A DNA stretch of 47,218 nucleotides from Emiliania huxleyi CCMP1516. Taxonomy: Eukaryota. Shown here one piece after another: positions 1 through 47,218 of this stretch. The stretch lies in the NCBI RefSeq assembly GCF_000372725.1, contig NW_005201259.1, forward strand, positions 353,949 to 401,166, given 5' to 3'. The notes under the pieces are model-generated. The model was not told the origin of the DNA, did not search any database, and worked only from the letters and a program-made list of their open reading frames with translations. How positions within the stretch are numbered: the first letter of the stretch is position 1; every line of letters begins with the position of its first letter. The translations under genes and the position numbers were made by a program.

Positions 1-48
1 GCGGCGGCGGTCGGTACGATTCTCTCTTTTCTTGACCCTCAATACATT

Positions 49-159
49 TGTGATTCTGTGTGAGCTCTGTGTCTTGATTTGCCAACAACATACCTAAGAG
101 AGAGAGAGACCAACCCCCTCTCCCTTTTCTCCCAGTAAGCTAAAAGTACATACCTAAGA
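49..159 (+). mobile_element. Stacked, extremely 5'-truncated retroposon 3' ends
   Basis: 49-97 matches the 3' end of the ~470-bp repeat at 19098-19575 and 29745-30214 (tgtgattctgtgtgagctctgtgtcttgatttgccaacaa). acatacctaaga is directly repeated at 88-99 and 148-159 around a 48-nt insert ending gctaaaagt. Confidence 0.6.
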
Positions 160-1770
160 CTCAACAGACAAACCCAAGTAGCCTGCTGACAAGCCCTGGC
201 CCGACCCGCAGCAAAGTCGGACACGCGAGCAAGGGGGGGGAGAAGCGTAAAAAGGGACGGAAGTCGAGAGCGCTCGCAAAGAGGACGCGGCGGCGGCCAA
301 ATCATCACCGCTCGCACCACCGCCCTCTCCCGCCGGCCCGCCGCCTCTGGCTACCCGCGACGGCTCCGCCCGCGACGGCGCCGCTATGCACGCCCGTGCA
401 GGCTGAACAACGGGCTCGCGCTCGCCTCTCAGAAGGTTCAGACGCCGGACAATCTGGAGATGGACGAGATGGATGAGGAGGGAAGAACCCGCCACCTCCG
501 CAGGCTCCGCAAGCGGGTAGCGGACTCCAATTTTCCGGCCCCACCGCCTCTGGATTTTTCCCCTCTGGGGGGGCGCGGGGGCCCCCGGAGGCACCGTGCG
601 CCGCGCAGCAGTGCGGAAACGGGGCTCCGGCGCTCATACTCGCTCATACTACCAACTTCCCGAATGAGTACGGTTAAGTAGAGGGCAGATTTGGAGAGAT
701 CTCGAGGAGTACATACAGATAGACCCTCTAACCATCAGAAAACTCCGACCTGATCGGTCGTACTGACCGCCGACAGATCACTCCAGACAGCAGACAGGCC
801 GACGTCTGCACGCGGCCGGCCGGGCGAGAGGCTTGACACGATCCGACCCTGCGAGACCCTGACGCTGCTGCTCTAGCTATCAGCCATGGACTGCTGACTG
901 CTGCCACAATGTGCGACCTGTGCTGGCCCACTTGGCGGCCTTCCCGGTCAGTGGTGAGGCGCAGTTCAGAGCTGTCGATGGCGCGATGCGCCGATGCCGC
1001 ACTGGTCCCACATTGGTGACACGAGACCACCAAGTTTGCCGGTCCAAGAGAGAGGCACTGGTGCTGTCCTGAGAAGGTGCGTGGTCCCTCTTGACTGCCC
1101 ATGCGCGCGAGGCTGTGTAGGCATAGCCTCGAGAGTGCCAGCAGCCAATCTGAGGCAGTTTGTGACGCGCATTGCATCAGAAGCGTGCACACGTTGGAAG
1201 GACACCTTCCTACTGGCCGTACGATCAGGTCGTCACTGAATGCTGGATACTAAGGCCGCGAGCTATGCAGGTGATCAATTGTGCAGCATAGCACGGTCAG
1301 CAGCGCCGACAGGCTGTCGCAAGGCGTGATAGCATGGCCGCAAGTATGCTGAATTCCCATGAAACAAGTGAAAATCTCGCAAAAGAAGAAAAAAACATGC
1401 CAAAAAATCGGCGCCTGCGGCGGGCCATCGAGCCCCATCTCCCCCCCGCATGGATACCCTCTAGGGCCCTCGCGCCCCCCAGAGTTTTTCCCGGCGTTGC
1501 AACGGCGCGTGCAGAAAGACCGTCCCCATCGCGCCTGGGGACCCAGGCCGCGGCCGAATGCACGTCTTCCCCAGACTGCCGCCACGGCGCATTGCTGGCT
1601 GCCTCGAGGGCGCGGAGCTCGAGGCCGCACGGGCGGAATGGCATGCATGCTATATGGACAAGACCGACGAGCGGGAGGCGATGCGCCTCGCCCGCAACCT
1701 TGCAATGAGTCGCTCAGCGCCGAGTCGCGAGGGTGACTCCGCACGCCGAGTCAAGGCGCGGCGCGAGAAG

Positions 1771-1976
1771 AGAGACAGAGAGAGAGCTTTTAGCAATAAC
1801 ATTTAAAATCTCGCCCCACGCAGCGTACCACCCCCCCGCCCGACCGGGCGTCTACTTGGGTTTGTCCGCGACACATCGCGGGAGATACAGCCCCCTCTCT
1901 CGCGCGGCCCGGGGTGCCCATCCAATATCACCCCCGCCGGGGCGTGAATCCAAGCCGAGACTTTCCTCGTTGTACA
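1771..1976 (-). mobile_element. Truncated non-LTR retroelement 3' end with (TC)n tail
   Basis: Minus-strand end ttattgctaaaagctctctctctgtctctc resembles the end of the CRE-like element at 19903 (gtattgctaaaaatctctctctc). Imperfect TSD gcggcgc(at)gagaag at 1758-1770 and 1977-1991. Confidence 0.55.
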
Positions 1977-2156
1977 GCGGCGCATGAGAAGCTAACGAAG
2001 CCGCAGAAGTTTACGGAGTTTACGAGTCTGCAACTCACGGCTGCAACAGAGTAACGACGCGATCGCCTGGCTATCGCGTGCCGACATGATCCACCAGCTG
2101 ACCGCCAGATCAGAACCAGTGCTCACGATGCCTAATCATAATAGTCATTGATCACC

Positions 2157-3273
2157 ATGCTGCGGCCTAAGACTCCGAGGATTGGAATCGTCAGACTTGA
2201 TCAGCCGCGGACGGCAAAGACCGCGGTGCTTGGAGATCTGGTGGCACCACAGAGCCTACAGGGGGTGGCACCACAGAGCCTACAGGGGTCGGAGAGCTTG
2301 TCCCAAACGGATATCATCTACAGGAGAGCAGAAGGATACACGTTCTCCGTCTGCGTCTCTGGACACCCCGTGAACGCACCTGATCAGCTGCAGCTCACGC
2401 GGGGCGAGGTCAGGATCCGCGGGACTCAGGGCGATCCGCAGCACCTCTTTGAAGTCGGCGGCAACCAGCCGCCGCGTGCACGCAATCCCTCGTTCACTGA
2501 ACCATGGGTAGTGAATGGGCGCGCTGTGGGCGTCGTCTACATCTACCTGCCCGAGCTCATCCTTGCCAATCTCAAGCAAACTTTGGCCGAGCTTCGCGAG
2601 CTTGAGTGCCGGTGCCTCTCCTCTTCATGCGGATTCATGGCCAACATCAACTCTTTCTGCGCCGCGCGCTCCGGGATGCCGACACTGATGTCGACTCTCG
2701 ACCTGCTGCCGACTCTCTTGCTGTCGCTGCCCCCAGAGGACGTCATCCTCGTCCTTACCTCCAACGGCACGAACTTCAAGCGGCACGCGGAAACACTGAT
2801 TCCGCCACATGTCCCTCTGAAGAGACTTCGCGTCTGCGGGCTGGAGCAGGTGCGCGGATTCGGCGCAGAGGTTGCCTCAGGTACAACTGTGGACCCGTTG
2901 CTCGCAGAGGCTGGCATTGTCGGGGCGGTGGTGGAGGCCTTCACGGCCACAGCACCAAGCCCTATCGGTTTGTGCGCCCCAGCAGCTCGTGCTGCACAAA
3001 TCCTCCCCGCCATCCTTGCGTATCCCTCCTCCCAAAGGTGCGATTCTACTCGAGTGCACCGAGCTGCCAGGTGGAGGGTGGCCCTGGCCCCCTAGCCGTC
3101 CGATTCTCGCGGCCTTACTATTCGAATATGAGATCACAGGCTATTCGAACGCGCTGCGCCAGAAGTTCAATCTGCCCGTGTACGATGTGCTCACGCTCTG
3201 CTCGCTGCTCATCGCTTCCGTGGCCGTGAGCCCTACCCTAGGCGCACATGCCCACTTCGTGAACGAAATGTAA
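2157..3273 (+). CDS. Aspartate/glutamate racemase-family protein; exons 2157-2967, 3038-3070, 3140-3273
   Basis: Motifs IGIVRLD, GD, SSCGFM, PTLMSTL, VLTSN, VCGLE. Two GT-AG introns splice to give IGAILLECTELPGYSNALRQKFNLPVYD. The Cys pair (SCG / ECT) is typical of this fold. Confidence 0.8.
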
Positions 3274-3627
3274 CGAGGGGGGCATCTCATAGAAGACACG
3301 GCAATTGGGGTTCGTACGGGAGACGGGAAGTGAGAAGGGAGCGCATCACGCAAAAGTGTGAGGGGGGAGTGCGTGTATGTTTGTGGGACATGTGTACGTG
3401 CTCTGTTGAAGTGGTGTAGGAGCGGACTGGTGCGTGCTGGTGCGGGCTGGTACTCACACACAGGGAGCATTGAGTGCTCTGTGTTGAACTGTGCATACAC
3501 GTACGAATGTGTCGGGCTCGGTGTGTGTGTGAGTGTTAAGCGAGCAAGCGTGCCCCCCCATGAAAAAGAATTTTTGGGGGCGCGCCGCCAGGCGCGTCCC
3601 CACTTTTGTATCGGAGGGCGCCTGGGT

Positions 3628-3790
3628 CTAAATTTAGTGCGGTGTGAAGTGTTTATGTACTGCATCTTGAGTGCACTTTAGCGCGAATTTAGTGCGAATT
3701 TAGTGCAACTTTAGTGCAAATTTAGCGCAAATTTAGCGCAAATTTAGTCGACTTTACATCCAGATTTAGCGAGGTTTAGTGCTGTATAGT
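3628..3790. repeat. AT-rich 11-bp minisatellite (TTTAGYGCRAA)n next to a gap
   Basis: Direct reading: tttagcgcgaa tttagtgcgaa tttagtgcaac tttagtgcaaa tttagcgcaaa tttagcgcaaa. Confidence 0.85.
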
Positions 3791-3795
3791 CCTGG

Positions 3796-3895
3796 NNNNN
3801 NNNNNNNNNNNNNNNNNNNNNNNNNNNNNNNNNNNNNNNNNNNNNNNNNNNNNNNNNNNNNNNNNNNNNNNNNNNNNNNNNNNNNNNNNNNNNNN
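3796..3895. other. Assembly gap (100 N); other gaps at 8860-8959, 16743-16842, 27359-28175, 45679-45778
   Basis: Runs of N. Confidence 1.
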
Positions 3896-5315
3896 GCCGC
3901 CAAGGGCGCGAAAGACGCGCTCACAAAAGGACTAGACGCGCTGCTGCTAAAGACGCCGGGCACGCTCGTCGCGAGAAGTGGCTGCCGCCGCCGTCGGGAG
4001 GGCGGCAGCCACTTCTCGCGCTGCCCAACGCGCCTTCGCCGACCGCCGCGCCATCGCCGATGCCGTTGCTCGCGCTACCGGCGCCACCGGCCGCGCGGGC
4101 CGCGCTGGCGGCGGCGCCGCCGGCCGCTGCGGCTCCGCAGAAGCGATCCCTCGCGCAGAATCGCCCTCGGTGCCGCGGCGGGCCGGGGGAGAGGGCGTGA
4201 GGGTGTCTGTGGTGGGTAGGGGCCCCTTGCCCATCGGGTCGCTGCGCGCTAGAGCAGCGGCGGCCCGCCTAGGGGGCTCAGGGCGGCCTGCCGGAGGGTG
4301 CCCCTACGGCTTTAATGTGAAACACCTCCGGGGGAGGCCAACTTTGAGTGGTTGTGCCGAGTACTGTTTAAGGGTTGTGGGGCTGCTGTGGGCGGTTTTG
4401 GGCGTCCCTGGGGCACCCTCTGGAAGGGTCTGGCCCGTTGGTTCGGGGGGCGTCGCGTCTAGGGGGTGTATTCACACCTCAAAAATCGTTTCACGGAAGG
4501 TACACCCCTCCCTACTGTCGCGTTTTGCTGTTCAACAGCTAGGGACGGCCTCTGCGGCAAAGTCAAACCACCCCACCTCACCTACCGCAGCAAACCTTCG
4601 GCTCCCGCTCAGAGGCTCGCCGCGCCCGTGCGGCGCGCCGAGGCGGCGCCGAGGCCGGCGCCTTGCACCCGGCCCGCGGCCGGCACCGCCTCGCCCCACA
4701 ACTGACCGCCCTGCGGCCCCTGCGCAGGCGTTCCTTCGACCTCGCTCAAAAAGCGACGGCCGGGTGTGGGCTGCTCCCTTGCCCCGTCACCCGCCGCCCT
4801 CGCCCGGCCGCCTCACCGCGCACGGAGCGCTCGGCTGCTCGCCGCCGCCGCCGCGCGTCCCGCGCGTGTGTGTGAGTGTGTGTGTGTGTGTCACACACAC
4901 TCACGCGTCCCGCGCCGCCACGCTTGCCCCCCCTTGCCGGACGCGCGCTCTGTGCAGCGGCGCAGAGCGCGCGTCCCTGGCACAGACGGAGCAGCGACCG
5001 CGCCAGCGGTCGCTGCTCCGCCCCTCCGTCGCGCGCGCGTCGCTGCTCCGCCCCTCCGCCCTCGCCCCGCCCACCCAGTCCGCAGTCGCCCCGCGTCTCA
5101 ACCAACACCCTTCCCGCGGCCACGCAGGGCCGTGTGGTGTGTGTGACACTGTCTCTGTGAGTGAGGGGGGCGGCGTGCGCGTGGTAAATAAATGAATAAA
5201 AACGGAGACCTCGTGAGGCGTGGCGCCGCACACACACAAGAGTGGCTCGCAGCCCTCCCTCCCGTCCTCACCTCCGGTGCACCACTGCACACCTCTCAGC
5301 GCACACCTTCGGGAC

Positions 5316-6017
5316 TCACTCCACAGCCATGCGCGAGGAGGAGGGACCTCCTGCCGCGCCTCCCTCCGGCTCTGCCGGCCGCGCGCGGCAGTTTGGGTTG
5401 CCATGCTGGCCGGGCACGCGGCCTGCCGCCGCGGCCGCGGCGTGCCGCTGCTCCTTGCGCCGCTCGACATCGGCCTTTGCCTTGGCTTTCTTCCGGAGGG
5501 CCGCCTCGTCTGCGCCTTCCTCGCCTGCGCCCTCCTCCCCGTCCTCGCCCTCCTCCTGCTGCTGCTGCTCCTCCGCCCACGGCGGCGGCGCGGAGTGCGC
5601 GGGCGCCGCGGTCGGCGCCGCGTGCCACGGCCAGTCCGGCGGGTACGCGTCCTCGTCCTTGAGCATGACGGTGAAGACCTCGCCGGGCTGCTTGCCCGGC
5701 GGAATGGTGACCTCGATCCGGTCCCCGCTGGGCGGCCGGACAAAGATGGTGTGCGCCGAGGAGGCGGTCTTCTCCGGCATCGCAAAGGTGTGAAACGACC
5801 ACTCCGGCTTCTTGATGACGAGCTGGACGTGCTCCATCTGCAGCGAGAGGCGGCCGATGGACCGCTCGATGCGCCCGAGGTCGGCGGCGAGGCCGCCACC
5901 GCGGAGATCGCGAACTTTCGTCTCGAGCTCGTTGATCTTGAGCTGCTTCCAGTCGAGCTTTTGCTGCAGGTTCCGATTCTCAAGCTGCAGAGCCTGCAGG
6001 TCGCTGGAGGCTGCCAT
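5316..6017 (-). CDS. Hypothetical protein: N-terminal coiled coil, 'VxIPPGxxPGxxFxV' beta-repeat module, acidic/basic tail
   Basis: ATG-initiated 233-aa ORF with heptad pattern LQALQLENRNLQQKL and motif IFVRPPSGDRIEVTIPPGKQPGEVFTVML. AT-rich promoter-like stretch upstream. Confidence 0.65.
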   Translation of the reverse strand: MAASSDLQALQLENRNLQQKLDWKQLKINELETKVRDLRGGGLAADLGRIERSIGRLSLQMEHVQLVIKKPEWSFHTFAMPEKTASSAHTIFVRPPSGDRIEVTIPPGKQPGEVFTVMLKDEDAYPPDWPWHAAPTAAPAHSAPPPWAEEQQQQEEGEDGEEGAGEEGADEAALRKKAKAKADVERRKEQRHAAAAAAGRVPGQHGNPNCRARPAEPEGGAAGGPSSSRMAVE

Positions 6018-6180
6018 GCTGGTCGCTAAACCACCAGTATCACGGCCAAAAAAGGTTTAGGGTGAAAAAGAATTCTCAAACGCCCGTCGTTTAACTAAAA
6101 AAGAATTATCAAACTCCGGCGTGACTCGGCGAAAGCAGCAGGCGAGGCCAGGGTCATTGTGTCTGGGCAAGATTTGCTTC

Positions 6181-7931
6181 ATGTCACAGTCGAGCGGGCC
6201 GCACGCCTGCGGCGGAGGTGGCGGCGGAGGCTCGCCGCACCGACGCACTGCGCTCTCGGACGTCGGCAACACTCCTCCGCGCCCGCTCGGCGTTGGAGGC
6301 CGGCCCGGTGGCTCTCCCGTCTTGGAGCGCTGCCGTCAGCAACTCGCCGACGGTGGTGGCGCGGATGCGGTGGTGCCGCTGCCGCCGGGCGGAGTCGCTA
6401 CCGTTTTCCCTCCGCCACCGCCGACCGGGCCGGCCGCTTCCGCTGCGGGGTTGCCGCCGCCGCCGCCGCAGCCGCCGCAGCCGCAGCCGCACGTCGACCC
6501 GCCTCCACTGCCGGCGGCGGCGGCCGCCGGCGCGACGACGAGGGACTTCTTTGGACTGGCCGCGAGGCAGGTCGCACGAGACGCGTACGAGCACGCGCAG
6601 GCGACCGGGGTGGTGACGAGCTCGGTCGCTTCCGACCGGCTCGATGAGGCCTCTCTCCGCTCGTGGGCCGCCGCGCTCTACCTGATGGAGGGCGGAGAGG
6701 AGACGCCGCCTCGCGCCGAGCGTCAGGGTCGCGCACGCTCGCCCCGTTTCGCTGCACGCCGGCGGTGCTTGCTCACCCCCCCCCCCCCCTTCCCCTCGGT
6801 TGCGTAGTCGCCGTCTCGCGCTACAAGGTGACGCACACCGACGCCACTCTGCTCTCGTACGTCGGCAACCTCCGCGTGCTGCGGCAACGACTCGGAGCGC
6901 AGTGGGCAGGCTGCCAGCTGTCGCTCCGCGACCGCGAGCTGCGCACTGTCTTCGGGTCGTCGACGCCGGCCGGCGGCGACGGCATCCGCCGGGCTGCCGT
7001 CCCCGACGGAGCCGCTGACGGCGACGGGCACACACATATGTGCCGCTCACGTCTAGCACACCACGCCCTGCATGATGCGCTCTTCTCCCCGGGCGGAGAG
7101 GCCACCATAGCCACCGCCACTAGCCCTCGCTCTCAGCCGCTACCATCGCATCCGACCATTTCCTCCGTCCCCTTCCCTCCACCCCTCGGCAGCGGCGGCT
7201 TTGAAGTGTGCGACGAGGCCATCGACCGCGTGCTCGGCGACGCCTCCGCCCACTCCAACCCGCGCGTGCGCGAGGCGGGCGTCGCCTTTGAGGCCGGCGA
7301 GCAGCTGCACCGCGTCCGGTGCGCGTTGAGCGGTGCGGCGGCGGTGCGGCGAGTGCACCCGTCCCCCTCACTCTTGCGCCGCCCAGTGCCTGCTGGCCGC
7401 CGCTGTCGCGCTCGAGGCTCCGGGCGAGCCGGAGGAGGAGCGGCGCGAGACCCGACAGCTCGCGTCGGACACCCTGCGCGTCTTTGCGCGCAGATGGGGC
7501 TCGTCGGACTGGCCCATGGAGGCGAGGCTGGTGCTCGGCCGCTTCGACGATCTCGTCATGCAGGACATCCGCGAGATCGAGATTGCGCCGGGACTCTACG
7601 GCTGCTTCTGCCGCAGCGGCGACTCCGACGAGGTGCTTCTGGGACGTTCAGGGCCGGCGCCGTCGTCGACGCCGCCGGCCTCGATGCCGGCGGCCTCCGG
7701 TGGCGCCGCTGGCGATCCCTCGGCGCCGCCAGCTCTGCGGTCTCGCGAGCCCGGCGAGGGCGGCGGCGAGGGCGGCGACGAGGCGCCGGTGGCCTCCGCC
7801 TCCACGGAGGGGTGGCGCACTGGGCTGTGGAGGTGTGGCACGCGGCCGGGTCGGTCGACGCGAGCCGGTGGCAGGTCGAGGCTGACGGAGGGCGCCTCTT
7901 CTTTGTGCGGGTCGCGGGAAAGGCCGCATAA
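6181..7931 (+). CDS. Hypothetical multi-exon protein (boundaries approximate)
   Basis: Successive protein-like blocks in different frames (ATTRDFFGLAARQ.., VAVSRYKVTH.., GFEVCDEAID.., CLLAAAVALE.., VAHWAVEVWH..) separated by pyrimidine-rich intron-like tracts. Confidence 0.5.
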
Positions 7932-7975
7932 TCGCGCTCTCCGCCGAGGCCCGCCTCGGCGACGGCGCTCGCCGC

Positions 7976-7976
<1 letters not shown>

Positions 7977-8027
<51 letters not shown>
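7977..8027 (+). repeat. (CAG)17 microsatellite
   Basis: Direct reading. Confidence 0.95.
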
Positions 8028-8029
<2 letters not shown>

Positions 8030-8121
8030 CGTGATTCTTGACACATGATTACACTACACAGTCCTCCCTTCGGTTGTCGTTTCGAAGCTGTTTTTTTCTT
8101 CTATCGCAGCGCACTCGCATC

Positions 8122-8226
8122 TGTGAGCCTAGCGCAGCGCGAACTCGCCGTCTGGGCCTAGCGCAGCGCGAACTCGCCGTCTGAGCCTAGCGCAGCGCGA
8201 ACTCGCTCTGAGCCTAGCGCAGCGCC
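8122..8226. repeat. ~30-bp tandem repeat, about 3.5 copies (gagcctagcgcagcgcgaactcgccgtct)
   Basis: Direct reading. Confidence 0.9.
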
Positions 8227-8959
8227 TCGGAAAACACCATTTTGGCTCGCCAACAAGCCCTCCGCGCCCCCACACCCTTAGGATAATACTTTTTCTCGCA
8301 GGCGGGCCGCCTACAGTAGGGCAGTCAGTCAGCTTGGCTTGCAGGATGCTGGAAGGAGGCTGGAGCCCGGCGAACGAGAGTTTACCGCTCGGGCAGGGCT
8401 TGAGCGTGACCTCACCGTCGCAAGCGTTTGCGGTGCCGAGGGTGCTGGTCGCTGCTGCGCACGCTAATCCGTCGATCATGCTCCCGACTAGTGCAGTCGC
8501 AGCCGTGCCTGACGCGCAGCACGCAGGTCAGCGCCAGGGTCTGTACCCTCCGTCCTCCTCCTAGAGCGTCACGTGACCGTAACACGTGCCCCGCCTCACC
8601 CGGACCTTCTCGGTCGCAGGCCGCGCCGACCCCTGCATGCATGGCCTCGAGCACGTCTTCCCTCCCCCAATGTCGCCACAGCTGCCGCCTCAACCACCGC
8701 CCTTGGCGTATCGCTCCCTCGCGTCCGGGGAAGCGGGCGGCTGTTGCTCGTCTAGCGTCTGCTCGACGCGCGGCGGCTCGGGCTGCCCGTTCTTCGTCTC
8801 CTCGCGCCATGTGCTCCTCTTACTGTATCTCTTTGCCGCCTTGCTCTTACTTTCTACTCNNNNNNNNNNNNNNNNNNNNNNNNNNNNNNNNNNNNNNNNN
8901 NNNNNNNNNNNNNNNNNNNNNNNNNNNNNNNNNNNNNNNNNNNNNNNNNNNNNNNNNNN

Positions 8960-9354
8960 AGGCTGCGCTGTGGAGCTACCTGCGCACGGGCGGCGGGAGG
9001 GGCGGCGGCGGCGGGGCGGGCGGCGGCGAGGGCGAGTCGGCGGCCGAGGGCGACCCGGAGGGCGAGGCAGGAGTCGGCGCGGACGAGTTTGAGTGCGAGC
9101 GGGGGTGCGGCTTCCGCGGCACGTTCCGGGCGGTCGAGACGCACGAGGAGGGGTGCACTGAGGCGCCAGCGGAGGAGGAGCCGCTCTGGCCGCACGCCGC
9201 CGCCCGGCGTTTGTGGCTCGATTACGTCGGCGACGCGCCCACCACGGCCCGCGTCGCCGTCGCCGTGTCGCTGCTGCGCCGCGCGCACTCCGACGAGTGG
9301 TCGGCGCCGGAGCCCGTCCCAATCTACCGAAGGGGCAGCGGCTACTCGAAGTGA
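8960..9354 (+). CDS. 3' end of a gene truncated by the gap; contains a C2HC zinc-finger-like motif
   Basis: FECERGCGFRGTFRAVETHEEGC followed by a helical region and TGA; AT-rich 3' flank. Confidence 0.6.
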
Positions 9355-9693
9355 GACCACGAACGGGTCGCACGCGCGCCGCCTTGGTGTTTGTATGAGT
9401 CTCGGCTGTCGGCTCTGGGGAGCGCACGCCGGGCGGTCGGTGTGTGGTCCCAATTCTTTTTTATATTACCTGTACCACGATATATTACAGAGTTGGTTTT
9501 GCCCGTACCACCTTCGTAACACACGGTTCTATACGTACACAAGCTAACAAGTCCGATCTCAGGGGTCAGGGCGCCCCACGCTCCATATGCGGATGCGCAA
9601 TCAATGTACTCTTGTGGGTCCGAATGCACCGCGCGGAGTGGTGACCGACATGAACGTACTGGCGCTGTGCCACCACAAACACGTAGAGAGAAG

Positions 9694-10926
9694 TCATGTA
9701 GAGGCTTGCGCGGCAGCGCGGTTTCTCTTCTTCGCACCTCCGCCCTGCGCGGCGACGGCGCGCCCGTGCGCCTCCGCCTCCGCCTCGTCGTCGCTCGGCG
9801 GGGCAGCACCCGCCGCCGCCGCCGCCGCTGCCGCCGCCGCCCTCGGTGTGGCTGCTCCGCGCGCGTGCCGCTTTGTCGCCCTCTGCCCGCTCGGGGAAGA
9901 AGGCGGCCGGTCGGCGAGCAGCGAGAGTGCAACCGCACCGGCCATGACGTCTGCCGGGTCGAGGCCCTCCTCCTCCTCGCAGCCCGCCCCGGACGGCCCC
10001 GCTGCGCCCCCCGCCCCAAAGCCGTCCCGGCAGCGCGAGCTGTCCCGCCGCCCGCCCTCCAGGACACCGCCGAGCGCCCTTGCCCGCGGCGACGCCTGCT
10101 CCGGCGGCAACATGTTGTACCGCGCGCGCGCGAGCGCGGCCTACGAATGGCCATCAGCTAGTCACGAGTCGTTGATGGCTGACAATTCAGCCTGTCGTAT
10201 GGAGAAGAGAGCCGCCTCCTCGGCGGTGCCAAAGACTCCGAGGTGGACGTCCTTGCCCCCCTCCCACACGTGCAGCTTGTACTTTCTGCTCGCGCGTCGG
10301 CTCACGTCCTTGTAGCCGCTGTTGCTGTTGCAGCTGGTGACCAGGGTGAGGCCCTCCCTTCCCGCTTGTCTGACCGCCTCGGCGCCGGCGGCGGAGGAGG
10401 GCGCGGGCGGCGGCGCGGGCGGCGGCGGCGCGGTGAGATCGGTGGTGTCCCTGCCCGCCCGCCTGCGGGCGTAGAAGAGCGCCGCCTGCTCGGGCGTCGC
10501 GAAGCGGCCGAGGTTGACGAGCTTGCCGCCATCCCTCACCTGCAGCGTGAACTTGTTGCTGCCGTGCTCCTTGGGGTTGTTGAAGACGCCCTTGTAGCCG
10601 CTCTTGTTGGCGCTCGTGGCGAGGGTGAGGCCCTCCTTCTCCGCCTGCCGAACCGCGGCCGCGCCAACCGCAGACGGAGCGGGGCGGGTCTGCTTCATCT
10701 TGGCCGCGTCAGCACGGCCGTACTCTGAGCGAGCATAGGCGATGGCCGCCTCCTCGGCGGTGTCGAATTGGCCGATAAAGATGCGCTTGCCGCCGTCCAT
10801 CACCTTTGCCTCGAACTTCTTCGCGCCGCGGTTGTAATTCACGCACTTGTATCCAGTTGTGCTGTCCTTGCGGATAGCTGGGATCAGCACGAGCTCGTCT
10901 TTGGAGGGCGACTCGCGGTGAGCCAT
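9694..10926 (-). CDS. AP2/ERF-domain protein with three AP2 domains; exons 10926-10216 and 10140-9694 (385 aa)
   Basis: Three repeats of GYKxV...GGKxxxLGxFxTxEEAAxxYAR. A 75-nt GC-AG intron (10141-10215) completes the third domain (TAEE|AALARARY) in frame. Confidence 0.9.
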
Positions 10927-11949
10927 TTTGGAGCGACTCGGAGAGCGCAAGCGGCGGCGGCGGCGATGGAGCAGAGTGCGCGCTGAGACTGGTGGACGCG
11001 GGCCTTCTACCCTACCTCCCTGTATCGGTCGGGGTTATGGCGGGTTTACAGGCCTTGTCAGGTTCTCGCTCATCCACCCACCCTCCTCGACCTTCCCGAC
11101 GATACCAGCGGGCCCGCCTCCACCTAGAAGACTGGTGCTGGGGGGTGAGTGTTCCCTGCTTCCGGCTTCTGCATATACCTGAGCTAGGGCCTGAGAGGCC
11201 TCGCTGGAGCCGAGGCATAGCGGCGTGATTTCGGACCTCCACCACCCCAGTCTTGTCCCGGGCTGAGTGGCATCAACACTAGCCCGCCCGCTGTTCCTAG
11301 GGTTGCGCGAGCTGTCCGAAGCTGTCACAGCTAGGGTTGCAAGACCTCAAAAGCCGGTCATCCACCACCCGAAAATGGCCGCCCTCCCCTCCAGAGCGCC
11401 GCCACAGCCGTCGTGCAAAACGGCCCAACCACCGACACGACCGCCACCGTCCGGCGGCAAGGCATACGCTCTGAGGCCGTAGAATGGGTACGGCTGCATC
11501 TAGCTCTTTGCGCGGGTCAAGTGTACCTGGCCTCCCCTTGATGGTCCTAGGCGGGCTTCTCCACAGGAGTCGATCTTGGAGAGGGGCAGTGCTCACTCTG
11601 CACTCTCTGGTCGGCCTGCTGTATCGACCCGTCGTGGCTTCACATCTACCTCGTGCCAGCGGCTCTCCTCGGCACCAGAGCGCTCCATCATACGCCAGAG
11701 CCTGTCCTGGGGCGGGTCCCCACGCCCTTACAATCATACGCATAAAAAAACCCGGACTCAATCGATTGTACTGCGGTGGTGTGAGTGAATGCACCATGAG
11801 CAAAAACCTGACTTGGCCTGTACGAGGTGTGAACGTGAACAGAGTAGCCAGATCGCTGTCGATCGTTACGGCACGCATGGGGGGCCTCCCGGACGTATGA
11901 TGTGACGCCCGGCCGGCCCGGCCTTCTGCCTCTTGCGACCCGATGCTTC

Positions 11950-12350
11950 ACTCATGCTCGGTGTGAAGCCAGGGCGGCATCGCGCCGCCAACCAAGAGAA
12001 TCATCTTCAACTTCGCCAAGAGGTCGGCAGCCCGAGCGCCGTCGACCGCACCGACTACGGCACAGCCTCCGGCAGCGCCCGGGGCTTCGCCCAACACCAC
12101 TCGCAACAGCTCTCGCGCGCCGCCGTCAGTGGCGATGCGCAAAACATCAACAACGCTGCTCGCAACATGCGTGTCGCGCACTCATTCATGACCGGTCTCA
12201 ATGCCCCACCCCCCTGCGCGCGGGCCTTCTAAGCCCGCGGGTAGTCCCCCCCCATCCCCAGGGCCTCCAGGGCTCGCACCTCAACCTCTCACAGGCCAGC
12301 GCACAGCGCCATAGGAGGTATTTTCTTCTCAATAACAAGGCTGTGAATCA
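11950..12350 (+). mobile_element. Degenerate 3' fragment of a CRE-like (RLE) non-LTR retrotransposon plus 3'UTR
   Basis: GGIAPPTKRIIFNFAKR / AVDRTDY..GFAQHHSQQLSRAAVSGDAQNI aligns with GGGFSPTAVLKLRRLARK..VDRTAY..FMSHHAERISLSVVRG..I of the 19972 ORF. Frameshifted; stop at 12230-12232. Confidence 0.75.
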
Positions 12351-12857
12351 CGCCCGCTGTGAAAACATTTGGCGGGGGATTTTTTCGCCAGTCAATAGAG
12401 CATGAAAATACCTTTCAGACGGTACCTTTCTGTCCTCCAGAGTCGAAGAACTCGACCGGTGGCTGGCCGCCAAAGTGGCTGGACGGCGCCGCGGCGCACA
12501 CTGGTGAGCCGCGGAGCACACCAAGGGAGCTGTCCTCGGCGCAGCCGATCAGCTCCCGCGGCCTGGGTGATGGCAGTGGCACTCTCTGAGGCTCCCTGAT
12601 TTTTTCTGGTATTGGTTGAGCACTCTCTCTGGTCACCATCGCCGGGCGAGCCTGGCTCTCGCTGCACAGCGGCGCGACCCGCGGTGAGGCTGCCGATCGT
12701 CGAACTGGGCTTAGCTCTCAGTCAAGATATTGTGCATATGGTCGGTCTCTACAATATCTTGACTGAGCACGACCGATGAATCGGCAGCACGGAGACAGGA
12801 AGGCTCGCTGTGTGAGTCGGCCACGCAGAGGGTCGGAACCTGGGTCGCAAGAGGCTA

Positions 12858-13382
12858 GGCCCGCGGGTAGTCTCACCCCATCCCCAGGGCCTCCAGGGCT
12901 CGCACCTCAACCTCTCACAGACCAGCGCTAGCAGTAGGCAGCTAGCCTCTGAGGAGGGCGTCCATAGACACCTCACAAGACCCCACACACGGTCTCGTCC
13001 GTGCCTCGCCGGCCGGCGAGATTGCTGGAGGTAGAGCAAGCCTGCTCTAGCCTCGCATGTCACTTCCTGTTGTCTGTTGTTTGTTGTGCCCTTGTTTGTT
13101 CTCTTGGCACCTTGGAGTGCTGGGGGGGGCGACAGGGAGGATGTGGCCTTGAGTTATGTGCACGCCAACTCAGGGTGTGTGGCAGCCACAGCTGGCTGTG
13201 TGTCTTGTGAGCCTGTTTGTGTCTGTGTGTCGCTCGTGCGTGTCGTCATCATCTGTCTAGCGTCCCCCATACCGCGTTGGTGTCCAGTCCGAGCCTGGCT
13301 GTTCTTCACCTTTCTACCTACCTAACCCTACCAGCGCATAGCGCCATACGACGTATTTTCTTGTCAATAACAAGGCTGTGAA
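12858..13382 (+). mobile_element. Second copy of the same 3'UTR, split by a 401-bp insertion
   Basis: 12858-12928 matches 12233-12302, and 13330-13382 matches 12295-12348. Confidence 0.8.
12929..13329 (+). mobile_element. Non-LTR/SINE-like insertion with 8-bp TSD (accagcgc) and (CTAC)n-like tail
   Basis: accagcgc at 12921-12928 and 13330-13337. Ends ctacctacctaaccct. Homologous to the 45862-46345 element (gcgtcc.cccataccgcgttggtgtcc). Confidence 0.8.
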
Positions 13383-13558
13383 CAGAAAGACTGTGTTACG
13401 CCTTCCTATCAATCAATCAAAACATGACCCCGGACTGGGGTTTGCGTGCTTTGTTTTTTAATTTTTTAGGTATGTTGTTGGATTAGTCCCTAGGCTGGAT
13501 GAATGAGGTGGGTGTTCCAAACGATGGCCGCTTCTGGTGAACCTTCTTTTCTACCAGG

Positions 13559-14085
13559 CTAGGATTGAGAGCAGCCTCGCTCTCAATCCTAGAAGTCGAA
13601 GGATTGTGAGCAGCACTCCTCGCAATCGTAGCATCTCTGTGCGATTGTGAGCACCCACGCTCGCAATCCTACATCTTCTAGGACTAAGAGCAGCTCCGCT
13701 CACAAGGTGACTGGTGACGCCTACGACTACTACCAGCGCGCTCACAATCCGAGCAAACTCTAGGGTTGCGAGCAGCTTGGCTCACATGAATCCTGGCAAC
13801 ATGCCTCCGATTGCGAGCAGAAGCGCTCGCAATCCTATAACTTTCGCCGATTGCGAGCGACACCGCCCATAGTCCTACGACTTCTAGGATTTGCGAGCGG
13901 GTCCCCTCGCAATCGGTGCGATCACTGTTTGGATTGTGATGAGACCCTCCCGGCGCGCTCACTCACAAGCGCTCGCGGCTGGAGCGATTGGGAGCGCCCT
14001 CCTTGTGCGCCTGCTAGCCAACTAGCTATACTAGCAGTCCTTGGATCTTTGGTACGATTGTGAGCGCAGCCGCTCATAGTCCTAC
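13559..14085. repeat. Array of about 12 palindromic units, period ~40-42 bp (GATTGYGAGC-N6-GCTCRCAATC)
   Basis: For example ctaggattgagagc-agcctc-gctctcaatcctag (13559-13592, perfect 14-bp stem) and gattgcgagc-agaagc-gctcgcaatc (~13809-13834). Confidence 0.9.
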
Positions 14086-14168
14086 AAGACGTTCCTGGTC
14101 GGTTGCGCAACCTTTTTGCCGACCTCCGAGCCCAGATAGCGCCGTCGCCGCCGCCGTCGTCGCCGTCC

Positions 14169-14202
<34 letters not shown>

Positions 14203-16050
14203 TGCCGCCGCCGCCGCCGCCGCTGCCGTCGTCCCCGCCATTGTCGCCGTCGTCGCCGCCGTCGTCGCCGCCACCACCATCGCCGTCGTCCATCTCATCG
14301 GCTCGGCCGCCCTGCGAGGTGGGAGACGAGCTAGGCCCCGCGCTCCCAGGCTGCGAGCCCGCCGCCCCACCCTTCCCAGAGGTCGGCCTGAGGCGACGGA
14401 TGCCTAGCCCGCCCTCTGAGGCGGTGATCCTGACGATGGCAGCGCAGTGGTTGTCATGCTGCAGGAACAAATGGAGCACGTACTGCGGCTGACTCGACTC
14501 TGTCGGCCAGATGAACTGCGGCATGCAGCGCGCGCCCTCCCGAGTGATAGAGTCGACGACAATCGGCGTGTGCCAAAGAGGTCGGCCACGCCAAGCAGGA
14601 ACCCGTCACACCCGTATGCGCCGCCTCGAACGCCAGCGAGGAAAGCCGCGAGATCAGTGTCGGCGGCTAGGGCCCGAGACCTGTGCACCGACAGCAGCAG
14701 CTGCTCCACTGTGTCGAGGGTCCGTGCGTCGACGGTATCGTGTGGCCGGCGGACGACTCGGCGCAGCACCTCGGGCATGGCCAGGTGGCGCGCCACGGCG
14801 AGGCGCAGCTTGCCACTCGCGAGCTTGGCGTCCCAGGAGGCGCCGAGGGTTAGCAGCCCGTGCGCAGCCAGCAGGGCCTCGGGCAGCAGTCTGCGCAGCT
14901 CCCAGGCGCACGCCGCGACCACACAGTCACCGGACGAGTCTAGGTCGACCGCCTCCCAGTGGCAGTCCTCGCACCCAATAGGCGGGAAGTCAGCACGCTG
15001 GGAAGTAGCGCGCGCGAGCATCGGGAAGCGGCCGGGGTCGATCCCGCCTGGCAGGCGCTCTGATGCAGGCGCGGTCGCAAAACGGACGCCGGCGGCGTCG
15101 AGCAGGGCCGTCGTGTGCATGAGGTCCCTGACGGCGTCCATGTTCCACAACCCGCCCGAGCTCGTCGCACCGCCCACGCCGCCCGCCACGCCGCCCTCGC
15201 CGCCTCCGCCGCCCTCCGCGGTGACGGCGCTGCCACCCGAGGTGTCGGCCGCGGTGTCGACGGGCATCTCGTCCTCGTCGTCGTCGCGCTTTCGGCGGCG
15301 ACTCTCCCGCGCTGCGGGCGGCTGGCACGGCGCCCTCTCGCGTTGTGGGCAGGCCTCTGGCTGCGAGGGCGATGGCGAGGCAGCCGCGCCGCTCGGCTCC
15401 GACGGCGATGCGACCGCCTCCGAATCGGGCGGGGTCGCCTTCGAGACGGGCGAGGTCGCCTCCTCGGGCGGGGGCGCACGGGGCGCGCAGCTTGGCTCGC
15501 GGGAGGACGCAGTCTCCTCTCCCCGCGCCGAGCGCGACCTCGCCGGCTGAGATCGTGATCGTCGCCGAGGCTCGCCCCCGCGACCGCCCGTCACCGCGGC
15601 GCTGGGCGTCTGCCTTCGCCGCCGCCGCCGCCGCCGCCGCCGCCGTCGCTGCCGCCGCCGCCTTCGCCGCCGCCGCCTCTTTCCGCACCCTCGCCGCCCC
15701 TGCCTTGGCAGCCTTATCGGCGATCCTTTGGCTAGACCGCCCAATCTCTCGCGATGGCGCGTCCGACTTAGGCTGGCTCCGGCGCGCACTGCGTTGAGCG
15801 CCGCCGGCCCTGAAGTGGAAGAGCGAGCAGAGGGAGGAGGAGGCGTCGCTAGCGTGGTGGGCGCCGGCGGGTCGTCTCTCTTGGTCGAGCCGCGCCCGCT
15901 CGCGACGCTCCGCCTCGAGGCTCTCCTTAAGCCTCTGGCGCGCCACGCGCTGTTTCTCTTGCACTTCGCCGACGGCCGACGCCAGCCGCTTGGCTTCCTC
16001 CAGCTCCTCAAGCTAATGAGCAGGTCCGAATGACGCCTAATGAGTTTCAT
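13922..16050 (-). pseudogene. Coiled-coil + OTU-like cysteine protease gene with frameshifts
   Basis: VDLDSSGDCVVAACAWEL (Cys loop), KLRLAVARHL, GAYGCDGFLLGVADLFG. After removing 2 nt at ~14570 it continues TPIVVDS..VLHLFLQHDNHCAAIV (His loop). A further frame switch lies near 15580. Confidence 0.7.
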
Positions 16051-16842
16051 CAGGCGCCTCGACGTCAGACGGCAGTTTTGGCACTGATTAGATTCGTTAA
16101 CTAAGCCCCGCTAATTAGTTCATCAGGCGCCTCCACGTCGGACGACAGTTTCGGCGATGAGATCATCGTCACCGTCATCGCCACCGGGTTTGAGCCCCCG
16201 GAGCGGGGAGGAGGAGGAGGAGGAGGAGGAGGAGGAGGAGGGCGGAGCGAGGCGGCGCCGCAGCAGCCAGTCGACTTGTTTCAGTTCCGGCCGCCGCGGC
16301 GGTGAGGGAGAGGGAGAGAGGGGCGGGGTGGGCGGGGTGGGCGGGTAAGGTGGCGCAGGAGAAGCTGACTTTGGGTTTTCTTGTTCGTTAGGGGGCACGA
16401 GAGCAGCGGGGACTACGACGCGTACCTCTCTCGGAGGCTCAACACGCGGGGGCCGGATGCTACATTCTTCTTCTTCTTCTTCTGAGTGGTGAATGATTCA
16501 TCCATAGGCGCGACGCGTTGGGGCGGCCGGGGGGACATGTGATGAACTGTTATTACCAGTTATTAATGATTCCTCGCAGGCTCGACACGTACTGCTCCCG
16601 GTTTAACAGTCTTCTTCATCTGAGTTATGAATGAGTACTCGCAGGCTCGACACGTACGGCTCCCGGATCGCCGCGCCGCCTCCGCCTCCGCTGCCCGGGT
16701 CCGATGCGGGGATATGAAGCAGCATAGCAGCAAGGCGGCCTGNNNNNNNNNNNNNNNNNNNNNNNNNNNNNNNNNNNNNNNNNNNNNNNNNNNNNNNNNN
16801 NNNNNNNNNNNNNNNNNNNNNNNNNNNNNNNNNNNNNNNNNN

Positions 16843-17335
16843 TGGCGAACTTGTTCTCGACCGCGTCGTTCGTCACGTGCGCGTCGATGGTGCGCCGGTG
16901 CGCGTCCTCGTTCTTGCTCCACGCGTTGACGCCGTCCTGGGACTCGAGCTTGTCAGCCAGCGCCAGCTTCGGGTCGTGCATCTTCTTGAGCGCCGCCTCC
17001 GCCTGGAGCTTGGCGAGCTCGAGCACCTTGGGCGTCGCCTGCTGGTTGCCCGAGCCAGGCGTCGGCACGCGCGCCTCGCGCAGGACGTCGGCGAAGGTGT
17101 GGTCGCCGCATCCCTTGAGCGGCCGCGCCAGCAGCTCGGCGCGCCAGTCGCGGAAGGCGGGCAGCTCCTCGGCGACGGCGGCGAACATGTCGAACTCGGG
17201 GTCGAGCAGCCGCGCCGGGTCCGCCACGACCTGCTCCATGCCCGCCTCGACCTGCTCCAGCACCCAGCCCATCTTGTAGAGGGACCAATCGTCGAGCTTG
17301 CTGGCGCTGCCGCACAGCCACCTGAGCGCCGGAGA
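16843..17335 (-). mobile_element. Fragment of a probable DDE transposase (hAT-like superclade)
   Basis: Clean ~160-aa coding segment ending HVTNDAVENKFA, resembling the TNDxxExxF catalytic-Glu motif. Cut by a gap on one side and low-quality poly-G/C on the other. Confidence 0.5.
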
Positions 17336-17701
17336 GTCGGCGGCGGAGTGAGCGTCGTCGGGCCAAGAATGGGTAAGGGGGGATAGGGCGCGGGTGGGAG
17401 GGGGAGGGGGGGGGGGGGGGAGGGTTCCCGGGAATTCCCCCCCCCCCCCCCCCCCTTCACCCCCCCCCCCTTCACCCTTGGCGGTTAAAACCGGGGGGGG
17501 CCAATGGCCCCCCCCCCCCCCCCCCTCCCCCTCACAACCACCCACCCGCCCGCCCGCCCACCCAAACCCGCACCCGCGCGCGCCCGGCACCGCCGCTGCG
17601 CGTCATGCTCCGCAGCCGCAGGGTCTGTTGCTCTCTGCCGTGCTCGCGCGGCGGTCCCGCAGGAACCCGCGCCCTTGCCGCCCGGCCGGGGCTGGAGAGG
17701 C

Positions 17702-19001
17702 TCAGAAGCGGGACAGGTGGATGCCGCGCTTCTTGCACACGGCCACCAGCTCAGGCTGCTCCGTGTTGTCCACCCAGAGCTCCTGCACGCGAGGGGAGGT
17801 GCGATGAGCATTCGATTGGGCGGGGGAGGGGCGTGTGGCGAGGGGTGGCGTCTCGCGCCTTCAGGCTCGGGGCGGCCCCCTCCTTGAGGGCGGCGGCCAG
17901 CGCCTTGCAGCCCTCGTCGCCAATCTCGTTTTCGTTGAGATAGAGCGTCTCGAGCCGCGGGGCTGCCCCGCTCGCGAGGACCTCCGCCAGCTGCGCCGCC
18001 TCCGCGTCGCCCCAGCCGAGGTCCTGGTAGAGCAGCGCGGTCGCCTTGCCAAACTGCTCGTTGAAGGCGGCCTCGTACAGCCGCTTCACCAGCGGCTTGT
18101 CGTCCTTGCCGTTGGTGAAGCTCTTCTTCTCAAGCTCCGCCGCGAACGCAGACGGCAGCAGCGGAGGGCGCCGGCCGCCGGCCTGGGTGCAGTCGTCGAT
18201 GAGGCTGTCACAATCGTACTTCACGCCGTCGCGCATCTTGCCGAGGTCGAGCGAGAGGTAGCCAGCCTTTGTCAGGCCAGCCCAGCACTGCTCCGTGAAG
18301 CACCAGCCGCGGTGAAAGTACTTGGCCACGTTGGTGCCCTCGGCCTGCTCCTCCGCCTTGTGGCCGTCCGGGAAGGAGGTCAGCCGCAGCACCCAAGTGT
18401 GCTTGTGGGAGTAGAGCGTGCCGAGGCAGCCCAAACCCTGCTTGAAGAGCGCGTTCTGCTCCTCGGTGCGCAGGACGCCGTTGGGGGGGTCGGGGTGCTG
18501 GTGCAGCGAGCCGAAGTCCCAGAAGACGCCGAGCCGCGTGATCATGCCGTTATTGTCAGTGAGCAGGGCCTTGAGCGCCCTCGCGACGCGGGTGAGGTTG
18601 GCTCCGAGCGGGTCGGGGTGGTCCTTGGTCAGCCACGGGTAGGAGAGCGCGGCGACGGGAAGGCTGCCATAGGTGGTCGCCTCGACGAGGTCGGCGAAAG
18701 AGAGGAAGGCCTCTTCGGGCAGCGCCTGGCGGTGTGCGAGGACGCCGCCCGCCTCAGCGTGGCGGATGACCCACTGCGCGTCGAGGACGGCGACGGCGCT
18801 GCTCGCGAGGACACGCTCCAGGTCGCCGCCGCCGAGCATGCGCCACTGCTTCAGCTTTTTTTCTCTCACGCCGAGATCGGTGGCGGAGGGGAGGGCGGCC
18901 GCCGGCTGCGTTGGCGGCGCGGCGGTTTCGGCGAACGTCGGGACGTCGCGGCGGTGGAGGCAGGGCAGCGACTTCGCGAAGCAGGCGCGCATCGACAGCA
19001 T
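17702..19001 (-). CDS. HET(TIR-like)-domain + RNI-like LRR protein; exons 19001-17859 and 17782-17702
   Basis: ALSYPW..HPDP, GVFWDFGSLHQ, LGTLYSH, YFHRGWCFTEQ follow the HET pattern LSYxW / WxDxxCIxQ / MxxIY / RGWTxQE. LRRs: LETLYLNENEIGDEGCKALAAAL. A 76-nt GC-AG intron leads to ELWVDN..CKKRGIHLSRF*. Confidence 0.8.
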
Positions 19002-19097
19002 GAGAGCGAGAGCAAGGAGAGCAAGGATGGAGGGAGTTGTGGCACGCCGAGAAAGCGAACCCGGTGCGCGCGCTTTCTCGAGGTTCTCCAGGTCCCT

Positions 19098-19575
19098 GTA
19101 GGTATATTGTTGGCAAATCAAGACACAGAGCTCACACAGAATCACAGCGGGAGGAAAGCGGCGAGTCGCAATTCCAGGGGTCGTTGTGGCGGGCCACCCT
19201 GTCCAGAGAGGCATGGATGCCAATCTGGGGTCTCTCGACCGAGTCTATGAAGCCCTGGCCGCCTCCCGGTGGTGGCAGAGGTTATGGAACCAAGCGACGG
19301 AGATGGTGCGGGGGTACGGGTGTTCCAGGAGGTCACGACACGCACCGACCCTTCACGAACCGAAAGGCTGCACCCGGGGGAGGCACAGTAATCCGGCACG
19401 TGTTGGGCGCCCCATTCCGTTTGGCGGCTAGGTCGGCTCAGGGCCCCGTCCACTTCCCTCCCACTTGGCGCGTGATGATGAGGAGATGCCACCCAGGCCA
19501 GCCAGGGCAAGGGCGGAGGGCGAGAGCGGAGAGCGGAGGGCTGGGCGGAGGCAAGGGCGGGCGGAGGGCGAGGAT
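19098..19575 (-). mobile_element. ~470-bp dispersed repeat (retroposon 3'UTR/SINE-like), copy 1
   Basis: Reverse complement of 29745-30214 with high identity; shared end ttgatttgccaacaataYacct. Confidence 0.85.
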
Positions 19576-19823
19576 TTTTTTTGTTTCGTTGGCCGAAGCC
19601 TCGTTGGCCGAAGTTGTGTTTATTTATTTAAGGATAAATTTCAGATTACCCGATTTTTGAGATTCGCCTCGCAGATTACCCGCCGAACGATGTTTTCCTG
19701 CTTAGCACGATTTCCGTAAAACCAGTTTACCCAGTCTCCCACACCCAATTCATGTTTCAGCTTACCCACTCGCTAAAATTTCTCAGGGCAGATTACCCGG
19801 CGACTTGAGCACTTGAGCACTGG
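19576..19823. mobile_element. Probable DNA-transposon/MITE end with subterminal repeats
   Basis: Five copies of cag(a/t/c)ttaccc, duplicated ttggccgaag and acttgagc, AT-rich, terminating in ...cactg (CAGTG on minus). Confidence 0.45.
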
Positions 19824-19902
19824 ATAGGGTCGATTCCGCATGGTACGGGACCCCTCGATCGTCTCGCCCCCTCACTGGTATGTTCATTGGGGGGGTCATT
19901 TA

Positions 19903-21394
19903 GAGAGAGAGATTTTTAGCAATACCAAACAAATCTAACACTCACACGTCATTTGGGGCCTGGAGCCCTGTTCACGCGCGCGCGAGACGTGCAGACAGGG
20001 TTGCCAGGTGAGAGCGAATGGCGCGGTTCACGCCTCGCACAACAGAGAGAGAGATGCGCTCTGCATGGTGGGACATAAAAGAGAGCGAGTACTTGGGCGA
20101 GTAGGCCGTGCGGTCGACGCTGCCGCGCGCGACTTTGCGCGCGAGGCGGCGCAGCTTGAGAACGGCGGTGGGCGAGAAGCCGCCGCCGAACGTCTCGTGG
20201 AGCAGCAGGTTGAAGTTGTTGCGCTTGACAAAGATCGCGTCGTGGTAGAAACCGCGATGCGCCTTGACGTAGCCGTGGCCGGTCTTGTGGGAGAAGGGTT
20301 GGCCGGGCTGCCCGCGCGCCTTGCAGCCCATGTTTAGGCGGCGGGCCTTCTCTTCGGTGTTACCAAAGGCGTAGGAGTGGCCAACGGAGGCGGGCGTGCC
20401 GCCACTCGAGGCGTTGCCAACGCCCGGCGAGGAGGTCTTGAGGAGGGGCGTCCAGAGCTTGATTTCATTCACTTCATCGCACCCTCCCGGGCCAGCGTGG
20501 GGTTCCGCGAGGTCGACCTTGTACCCCTCGTTGTACTGCCGGGTGAGCTCTAGTTTCTCCTTGTCACCGTGCACGACCGGCGCGTTGGCCGGGGCGCGCA
20601 TCGCGTCCGCCCAGGCGGCGAGGACGCCGTCGTGGGGCCGCCGGTGGTGGGCCTTGTTGTAAAGGTAGTCGCCGAAGAAATCGACTGGCATGCCCCGCTC
20701 GAGCGCGACCCGAAGGGTGGGAAGCGCCGCGGAGAGCCAAAGGCCGAGCTTTCGCTGGAGCTCGTCCTGGAGGGTGTCGGAGGAGAGGGCGGTGGCGTAC
20801 GTACCGTCGACACGGACATCGAAGGCCTTGCCGGCGAAAGGCGTTGAGGCGGAGACGAAGCGTGCGGCTTCGCGGTTGTTGACGGCGCTGTCTCCGAGGG
20901 ACGGGTTGTTCTTGACGTGCGCATCCCGCGCCTTGACGAGCTCCTGGTGCGCGTACCAGTCCTTGTGATTCTTGATGGCAGCGAGCGCCCGCGGCCGCGG
21001 GTACGTGGATTTGCAAGTGCCATTGAGAATCGCGTCGGTAGCTGGAAGGGACTCGGGCTCGGGGAGCGGGACGCTCTTGGGGTAGAACTCAGTCAGGTAG
21101 CCGCCGCGGACGGTGTAGTACTTGTTTTTGTCGCGGGCGGTGCGCTTCTCGCACACCTCCTTCCAGTCCGAGAGGGCGGACTCGTAGGTGGCGATAGCTG
21201 CGGCGATGGCGGGGTACTTGGATGCACCTCCCTCGTCGTGGGCGAAGTCGGGGTTGTGGGCGACGAGGGTGCGCCAGTTCTTGAGGAGCGACATGGAGAA
21301 GTCGCTGTCGGCTCGCGTGAAGGCGGTGTCGATGTTGCACCCGCCCATCTCGGTCGGCAGCTGTGCCTGGAGCCACGCGAGGTCGTTTGTGTTT
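19903..21394 (-). mobile_element. 5'-truncated CRE-like non-LTR retrotransposon (RT thumb + restriction-like endonuclease), (TC)5 tail, 8-bp TSD
   Basis: AWLQAQLPTEMGG (thumb), HRRPHDGV, KVDL..NEIK, TEEKARR, LLHETFGGG, RISLSVVRG (RLE motifs). gtcattta repeated at 19895-19902 and 21395-21402. ORF remnant open to the stop at 19972. Confidence 0.85.
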
Positions 21395-21507
21395 GTCATT
21401 TATGGATTGCGCTCGTACGCTCGAGGTACGAGGAGCGCAAGAGCGCGAAGCGATTTTTGGGCGGCAGGGCTGTTCCAGTTTATCTTGTGTTACGCGCGAG
21501 CCTGTGA

Positions 21508-21618
21508 ATAGGCCCCGGAGGCCTCAACCCCCAACTAAAGGGTTGACGCGGGGGGTCTCAACCGTCAACCAGATGGTTGAGGGGGGGCCTCAACCCTCAA
21601 CCCCTCAACCACCCCTAT
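21508..21618. repeat. MITE-like ~110-bp element built of tandem and inverted TCAACC/GGTTGA motifs
   Basis: Multiple (c)tcaacc and two ggttga copies; atagg...cctat termini. Confidence 0.5.
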
Positions 21619-21746
21619 GGGCAGAGTCCTGTGCTTTGCTCGTGTTCTTTTCTGTGCCGCGCCAGTCCGCGCCCTTCTCGTGCACGGAGCACTTGGAGCA
21701 CTCCGAGGCGAAAAAGAATTCTTTTTGCAGGGCGCCGGCTGAACTT

Positions 21747-24700
21747 ATGAGTCTGGTCTTCCTTCGGGTGTGGCTGCTCCTGGCGCCCGTCGCGGCCTTC
21801 TACTTGCCCGGTGTCGCCCCTCACGAGTACCTCGACAACGAAAAGGTTGAGATCAAGGCGCGCACCGCCGTCGCTCCGCGTCCGCACCACCACCGCCGCC
21901 ACCACACCGCACTGCAGCCTCGCGCCCGTTGCCGCAGCCGTACGCACACGCCGCACCAGCGCCGGCAACCCAACCGCGAGAGGCCGGCCGCGCGGGCAGT
22001 GCACCGCCCGCGCCGCCCGTGGCCGCACGCCGTGCCGCCGACCCGGCGCACACCCCTCCCTCGTGGGCCAGGTCAACAAACTCTCGTCGACAAAGACGCA
22101 GCTGCCGTACGACTACTACTCGTTGCCCTTCTGCCGCCCGGCCGAGGTGGTCAACAAGATGGAGAACCTGGGCGAGGTGCTCCACGGCTCCGTCATCAAG
22201 AACTCGGCGTACGACATATCGATGGGCAAGATCGAGTTCCGCGTGCTCTGCAAGCGGACTCTCGAGCCTGCAGAGGCGACGCTGCTGCACACGCGGATCC
22301 GGCAGGACTACCGCGTGCACATGATCATGGACAACCTGCCCGCCGCCACCAAGATGATCCGCGAGCTCCCCGACGGCCAGACGATTGTCATGTCCGCGCC
22401 CGCCCTCTGCCCACACACCTCCGCCGCCACCTCTCCACCACCCCCCGCCCACACACCTCCGCCTCCACCTCTCCACCACCCCTGGCTCCTCCGCAGGTAC
22501 GACCGCGGCTACCCCCTCGGCTTTGTCGGGTCTGCAGAGCGGCAGGGCTCCGTGCCGGGCGGCGCCTACCTGCACAACCACCTGCGGTTCGAGAGTAGCC
22601 GAGAGATCACCCGAGATCACCCGAGATCACCCGAGATCACCCGGGCGGCGCCTACCTGCACAATCACCTACCCACGCACTAGGTTCGTGCTCAAGTACCA
22701 CAAGGACGCGGCGTTCGACGGCGCGCGGATCGTCGGGTTCGAGGCGTGCAACTACTCCACCGCCACTCCTCCCACACCCGCCCCCAGTCTCCCACTACAC
22801 GCGGTCTCCCCCTCCTCCCGCGAGGGCCTCCCCCTCCTCCCGCGAGGGCGAGCCACTCTCAGTCGACCACACGCGAGGACACCCCCTCGGGCACATCTCG
22901 GGCACATCTCGGGCACATCTCGGGCACATCTCGGGCACATCTCGGGCACATGTCATGCAGGTCGAGCCCCTCTCCGTCAAGCACAAGTACAAGGGCGCCT
23001 GGTCCCGACGCCGCCGTCCTCTCCTCGCACCTCCTGCTTGCGCCCCTTCTCGGACCCTTCTCGGACCCCTTCCCCGTGTAGGTCTGACGACGCCTCCCAG
23101 CTCCAGCTCCTCACCCTGCCCGTCGGGCACGACTCGCCGCCGCTGCGAGCGGACAGTGAGGGGGGAGCAGCTCACTCTACGCACTGTGCACTCGCAATAG
23201 GCCCGACTTGCCGCCGCTGCGAGTGGACCCAAAGGGAAGCGCTGCGGAGCGAGAGGCGGCTTGCGCGTGCGGCGTGAGGCGACAGGGCCGGTGAGCTGAG
23301 GAGGGGCGAGATGGCGTGGATAGGTGGTGTACACGTACGACGTTAAGTGGGAGCCGTCGGACGTCAAGTGGGCGAGTCGCTGGGACCTGTACCTGTACAT
23401 GGGGGACGACCAGATCCACTGGTCCTCTCCCCCGCCCGCCCGCCGCTCCTGAGGAGGAGGAAGGGGGGTGGGTCATACCCTGGCTGCGACTAGGTTTCCC
23501 TCACCAGCTCTCGCTCCTACTCGAGAGTTGACCATCAGTGACGAAGAACTGACGACTCCTTAGGTTCTCAATCATCAACTCTCTCGCGATCGTCCTGCTG
23601 CTCACCGGCGCGTGATATGTCTCTCCCCATCTCTCCCCATCTCTCCCCATCTCTCCCCATCTCTCCCCATCTCTCCCCATCTCTGGCGCGGGGTGTGAGA
23701 TGCGCACGCCGGAGGGAGGGAAGGAGCCACGCGCCCGCTCTGAGCAGGCATCGTCGCCATGATCATGATGCGCACGCTGAGGAGGGACGTGTCGCGGCAC
23801 ACTCGCCACACACACAAGGGCGCCCCGCGCAGAGCCGTCAGTCCCTCACTCGCGGATCAGCCGTCGGCTAGGTACAACTCGCCCGAGGACAAGGACGACC
23901 TCGCCGAGGCGACGGGCCCATCGCCCGCCCCCCCGGTGGCTCAGTCCTCCGCTCACCGCCGGAGGAGGAGTCGCGTAGGAGTCTGGCTGGAAGCTGGTGC
24001 ACGCCGACGTCTTCCGGCCGCCGCAGCAGCCGACCCTCCTCTCCGCCTCCAGGACACGTCCACGACATGTCCGAGACATGTCCCGCAGGCCGCCGCAGCA
24101 GCCGATCCTCCTCTCCGCCTCTCTCGGCACCGGCATGCAGCTGCTCGCGAGGAGGACATTTCCTAGCCACTTCCTAGCCACTTCCTAGCCACTTCCTATG
24201 AACAGGCATGCAGCTCCTCGCGATGGCGGTCGTCTCCATCGGCTGCGCGATGCTCGGGTTCCTCTCCCCCGCCAACCGAGGCGAGACATAGCCGAGACGG
24301 CACCCTCCCCCCGCCGACCCTAGGCGTTCTCAACCGCCACGCTCACCGCCACGCCGCTACCAGCCTGCCCTCTGCCCTCTGCCGCACCCTCTGCCGCACC
24401 TCCTCCTCCCTTCCCTCGCCCTCCTTGAAGCCCAGCATAGCCCATCCTCGTCACCAGGCGGCCTGCTCCCCTACTCTTCTCTTTGTCTTCTCTTGTTACC
24501 ACCCCTCCTCCTCATCAGGCGGCCTGCTCACCGCCACGCTGCTCACTTTCATGCTGATGGGCGTGCCGGCGGGCTACTGCGCCTCCCACACCTACAAGGC
24601 ACTCAAGGGCACCGAGTGGAAGCTGGTCACCGTGCTCACCGCCACCCTCTACCCCGGCGCCATCGCCGCCACCCTGTTCGTGCTCAACTTCTTCATCTGG

Positions 24701-25811
24701 GGCCAGCACTCCTCGGGCGCCTGACGTGTCCAGGAAGTGTCTAGGAAGTGTCTAGGAAGTGTCTCATAGGCCAGCAGTCCTCGGGCGCCATCCCGTTCGG
24801 CACGATGGTGGTGCTGCTCCTCATGTGGTTCGGCGTGTCGGTGCACCCCTCCCCTAGCCGAGATGCGCAGAGATGCGCAGAGATGCGCAGAGATGCGCAG
24901 AGATGCGCAGAGATGCGCAGAGATGCGCAGAGAGAAGCCGAGAAGTGGCTCGGCGTGTCGCTCTCCTCCTCGCCGGCGCCCCCCCTCGCGCGGGCCGTTG
25001 CCCGAGCCTTCTCGGAGCCTCGCCAGGTGCCACTCGTGTTCGCCGGCGCCTTCTTCGGCTTCAAGGCCCAAAACCAACGGGCCCGCCCGCGCCGCGCACT
25101 TCTTCTTCTCTGACTCGCGCGTTTCGTGGCTTAGGCGAAGCTCAAGGACCCGCCCTGCCGCACCAACGAGATCCCGCGCCAGGTGCCCGAGCAGGCGTGG
25201 TACATGGTCGGAGCCTTCAACGTGCTCATGGGCGGCATCCTCCCCTTCGGCGCCATCTTCATCGAGCTCTTCTTCATCATGACCTCCGTCTGGCTGCAGG
25301 TTTCAGATGTGCAGCCCGGAGCCCCGCCCAGAGCGCGGCCGAGGCGGCTGAGCTGGGGCGGTTGCGCCGCGACTGACCGCGCCCGTGTCCCGCGCGCAGC
25401 GCTTCTACTACGTGTTCGGCTTCCTCGCGCTCGTGCTGCTCATCCTCATCATCACCTGCGCCGAGATCTCGATCGTGCTCTGCTACTTCCAGCTCTGCAA
25501 CGAGGACTACAACTGGTGGTGGCGCGCCTTCCTCACCTCTGGCTCCTCGGGGCTGTACCTGTTTGGCTACTCGATCATGTACTTTCACTCGCAGCTCGAG
25601 ATCGACGGGTTCGTGCCCACCCTGATGTACTTCACGTACATGGCGGTCTTCTCGACCCTCTTCTTCCTCGTCACGGGTGCGGTCGGCGCCTGCTCGCGCC
25701 AACACTGGTTCATTAGTAGTCATTGTGAGCTACGAATGAGTAGGCACGATCGGCTTCTACTCGTGCCAAAAGTTTGTCTGGGCGATCTACGCCGCCATCA
25801 AGGTGGACTGA
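21747..25811 (+). CDS. TM9SF4: Nonaspanin / TM9SF (EMP70) family, TM9SF2/4-like, with many introns
   Basis: Signal peptide then [120 protein letters not shown]. Confidence 0.95.
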
Positions 25812-26173
25812 GCTGCAGAGACCGAGGTCGCAGGCGGTGAGAGCGGAGCGTTGGACCCCTCTGAACGCAAGCAAGGCTGGGGCGTGGCGAGGGGACGGCC
25901 GATGCGTGGCGCGTGCGCGGCTGGGGCGTGTGCGAGGGACCGGAGACGGACGTGGGCCCAGCGGGGCCCAGAGATTCGGCGACACACCAGCGCCCGTCAA
26001 GAGTCCCCGACGCCCAGTGTCATGACCCGGGAATATACACCGTGTGAAGTGCTGCGAAGAGGTCGGTGAAGCGAGAGAGAATAGTTAGGGTGTGTGTCGC
26101 GTGTTCTCCTCTCCCCGGGGCGCTGCCAGGCAATTCCAATTTTATGGAAGGCGTCGATTACTCAACGAGCCGT

Positions 26174-26261
26174 GTACATGCACATGCACACATATGTGCA
26201 TGCACATGCGCATGCACATGCACGATGCACCGATGCACATGTGCACATGTGCACGCGCGTG
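26174..26261. repeat. Alternating purine-pyrimidine (TGCACA)n-type low-complexity tract
   Basis: Direct reading. Confidence 0.8.
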
Positions 26262-26547
26262 ACGGACCCGTCGTCAGTGACTGATGTCTCGTCCCAGGGC
26301 CCAGGCCTCTCGAGACCGCCCGCGCGCTGCTAGCATGAGGACTCGAGGAGATAGAGATCCCCCCGCGCGCTATACGCCATCGAAAATCGTGTTCGTGTGT
26401 ACATACCTGGCGACTGTTTCGAATTGTATGCGGTTCCGGTTCCGGAAGATAAGTGTGAGAGAAGGCCAAAGCTAGGCGAGGCCTCAACTACAGCGTGACG
26501 GCTCAAGGGCTAACGACGGAGCCCACGTGGGCGGCCCTGAGCCACGG

Positions 26548-26995
26548 CTACGGCGCATCCCCCTCGTAGTAGTCGTCGTAGTCGTACCCCTCCCCCTCCC
26601 CGAAGTCGTCTTCGGTCAGGAGCCCATCCTGCAGCGCATCCTCCAGAGCGTCCTGCGCCCCGGCGCCGTCGGCGCCGCCCCGCCCAAACAGGCCGCCCAA
26701 CAGGCGCTGCCACACGTAGCGGCGGAACCAGCTCTTGCGCGTGAGTCGGCTGGTCGGCGCGAGCCCCTCTGCACACGGGTCCTCCTCGCCGCCCACGTAC
26801 CCCTCGATCGTGCTGCCCAGCGCCGTGACTCGCCACGTGTGCTTTGCGCGCCCGCGCTCGGCCTCGCCGCCCGCCCCCGCCTCCACCTCCGCCTCCGCCT
26901 CCGCCTCCGCCTCGGTCGCCTCGACCGTCCCTGTTCGCGCGTGCCGCTCCCCCTCCCCCGCCTCCCCCGCCTCCCCCGCCTCCTCGATCTCCAGT
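26548..26995 (-). CDS. 3' end of a hypothetical gene (acidic tail); 5' part lost in low-quality sequence and gap
   Basis: HTWRVTALGSTIEGYVGGEEDPCAEG..SWFRRYVWQRLLGG..YDYDDYYEGDAP*. Confidence 0.5.
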
Positions 26996-28240
26996 GGTCC
27001 CGCCCCTGGGGGGCCTCGTCAGAGTCACCTGCCGGGCGGGGCGGGGCGGCTCTTGCTGGTGGGGGGGGGGGGCTAGGCCCCTGGGGTAAGAAAAGGTTAA
27101 GGGAGGGGGGAAGGGTTTTTAAGGGGAATGCCCATGGTGGGGGTTACCAGGCGGAGGGGAACGGCTAGGGCGGGTGCAAGGGGACAGGGGGAAAACCTTC
27201 TTTGGCCCGTCAAATTAGGTGGTTAGCAACCGGGCCCGGTCACCGCTTTGTGGGGCCCCTCCCACCCTCTGTCCCCGAGGGTGGTGGCCCCTGTCTTCGG
27301 TTAAACGGGTTTGTAGCGGATCGTTTTTCCCCTAAGGAGGTGGCCTAAGTGGGGGGGGNNNNNNNNNNNNNNNNNNNNNNNNNNNNNNNNNNNNNNNNNN
27401 NNNNNNNNNNNNNNNNNNNNNNNNNNNNNNNNNNNNNNNNNNNNNNNNNNNNNNNNNNNNNNNNNNNNNNNNNNNNNNNNNNNNNNNNNNNNNNNNNNNN
27501 NNNNNNNNNNNNNNNNNNNNNNNNNNNNNNNNNNNNNNNNNNNNNNNNNNNNNNNNNNNNNNNNNNNNNNNNNNNNNNNNNNNNNNNNNNNNNNNNNNNN
27601 NNNNNNNNNNNNNNNNNNNNNNNNNNNNNNNNNNNNNNNNNNNNNNNNNNNNNNNNNNNNNNNNNNNNNNNNNNNNNNNNNNNNNNNNNNNNNNNNNNNN
27701 NNNNNNNNNNNNNNNNNNNNNNNNNNNNNNNNNNNNNNNNNNNNNNNNNNNNNNNNNNNNNNNNNNNNNNNNNNNNNNNNNNNNNNNNNNNNNNNNNNNN
27801 NNNNNNNNNNNNNNNNNNNNNNNNNNNNNNNNNNNNNNNNNNNNNNNNNNNNNNNNNNNNNNNNNNNNNNNNNNNNNNNNNNNNNNNNNNNNNNNNNNNN
27901 NNNNNNNNNNNNNNNNNNNNNNNNNNNNNNNNNNNNNNNNNNNNNNNNNNNNNNNNNNNNNNNNNNNNNNNNNNNNNNNNNNNNNNNNNNNNNNNNNNNN
28001 NNNNNNNNNNNNNNNNNNNNNNNNNNNNNNNNNNNNNNNNNNNNNNNNNNNNNNNNNNNNNNNNNNNNNNNNNNNNNNNNNNNNNNNNNNNNNNNNNNNN
28101 NNNNNNNNNNNNNNNNNNNNNNNNNNNNNNNNNNNNNNNNNNNNNNNNNNNNNNNNNNNNNNNNNNNNNNNNNNNGTGGTTTGGCCGCAGATCACAGATC
28201 ACACCGGGCAAACTTGAATACTTTGCGCGCGTCCCTTCGC

Positions 28241-28637
28241 ATGAGCCAGTGCATGGCCGCGGCCTACAACGTCTTCAACGAGTGGGACATGTACTACAAG
28301 AGCCCCCCCAACTCGGGCCAGCCGCGCAACCCCTTCGAGATGGCGCGCGCGCGCGCGCCCACGGTGGCCGCGCCGCCGCCGGCGGCGGCGGCGGCGGAGG
28401 CGACGGCGGCGGAGGCGGTGGAGGTGGAGGCGGAGGCGGCGGAGACGCCGGAGGTGACCATGGCGGAGGCGGAGGTGGCGCCAGCGGAGGCGGCGGAGGC
28501 GGAGGCCGTTCCAGCGGAGGTGACCATGGCGGAGGCGGCGCCGGCGGAGACCGCGCCCGCGCCCGCGCCCGAGGTGACCATGGCGGAGGCGGCGCCGGCG
28601 GAGACCGCGCCCGCGCCCGCGCCCGCGCTCGCACCGG

Positions 28638-28668
<31 letters not shown>

Positions 28669-28708
28669 GGCACGCAAGGCCCTGGCGGCCTTTGCGGACA
28701 CGCTCTGA
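28241..28708 (+). CDS. Hypothetical protein (possibly last exon) with EVTMAEA/AP repeats
   Basis: MSQCMAAAYNVFNEWDMYYKSPPNSGQPRNPFE followed by tandem peptide repeats; GC3-rich. Confidence 0.45.
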
Positions 28709-29744
28709 GGGGTGAGCACGATTGCCGGCGGGTCACCTCGCGCAGACTGCATCGCGCGAACACGTGCTGCACGACCGGACGGCCTAACACGACGGTTACT
28801 GTACGCTCGTGTGGTGGGGTGGGGGGTGGGGGGGTATGGTCCTGCTGGCCAGAGGCGACGTCCTGTGCGGGTGGGGGGGTATGGTCGCGGCGCCAGGGCG
28901 CCGACCCTACCATACCTTACCCCGCAAAAAGTCCGAACCCTGGCTGGCACTCACACTAGAGCTCTACAACTACTCGAGAGTAGATCATCGCCCCTTGGTC
29001 CTTCCGGTCCTTCCAAAATCCTGCTCGTGCAGGTGGGGACCCTGTCCTCCTCCCCTTCCCTCGTTTGGGTTGTCTACTTTCTTTCTTTCTTCCCCCCCCC
29101 CCTTCGCTGTCTGTTTTCTTTCTTTCTTTCTTTCCCCTCGTTGGCGTGTTCATTTATTTATGCGACGGCACTCCGCTCCACGAAGCCAGCGCGCCCTCTT
29201 CGGCAGCATCGTAGTCGTCGTCGACTCGTCGTCACAACGAGGAACTGGGAACGCGATCTGAATTCCTCCCTCCACCTCGCCCACACCGCCGCCGCCGCCG
29301 CTCACGCCGCCGCCGCCCTCCACCTCGCCCACACCGCCGCCACCCTCCACCTCCCCCACACCCCCACACCGCCGCCGCCGCTCACGCCGCCGCCGCCCTC
29401 CACCTCGCCCACGCCGCCGCCGCCCTCCACCTCCACACCACCCCGCCGGCACTGCCGCCCACACCTCCGCCGCCCTCCTCCTCCCCCTTGCCTCCGCCAC
29501 CCTCCACGCTGCCTCCCCCGCCGCCACCCTCCCCTTCGCTTCCCCTCTCCACCACCGCCCCCCTACTCCACCCCTCGCCCTCCCCCCGCCCGCCCTCCCC
29601 CCCGCCCTACCGAACCACCCACCCACCGCCCGCCCATGCCGACCTCCGCCCTCCCGCCGCCCTCCCCCCTTCCCGCCCCTACGGCTACGCCTTCGCCATC
29701 CCCCCCATCTGTGCGTTCCACTCCGTTCGCTCCCTCCCGCTTGG

Positions 29745-30214
29745 CGCCCATCCCGCCCTCAGCCCTCGCCCTCCGCCCCTGCCCTGGCTGGCTCTGGCCT
29801 GGGTGGCATCTCCTCATCATCACGCGCCAAGTGGGAGCAAGGGAGGGAAGTGGACGGGGCCCTGAGCCGACCTAGCCGCCAAACGGAATGGGGCGCCCAA
29901 CACGTGCCGGATTACTGTGCCTTCCCCGGGCACAGCCTTTCGGCTCGTGAAGGGTCGGTGCGTGTCGTGACCTCCTGGAACACCCGTACCCCCGCACCAT
30001 CTCCGTCGCTTGGTTCTATTAACCTTGTGCCCCACCGGGAGCGGCCAGGACTCATAGACTCGGTCGAGAGACCCCAGATTGGCACTCATGCCTCTCTGGA
30101 CAGGGTGGCCCGCCACAAGGACCCCAGGAATTGCGACTCGCCGCTTTCCTCCCGCTGTGATTTTGTGTGAGCTCTTGTATGCATATTGTGTCTTGATTTG
30201 CCAACAATAGACCT
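29745..30214 (+). mobile_element. ~470-bp dispersed repeat, copy 2
   Basis: Matches the reverse complement of 19098-19575. Confidence 0.85.
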
Positions 30215-30503
30215 GTCGAACACGACCCCCCCCCCCCCTTCCCCCCTCGCGACGCATTCGGCAAAGCTCGATGAATCTGCCGGAACGGAAATCCGGTCTT
30301 CTGTGTCCCTTCTTCTGCCCCCCTCCCCAATTCCCCGTACAGCCCGTCGGCCTAACAGAAATCGAGATTGGCTGTCAACACTCATATATTCTCCGTGCGC
30401 GAGTATCCCCCGGGGGGGTTGGGTCTGTGAGGGCTTCGCGTTTCGCCTTCGCCTTTGCCCGGCGTCGCGTGGCGCCGACCGCGGGAGAGAGCGGCGCACG
30501 CGC

Positions 30504-32428
30504 ATGATGCCCGCCGAGAGGCAGCTGCAGCGCCGCCCGCGTACCATGTACACCGCGGAGTACAAACTGCGGGTCGTGCACGAGGCTCTCGCCCGCCCTG
30601 AAGCCTGCCGAATCAAACCGACCTGCAGAGACCCCCCCGGGGTTGAACCGGTGCCCTTTGACGGCCCAAAAGCGCCCCAAAGGTGTCCCCCCCCCCCCCC
30701 CCCCTCCCTCTCCCCTCCTCCCCACCACCCCCCCTGGCCGCCGCCCGGCGCCCCCCCTTCCCCGCGCCCCGAACTAGCTCGCCATCATGCCTGCAACTCC
30801 CTGGCTCCCGAGAGCGGGCGAGAGTGCCACCAGTACCAGCACCAGTGCCACCCCCTGCGCGTTGTTCACCGCACCCCTCGCTTGTATTCAGACGCAGCTG
30901 CGCAAGTGGATCAAGAACATTGAGACACTCGAGTCGCTCGCAAAGCTCGAGGCCCGGCAGCTCGAGATTCGACGCGACTTCATGGCCAAAGCGCCTCCCG
31001 CGGCCAACAACTTCGCCGACGCGAGGGCACAGGCTGGACTCGACAACCCCATGCACGCGGGCGACCACCCAAACTTGATGGGCTCGACAGCGCCTCTGCA
31101 ACCGCCAGCCAAGGAAAGGGGAGCCGTGAATGCGCCGCGGGGCAGGGTGCGGGGATTCTAAGCGCGCCGTCTCTCGCCTCCAGGCGTCACCGCAGCTGCG
31201 GCAGCTACATCCTAAGCACATCTCGGATTTTCCTCATCTCGTGCAGTCGCCCACGTCGCAGCCCGTGCAGCCGCCGATTCCGACTCAGTACATGCCGATC
31301 AACGCGGCGGCCGAGGCGCCCGAGATGTGCATGTACACCCGAGCACAAACCCGGACGTCCAAGCTCAGGCTGCTACCTACTTAGGCGGCGTGGGCGACGG
31401 ACACCCTGCTGCGATCGCACATGGCAATTGCGCAACAGTCGCCGACGATAGCGTTGGGGCTGCAGCAGCAGAGGGCGCTTCAACAGCAAGCCCTGCAGCA
31501 GGTAGCGCTGCAGCAGGCAGCACTGCAACAGCAGGCGCTGCAGGCTGCGCTGCAGCAGCAGCAGCAGCAGCCGCAACACGCCTTGCTACAGCAGCAGGCG
31601 GCCCAGCAGCATCAGCAGGCCCTGCATCAGGCGGCGCAACAACAGCAGCAGGCCTTGCTACAGGCGGCGCAGCAGCACCATCAGGCCCTGCAGCAGCAGC
31701 AACCGCAGCCTTGGCATCTGGCACCGGGCGCCCCGTCGGCGGCTGAGACACTCGGCCTCTGGACGTCGCAGCTGGTGCCGGCGCCCCAAGTCGCGCCGGT
31801 CGCGGGCGAGCCGCACCTGCTGCCGTGGCTGGTGGCTGGCCCCGCCGAGGCTGGCCCCGGGACTGCCCCCTCCTGGCTCATGGCGCCTGCGCCTGCGTTC
31901 TGCGCACAGCGAGGCGTGTACGCCGACATGCCGTCGCCGCTGCATGGGATGCGGGCCACCAGTGCGGGAAGCGCATGCGCCCCCTCTGTTGGCATCCCCC
32001 CCGTGGGGCCTGTCCCGCTCGGCGGTGGGTGCGTCGCGCCATCGTTCCCAGTGCAGTACGGGATTCCCACGCCAATGCTCCCCCAGGGCTCGCCCGTCCA
32101 CGGGGAGTGCAGGGCGTGGGGCATGCCTCCCGAGGAGAGGGCTCGCTCCGCAACGTGGGAAGACAGCCAGCGTGCCGAGGAGGTCAGCGGCGTCAAGGTC
32201 AAGGCGGAGGCTGACCTGCTCACGGCCCGCGTCGGCGTGAAGCGACCTCGCACGCTGCAAGAGGGCCAGGAGGGCGCGGCCTCTCCCCCGATGCGGCCGC
32301 AAGATGTCGGGCTCGACGAGTCGCAGCTCGCGCAGCCGCACGCCCAGCCGAGCCCGGCGCCGGTGGCGTCGCCGGGGTCGAAGGCGCCGCCACCTCCCTC
32401 TGGATTGTGGCAGCCGGAGATTTTGTAG
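30504..32428 (+). CDS. Brinker-type (BrkDBD/pogo-like) HTH transcription factor with Gln-rich region
   Basis: RRPRTMYTAEYKLRVV..IKPTCR..PGVEP|TQLRKWIKN across intron 30651-30891. Later exons joined by GC-AG introns lead into ALQQQ repeats. Confidence 0.7.
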
Positions 32429-32696
32429 ATCCACCGGCAGATTGACCGTCATGGACATAGTTGGCGATGGGGTTTCGTGCCTCAGTGCTCAGAGTACCCG
32501 CACAGTGGTCCACAGAGGGTGCATCAGATCCTGCTCCCAAAGGAGAAAGAAAACCGAACACGCACACATCAAACGGCGTTCTTGCCGATTACTTTCTCCA
32601 ACGCCCAAAAAAGAAAATTGTCGTTGGTCCCTAAGGCTAAGCCAACACACGCCTACTGTCCCTCTTCGCCTCCTGCACTGATACGCCCGCTTCGCG

Positions 32697-34725
32697 ATGA
32701 TCACGCACAGTACGCGCTCGCGGCGCTGGCCCATCCCTCTGACGCTGGTAGCTACCACGCTCTTTGCGGCGCTGACACTCGTTGGTCGGCGGCCCAGCAG
32801 CGAGGGCATCGACTCTCTCGCGACTGCCTTTGACGACAGTACAATGGCAGCAACACTGACCGCCGAGCAGAAGCTCGTCGACTTTCAAGTGTCCGCGGAC
32901 GAGACGGAGGAGGCTGTCAACTCCCAGATTGGCACCGCCGGCGCGCAAGCGGGCTCCCTCTCCTTGCCGGCGTCGTCAGAGGTGCTTCCCGCGCCGCTCG
33001 AGCACGTGAGGCAGTCGGTGGCAGACGGCGTGGGCGAGGCGAGCACGCGGTTCGGTGGCGAGGTGGGAAAGGCGGGCCGGTTTGCGAGCTCGCGCGTCAC
33101 CGAGTCGCTGCTCGGCCTCGCGCAGGCCGGCGGCCTCGGCGATCTGAAGCCGGGCGGGTTGTCGGTCGAGTGGGAGGAGCTGGCCATCAGTGGGGTGGGA
33201 GGCGCGCGGAAGAAAGTGGCCTGTAGAGCCCTGGTCCGACAGTCTCATACTCTCCGACAGCACACGCCCGACAGTTCGGCAGCGCGGTCTGGCCTCCTAG
33301 GCGCGCAGTCTCATACTCTCCGACAGCACACGCCCGACAGTTCGGCAGCGCGGTCTGGCCTCCTAGGCGCGCAGTCTCATACTCTCCGACAGCACACACC
33401 CGACAGTCCGGCAGCGCGGTCTGGCCTCCTAGGCGCGCGGCTAAAGGCGGTGGTTGCGTATCCCAAGGCTGGGGCGGCGGAGGCGACACGCCGCTTCCCA
33501 GTCGTCGTCCTCTGCAACTCGTGGGTGATGAACTGGTGGGAGTACGCCGTCAAGCAGCAGGAGTGGGCGGCGGCGGGGTACGTCGTGCTGATGTACGTCG
33601 CGCGGGGCTGGTGGGAGTCGGAGGGGGAAGTGACCGCCGCGGGCCCGCTCGAGGCCCCGCCGAGAGATAGCCGAGACGCAGCCGAGAGAAGGGGGAGATA
33701 CACGGGAGGTGAGCGACGCGGGCGCCGTGGGTCGAGGTGGACGACGCTCGCCGCGTGCTCGACACGGTCGAGACGCGCGCCGCCGACTGGCACGCCGACC
33801 CGTCCCGCATCGCCACGGCGGGCGTCTCGTATGGCGGAGGCCTTGCTGTCCTCACGGCCGCCGCCGACAGCCGCGTGACGGCGGCGGTCTCTCTCTCGGG
33901 GTGGGGCAACATCAACCGCGCCCTCGCGGGGCAGGGCGCGCCGCAGCCCCGTGCCCTTCCTAGACCACTCCTAGACCTCTCCTAGACCCTTCCTAGCCCT
34001 GTGCCCTGGCCAGCAAGCCGCCCTCCCCGCGAACTTGCTCGGAACCTTCTCGGAAGCTTCTCGGACGCCTCTTCGTAGGCGCGCCGAACCTGTTCTGGTA
34101 CGAGGTGTGGACAGCTCGAAGCAGCTCCCGGCTAGACCTCGGCTGTGTCTCGGCTGTGTCTCGGCTGTGTCTCGGCTGTATCTCGGCTGTATCTCGGCTG
34201 TATCTCGGCTGTATCTGGCAGGTGCTCAAGCTGAGTGGCTCTCCATGGGTGGGCATGGGCCGGCTCTCCAACTCCGTCTCGCCACACTTCCGCGCCATCC
34301 TCGCCGGCACGCCGGGGGAGAGGGGCGGGGGGGGGGGCGCGGTGCCGCACTCTATCTCGGCCACCTCTCGGCCGCCTCTCGGCCTTAGGCAACCGCTCCG
34401 AGGAGGTTGTGGGGTGGTGCCGCACTCGCTCGCCAGAAGCGCACCTGCAGGCGGCTGCTCGCGGGGGGCGGGCGGCTGCGAGGACGTGCCGTGGACGCGC
34501 CTCGGACGTGTCCTGGACGTGTCCCCGCAGGACTTGTGCGGCGGCGGTCGCGCCACGCCCGTTCTCCTGTCCAACAACGCGGAGGACCGGCTCTTCGCGC
34601 CCGACGCGGCGCTGCTCTACCGGCAGGCGCTGCATGGCGCCGGCTGCCGCGTCGAGACGATGATCCACGAGGGGATCCACGCCATGGCAGAGCTGCCAGG
34701 CTCTCTCTCTCCCCCTCTCTCTCCC

Positions 34726-34805
<80 letters not shown>

Positions 34806-36861
34806 CCTCTCTCCCTCTCCCCTCTCACCCTTCATCTCTTTTCTCTGCCGCCAGCCATGCTTGGTTTCTTGAGTCATGTCCAGTCATGTCCTCACCCGTC
34901 ATCTCACTGGAACCTGCCAGGCATGTTGGGCTTCTCCGACGCCGTCGCAACATCGTCCCCGCTCTGGAGCCGTGTCCTGGCTTTCCTCGACGCCAACCTC
35001 AAGCCGGGCGCCGCGCCGCCGCCGCCGCCGCCACCCGCCCTCTCGTTCCAGCTGCGCCAGCCAGAGGCGTCTGTCTTCAAGAACTACGTGCCGGCCGGAT
35101 CTAGATGCGGCACATCCTCTGCTGGCCACCCTCTCACCTCGAGACCTCGAGACGAGGTAGTGTGCTCGGCTGCGCCCCCACCACGTTGCAGCCGTGTGCG
35201 TAGGGGGGGGGGGGGTATTCCACACAAGGCGCGGGCACGCCGCTTCACCCCCGCCCTCCCCCCTACCCCCCTACCCCCCCTACCCCCTCTCACGCCACGT
35301 CCAGGTGCCAGTCTACCTCGACTTCGACTCGTGGCCGTCGCCGCGCGTGCAGCCGTCAAGCTACAGGCTCCGCGGCGACGCGCTGGCGCCGCCGCAGGCT
35401 AGAGGTTGGGCGGCGCTGCTCTGCCTCCGCCGCCGACTAGAACGTTCTCATCCGTTCCATCCGCTCGTCAGATGTCGCAGCGCCGTCTCCGCCGCCGAAG
35501 GCCGAGGAGTGCACGCGGCGGCTGGCGTATGGCCCCGACACGGGCTTCAGCGGCGGGGCGCCGCTCCACACCGCTCTGGGGCGGGGGGTGGCTCGAGAAG
35601 TGTCTCGGAACGTGCCGCCTCGGCTCTCTCCCCCTCAGGTGCCGCTGCTGAGCCCGTTTGTCTCTGCCGCCGCCGGGGTGCAGATCAAGTCGTACCGGCG
35701 CGCCATCAACTCTAGCTCGGCGGCGCTCTTTGTCGCGCCGCCGCAGGAGCACCACCCTTCCCCTCTCCCGCTCGTAGCCTCGCCCCTAGCCCCCCCCCCC
35801 ACCCCCCCCACCCACCCACCCACCCACCACACACACACACACACACCCCACCACCACCACCACCACCACCACCACCACCACCACCACCACCACCACCACC
35901 ACTAGGCGGCGCCTCTGCGGGTGTGCGGCATCCCAAACGCCACCTTCCACGCCTCCTCCAGCATGGACCGCTTCCAGCTCGCGGCGCGCGTCTTCTCGAT
36001 GGCGCCAAACGGCGAGACGAGCCGAGACGAGCCGAGACGAGCCGAGCGGAGCCGAGAGGAGCCGAGCGAGCGGGGGTGTGCCGGCAGGCGAGCTCGAGCT
36101 CCTCTCATCCGGCTAATGGATCATGAGTAGTGAAGAAAGACTCCTCCACAGGCGAGCTCGAGCTCCTCTCATCCGGCTAATGGATCATGAGTAGTGAAGA
36201 AAGACTCCTCCACAGGCGAGCTCGAGCTCCTCTCATCCGGCTAATGGATCATGAGTAGTGAAGAGTGACTCCTCCACAGGCGAGCTCGAGCTCCTCTCAT
36301 CCGGCTAATGGATCATGAGTAGTGAAGAAAGACTCATCCACAGGCGAGCTCGAGCTCCTCTCATCCGGCTAATGGATCATGAGTAGTGAAGAGAGACTCC
36401 TCCACAGGCGAGCTCGAGCTCCTCTCCTTCGGCGCGCGCGACGTGTGGCACCGAGGGCCGGACCCGCCGTGCTTGCGCCCGGACGGCATCACGGATGAGA
36501 GAGGAACACCCCGGGGACTTGTGGGACCTCCCCGTAGGTACCTGCGCCCGGACGACGTCAGGGACAACTGGGACGTGCCGGCCGGTGGCGCAGGGGAGGT
36601 GGTGGTGCGGATGGCGGCCCTCTGCACCGACGTGCCCGCCGACCGCACGAGCCTGCTTCCGTGCAGGACCTCTCTTAGACATTTCCTGGAACATTCCTGT
36701 AGGTGCCCGCCGGCAACGCCGTCGCCCTCGGCCTCTCCTTGCACGACCCGACCCGCGCCGCCGCAAACAGCGACGTGGCATTGCGCGTGGACGTCGGCTG
36801 CTGCGGCGCGAGCGCGCTGTGGCTGCCCGTCGTGGGGGCGAGCGGAGGAGCGGCACTTTGA
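32697..36861 (+). CDS. CocE/NonD (peptidase S15) alpha/beta hydrolase with N-terminal anchor, many introns
   Basis: FPVVV..SW, AAAGYVV..Y.ARGWWESEG, nucleophile GVSYGG, NAEDRLF (Asp), EGIHA (His). C-terminal jelly-roll-like exons (LRVCGIP, VPAGNAVALGL) end at TGA 36859-36861. Confidence 0.85.
33240..33437 (+). repeat. 66-bp tandem repeat x3 spanning a splice acceptor
   Basis: Units start at 33240, 33306, 33372; each ends ctag|gcgcg. Confidence 0.95.
36085..36426 (+). repeat. 64-bp tandem repeat x5 plus a partial copy, each carrying acceptor + exon start
   Basis: Units start at 36085, 36149, 36213, 36277, 36341, 36405 (cag|gcgagctcgagctcctctc). Confidence 0.95.
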
Positions 36862-37509
36862 GGATTCCATGAGTATGTTGCGCGGCGGCGCGGGCCGCCG
36901 GCGCGCCCCCGCCCCTCCAACTTGGTCTTGGAACTTGTTCGGGGCCGCAGAGAGAACTTTAGTGGTAGAGCGCGCATCTTCAATCTAGAGACTAGAGAGA
37001 CAAGGAGGCCATTTTACACGTGGACGTCATTGCTCTGACACACACAATCCGAAATTCGGAGGCGACCGCAAACACGGCATCTGAAACGGATGCGCGTTCG
37101 TGCATGGTGAAGGCATTCTCTGACCTTTTGTTGTAACTCGAGCGGTGTAAGGCTAAAGGGTCGAAAAAGCCAGACACTACTGGTGGTCCAGAACGGAGCG
37201 CAGCTGCGCACTGTCCACTCACTCCGATGGAGCCCGATATGTATGTGTGAGACCTGAGAGCAGCGTGCAGCTGGAGCGCGAGCGCGCACAATCGAGCGCC
37301 GCCCATGCACTGCTGTCTCGGTCCTCTACGTCGGCTCGTCATCCATGGTACACAATCCTCTCCCGCGCAAGAGCAGGGAGATGCGGTTCTCGTGCGGCAC
37401 GAGCCGGAAACGCAGTCCGCGCCGCGGCTCGTCGAGAGGCATGGTCGAAAATTGGCGGAACATTGGCCGAGATGAAAAACTGGCCGAGATGAAACATTGG
37501 CGCCGAAGG

Positions 37510-40290
37510 TCACAGCGGCGGCGTGGCCTGGGCGGGCTCCTCCTGCTTGACTGCGGAGTGGGTGGTTGCCGTCGGGCGGGCCGGTCCGCGCTCCACCGCC
37601 TCCACCCGCCGCCGCAGGACGGAGGCCTGCAGCCCGCTTGGCTGGAGCGGCAGGGCGGCGAGGAAGGCCTGCGAGGGGCGTTGGGAGGGGGAGGAGAAGG
37701 CGGGTGGACGCGGGGGCGGGGGCGGGGGCGGGGCGTATCATGGGAGTTGAGTGCCCTCGAGCCGTCCGGCTGCCCCGACTCGGCAAATCTCGGCAAATCT
37801 CGGCAAATCTCGGCTCATCTCGGCTCATCTCGCCTCGAGCTGCCCCGACTCGGCAAGGAGCGGCACCGACATTCCACGCCGGAGACACCTGCGGCGCGTC
37901 GAAGGTTGGGCGGCGTTACGTCGGCGTCGGGCTGGGCGGCGGGCGCACCAGGACTAGCCACACCGACGCGCTGCATGCGGGGTGGGCGGGCGGCGAGACG
38001 TGCGGGAGTGGGGGCGGAGGGTGCGCGTGCGCGGGGGGGGCGCTCTTGACCGCGGGGGCCAATCTCTCTCGGACAATCTCGGACAATCTCGGGTCATCTC
38101 ACCAGCTGAGCGCAGCGCTCTTCACCTCGTCGCTCATGTCGCTCGTCAGCGTCGCAAGCCCCTCCACCACCGCCCCCTCGGGAAACCGGCGAGCCCCCCG
38201 CTCCACGCCCACCGGCGGCGAGGCCGCCGGGAGAGGCACCGCCGCCCCTGACGCCGCCCCTGCGGCCGCCGCCTGCCCCGCCGCCGCCACCGGCCGGAAT
38301 GGCGCCGCCTCCACCCTGCTGAACGCGGTGGTCTCGGCCGCCCCTCGCAAACCCGCCGAGCGTGGTTGAGCAATCGGCTGCTGCGCCGGCAGCGGGCTTG
38401 CAATCTGGACCGGGACGGGCTGCCGGCCGGCCGAGTGCAGCTGCTGCACGTGCTGTACGGCCTGCACTTGCTGCGCGCTGTACAGCTGCTGCTGCATCTG
38501 CGGCGGCATCTGTGGCAACATCTGCATCTGCGGCTGCATCTGCGGCTGCATCTGCGGCTGCTGCGGGGGCGACTGCTGCGGCGGCATCACCACCATCGTG
38601 GCGGGATGCGGCGCGGCGATCTGCATCGCGGCCATCGACTGGTGCGGCGCCTAATCTCGGGTGATCTCGGGTGGCCTCGGGTGATCTCGGCGTCGCCGCC
38701 CTCGGCTGGTGCGGCGCCTGCTGCAGCCGCAGCCGCCCGACGTGCAGCAGCTGAGCCTGGGGCAAGGGCGCACATGACAAGGCTGGGAGGACAAGGCTGG
38801 GAGGACAAGGCTGGGAGGACAAGGCTGGGAGGACAAGGCTGGGAGGAGACGAGGGCGGGAGAGGGACAGAGAGGCTGCGAGGCAAGCGTCGGCGCGAGAG
38901 CGGGGGGCGCGTGGGCCGGCGTGTCCAGAGGCTGTGAGGCAAACCGCCGCCAGAGAGATAAAACGCCGCCCCGTAATCAGAGAGTGTGCGGGCGGGGTTC
39001 TGGCGTCAGAAGAGAGTGTGCGGGCAGGGAGCAAGGCGCCTGGCCACACGGTGCGTAGACTTGCGGGTGGCCGGCCGCGCCTGAGGAGCGGAGGCGAGCG
39101 AGCTGAGGGCGGGGCTGCGGTCCCGTGGAGGGCGTTCGCAGCTGAATGCGACTGCGACGCTCGCAAGGACGGGGGCGTTTGTTTCTGCATCTGGAATGGC
39201 GGGCCATAGTGCGGCGCAAGCTCCCAAGGCTGGCCGGGCGGGAGGGCGTGGCCGGTCGGCAGCGCGGCGTGCTGCGGCGCGAGGAGCACGCCGCCGCCGT
39301 GCGACGCGTAGGCGCACCTAGACGAAGCTTCCGAGAAGGTTCGGGCGGACGGCTCTGCGAGGCGGCCACCGAGTGTGCAGAGGGGCGCACGGCGCTGCCG
39401 CGGGCGCGAAGGGGCGGAAGGCGGGCTGTGGCGGCCGCAGCGGCACCAGCTGGGGCGGCGCGTACTCGTGCTCCGGAGACGAAGCCAGCGAGCTGCTGCA
39501 GCTGTTGTGCCGGGCGCCACACAGCGCGAGGGCAGGCAGCGCCGCGCTGGGCTGAGGGGGGGGAGGGGCGCCGAGCGAGGTGGGCATTCGCTTGGCGTCG
39601 CCAGCCGCGTCCGCGAGCGCCGCCAGCGGGTCCCCGGCAGAGCTGCAAGCAGGCCTCGCTCGCTTGCCGGGCTGAACGCGCCGCGGGTCGGAGGAGGAGG
39701 AGGAGGCGGCCGCCGCCGACTGGCCCGCGCTTCCGCTCTGCGGGGCGGCAGAGGGCCCGAGGGGGAGGGGCGCCGAGCTGGCCTGCGCTGGCGCGGATTT
39801 GCGCGCCTTGGACGGGCCAGCCCGCTCCTTTGGCTCGGCCGACGCGCGCCGCTGCAGAAAGGTGATGCCCGACTCAGCGAGCCGGCGGAGCGCGCGCACA
39901 AAGGAGGCGCGCTCGGCACTCGCGTGGGGGCACTCGCGGCAGTCGGTGTACTTTTGAGCGAGCTGATCGCACGCGGGCCGGTCGGGGATCTGGTCCAGGA
40001 TCCGCCGGACCAGCGGTTCTGGCGGCAGATCATAAGTCTTGTCCTCGACCGCCTTGCTCGTGTGGTTGAAGAGCTGGGCAAAGTCCTTCATCGCGGCCTT
40101 GATGGGGCAGCTCTCCGGCCAGTGCATCGCGAGCCTGAGAGGGCCGCGCAAAGGGTCGCCGCGGCGGCTCCGCAAGCGGTGAGAGGGAGGGCCCGCCCCC
40201 CCGGCAGGTCGGCTATCCAGCGCGGGCCTCGGAGGATGGTCTCGTAAAGCACGTCTTCGAACTTCTGTCCTTTCATTAGCGAAGTAGGTC
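37510..40290 (-). CDS. Hypothetical multi-exon protein: helical N-domain, Pro/Gln-rich middle, small helical (SAM-like?) C-domain; 5' end uncertain
   Basis: LAMHWPESCPIKAAMKDFAQLF.., MQPQMQPQ repeats, and spliced tail KSAALSWCLRRGMSVPLLAESGQLE|AFLAALPLQPSGLQASVLRRRV..TPPL*. Confidence 0.55.
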
Positions 40291-40464
40291 CTACCGCCGA
40301 GAGTCTCTTCTTAATCCGCCGAGAGGTAAGCGCCGCCGCATTCAACAACGGTTGAAAAGAAATGCAGCGCGCTGCACGACGCTCCACCTCTCCGCGCGCT
40401 CTGTCTGTGTCTCTCTCCTTCTCCCCTCGTTCTCTTCTTCTCGTTCTCCCTCCCAAATCACTGT

Positions 40465-40566
40465 GAGAGTCGTGATTTGTTGTTGGTCTTCAAAAATCTC
40501 TCTCTCTCTCTCTCTGAGGGTCGTGATTTCTTGTCACGTTGTTAGTCTTCAAAAATCTCTCTCTCC
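40465..40566 (+). mobile_element. Two tandem micro-truncated retroposon 3' ends with (TC)n tails
   Basis: gtcgtgattt...gtcttcaaaaatctctctc occurs twice. Confidence 0.5.
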
Positions 40567-41026
40567 CCCCCTCGCTCTCTCTTGCGAGCACTGACTGCAA
40601 GAAGAACTGGTAGGTAGGATTCCTACCTAGCGCGCTGGCTCGTGGCTGGATTCTGCAGCCGTTGTCGTCGCTGTTTAGTTACGCGCAGGCCCGGGGGCCC
40701 GAAGCGACTCGTGTGGATTTGTTGCATAGCATTCTCCCCACAGCACGAACCAGCCGCTGCCCAAGAAAGAAGATCGAGGCCTTGACTGGCCAGCGCGTCG
40801 TCGCTATAGCCTGGGATCCTGTGTGGCCACTGGGCGCGCATGCTCGAGGGCCGAGGCGGAGGACGTGGCGGCGATGGGAAGGCCTCTTCGCCGATCTCGG
40901 CGGTGGTTGTGTCCGAGGAGGCCACCGGCCAAAAGCGCATGTCTTGAAGGTCTGATACTGAGTACTCGAGTAGCTTTTAGTAACAAAGGCAAAGGCGTTT
41001 CTCACCGCGCGCGGGCCCCCGCCGCC

Positions 41027-42449
41027 ATGAATCCGGAGGACACCCTACCGCCCGACGTCACCTTCAGGCCGGTCACTGCCTACCCGGCCTTGACGGCTTG
41101 GCCGGACCGAGCCACGCTCTACGCCCTGACGAGCGCCAACACCGTCGCCACCGAGCCGCGCCGGCCGACGGTGATCCACATGTACGACAGCGGGTGAGGC
41201 GGGTGCCGCCCGTGCGCCGAGGCCATGGCTGCCTGGGCGCACGGCGGCAGCTACGGCGACCGCGTCCGCTTCCTCATGCTCTGCGTGGAGACGGGCGCGA
41301 GTGGCCTCCGCACGGCCAAGGCGTTTGGCAAGGAGTTTCGGCTGCCAGCGACGGTGGTGAACGGGTACATTGAGAGCAAGTCGGAGCTGCCGCGCTTCGG
41401 CCAGCTCGGCTGCGGCGGCTTTGTGGTCCTCGGTCGCCACGGAGAGTTTGTCGCCGCGCGAACCGTGCCTTCGTATCTGGACCGAGGCAGCTACCGCACC
41501 AGAGCTCCGCCCGAGCCGGCATCGGATCAGGCGAGTCTGGTGGCTGGATGTAGGCGCCCTGGCCTTCGCCGCGGTCGAGGCCCTCCTGGCCGGCCTCGGC
41601 GTCCAGAGGTCCACTCCCGCCACCGGCGGCGGCGGCGGCGGCAGTGAGGGCAAAGGCGGCGCCGCCGCTGCGCCGCTGCTGCTGGCCGCGGTCGCCCACG
41701 CGCAGATGGATCGCGAGCACGAGGGCCTCGCCGACGCGGCGGACGCCCTCCGGCAGCAGCGCAGCCTGGCGAGCCTACGCCGCCTCAGGCGCGGCGGAGA
41801 TGCGGCCGAGATGCGGCGAGATGCGGGGAGATGTGGCAGCCTGGCGAGCTCGAGATGCAGTTGAGGTGCAGCGGAGATGCGGCGAGGTGCGGCGAGGTGC
41901 GGGGACTGTGCCGAGCGCCTGTTCACAGCGTCGCTTCGCTCTCTCCCTCGCTGCTTCGCAGGCGGGAGTGGGCGGAGCACTGTGCGCACGAAGAGGCGCT
42001 CTTTGAGCAGCACGACTTTGCAGGCCACGGGAGCAGATCTCGGGTGAGCTCGGGTGAGCTCGGGCGATCTCGGCTGATCTCGCCGTGTCTCGCAGGCCAC
42101 CGCTCGAGAGGCGATCTCGCCGGCACCGCGTCGCACGTGAAGCACCACCGCGCGCTCCTGGCGAGCATGGACGCCGCCGTGCAGAGCTGCGAGGAGGGCG
42201 CCGAGTGCTCGCGGGGAGGCTGCTGTGCGCCCGGACTGGTCAGCGACGAATCGGTGCGTTCCGAGATCACCCGAGATGAGCCGAGATGAGCCGCGTTGCG
42301 GCGCACCTCTCCTTGCAGAGAGGGTGCTCGAGCACAGCGGGGGGCGGCGCCTCTTCAGCGGTGTGTGTGCACAGGTGCGCCGCATCCTCGGGGAGCTGCA
42401 GCAGCACGGCGACGTGTACGATGCCGCCTACGTAGGCAGGCTCGGCTAG
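41027..42449 (+). CDS. Selenoprotein: thioredoxin-like domain (UGGC) fused to hemerythrin domain; exons 41027-41486, 41554-41788, 41962-42023, 42096-42253, 42375-42449 (329 aa)
   Basis: In-frame TGA at 41195-41197 in VIHMYDSG-U-GGCRPC. Hemerythrin ligands MDREH, HCAHEE, HVKHH, HGDVYD. Exons total 990 nt in frame. SECIS in the 3'UTR. Confidence 0.88.
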
Positions 42450-42479
42450 CGGCGCTCGAGGCCGACCCCTCCCCTTCCT

Positions 42480-42550
42480 TCCGACGCAACACATGACCAC
42501 TAGTCGGACATCTCCCACTTTGCGGAGCCCGGCCGGTGTGAAGTCCTCAC
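42480..42550 (+). promoter_or_regulatory. SECIS element (form II)
   Basis: ATGAc (42493-42497) / tGAa (42539-42542) quartet; helix cactagtcgg:ccggccggtg (one mismatch); apical ACA; mini-stem ctcc:ggag. Confidence 0.8.
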
Positions 42551-42695
42551 GGGGCCACAAAGCCCTATGCCAACGCGTCGTTTCTCGTGTGGGGCTGGTT
42601 CGGAAAAAGTTTCGTTCTTAAAATATTTTTGAACAAAAAGAAAAATCCCTCCGTACCCGAACGACCATCGGAAGCAAAATGCGCCGCGACTTCAA

Positions 42696-44390
42696 GTGGC
42701 CTCGCCCGGCCGGAGCACAGCTGGCGGACGAACGGCGAGCCGCTGGCGCGACGAGCGGCGGCGCAACGAGCCATGGCTGCGAGGGAGAGACGAGCCGCGA
42801 GGGAGAGACGAGCCGCGAGGGCGCAACGAGCGTGAGCTGCCAAGACGACGGGATCGTCCGCCGCTGTCGCCTCGGTGGGCGCCTCCGCCGCCTCCGGGCG
42901 GTCCGTCGCCGCTGCCACCGCCGCGAAGGACAGGTGGTCCGCCGCAGTCGCCCTCACGCCGGCCAAATCCAGCAGTGCGCAGCGAGCCGCCCTCATCTGG
43001 CCGCTCTGCCGCCGGTGGTCAGCTCAACGCCAAGCAACTCACCGGCCTCATCTCTCGCATGCCCGCGACGCCGACGAGCTGCTCGGGCTCTTTGCTGCCC
43101 ACAGCACGAGCTTGGACCACATCCACGCTGCGAACCTGTGGAACAAACTGGGCCAGAAGTGCATCGAGCGGTGGCACGAGGAGCAGCTAGTGCGGCTGGC
43201 GAAGCGCACGCTCGACCTCGTCTCGTCGTCGTGCGAAGCACGTAACCTGGCGAACATCGCCCACGGCGTGGCAAAGTGCGGTCTGCAAACGAGGGCGGTG
43301 CACGCGCTGTACGCGGCGGTGGCGGAGGCGGCGGTGGGCGGCGGGCTGGCGGGCTTCAACCCTCAGGAGCTGGCTAACACTGTGTGGGCGTATGCGACGG
43401 CGGGCGTGGCTGCGGACGCGCTATTCGCGGCAGTGGCGGAGGTGGCGGTGCGGAGCAGGCTGGCTGGATTCAACCCTCAGAACCTGGCCAACACGGTGTG
43501 GGCGTTTGCAAAGACAGGCGTGGCTGCAGAGGCGCTGTACGCGGCGGTGGCGGAGGCGGTGGTGAGCGGCGGGATGGCCGGCTTCAACGCTCAAAACCTG
43601 GCCAACACGGTGTGGGCGTATGCGACAGCGGGCGTTGCTGCGGTCGCGCTGTACGCGGCGGTGGCGGAGGCGGCGGTGCGCAGCTGGCTGGCCGGCTTTA
43701 CGCCTCAGAACCTAGCCAACACTGTGTGGGCGTATGCGACAGCGGGCGTGGCTGCGGACGCGCTGTACGCGGCGGTGGCGGAGGCGGCGGTGGGCGGCGG
43801 GCTGGCTGGCTTTACGCCTCAGAACCTGGCCAACACGGTGTGGGCGTATGCGACAGCGGGCGTGGCTGCGGACGCGCTGTACGCGGCGGTGGCGGAGGCG
43901 GCGGTGGGCGGCGGGCTGGCTGGCTTTACGCCTCAGAACCTGGCCAACACGGTGTGGGCGTACGCGACGGCAGACCATTATCACCAGGCATTGCTTGCCG
44001 ACTGCTCGCGTGTGATCAGCGACTCGCTCGCGCGGGATCCGTCGCGGTGGAGCATCAAATCCCGCCATCAGCTGCACCAATGGCAGCTCTGGCTCTCCCT
44101 GAAGCAAGGGGCAGACGGGCAGCATCTTCTACCCGACTCCCAGCGCCAGCTTTGCTGCGACGCTATGCACGACACGCAAGTGACGATCTCAGGCTACCTT
44201 GCAGGTTGCAGCGCTCGGTTGCAGCTGCTCTCGCCGCCATCAAGCACGGCTTCGAGAACGAGTATCTCGAGCCGCTCACCGGCTACTCGCTCGACTTGGC
44301 GTGCCCTCCTCACGCATCGCGATCGAGGTGGATGGCCCGTCTCACTTCCTGCGGCCTGACGGCCAAGGTGTGCGCGCGCCCAACGCGCTG
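42696..44390 (+). pseudogene. OPR/FASTK-like helical-repeat + RAP-domain gene, frameshifted and 3'-truncated
   Basis: Six ~40-aa repeats FxPQNLANTVWAYATAGV; RAP motif GYSLD..RIAIEVDGPSHF. Frameshifts near 43053, 44195, 44300; RAP C-terminal half missing. Confidence 0.8.
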
Positions 44391-45342
44391 CAAGCGACTA
44401 CAGAGGTCTCGGCAAAGGAGGCACGCGCCAACATCAGGGCTCTCAACAAAAACTTGGAGAAACAGGTGCAGAGGCGGCAGTGGAGTTGAGTGAGGTGTGA
44501 GTATGTCTGGAGAAGAATATGGAAGTGTGTTTGTGGGGATAGAGGGAGGGGACCGTGAGTTGAGGAAATCGGAGGACGCGACCCACCTCGCCACAGACGG
44601 TCCCGCGCCTCGCCGCTAAGTTTGCGGCACGCCCCGCACCGCCCGCTGTGCCGCGTTTTTTGTCCGGAGTGAAAAGTCCAACGCGCTCGTCGGTGACGGT
44701 GTCCTCCAACCTGCGCCGCGCTCGGCGAACCTCGACAGCGCCTTCGATGGCATGCAGCTCTTTGCGTCAGAAGCCTGGAGAGCAGCTCCTCGGCTGCTCA
44801 CACGCTCTGCACAGTTGACACAGCCTACTGTGCGGCTACCACAGCTGTGACAGCGATGGGCTCGCCCTCACTGGCCCTCAGTCACTTGTGCTGCGGCTTG
44901 TGTGAGCGACACTGCTCGGCGACTGCCGGCACACTGTGAGACCATGGGTGTGAGGTAAAACCACGCTACCAGCGCTTGGTCACATCGGCCCCGAGGTCAG
45001 ATCCTTCTACTCTGTTAGTGACAAGACTTGTCTACTCGCTGGAGCCGAGCAGGAGGGCCAGGCGCACAACCCCTGGTCAACTCACGGTCCACACCCCGTA
45101 GGTGGAGGATAATACGAAAGACAGAAACAGCAACCAAGGTAGGGATGGGAGCACGGGTGCACGGCACGCCGCCACCGCACATGGTGGAGGGGAAAAGGAA
45201 GGAAGAAATTTCTCTTTGAGGCACGCCGAAGCTCGTGTGCATCTCCTGTTTGGATGCCCCTGTGCCGTGCCGCCATGTGCATGCCTCTCTCTACACTCAC
45301 TCTAGTCTGGCAAAGGAGACGCGGCCGACTGGAGACCCGCGG

Positions 45343-45347
<5 letters not shown>

Positions 45348-45423
<76 letters not shown>
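45348..45423. repeat. (GA)n microsatellite; others at 34702-34830 (CT), 46349-46411 (GA), 35830-35902 (CA/CAC)
   Basis: Direct reading. Confidence 0.95.
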
Positions 45424-45425
<2 letters not shown>

Positions 45426-45861
45426 ACTGGGGGGGGGGCGGGGGATCCTGGGGGCCCAGAGAGGGAAAGGGGGGCCGGTCATTTAATTTTTTTTGTTGGG
45501 TGGGGAGAAAAAACAAACGGGACCCAACGGGTGGGAAACCCAAAGGGGTTTGGGGTGGCCCCAAGAAGGGGAAACACCGTTCCCCTTCGGGCGCTGACAC
45601 CCCAAAAACCCCTTAGACAAAACCACCCCCGGGCCAAAAGGGGAGGTCGCCCACCATTCCGGGGGGGGAAACTCCCCCNNNNNNNNNNNNNNNNNNNNNN
45701 NNNNNNNNNNNNNNNNNNNNNNNNNNNNNNNNNNNNNNNNNNNNNNNNNNNNNNNNNNNNNNNNNNNNNNNNNNNNNNATGTCTAAGTGAGAGGCAGCGA
45801 GCGCCCTCTCTCGCGGTTGGGGGGGGGGAGAGAGAGGGAGAGAGAGGGAGAGAGAGAGGGA

Positions 45862-46345
45862 GATTGATTGATTGATGGGAAGGCGAAACACAGTCCGACC
45901 AACGACTGGGACACCAACGCGGTATGGGTGGACGCAGGACGGGCGATGACGGTCACACAGGAGCGACACACAGAACCACAAGACAAGACACTCAGCCAAA
46001 CTGACTGCCACACATCCTGAGCGAACTTCCCTAGTCACCCGCGGCCGGACTCCATCCGGCACGCGTCGCTGGGCGCTCAGAGCCGCGTCCCCTGCTCGCC
46101 ACCCCGCGACGCCCAAGGCGCCCGAGCGAACGACAGGCGGCACGCGAAGACTGGTTGCAATCCCGCCGACCGCCAGGCCGCGGGATGATGCGTGCGTGGT
46201 CTTGTAGTGGGTCTCGGAAGCTCTCCTCTCGGGCTAGGAGCCAGCCCCTCTCCCTTGCCCCCGGAACACTGTGTCCGAGTCGAGGCGTGTGCTTGCTGGT
46301 CGACGGCCGCGCGCGGTTGGCATTGTGACGAAGGTTGCGCGCGGC
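45862..46345 (-). mobile_element. Truncated retroposon with (ATCA)n tail inside a (TC)n tract
   Basis: Homologous to 12929-13329 and to the 32-nt stub at 13389-13420 (gactgtgttWcgccttccYatcaatcaatc). GA-rich repeats on both flanks. Confidence 0.7.
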
Positions 46346-46405
<60 letters not shown>

Positions 46406-46454
46406 AGAGAGAAAACCGGCGATTTCTTTCTTCATGCGACATTTTCCGCTGAAG

Positions 46455-47218
46455 ATGCAGCTCGCGTCCAGGCGAGGGCTGGCCACGCTGTTGCTCTTGG
46501 CGGGCGCGCTTCAGGCGAGGGCATTGCAGGCGGGGGCGTGGCCTGCGCCGGCGCCGCAGCGCAGCAGACGCGCTGGCGCACCGGTGCTGCAGCAGCCGCC
46601 TATTGGCGCGGAGCCGGGCAGCGGCGGTGCTGCAGCGGCAGAGCCGGCCGGGAGCAGCGTGGTGGCGCTGGCGCCGTCGCTGCCGCCGGCGCGGGGCCCA
46701 GCGTCGGGGGAGTGGCAGCTCGACTTCTACTCGCGCCCGGTGCAGGGCGCAGACGGCAAGAAGCTGTGGGAGCTGCTCGTGACGGACTCGGCCGGCAGCT
46801 TTTACCACGCCGAGGCGGTGCCGTCCAACTGCGTCAACTCGCGCGAGCTGCGCAAGCGGGTGCAGGCGCTCATCGACGCTTCTGCTGTCAAGCCGCGCGC
46901 CATCCGCTTCTTCCGCGCGCAGGCGAGACACGCAGCGAGACACGTCTGTCGGTCCGGAAGAGCGCTCTCGCTCACTCCACCTCGCTCGCGCCTCGCGCCT
47001 CGCCCCTCACCCTGTCCCTCGGCATCGCCCCTCGCCATTCGCCCCTCGACCCGGCCCTCAGCTGCTCAGCGCCTCCCCTCCCCTCTGCCCCTCCGCAGAT
47101 GAAGAACATGCTCTCCATCGCCCTCTCTGACTTGGGCGCGCGCACACCACAGCGGCCCTCCCTCCCTCCCATCCTCCCTCCCATCCTCCCTCCCATCCTC
47201 CCTCCCATCCTCCCTCCC
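46455..47218 (+). CDS. tab2: Tab2/ATAB2 plastid RNA-binding protein with bipartite targeting leader (partial; exons 46455-46922, 47099-47135, continues off window)
   Basis: EWQLDFYSRPV..DGKKLWELLVTD, VPSNCVNSRELR, PRAIRFFRAQ|MKNMLSIAL. Hydrophobic signal peptide followed by an Ala/Arg/Pro-rich transit-like region. Confidence 0.92.

Follow-up and report, generated by a model that had tools for sequence, protein, structure and literature searches.

The palindromic repeat array that we followed up in the genome of Emiliania huxleyi CCMP1516 is very probably the subterminal part of a long, modular terminal inverted repeat (TIR) of a foldback-type Mutator-like transposon (MULE), and its palindromes are likely to be double-stranded sites for the transposase. 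Such a reading assigns the array to a type of transposon already known and would do away with its interpretation as an RNA. The earlier note on this DNA had suggested, among other things, protein-binding sites at the end of a mobile element. The location is borne out by a shared terminus, by 9-bp target duplications and by inverted arrays around a DDE transposase; that the transposase binds the palindromes we infer by analogy with Muta1. The window (the whole stretch of DNA analysed, 47,218 nucleotides) is rich in GC, looks like a eukaryotic scaffold and contains five N gaps. The array is present in it once, and neither a second element end nor a transposase was found within it.

Each unit of the array consists of a 10-bp arm, GATTGNGAGC, a 6-nt loop and a 10-bp inverted arm, GCTCNCAATC. 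Between 13559 and 14085 there are 14 half-sites with at most one mismatch from GATTGNGAGC, compared to a mean of 0.13 (maximum 3) in 1000 shuffles and to no more than two in any other 527-nt stretch of the window. Successive left arms are spaced by 39, 41, 39, 82, 45, 40, 40, 43, 54 and 70 bp. Taking the 82 as a double step, this gives about 13 unit positions at a pitch of ~40 bp, with the spacings of 54 and 70 at the right end; nine two-armed units out of these ~13 positions were clear enough for scoring. The description of about 12 units at ~41-bp spacing, looser at the right, with conserved arms and ~6-nt loops, thus holds, and the array was rightly said not to be a CRISPR. Its extent had been given as 13559–14085; the array is there, but the feature starts 23 bp further left, at 13536 (Table 1).

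Table 1. Features of the transposon copy and its surroundings, in window coordinates.
Feature	Position	Strand	Remark
9-bp flank, likely left copy of the target-site duplication	13527..13535	+	partner absent from window
Terminal motif of transposon end	13536..13558	+	begins GGTGAACC; boundary in 21/33 loci; loose ends
Outer TIR module, palindromic units 1–7	13559..13837	+	inverted at both ends of other copies
Inner module, units 8–13	13838..14092	+	matches the opposite end of the autonomous element in its inner part
Break point	14090..14100	.	expected start of the inverted outer module replaced by ~8–11 nt of filler
OTU-like reading frame	14101..16050	-	outside element family; 3' end lost at junction

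The left boundary was revealed by other copies. A scan of metagenomes with a two-unit pattern detected 33 loci with the array, all aligning to 13536–14092, and those counted in the table share a sharp end with the window and have unrelated flanks beyond it. Contigs from the public runs X12, X14 and X15 have loose ends at 13536–13537, and in one locus (L038) the array is found with another end. Summed contig depth at 13483–13673 is 14,368–416,797 in four runs, as opposed to 5–102 at 16348–16538, which marks a repeat and is not a measure of copy number. A viral scan gave 12 loci with a single palindrome each in the match table.

In non-autonomous copies the order is outer module, inner module and inverted outer module, and the outer module is found inverted at both ends in L013, L017, L022, L043 and L044. 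Seven duplicates (L025, L026, L029, L033, L035, L039 and L044) were dropped before segment conservation, pairing and duplications were counted. Four non-redundant copies have two ends, and the 9-bp target duplication is perfect in L013 (744 bp) and L022 (656 bp), imperfect in L017 (1225 bp) and absent in L043 (831 bp); these short copies consist mostly of arrays. The element prefers the target nnCA(C/G)TGnn: in 13 of 21 hand-listed ends (one per insertion, except for L043, which contributes both) CA(C/G)TG lies at flank positions −7 to −3, with 0–2 occurrences at nine other offsets, and the motif is symmetric about the centre of the 9-bp target. The 9-bp flank of the window copy occurs once in the window and fits this consensus poorly.

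One locus, L044, is a 6.7-kb element with inverted arrays of at least 566 bp and 98.9% identity at its two ends, and L036 is 99.6% identical to it. Between the arrays lie two convergent genes: a long open frame (P0003, more than 1,000 aa) and a second gene that seems to be spliced. The terminus is joined to P0003 in L036 and L037 and to the second gene in L015 and L032. On whether array copies occur together with a transposase gene, a check that had been proposed, inverted arrays flank a DDE transposase frame in L044. The near-identical ends and the open frame suggest, as far as sequence can tell, recent activity in a marine alga, likely a haptophyte to judge by GC content and the marine runs. 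The many insertion sites, together with the open frame of L044, hint indirectly at cut-and-paste transposition. The second gene (L044 4438–6050, minus strand, apparently in several exons) has no Pfam match; its Atlas matches, to clusters of ubiquitin C-terminal hydrolases at 0.87, are a lead that falls short of the reliable range, and its C-terminal stretch is one that we take to be SAP-like.

P0003 carries the catalytic signature D-D-CxxH-W-E. Among 35 aligned proteins the residues are conserved as D 28/29, D 32/33, the H of C/D-xx-H 34/35, W 30/32 and E 29/29, with the first position of C/D-xx-H being C in 23 and D in 11. The C/D-xx-H motif after the second D is a feature of MULE transposases, although this motif and the W are common to hAT transposases too and are not diagnostic alone. 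Standard profiles say little about this protein: P0003 and eight close homologues had no MULE or SWIM match in a Pfam search, and a PDB sequence search with P0003 returned nothing. It has 215 representative relatives at E up to 0.001, and in 31 distant homologues Pfam detected MULE below threshold in two, a ZSWIM RNase H-like domain in three and a weak SWIM domain in three. The first Atlas matches (0.93) fell mostly in MULE clusters, a lead only. A C-terminal CxC...CxH stretch of P0003 has a SWIM-like appearance. Two distant relatives (P0020, P0024) have a C-terminal chromodomain, and there is a weak PDZ-like region in the close group.

An earlier structure model from seq­uences of seven proteins (pLDDT 43) gave no usable structural match. 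A later model, of the catalytic domain and with a pLDDT of 94, has an RNase H core with a helical insertion domain. Its best Foldseek match is ISCth4 (E 3e-4, in alignments with rmsd 14–17), and ISCth4 also leads the VIA ranking (Z 12.4, rmsd 4.8, 229 aligned), followed by Hermes (11.3) and the P element (9.7). MULEs have long TIRs, over 100 bp in most families. The element family has the DDE fold (in L044 and L036, not in the window), the C/D-xx-H motif and W, the long TIR (in L044) and, in two of four two-ended copies, perfect duplications within the 8–9 bp of MULEs. A conserved W before the E is described for MULE transposases in the accessible part of PMC5499845.

Judged by sequence comparison, the window contains about two-thirds of a non-autonomous copy, which breaks off at ~14092 and is followed by the OTU-like frame. 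Starting at the first unit and up to 14092, four copies (L028, L043, L027 and L038) match the window collinearly; past that point they run on into the inverted outer module. Runs X1, X12 and X14 show different sequence next to the OTU-like frame at 14101, whereas the element is extended by further units at 14089; no contig bridges the junction among the matches listed. The break falls at the base of a long fold-back loop, and the sequence beyond it resembles a half-site, a possible microhomology. The junction is perhaps a deletion, which may have used microhomology at the loop base, or a misassembly. The copy is likely immobile, because its right outer module and terminus have been lost.

The OTU label of the neighbouring frame is our assumption from its motifs, and the frame had no Pfam match. 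It is broken at 14568 in the window, where five runs (X1, X11, X12, X14, X15) have a 2-nt difference and lack the break. None of the 33 array loci carries it; together with the other continuation in three runs, this indicates that the link between array and OTU-like frame is local. The array does lie at the 3' end of this frame, as had been said, but the suggested co-occurrence of array copies with an OTU gene was not found among the metagenome loci. The frame has contig cover in three RNA libraries, lacks it at 14438–14628 in X6 and X2 (contig absence not being informative), and has one transcriptome homologue, P0013. Possibly the frame is cargo of some other mobile element.

The earlier note had also read the variable arm position as covarying and had taken this for selection on pairing, with a processed multi-hairpin RNA as a possible product. 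The pairs it cited exist (A:T in unit 1, T:G in units 2–3, C:G in unit 7), but A:A in unit 4 and C:A in units 6 and 8 had been omitted. The position is Watson-Crick in four of nine window units where permutation expects 3.3 (p=0.44), a test of low power because units are few and copies related, and one with which weak covariation is still compatible. With G:U allowed it is paired in six of nine on either strand (p=0.20 and 0.31), and the 21 non-Watson-Crick arm pairs include six G:U on the + strand and six on the − strand. The comparison was widened to 42 array segments, from 26 non-redundant metagenome loci and the window, whose copies are related by descent so that conservation counts are not independent. 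In these, a double change is seen in unit 1 in 1/25, and the variable position reads CG 53, TG 41, CA 40, AT 24, AC 18, TA 12 and others 16. Selection on pairing is thus not supported. Decay of CpG was rejected as the source of the T:G and C:A pairs, with transitions at 29/1846 CpG positions and 76/4702 elsewhere. Divergence among the segments (positions below 13920) is 2.4% in arms, 10.5% in loops and 3.7% in linkers. Arms conserved more than loops, with neither covariation nor strand bias, are as expected for DNA sites read as sequence, and the pattern fits a half-site with one free base.

With this in mind, a multi-hairpin RNA processed to functional units of ~40 nt is hardly credible. The array does fold with a z of −11.0 on the + strand (−8.7 on the − strand), and pieces of it occur in contigs of three RNA libraries, which does not imply transcription and carries no information on strand or processing. 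However, any palindrome array is expected to fold, and the few units show neither the covariation nor the strand-specific pairing of a structured non-coding RNA. An Rfam search found no match inside the array (two nearby, both E 4.5, lie outside it), and if such repeats gave rise to small RNAs, by-products of silencing would be the simplest account of them. It is also unlikely that the units of the transposon end act as single-strand or cruciform hairpins, or bind the second-gene product or a host factor, although both strands fold strongly, unit 1 is a perfect 14-bp stem, the window copy is broken at the base of the fold-back loop and the second gene ends in the presumed SAP-like stretch. Against this stand the missing covariation and the fact that several units fold weakly on the + strand (−0.1 to −7.4 kcal/mol), each still keeping one good half-site. 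Readings as REP/RAYT or Helitron sequences, raised by CTAG/GTAG beside the hairpins, which we take to be typical of them, were dropped in view of the TIRs, the 9-bp duplications and the DDE enzyme. We regard it as very improbable that the element belongs to hAT or to the haptophyte 'hATv' group instead of the Mutator superfamily. Hermes, a hAT transposase, does come second to ISCth4 in VIA, and Shanks (hATv) likewise has ~6.8 kb and two ORFs without Pfam matches; but in Shanks the duplications measure 7 bp and the TIRs 26 bp, and in Ace (hAT) the duplications are of 8 bp and the termini of 12 bp (PMC10138859, accessible text), whereas the duplications here are 9 bp and the TIR exceeds 560 bp. 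The Atlas lead and the sub-threshold Pfam matches point to a MULE. Four end motifs of this element had no match in eight text supplements of PMC10138859.

Several known systems resemble the proposed Mutator-like element. Maize MuDR has 9-bp duplications, long TIRs and two convergent genes, as seen here. Closest in organization are two type 2 foldback MULEs of Aedes aegypti, Muta1 and Muta5, whose long TIRs combine a terminal motif with tandem subterminal repeats and variable linkers, with 8–9-bp duplications, many non-autonomous copies of varying repeat number and a DDE transposase with the conserved W (PMC5225508 and PMC5499845, as far as accessible). The same part of PMC5499845 defines type 2 foldback elements by a TIR of subterminal tandem repeats able to form secondary structure, which the TIR described here is, and reports for Muta1 that more subterminal repeats give stronger binding, are required for cleavage and raise excision. 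In the accessible part of PMC5225508, 10 of 12 long-TIR families of Aedes have subterminal repeats, with 8–9-bp duplications. There are differences too: the sources give Muta1 a 145-bp TIR, 12-bp repeats with 3–4-bp linkers, no apparent target preference and one 504-aa transposase, whereas here we find a ~600-bp TIR, 10-6-10 dyad units at ~40-bp pitch, a clear palindromic target, a transposase frame that exceeds 1,000 aa and, besides it, a second gene. ISCth4 (PDB 6xg8), the closest solved fold to the catalytic domain, belongs to the IS256 family, similar to MULE transposases; it differs in being bacterial, with 31-bp TIRs, 8-bp duplications and copy-out/paste-in transposition (PMC7780238, accessible part), and in having 9% identity. 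MuDR elements are assigned by TIR likeness and 9-bp duplications in PMC3627910, the accessible text of which does not describe this family.

According to the Mutator-like reading, transposase subunits would load onto GATTGNGAGC half-sites arranged as dyads with a 6-bp spacer. The ~40-bp pitch approximates four helical turns, so the dyads would lie on one face of the DNA. The loaded transposase would then pair the two element ends, cleave at the GG terminus and integrate with a 9-bp stagger; efficiency would rise with the number of units, as for Muta1. One may go further and speculate, tentatively and with doubts prevailing, that this is an algal Mutator lineage invisible to Pfam, with arrays of operator-like dyads read by dimers and placed about four turns apart, a sequence-specific 9-bp palindrome as target and, in convergent orientation, an accessory gene whose product is possibly deubiquitinase-like with a SAP-like tail. 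If true, this would put a ready-made non-autonomous vector system for a microalga within reach. For transposon specialists, the interest lies in the dyad units, the clear target consensus and a divergent transposase missed by standard profiles. A literature search found no description of this element family; Repbase was outside that search, so the family is possibly catalogued there.

Other repeats lie close to the transposon copy. An interspersed repeat with an (ATCA)n tail (13169–13420 and 45864–46021) looks like a retroelement 3' end or a SINE and has the highest summed depth in the region. A short repeat family occurs in pieces at 12229–12347, 12855–12928 and 13331–13382; in L016 a copy of it directly borders the transposon end, and in L028 one is close to that end. 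The repeat at 19803–19899 is found inside or beside the array in six loci (L014, L017, L022, L023, L029, L033), possibly as nested insertions. An isolated long hairpin with ~17-bp arms at 12717–12768 is unrelated to the array, and on the minus strand, at 10162–10950, lies a gene for a protein in which AP2 domains are repeated (Pfam E 6e-10).

Follow-up and report, generated by a model that had tools for sequence, protein, structure and literature searches.

Introns of Emiliania huxleyi that open with a copy of the following exon suggest a likely still-active repair route of intron gain and remodelling

The window analysed here is a 47,218-nucleotide stretch of the Emiliania huxleyi CCMP1516 genome (NCBI RefSeq assembly GCF_000372725.1, contig NW_005201259.1, positions 353,949 to 401,166, forward strand). 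The clearest cases described below lie in a gene for a TM9SF/nonaspanin protein, and our 19-intron model of this gene is identical to the MMETSP transcript protein P0005 at 636/636 residues. Database proteins that match its exon 2 identically bear the name Emiliania huxleyi. A purpose-written spliced aligner recovered 19/19 introns with P0005 and 18/19 with a Prymnesium protein (79% identical). Together with a second gene, here gene B, this locus supplied a test set of 33 transcript-checked introns (19 plus 14), which come from only two E. huxleyi genes. The remaining genes of the window stayed outside the test set because searches found no transcript protein for them; among them is a minus-strand gene at 37500-40127 that lacks a full-length one and was excluded from every count.

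Introns in both genes show the anatomy that the original prediction had called an echo: the 5' end copies the start of the next exon, and a filler ending in AG follows. The strength of each echo was scored by anchored alignment of intron and exon starts. The genes and echo introns are as follows.

21747..25811, plus strand: TM9SF/nonaspanin gene (Pfam PF02990), 20 exons, 19 introns (12 GC and 7 GT donors), 636 amino acids.
23002..23081, plus strand: decayed echo intron, score 12, 11-mer filler.
23127..23200, plus strand: echo intron, 28-nt echo with 3 mismatches, non-repeat filler.
23797..23871, plus strand: decayed echo intron, codon 305, phase 2, score 13, at a position common to 3/19 other lineage groups.
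24017..24088, plus strand: echo intron, codon 330, phase 2, GC-AG, 72 nt (a multiple of three with no in-frame stop), 33-nt echo at 24017-24049, then an 11-mer filler ending CCCGCAG.
24133..24205, plus strand: echo intron, codon 345, phase 1, GC-AG, 73 nt, 18-nt echo, then a (TTCCTAGCCAC)n filler.
24702..24769, plus strand: echo intron, codon 431, phase 1, GC-AG, 68 nt, 20-nt echo, then a (GTGTCTAGGAA)n filler.
25066..25134, plus strand: decayed echo intron, score 9.
25677..25743, plus strand: decayed echo intron, score 12; by eye, 20/28 positions match, and the differences are mostly transitions.
32697-36858, plus strand: gene B, X-Pro dipeptidyl-peptidase-like, 14 introns, supported by the transcript proteins P0136 (736/738) and P0140.
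36469..36537, plus strand: echo intron of gene B, 69 nt, in frame and stopless, score 17.
36632..36702, plus strand: echo intron of gene B, 71 nt, 10 exact bases (score 13) and then decay, 11-mer filler.
38651..38717, minus strand: probable echo intron (a predicted intron), 22/25 echo, 10-mer filler.

The clearest cases are the three introns at 24017, 24133 and 24702, and the echo lengths first proposed for them hold exactly, with matches to the next exon of 32/33 (against 24089 onward), 17/18 and 19/20. The mismatches tell the copies apart. P0005 has I336 and Q433, which the downstream copies encode, rather than T and H, which the echo copies would give; thus, the echo is the intronic copy, and the complete match of the model to P0005 means that the echo copies are spliced out. 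Among same-length GY..AG placements within 40 nt, the modelled cut is unique for 24133 and 24702, and 24017 has one alternative, 36 nt upstream and outside the repeat. Contigs from DNA runs X1, X2 and X4 (three studies) contain the donor, echo and filler start of intron 24702 and, separately, its filler end and acceptor, and X2 and X4 contigs contain exon, echo and 28 nt of filler of intron 24017. In RNA run X11, no splice junction of the TM9SF gene was found, and the matches were paralogue and repeat contigs only. No intronless E. huxleyi allele of the window introns was seen among the contig joints listed for 21700-25200, an absence that is weak because the reads covered these positions only and 68 joints fall outside those listed.

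The weaker cases named by the original prediction fared unevenly. The echoes near 36470 and 36632 lie in introns confirmed by P0136 and P0140, and the minus-strand echo called at 38717-38651 (25 nt, 3 mismatches) was recovered as described. The 8-nt echo at 33202 is exact and its intron is confirmed by P0136 and P0140, but with p=0.04 it is unconvincing alone, as is the 5-nt echo at 42024. Five echoes of the TM9SF gene (23127, 23797, 23002, 25677 and 25066) had not been listed before, and they form a decay series. The public gene model P0004 takes the echo of 23127..23200 as exon. Of 13 database proteins examined, 10 cover 36469-36537; the intron is retained in 5 of these and spliced out in the other 5, as might be expected of a weak or young intron.

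Echoes are more frequent than chance in the two tested genes. A score of at least 9 was reached by 11/33 introns, compared with 2.2% of 1,056 mismatched intron-exon pairs, and the highest score among mismatched pairs was 13, against 31, 19 and 18 for the three named introns. Without these three, the TM9SF introns still summed to 107 (null mean 45, maximum 74 in 20,000 derangements). All 11 echo introns are 67-80 nt long, and echoes occur in 11/17 introns of up to 83 nt versus 0/16 longer ones (p=9e-5). The description of short introns with 10-11-mer filler holds for the three named introns (68-73 nt), but the fillers of 23127, 25677 and 25066 are of other kinds. An annotation-free scan found 33/46 spaced repeats in GY..AG register versus 24 expected, and 18 versus 9.5 at the repeat edge, figures that are only modestly informative and omit the 24017 pair, which the low-complexity filter removed.

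A trace of the same process may extend beyond the visible echoes. Exons after introns start with GT or GC in 29/33 cases, and in 29/31 of those that start with G (background 0.55, p=3e-6). Donor and exon-start dinucleotides agree (12 GC/GC, 9 GT/GT, 6 GC/GT and 1 GT/GC; p=0.006). Taken together, the exon starts and this agreement suggest that the first bases of most introns in the two tested genes were once copied from the exon start, and that GT probably changed to GC later in some. The idea that duplicated exonic dinucleotides account for the excess of GC donors is thus borne out in that donors track exon starts, but 6/18 GC donors facing a GT or GC exon start face GT. GC donors make up 61-65% in E. 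huxleyi according to a report that ascribes them, with high intron retention, to GC content (PMC4028052).

Many fillers of the window are arrays of 10-11-mers. Filler motifs, from a list that the analyst picked from the arrays themselves, reach a density of 15.8 per kb in introns, against 2.2 in exons and 2.3 across the first 21.7 kb. Read depth over filler bins exceeds the single-copy level hundreds of times, and up to about a thousand times, and the filler and acceptor at 24048-24090 are common to 53-59 contigs per DNA run. The E. huxleyi fillers are genome-wide, high-copy families, and those of 24133 and 24702 are mutual reverse complements. Filler patterns had no match in viral or prokaryote contigs, and the TM9SF protein had none in viral contigs. 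Telomerase was considered as a source of the E. huxleyi filler and rejected: the telomere repeat is reported as TTAGGG in E. huxleyi (bioRxiv 10.1101/2024.05.26.595999) and in haptophytes (PMC3622300), and 10-11-mers are therefore not telomerase products.

Similar units also occur at splice sites that already existed.

22555..22669, plus strand: mirror type within intron 22587-22682, a 29-nt copy of the upstream exon end after 10-mer filler.
24441..24529, plus strand: 28-nt duplication across the acceptor of intron 24281-24518, together with 33 nt of filler; growth of an intron at a site already in use.
33654..33736, plus strand: mirror-image intron of gene B, with a filler donor and an AG from a decayed 3' copy of the upstream exon end; 3' echo score 15.
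36012..36407, plus strand: intron of gene B, with five tandem 64-nt units of exon start, filler and AG at an older acceptor (36089); transcripts use the last AG.

Gene B has three further units of 66 nt at 33240. In the first 21.7 kb of the window, which is mostly non-genic, no exon-copy units with E. huxleyi filler were found except near an FtsZ fragment. This absence may point to an RNA-linked step, or to switches of template that involve exons and the intron repeats near them, and the clustering at splice sites runs against untargeted breaks, which predict units in non-genic DNA too.

We compared intron positions across other lineages in a metagenome scan, in which introns were mapped in all of the best 80 of 89 TM9SF loci, with splicing there inferred from protein homology alone. 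Loci with introns or long contigs were kept, giving 26 loci in 19 lineage groups, of which a few single-intron loci may represent partly spliced RNA; the set excludes the gene of the window itself, duplicates, distant matches and short contigs without introns, which are probable transcripts. A quick tree placed the kept loci among named haptophyte proteins in three paralogue clades, with orthologues in five groups only. Other lineages have 0-6 introns per locus, versus 19 in the E. huxleyi gene. Sites 330, 345 and 431 are empty in 18/18, 18/18 and 16/16 lineage groups spanning them (4/4 orthologue groups each), and sites 208, 223, 468 and 615 are occupied in no other lineage group. Open reading frames ending near 332, 348 and 430-433 were considered as shared echo sites and rejected, as they reflect other positions or phases or a frameshift. 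Site 305 is occupied in 3/19 other groups, and its echo scores 13 against the E. huxleyi exon (0/2,000 shuffles) versus 3-4 against orthologue exons. An echo specific to the E. huxleyi exon at a common position implies either parallel gain or a rewritten old intron; since units also land on existing splice sites, an echo is no proof of a new intron.

Echoes are present in 7/54 distinct introns of the other lineages (5 events; null 1.1%). L031 combines a perfect 18-nt echo with (CCCTAA)n and a final AG; in L018 and L040, telomere-like filler accompanies a 17-nt echo whose donor is GA; and L017 and L040 contain head-to-head (TTAGGG)n(CCCTAA)n introns without an echo. The insert is a telomere repeat only in these four loci, and in one lineage other than E. 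huxleyi such filler points to telomerase. Pervasive interstitial telomeric arrays are described in Calcidiscus, in an account whose passages on them draw no link to introns (PMC13518057).

One echo intron appears to segregate. Six contigs of one gene of a paralogue clade (L061, L063, L064, L070, L071 and L072) share 99.6-99.9% coding identity. At site 195, an intron of 92 nt is present in L070, L071 and L072, where a perfect 14-nt echo leads into an 11-mer filler that ends in AG, and L061, L063 and L064 are exactly empty; none of the six carries an echo-less intron. The remaining five lineage groups of that clade have no intron 195, and gain is therefore more parsimonious, although precise deletion between the repeats could give the same outcome. 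E. huxleyi and L065 likewise have an intron at this site. The three named sites, empty in the distant lineages compared, and the 195 alleles are in line with the expectation that long-echo introns are missing from other haptophytes or polymorphic; the shared position of site 305 is not.

Units at existing splice sites segregate in the same gene. At site 256, intron alleles measure 92, 161, 162 and 246 nt, and that of L063 contains a perfect 39-nt exon copy, with filler from that same intron, at the old acceptor. At 778-841 in L064, a perfect exon copy of 37 nt sits with its filler precisely on an old acceptor; the filler of these two units matches the same or the next intron. A perfect 24-nt unit spanning a donor is present in L064 and L061 and absent from L072. 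The alternative raised in the original prediction, exchange between junction sequences, thus also operates, as units at existing acceptors and donors amplify and segregate and the 305 echo fits the E. huxleyi exon only.

The reading we favour, with moderate confidence and on sequence patterns, is that a staggered break or a double template switch gives rise to a duplicate of 14-39 nt and a repeat-templated filler, which together become an intron, and that exchange between echo and exon later amplifies, refreshes or deletes it. Repair of the break, or a template switch in replication, would copy an exon stretch (18-33 bases in the named introns) and separate the two exon copies by 35-55 bases of filler templated by a lineage-specific repeat. 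A duplicate that starts with GT or GC would then become the donor, and a filler ending in AG, in an insertion of about 65-80 nt, would allow exact removal, so that the insertion survives. The same insertion at an existing splice site would lengthen the intron. Later, the echo may decay and the filler expand, and exchange between echo and exon as direct repeats may lead to further units, a refreshed echo or precise loss of the intron. Anatomy, protein-level splicing, enrichment over chance, distribution and allelic variation are observed, and from these patterns we infer the chemistry, the enzymes, the selection and the direction of change. Likely, then, a DNA-repair route that is still active and apparently transposon-free makes new introns and remodels old ones. 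The core of the original prediction, that duplication plus filler makes an intron, gains from the named sites being empty elsewhere, the polymorphism at 195, the decay series and donors that track exons; the units at old sites, and perhaps the shared site 305, show that it does not cover every case. The proposal that decaying echoes give an age series stands as far as the decay itself goes, but echoes can be refreshed, and their decay is therefore not a clean clock of intron age.

Much of the evidence for remodelling would also suit echoes that were written into pre-existing introns, by a unit added at an old acceptor with loss of the older 5' part, or by a break partly repaired on spliced mRNA or cDNA that left the old 3' half as apparent filler. 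An upstream exon joined to an echo has the sequence of a spliced junction, as the mRNA or cDNA route predicts, and further support for overwriting comes from the perfect units of L063 and L064 with filler matching the same or next intron, the five units at 36089, the lineage-specific echo at shared site 305 and the gathering of events at splice sites. We consider this account rather unlikely, as seven of the echo sites hold no intron in any other lineage, the alleles at 195 are echo or empty with 0/6 echo-less, fillers occur in both orientations, and overwriting alone would not yield GT or GC at 29/33 exon starts. An artefact of assembly or annotation deserves hardly any credence: no contig among those listed covers an entire echo intron, but the diagnostic mismatches, the identity to P0005, the DNA contigs from three studies and the same design in unrelated assemblies speak for real introns.

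The two remaining accounts concern where the intron sequence came from. Fillers might be tails, either of non-LTR retroelements heavily truncated at the 5' end or of introns copied by reverse transcription, that entered by target-primed reverse transcription with the echo as target-site duplication. The variable duplication length (14-39 nt), the tandem-repeat inserts and the filler-plus-AG ends common to many loci, such as the CCCTCATCAG ends in L064 and L070, would suit such an origin, which we nevertheless regard as improbable: no element body or ORF adjoins any filler, some fillers match neighbouring introns or are non-repetitive, and the head-to-head telomeric introns of L017 and L040, which lack a duplication, suit break healing better. 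It is more improbable still that a pure tandem duplication of 65-80 nt of exon, as in the Rogers model, was later overwritten by repeats in its 3' part. Upstream-exon sequence or an upstream AG is kept in 33654, 22587, 38717 and site 195 of L070, and summed 3' similarity to the upstream exon is 69 versus a null of 48 (p=0.004), a signal driven by one intron. The upstream exons of the three named introns, however, end CCG, ACCG and TGGG, without AG, their 3' halves score 1, 6 and 1, and the segregating 195 allele is already a perfect echo plus filler.

Introner elements were reportedly described by Huff et al. in 2016. As in introners (PMC9860276, PMC12130899), which occur in aquatic algae including Chrysochromulina, a splice site comes here from the target duplication, the donor being the first dinucleotide of the echo, and sequence is shared among introns. 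Introners are similar from end to end and have short duplications of fixed length, whereas here only fillers are shared, the 5' halves are locus-specific, no family is similar up to both splice boundaries, and the duplication varies from 14 to 39 nt. The 2022 introner pipeline removed low-complexity families, and Emiliania appears in neither main text (PMC9860276, PMC12130899). The Rogers model (PMC3443670) likewise derives a splice site from an exon duplicate and allows precise excision, but in its classical form both sites derive from one duplicated AGGT and the intron consists of duplicate throughout; here the intron is mostly filler, whose AG is usually the one used, and the three named introns have no upstream AG or 3' similarity. 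The proposed mechanism works like intron gain by repair of staggered double-strand breaks in Daphnia pulex (PMC4202315; review PMC3443670), where new introns are flanked by direct repeats of adjacent exon bases, presence/absence alleles occur, parallel gains at one site are frequent (48%) and later internal duplications lengthen introns. Repeats in Daphnia measure 4-12 bp; those here, at 14-39 nt, supply the donor, the insert comes from a genome-wide repeat family or a telomere repeat, a trace persists in one third of the introns of the two tested genes, and the long echoes appear to drive amplification and refreshing of units. From interstitial telomeric insertions (PMC7215372) it borrows telomere repeats at breaks, head-to-head or with a target duplication (3/66 loci), as in L031, L018, L017 and L040; the insertions described there include none in exons, whereas the telomeric ones here appear, by prediction, to be whole introns. 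Direct repeats of 4-30 bp near splice sites have been reported generally, in an account without Emiliania (PMC11782384). A full-text literature search, short of the E. huxleyi genome paper, supplements and most subscription papers, found no description of exon-echo or telomeric-filler introns in haptophytes.

Only a minority of intron gains outside introner bursts have been traced to a source. Because the footprint described here is long, frequent and segregating, the rate and sequence rules of gain and the selection on new introns become measurable with existing genomes. The findings offer a concrete source for the GC donors and high intron retention of E. huxleyi, and they suggest that telomere repeats can make whole introns. 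They also carry two warnings: shared intron positions and echo decay may mislead dating, and gene predictors mistake echoes for exons, as in P0004. Tentatively, and with more doubt than confidence, we extend this to a wider proposal, that most haptophyte introns come from a repair process, still active and free of transposase, in which 15-40 nt of exon are duplicated and a lineage-specific repeat (a telomerase product in some lineages, 10-11-mers in others) fills the space between the copies, with echoes evolving in concert with exons, so that a single mechanism would give birth to introns, amplify and refresh them, and remove them precisely. If true, this would explain why E. huxleyi is rich in introns and why most of its donors are GC, and intron birth and loss would be observable as they segregate in populations.

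For the window segment 21700-25200, contigs of TM9SF paralogues had identical joints in RNA and DNA runs, which suggests that the same genome contains intron-poor TM9SF paralogues. Long genomic contigs (7-99 kb; metagenome loci L004, L036, L042, and L043) carry a TM9SF gene without any intron, compared with 19 in the window gene. Two proteins, P0006 and P0002, appear to be chimeric, joining transcripts of different TM9SF paralogues.

Duplications also occur elsewhere in the window, four of them with a 10-mer filler and in host genes of unconfirmed structure:

37769-37856, minus strand: duplication plus 10-mer filler
38067-38092, minus strand: duplication plus 10-mer filler
41761-41902, minus strand: duplication plus 10-mer filler
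42024-42097, plus strand: duplication plus 10-mer filler
16046-16190 / 16558-16666: 37-nt duplication straddling an acceptor, spacing 73, ahead of an FtsZ-like fragment
16046-16190 / 16558-16666: 44-nt duplication around an AG, spacing 65, in the 3' region of that fragment

This C-terminal fragment, which reads ...DDSFGDEIIVTVIATGF, we presume to be FtsZ-like. The window further contains a coding repeat of 114 nt, present in 5.9 copies and with a RAP-like C terminus after it (43302-43968, plus strand), presumably encoding an OPR/RAP-type protein; an intronless reading frame (20020-21400, minus strand), which we take to resemble the decayed end of a retroelement; and, in non-genic DNA (13559-14085), dispersed, degenerate repeats of ~40 nt (GATTGYGAGC..GCTCGCAATCCTA) with internal palindromy.

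Introns with GA donors or telomere-like sequence were as follows:

Window 35747-35905: GA-donor intron of gene B (X-Pro dipeptidyl-peptidase-like), called by transcript proteins
L017 1713-1828 and L040 1746-1847: entirely head-to-head telomere repeats
L018 1581-1689 and L040 1474-1631: GA-donor, telomere-like introns at site 318 (codon position)

The gene B intron has a long (CCA)n tract ahead of its AG. Both head-to-head introns have GTTAG/GTAAG as the donor and CTAAC branch-like motifs upstream of AG. The two site-318 introns are nearly identical, despite only 77% coding sequence identity between these paralogues. The echo of the L040 intron (its copy of the next exon's start) fits the L018 exon better, suggesting that the site-318 intron passed between the paralogues.

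What the first reader, a model, noticed from the sequence alone, without database searches (positions are those of the whole stretch)
41027..42449. Selenocysteine thioredoxin-hemerythrin fusion hidden by an in-frame UGA
Seen: the ORF track breaks at TGA 41195, but the frame continues as U-G-G-C-R-P-C at the Trx active-site position, giving overlapping UxxC and CxxC. A full di-iron hemerythrin ligand set follows, with a Cys-rich loop (CEEGAECSRGGCC). Inference: an O2/NO/iron-sensing domain coupled to a Sec redox switch. Hemerythrin-containing selenoproteins have, to my recollection, been noted in algal surveys, but I know of no established function.
Basis: partly seen in the sequence, partly recalled or inferred. 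Interest (0 to 1): 0.8.

Follow-up and report, generated by a model that had tools for sequence, protein, structure and literature searches.

The report
Selenocysteine thioredoxin-hemerythrin gene, catalogued family
This is a real, spliced algal gene whose internal stop codon is very likely read as selenocysteine, joining a thioredoxin-like domain to a hemerythrin domain predicted to hold two irons; an algal survey already lists such a protein, and its job, likely feeding electrons to the iron site to remove oxidants, is untested.

Summary
Confirmed. The gene has five exons (329 aa). Contigs of RNA-like runs from five studies skip its introns but keep the UGA at 41195. UGA holds this position in 20 of 20 related loci, and a SECIS-like hairpin lies 44 nt past the stop, as in 11 of 12 homologs tested. 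The protein is 99-100% identical to two mis-annotated Emiliania huxleyi models. It matches the algal 'TlpA' selenoprotein with a hemerythrin domain that Jiang 2020 mention in one sentence, and this scan met the family four times on other DNA. All seven iron ligands are conserved. New here: the family lacks the thioredoxin cis-proline and has a near-invariant Cys beside that position (147 of 151), giving four conserved chalcogens (U57, C60, C63, C129). A Cys also replaces a conserved hydrophobic hemerythrin residue (70 of 81; in this gene Cys239 instead). Best reading: a tethered thiol-to-di-iron electron relay that removes oxidants (about 0.45). Rivals are a Sec/Cys metal or Fe-S site and an O2/NO sensor. 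One giant-virus bin contig carries a copy near IscU.

The parts
41027..41486 (+). Exon 1: start codon and most of the TlpA/ResA-type thioredoxin-fold domain
   Evidence: fold of homolog model
41195..41197 (+). In-frame TGA, codon 57, inferred selenocysteine; aligns with the first Cys of WCxxC
   Evidence: TGA in 20 of 20 related loci
41195..41215 (+). U-G-G-C-x-P-C motif (U57, C60, C63)
   Evidence: U, both Cys and Pro invariant in 18 of 18 codon rows with synonymous variation around them
41399..41422 (+). GQLG-C-x-G-F motif; C129 (41411-41413) at the residue before the cis-proline site, which is Gly here
   Evidence: hhalign to a DsbE/CcmG-like protein; C in 147 of 151 rows, next residue S/N/Q/G/A/K
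41487..41553 (+). Intron 1 (67 nt, GC-AG; ends ambiguous by 4 nt)
41554..41788 (+). Exon 2: end of Trx domain, Gly/Ala linker, hemerythrin helix A with H209 (41718-41720)
41789..41961 (+). Intron 2 (173 nt, GC-AG)
41962..42023 (+). Exon 3: H238 (41978-41980), C239, E242 (41990-41992)
42024..42095 (+). Intron 3 (72 nt, in frame, GC-AG; ends ambiguous by 9 nt)
42096..42253 (+). Exon 4: H266 (42134-42136), H270 (42146-42148), lineage-specific Cys-rich loop (42188-42226)
42254..42374 (+). Intron 4 (121 nt, GT-AG)
42375..42449 (+). Exon 5 coding part: H316 (42405-42407), D321 (42420-42422), TAG stop
42493..42542 (+). SECIS-like element, type II shape: AUGA core, 10-bp helix, UGAA; apical bulge AC rather than AA/CC
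   Evidence: only hit of the strict pattern in the window, both strands; covered by spliced contigs; counterpart in 11 of 12 homolog 3' regions with compensatory pairs

Best explanation
This is a spliced five-exon gene for a thioredoxin-fold domain fused to a hemerythrin domain; its UGA is very likely decoded as selenocysteine through the 3' hairpin, and the protein likely works as a tethered electron relay that passes electrons from cell thiols through Sec57 and nearby cysteines to a predicted di-iron site that consumes O2-derived oxidants. Shown: gene structure, UGA retention and conservation, 3' hairpin conservation, ligand conservation. Predicted: both folds, U57 at the nucleophile position, C129 on the loop that faces it. 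Inferred: Sec insertion, iron binding, a selenolate nucleophile resolved by C60/C63/C129 in the manner of 2-Cys peroxiredoxins or deiodinases, and re-reduction of the iron site or of a thiol beside it (C239 here, C212-equivalent in most relatives). Identity as a selenoprotein of this family is about 0.95; the number below is for the mechanism.
For: Splicing with UGA retained. TGA in 20 of 20 loci that were picked by a motif 70 residues away; 127 of 151 database rows begin at the Met just after it. SECIS pattern in 12 of 13 3' regions (window included) vs 0.39 expected; first four helix pairs 55 of 56 paired with C-G/G-C and U-A/G-C/A-U swaps. Homolog model pLDDT 78.8 matches DsbE 3gl3 (Z 13.8, rmsd 2.4, 135 aligned), TlpA 1jfu (Z 11.5, 2.9, 141) and hemerythrin 4xpw (Z 13.9, 2.4, 120). 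All seven ligands canonical in 64 of 64 rows that cover them. Hemerythrin found in 81 of 95 relatives of 220 aa or more, so the pairing is kept. No cis-proline, which likely forms part of the substrate-peptide site (PMC2757866), argues against a plain protein-disulfide reductase. The hemerythrin motif's conserved hydrophobic residues (Bailly 2008 motif) are altered: H+3 Leu to Cys in 70 of 81, the Ile after the last His to Ala/Thr/Gly in 57 of 65, the Trp lost, which suits catalysis better than O2 carriage (inference). The one Cys-for-Sec homolog (P0061) also lacks the first His ligand.
Against: No activity, metal or expression-response data. The linker is 9-247 residues and variable, and 14 of 95 long relatives have no detectable hemerythrin, 4 of them (plus one shorter) with a metallothionein-like tail instead, so the Trx domain can work without it. 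Thiol chemistry is two-electron while di-iron reduction usually goes by one-electron steps (recalled). Loss of the cis-proline plus four chalcogens fits a metal site equally well. The window's hairpin lacks the AA/CC apical motif required by SECISearch-type patterns, has no Rfam match and folds no better than shuffles (z -0.62 to 0.97). The SECIS pattern was tuned after seeing candidates and the loci are related.
Confidence: 0.45

Rival explanations
1. Metal-site model: U57, C60, C63 and C129 bind a metal or an Fe-S cluster, and the protein would handle iron or pass single electrons between that centre and the di-iron site (iron or Fe-S repair or trafficking).
For: Four conserved chalcogens and no cis-proline; in human TRX1 loss of the cis-Pro suffices for [2Fe-2S] binding (PMC6210436 passage; PMC2757866). 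Sco copper chaperones score near the top of the fold list (6n5u Z 11.4). Metallothionein-like tails in 5 of 150 relatives, none with hemerythrin, and 3 or more Cys in 39 of 83 linkers. One copy lies two genes from an IscU/NifU_N gene (L031). RIC/YtfE pairs a Cys-motif domain with a di-iron domain for Fe-S repair (PMC9268430).
Against: Distances between the four residues could not be measured. Sec in thioredoxin folds is normally a redox nucleophile (recalled). The IscU neighbour is a single case. RIC has a different ligand set (4 His, 2 Glu). Fold scores do not separate Sco from DsbE, Prx or deiodinase.
Confidence: 0.22
2. Sensor model: the di-iron site would sense O2, NO or iron and switch the Sec domain's reductase activity towards target proteins.
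For: About a fourth of hemerythrins are domains of chimeric regulators (PMC2556348 abstract); DcrH sensor domain is a close fold match (2avk Z 13.4); ligand set complete.
Against: No cis-proline for binding substrate peptides; long variable linkers and pTM 0.61 give no sign of a fixed interface for allostery; hemerythrin absent from 14 of 95 long relatives; the proposed Cys-rich loop is not conserved.
Confidence: 0.2
3. Small-molecule Sec enzyme of the deiodinase kind (for example a dehalogenase) with the hemerythrin as an accessory O2 buffer.
For: Best Foldseek hit is mouse deiodinase 2 (E 8.6e-4); DIO3 Z 12.2; deiodinases use Sec with a proximal and a distal Cys (PMC12025243); three loci have Cys directly before Sec.
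Against: DsbE/ResA/TlpA score as well or better; sequence searches hit thioredoxins, never deiodinases; no Pfam deiodinase match in 19 aligned members.
Confidence: 0.08
4. The UGA is a true stop in this strain (weak SECIS), so only a truncated peptide or the downstream Met67 product is made.
For: Apical AC instead of AA/CC; no Rfam SECIS hit; database models start at Met67.
Against: TGA invariant among variable synonymous codons; coding-like codon use upstream of the UGA; hairpin core and helix conserved, and the one variant in it (42530 C>T) keeps a G-U pair; E. huxleyi has 96 predicted selenoprotein genes.
Confidence: 0.05

Closest known systems
Algal 'TlpA' (thioredoxin-like protein) selenoprotein with a hemerythrin metal-binding domain, Jiang et al. 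2020, BMC Genomics 21:699 (PMC7539508; passages read, supplement not readable)
   Same: Sec-containing Trx-like domain plus hemerythrin domain, in algae, mostly in Sec form (80% in that paper). E. huxleyi is among their genomes.
   Different: No sequence comparison was possible, so this very gene may or may not be in their list. The passages read give one sentence on O2 binding and nothing on motif, cis-proline loss, C129 or pocket Cys.
Bacterial TlpA/ResA/DsbE (CcmG) disulfide reductases (e.g. PDB 1jfu, 2f9s, 3gl3)
   Same: Same extended thioredoxin fold (Z 11.5-13.8); U57-x-x-C60 aligns with CxxC.
   Different: Sec for Cys; extra C63; cis-proline replaced by Gly/Ser/Asn/Gln with Cys before it; no evident membrane anchor in this protein; fused hemerythrin.
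O2-binding hemerythrins: myohemerythrin (1a7d/2mhr), hemerythrin (1hmd), DcrH-Hr (2avk)
   Same: Four-helix bundle, profile match E 3.4e-6, H/HxxxE/HxxxH/HxxxxD spacing.
   Different: Conserved hydrophobic motif residues altered (Cys at the myohemerythrin Ile28 position in most relatives; Cys at the Phe55 position here; Ile after last His small; Trp lost); below the Pfam PF01814 cut-off (19.8 vs 25.3 bits).
Iodothyronine deiodinases (Sec, Trx/Prx fold)
   Same: Sec at the helix N-terminus with proximal and distal Cys; close fold scores.
   Different: No sequence match; no hemerythrin in the structures matched; different motif.
RIC/YtfE repair-of-iron-centre proteins
   Same: N-terminal Cys-motif domain tethered to a di-iron four-helix bundle.
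   Different: RIC has 4 His + 2 Glu and a left-handed bundle, and its N-domain is not a thioredoxin.

Membership tests
Eukaryotic selenoprotein | In-frame UGA kept in the spliced transcript | tested here: met
   (run type 'RNA' is the tool's guess; intron skips support it)
Eukaryotic selenoprotein | UGA conserved or aligned with Cys in homologs | tested here: met
   TGA in 20 of 20 loci and in L031; Cys in P0061; aligns with thioredoxin Cys. Four database proteins show W there; for P0022 this is a TGA-as-Trp call, for the other three not tested
Eukaryotic selenoprotein | 3' SECIS core (RUGA..GA) on a helix of the right length | tested here: met
   core consensus from PMC3753652
Eukaryotic selenoprotein | Unpaired AA or CC 10-13 nt above the core | tested here: not met
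   window has AC-A (rule); AA is present in 12 of the 13 homolog elements listed (by eye; L013 lacks it)
Eukaryotic selenoprotein | Sec actually incorporated; host Sec machinery | not testable with these tools
   no genome held; Jiang 2020 report 96 selenoprotein genes in E. huxleyi
Algal 'TlpA' selenoprotein (Jiang 2020) | Trx-like domain carrying Sec | tested here: met
Algal 'TlpA' selenoprotein (Jiang 2020) | Hemerythrin metal-binding domain | tested here: met
Algal 'TlpA' selenoprotein (Jiang 2020) | Sequence homology to the catalogued members | not testable with these tools
   supplement too large to read; their database is not on hand
Bacterial TlpA/ResA/DsbE reductases | Extended thioredoxin fold with CxxC at the first helix | tested here: met
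   (as UxxC; model is of homolog L003)
Bacterial TlpA/ResA/DsbE reductases | cis-Proline before strand 3 | tested here: not met
   Gly130 here; S/N/Q/G/A/K and no Pro listed among 151 rows
Bacterial TlpA/ResA/DsbE reductases | Membrane anchor, periplasmic location | not tested
   no predictor run; no hydrophobic N-terminus by eye
O2-binding hemerythrin | Five His, one Glu, one Asp in canonical spacing | tested here: met
   motif from PMC2556348
O2-binding hemerythrin | Four-helix bundle | tested here: met
   (predicted)
O2-binding hemerythrin | Conserved hydrophobic motif residues (H-K-x-L, H-F, W-L-V, H-I) | tested here: not met
   L212 and L313 kept; Phe to C239, Trp to E312, Ile to G317; that these line the O2 pocket is recalled
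O2-binding hemerythrin | Two irons bound, reversible O2 binding | not testable with these tools
   needs purified protein
Iodothyronine deiodinase | Deiodinase-specific fold and sequence match | tested here: inconclusive
   fold scores tied with DsbE/ResA/Prx; no sequence hit
RIC/YtfE | 4 His + 2 Glu di-iron site, ScdA N-domain | tested here: not met

The most novel reading that the evidence does not exclude
A widespread plankton family in which a thioredoxin fold has traded its cis-proline for a fourth chalcogen and binds a metal or Fe-S centre through one Sec and three Cys, wired to a hemerythrin whose O2 pocket carries its own cysteine: a selenium-dependent iron/Fe-S handling enzyme with no described counterpart, also picked up, SECIS included, by a giant virus next to its IscU gene.
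Probability: 0.2. Interest if true: 0.8.

Novelty: new member of a known kind. Interest (0 to 1): 0.45.

Why it matters
The family is large (418 clusters at 50% identity), almost always truncated by gene callers, and has no tested function. It links two trace elements that limit bloom-forming plankton, selenium and iron, in one protein. The conserved residues found here (U57, C60, C63, C129, pocket Cys) make the function directly testable by a few mutants. For E. huxleyi it corrects two wrong gene models. As an identification it is not new: the family is catalogued and this scan has met it four times before.

Tried and rejected
Rfam gave no SECIS match at E up to 10 and folding z-scores were not significant. 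First exon-boundary guess was 1 nt off, fixed. Pfam found nothing in the three unspliced pieces. Contig depth was not used. The protein atlas was not available for a UGA-read protein, so that look-alike search is missing. Prokaryote genome scan: 3 stretches, 1 passed, judged spurious (L021); its pattern fixed Gly at a position that is usually S/N/Q, so it is weak evidence of absence. The first structure model lacked the N-terminus and failed on the Trx domain. Alternative donor at the UGA rejected. A second Sec in this gene rejected: one internal TGA only. The reverse-strand SECIS-like hit is the same hairpin read backwards. Tree (98 rows, 98 columns, bootstrap not settled; rows under 220 aa without a tail domain or with under 45 residues before the motif left out) was used only to note that the window's clade has 12 rows and that the viral-bin copy and metallothionein-tail forms sit among hemerythrin fusions. 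No complex prediction was run. Paper searches found no functional study of this family; only PMC7539508 joins hemerythrin to an algal selenoprotein; subscription papers are not covered. PMC5866928 and PMC8165033 were not held.

Full report
Observation. The window has ATG at 41027 and TGA at 41195-41197, followed in frame by G-G-C-R-P-C. The frame does not run to 42449 unbroken. Removing four introns (67, 173, 72 and 121 nt; three GC-AG, one GT-AG) gives 329 residues and a TAG, with the UGA at codon 57 the only internal stop. Third-position GC is 0.91 before the UGA, 0.85 after it and 0.55-0.68 off frame, so both sides are coding-like.

Splicing. Contigs of 4 of 4 RNA-like runs from 4 studies skip all four introns at the predicted places, within 4-9 nt of repeat ambiguity; one 1110-nt contig (X6) runs from 41063 to 42605 fully spliced. 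A fifth study (X1) skips introns 1 and 2 in the shorter stretch laid, while 2 of 2 DNA-like runs span 41027-42030 unspliced. 'RNA' is the tool's guess for these runs. The UGA lies within the unbroken exon-1 piece in each, with no other letter listed.

Source and annotation. The post-UGA protein is 99-100% identical over the matched parts to E. huxleyi CCMP1516 models EMIHUDRAFT_456109 and _467234, both starting at Met67 and both mis-spliced. I infer E. huxleyi or a very close relative.

Conservation of the UGA. A metagenome scan with the motif GQLGCGGF, 70 residues from the UGA, gave 132 stretches and 20 confirmed loci. All 20 have TGA at this site: 18 in frame, L020 with a frameshift elsewhere and L012 with a retained intron just after it (read by eye). 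Two are this same gene and four pairs are near duplicates. In 18 of 18 codon rows TGA, both Cys and the Pro are fixed while flanking Gly codons use all four synonyms. A profile search of 1.84 billion representatives gave 418 hits at E up to 0.001; I saw the best 150. 127 of 151 domain rows start at the Met just after the UGA. Only 5 span the site: four show W and one shows C. For P0022 the W is a TGA read as Trp, since two sister gene calls stop right before another of its W residues; the other three were not checked. The Cys form, P0061, has also lost its first His ligand.

SECIS. A strict pattern hits once in the whole window on both strands, at 42493-42542, 44 nt past the stop; looser versions give 5 and 3, or 9 and 7, hits on the two strands. 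The looser pattern hits the 250 nt after the stop in 12 of 13 loci (window included; L010 missed; L006 too short, L012, L016 and L020 left out for want of a clean stop) against 0.39 expected from shuffles, and the first four pairs are kept in 55 of 56 cells with swaps on both sides. The pattern was tuned after seeing candidates and the loci are related. Against: no Rfam match, ordinary folding energy, and AC where the rule asks AA or CC (PMC2375036 passage). Most homologs have AA, so this copy may be weak or missed by standard tools.

Thioredoxin domain. Profiles align U57 with the first Cys of WCGPC. A model of homolog L003 (pLDDT 78.8, pTM 0.61) matches DsbE, ResA, TlpA, Sco, Prx and deiodinase folds at Z 11-14 without separating them. 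Against a DsbE/CcmG-like protein, C129 aligns with the residue before the cis-proline and G130 with the proline (probability 91-95%). Across 151 rows C129 is Cys in 147 and the next residue is S 57, N 42, Q 28, G 18, A 2, K 1, with no Pro listed. The cis-proline is more conserved than CxxC in this fold class, likely binds substrate peptides and may prevent metal binding (PMC2757866); removing it lets human TRX1 take a [2Fe-2S] cluster (PMC6210436). The family thus keeps four chalcogens predicted to be near one another; I could not measure distances.

Hemerythrin domain. Profile match to myohemerythrin E 3.4e-6, fold Z 13.0-13.9, Pfam below cut-off for this protein. My own profile finds the domain in 83 of 150 hits and 81 of 95 of 220 aa or more; 64 of 64 rows covering all seven ligands are canonical. 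Against the canonical motif (PMC2556348) the H+3 hydrophobic residue (myohemerythrin Ile28) is Cys in 70 of 81 rows; the pair Cys212/Phe239 occurs in 66 of 77, while this gene's clade has Leu/Ile at 212 with Ser, Cys or Ala at 239 (7 of 77; 4 others). This is one clade, not independent events. That both positions line the O2 pocket is recalled. The linker is 9-247 residues, median 97.

How it likely works. Shown: structure of the gene, retention and conservation of UGA, hairpin, ligands. Inferred: SECIS-directed Sec insertion; selenolate U57 as nucleophile; C60, C63 and C129 as resolving or relay thiols, as in deiodinase where Sec is resolved by a proximal and then a distal Cys (PMC12025243); electrons passed to the tethered di-iron site or a thiol beside it, so that the pair consumes O2-derived oxidants or NO. 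I give this 0.45. A Sec/Cys metal or Fe-S site gets 0.22, helped by metallothionein-like tails in 5 relatives without hemerythrin and one copy near IscU. The sensor model gets 0.2, a deiodinase-like enzyme 0.08, a true stop 0.05.

What is known. Jiang et al. [quoted passage not shown] Ten paper searches found no functional study. Papers were seen as search listings and passages only: PMC7539508, PMC2397514, PMC13188914, PMC2757866, PMC6210436, PMC12025243, PMC9268430, PMC6627142, PMC3521657, PMC3753652, PMC2375036, PMC2556348. Four earlier notes of this scan describe the same family on other DNA and two mention a second Sec; this gene has none, but L017/L018 and the P0022 cluster have a second in-frame TGA in the linker.

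Verdict. Real gene, very likely a selenoprotein, member of a catalogued but untested family. It works like a TlpA-fold redox domain but fails the cis-proline test for that family, and like a hemerythrin but with altered pocket residues. Interest 0.45; the metal-site reading would deserve 0.8 at a probability of 0.2.

Noticed in passing
L031:1986-2936 (L032 whole contig; IMG/VR giant-virus bin): Intronless 26%-GC copy with in-frame TGA (2133), U-G-G-C-W-P-C, hemerythrin ligands and a SECIS-like hairpin at 2966-3014, two genes from an IscU/NifU_N gene and before a subtilisin. One contig only; viral origin of the contig not verified. PMC3521657 found no SECIS in Mimivirus.
   Followed up: partly
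window 41191-41228 (loose ends in runs X1, X6, X14): A second transcript matches only the 38 nt around the UGA and reads like a paralog of the other subfamily.
   Followed up: no
L017:2206, L018:1099, P0022 residue 178: Second in-frame TGA in the linker of some relatives, a likely second Sec.
   Followed up: partly
L004:173, L009:233, L011:160: Cys directly before the Sec codon (C-U-G-G-C-x-P-C).
   Followed up: no
P0091, P0124, P0130, P0133, P0139: Relatives ending in a conserved metallothionein-like Cys-rich tail with no detected hemerythrin and no Pfam match in the five scanned.
   Followed up: partly
L014:1306-1401, L016:168-245, L019:24-113: Hydrophobic N-terminal extensions resembling targeting peptides in one subfamily; many relatives also carry an SH3-like insert (37 of 150 by a loose pattern) or a Trp-rich C-terminal domain (L004, L011, P0026).
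   Followed up: no
L029:1501-1857 (G001): Bacterial redoxin with in-frame TGA in W-U-G-C, fitting the catalogued UGC-containing TlpA family.
   Followed up: no
window 42836-44359 +: Downstream ORF of about 38-residue repeats matching DUF1601/FAST_1 (OPR/RAP-like).
   Followed up: no
window 46329-47102 +: Tab2/Atab2-like RNA-binding protein N-terminus, E 1.1e-16.
   Followed up: no
window 40910-40960: RNA-like contigs end at 40960 with an A-rich loose end, 57 nt before this gene's contigs begin; may be another transcript's end or a repeat.
   Followed up: no
window 41790-41910, 42036-42083, 42260-42293: Introns 2-4 hold GAGAT/GAGCTCGG-type repeats shared with many other contigs of the organism.
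   Followed up: no
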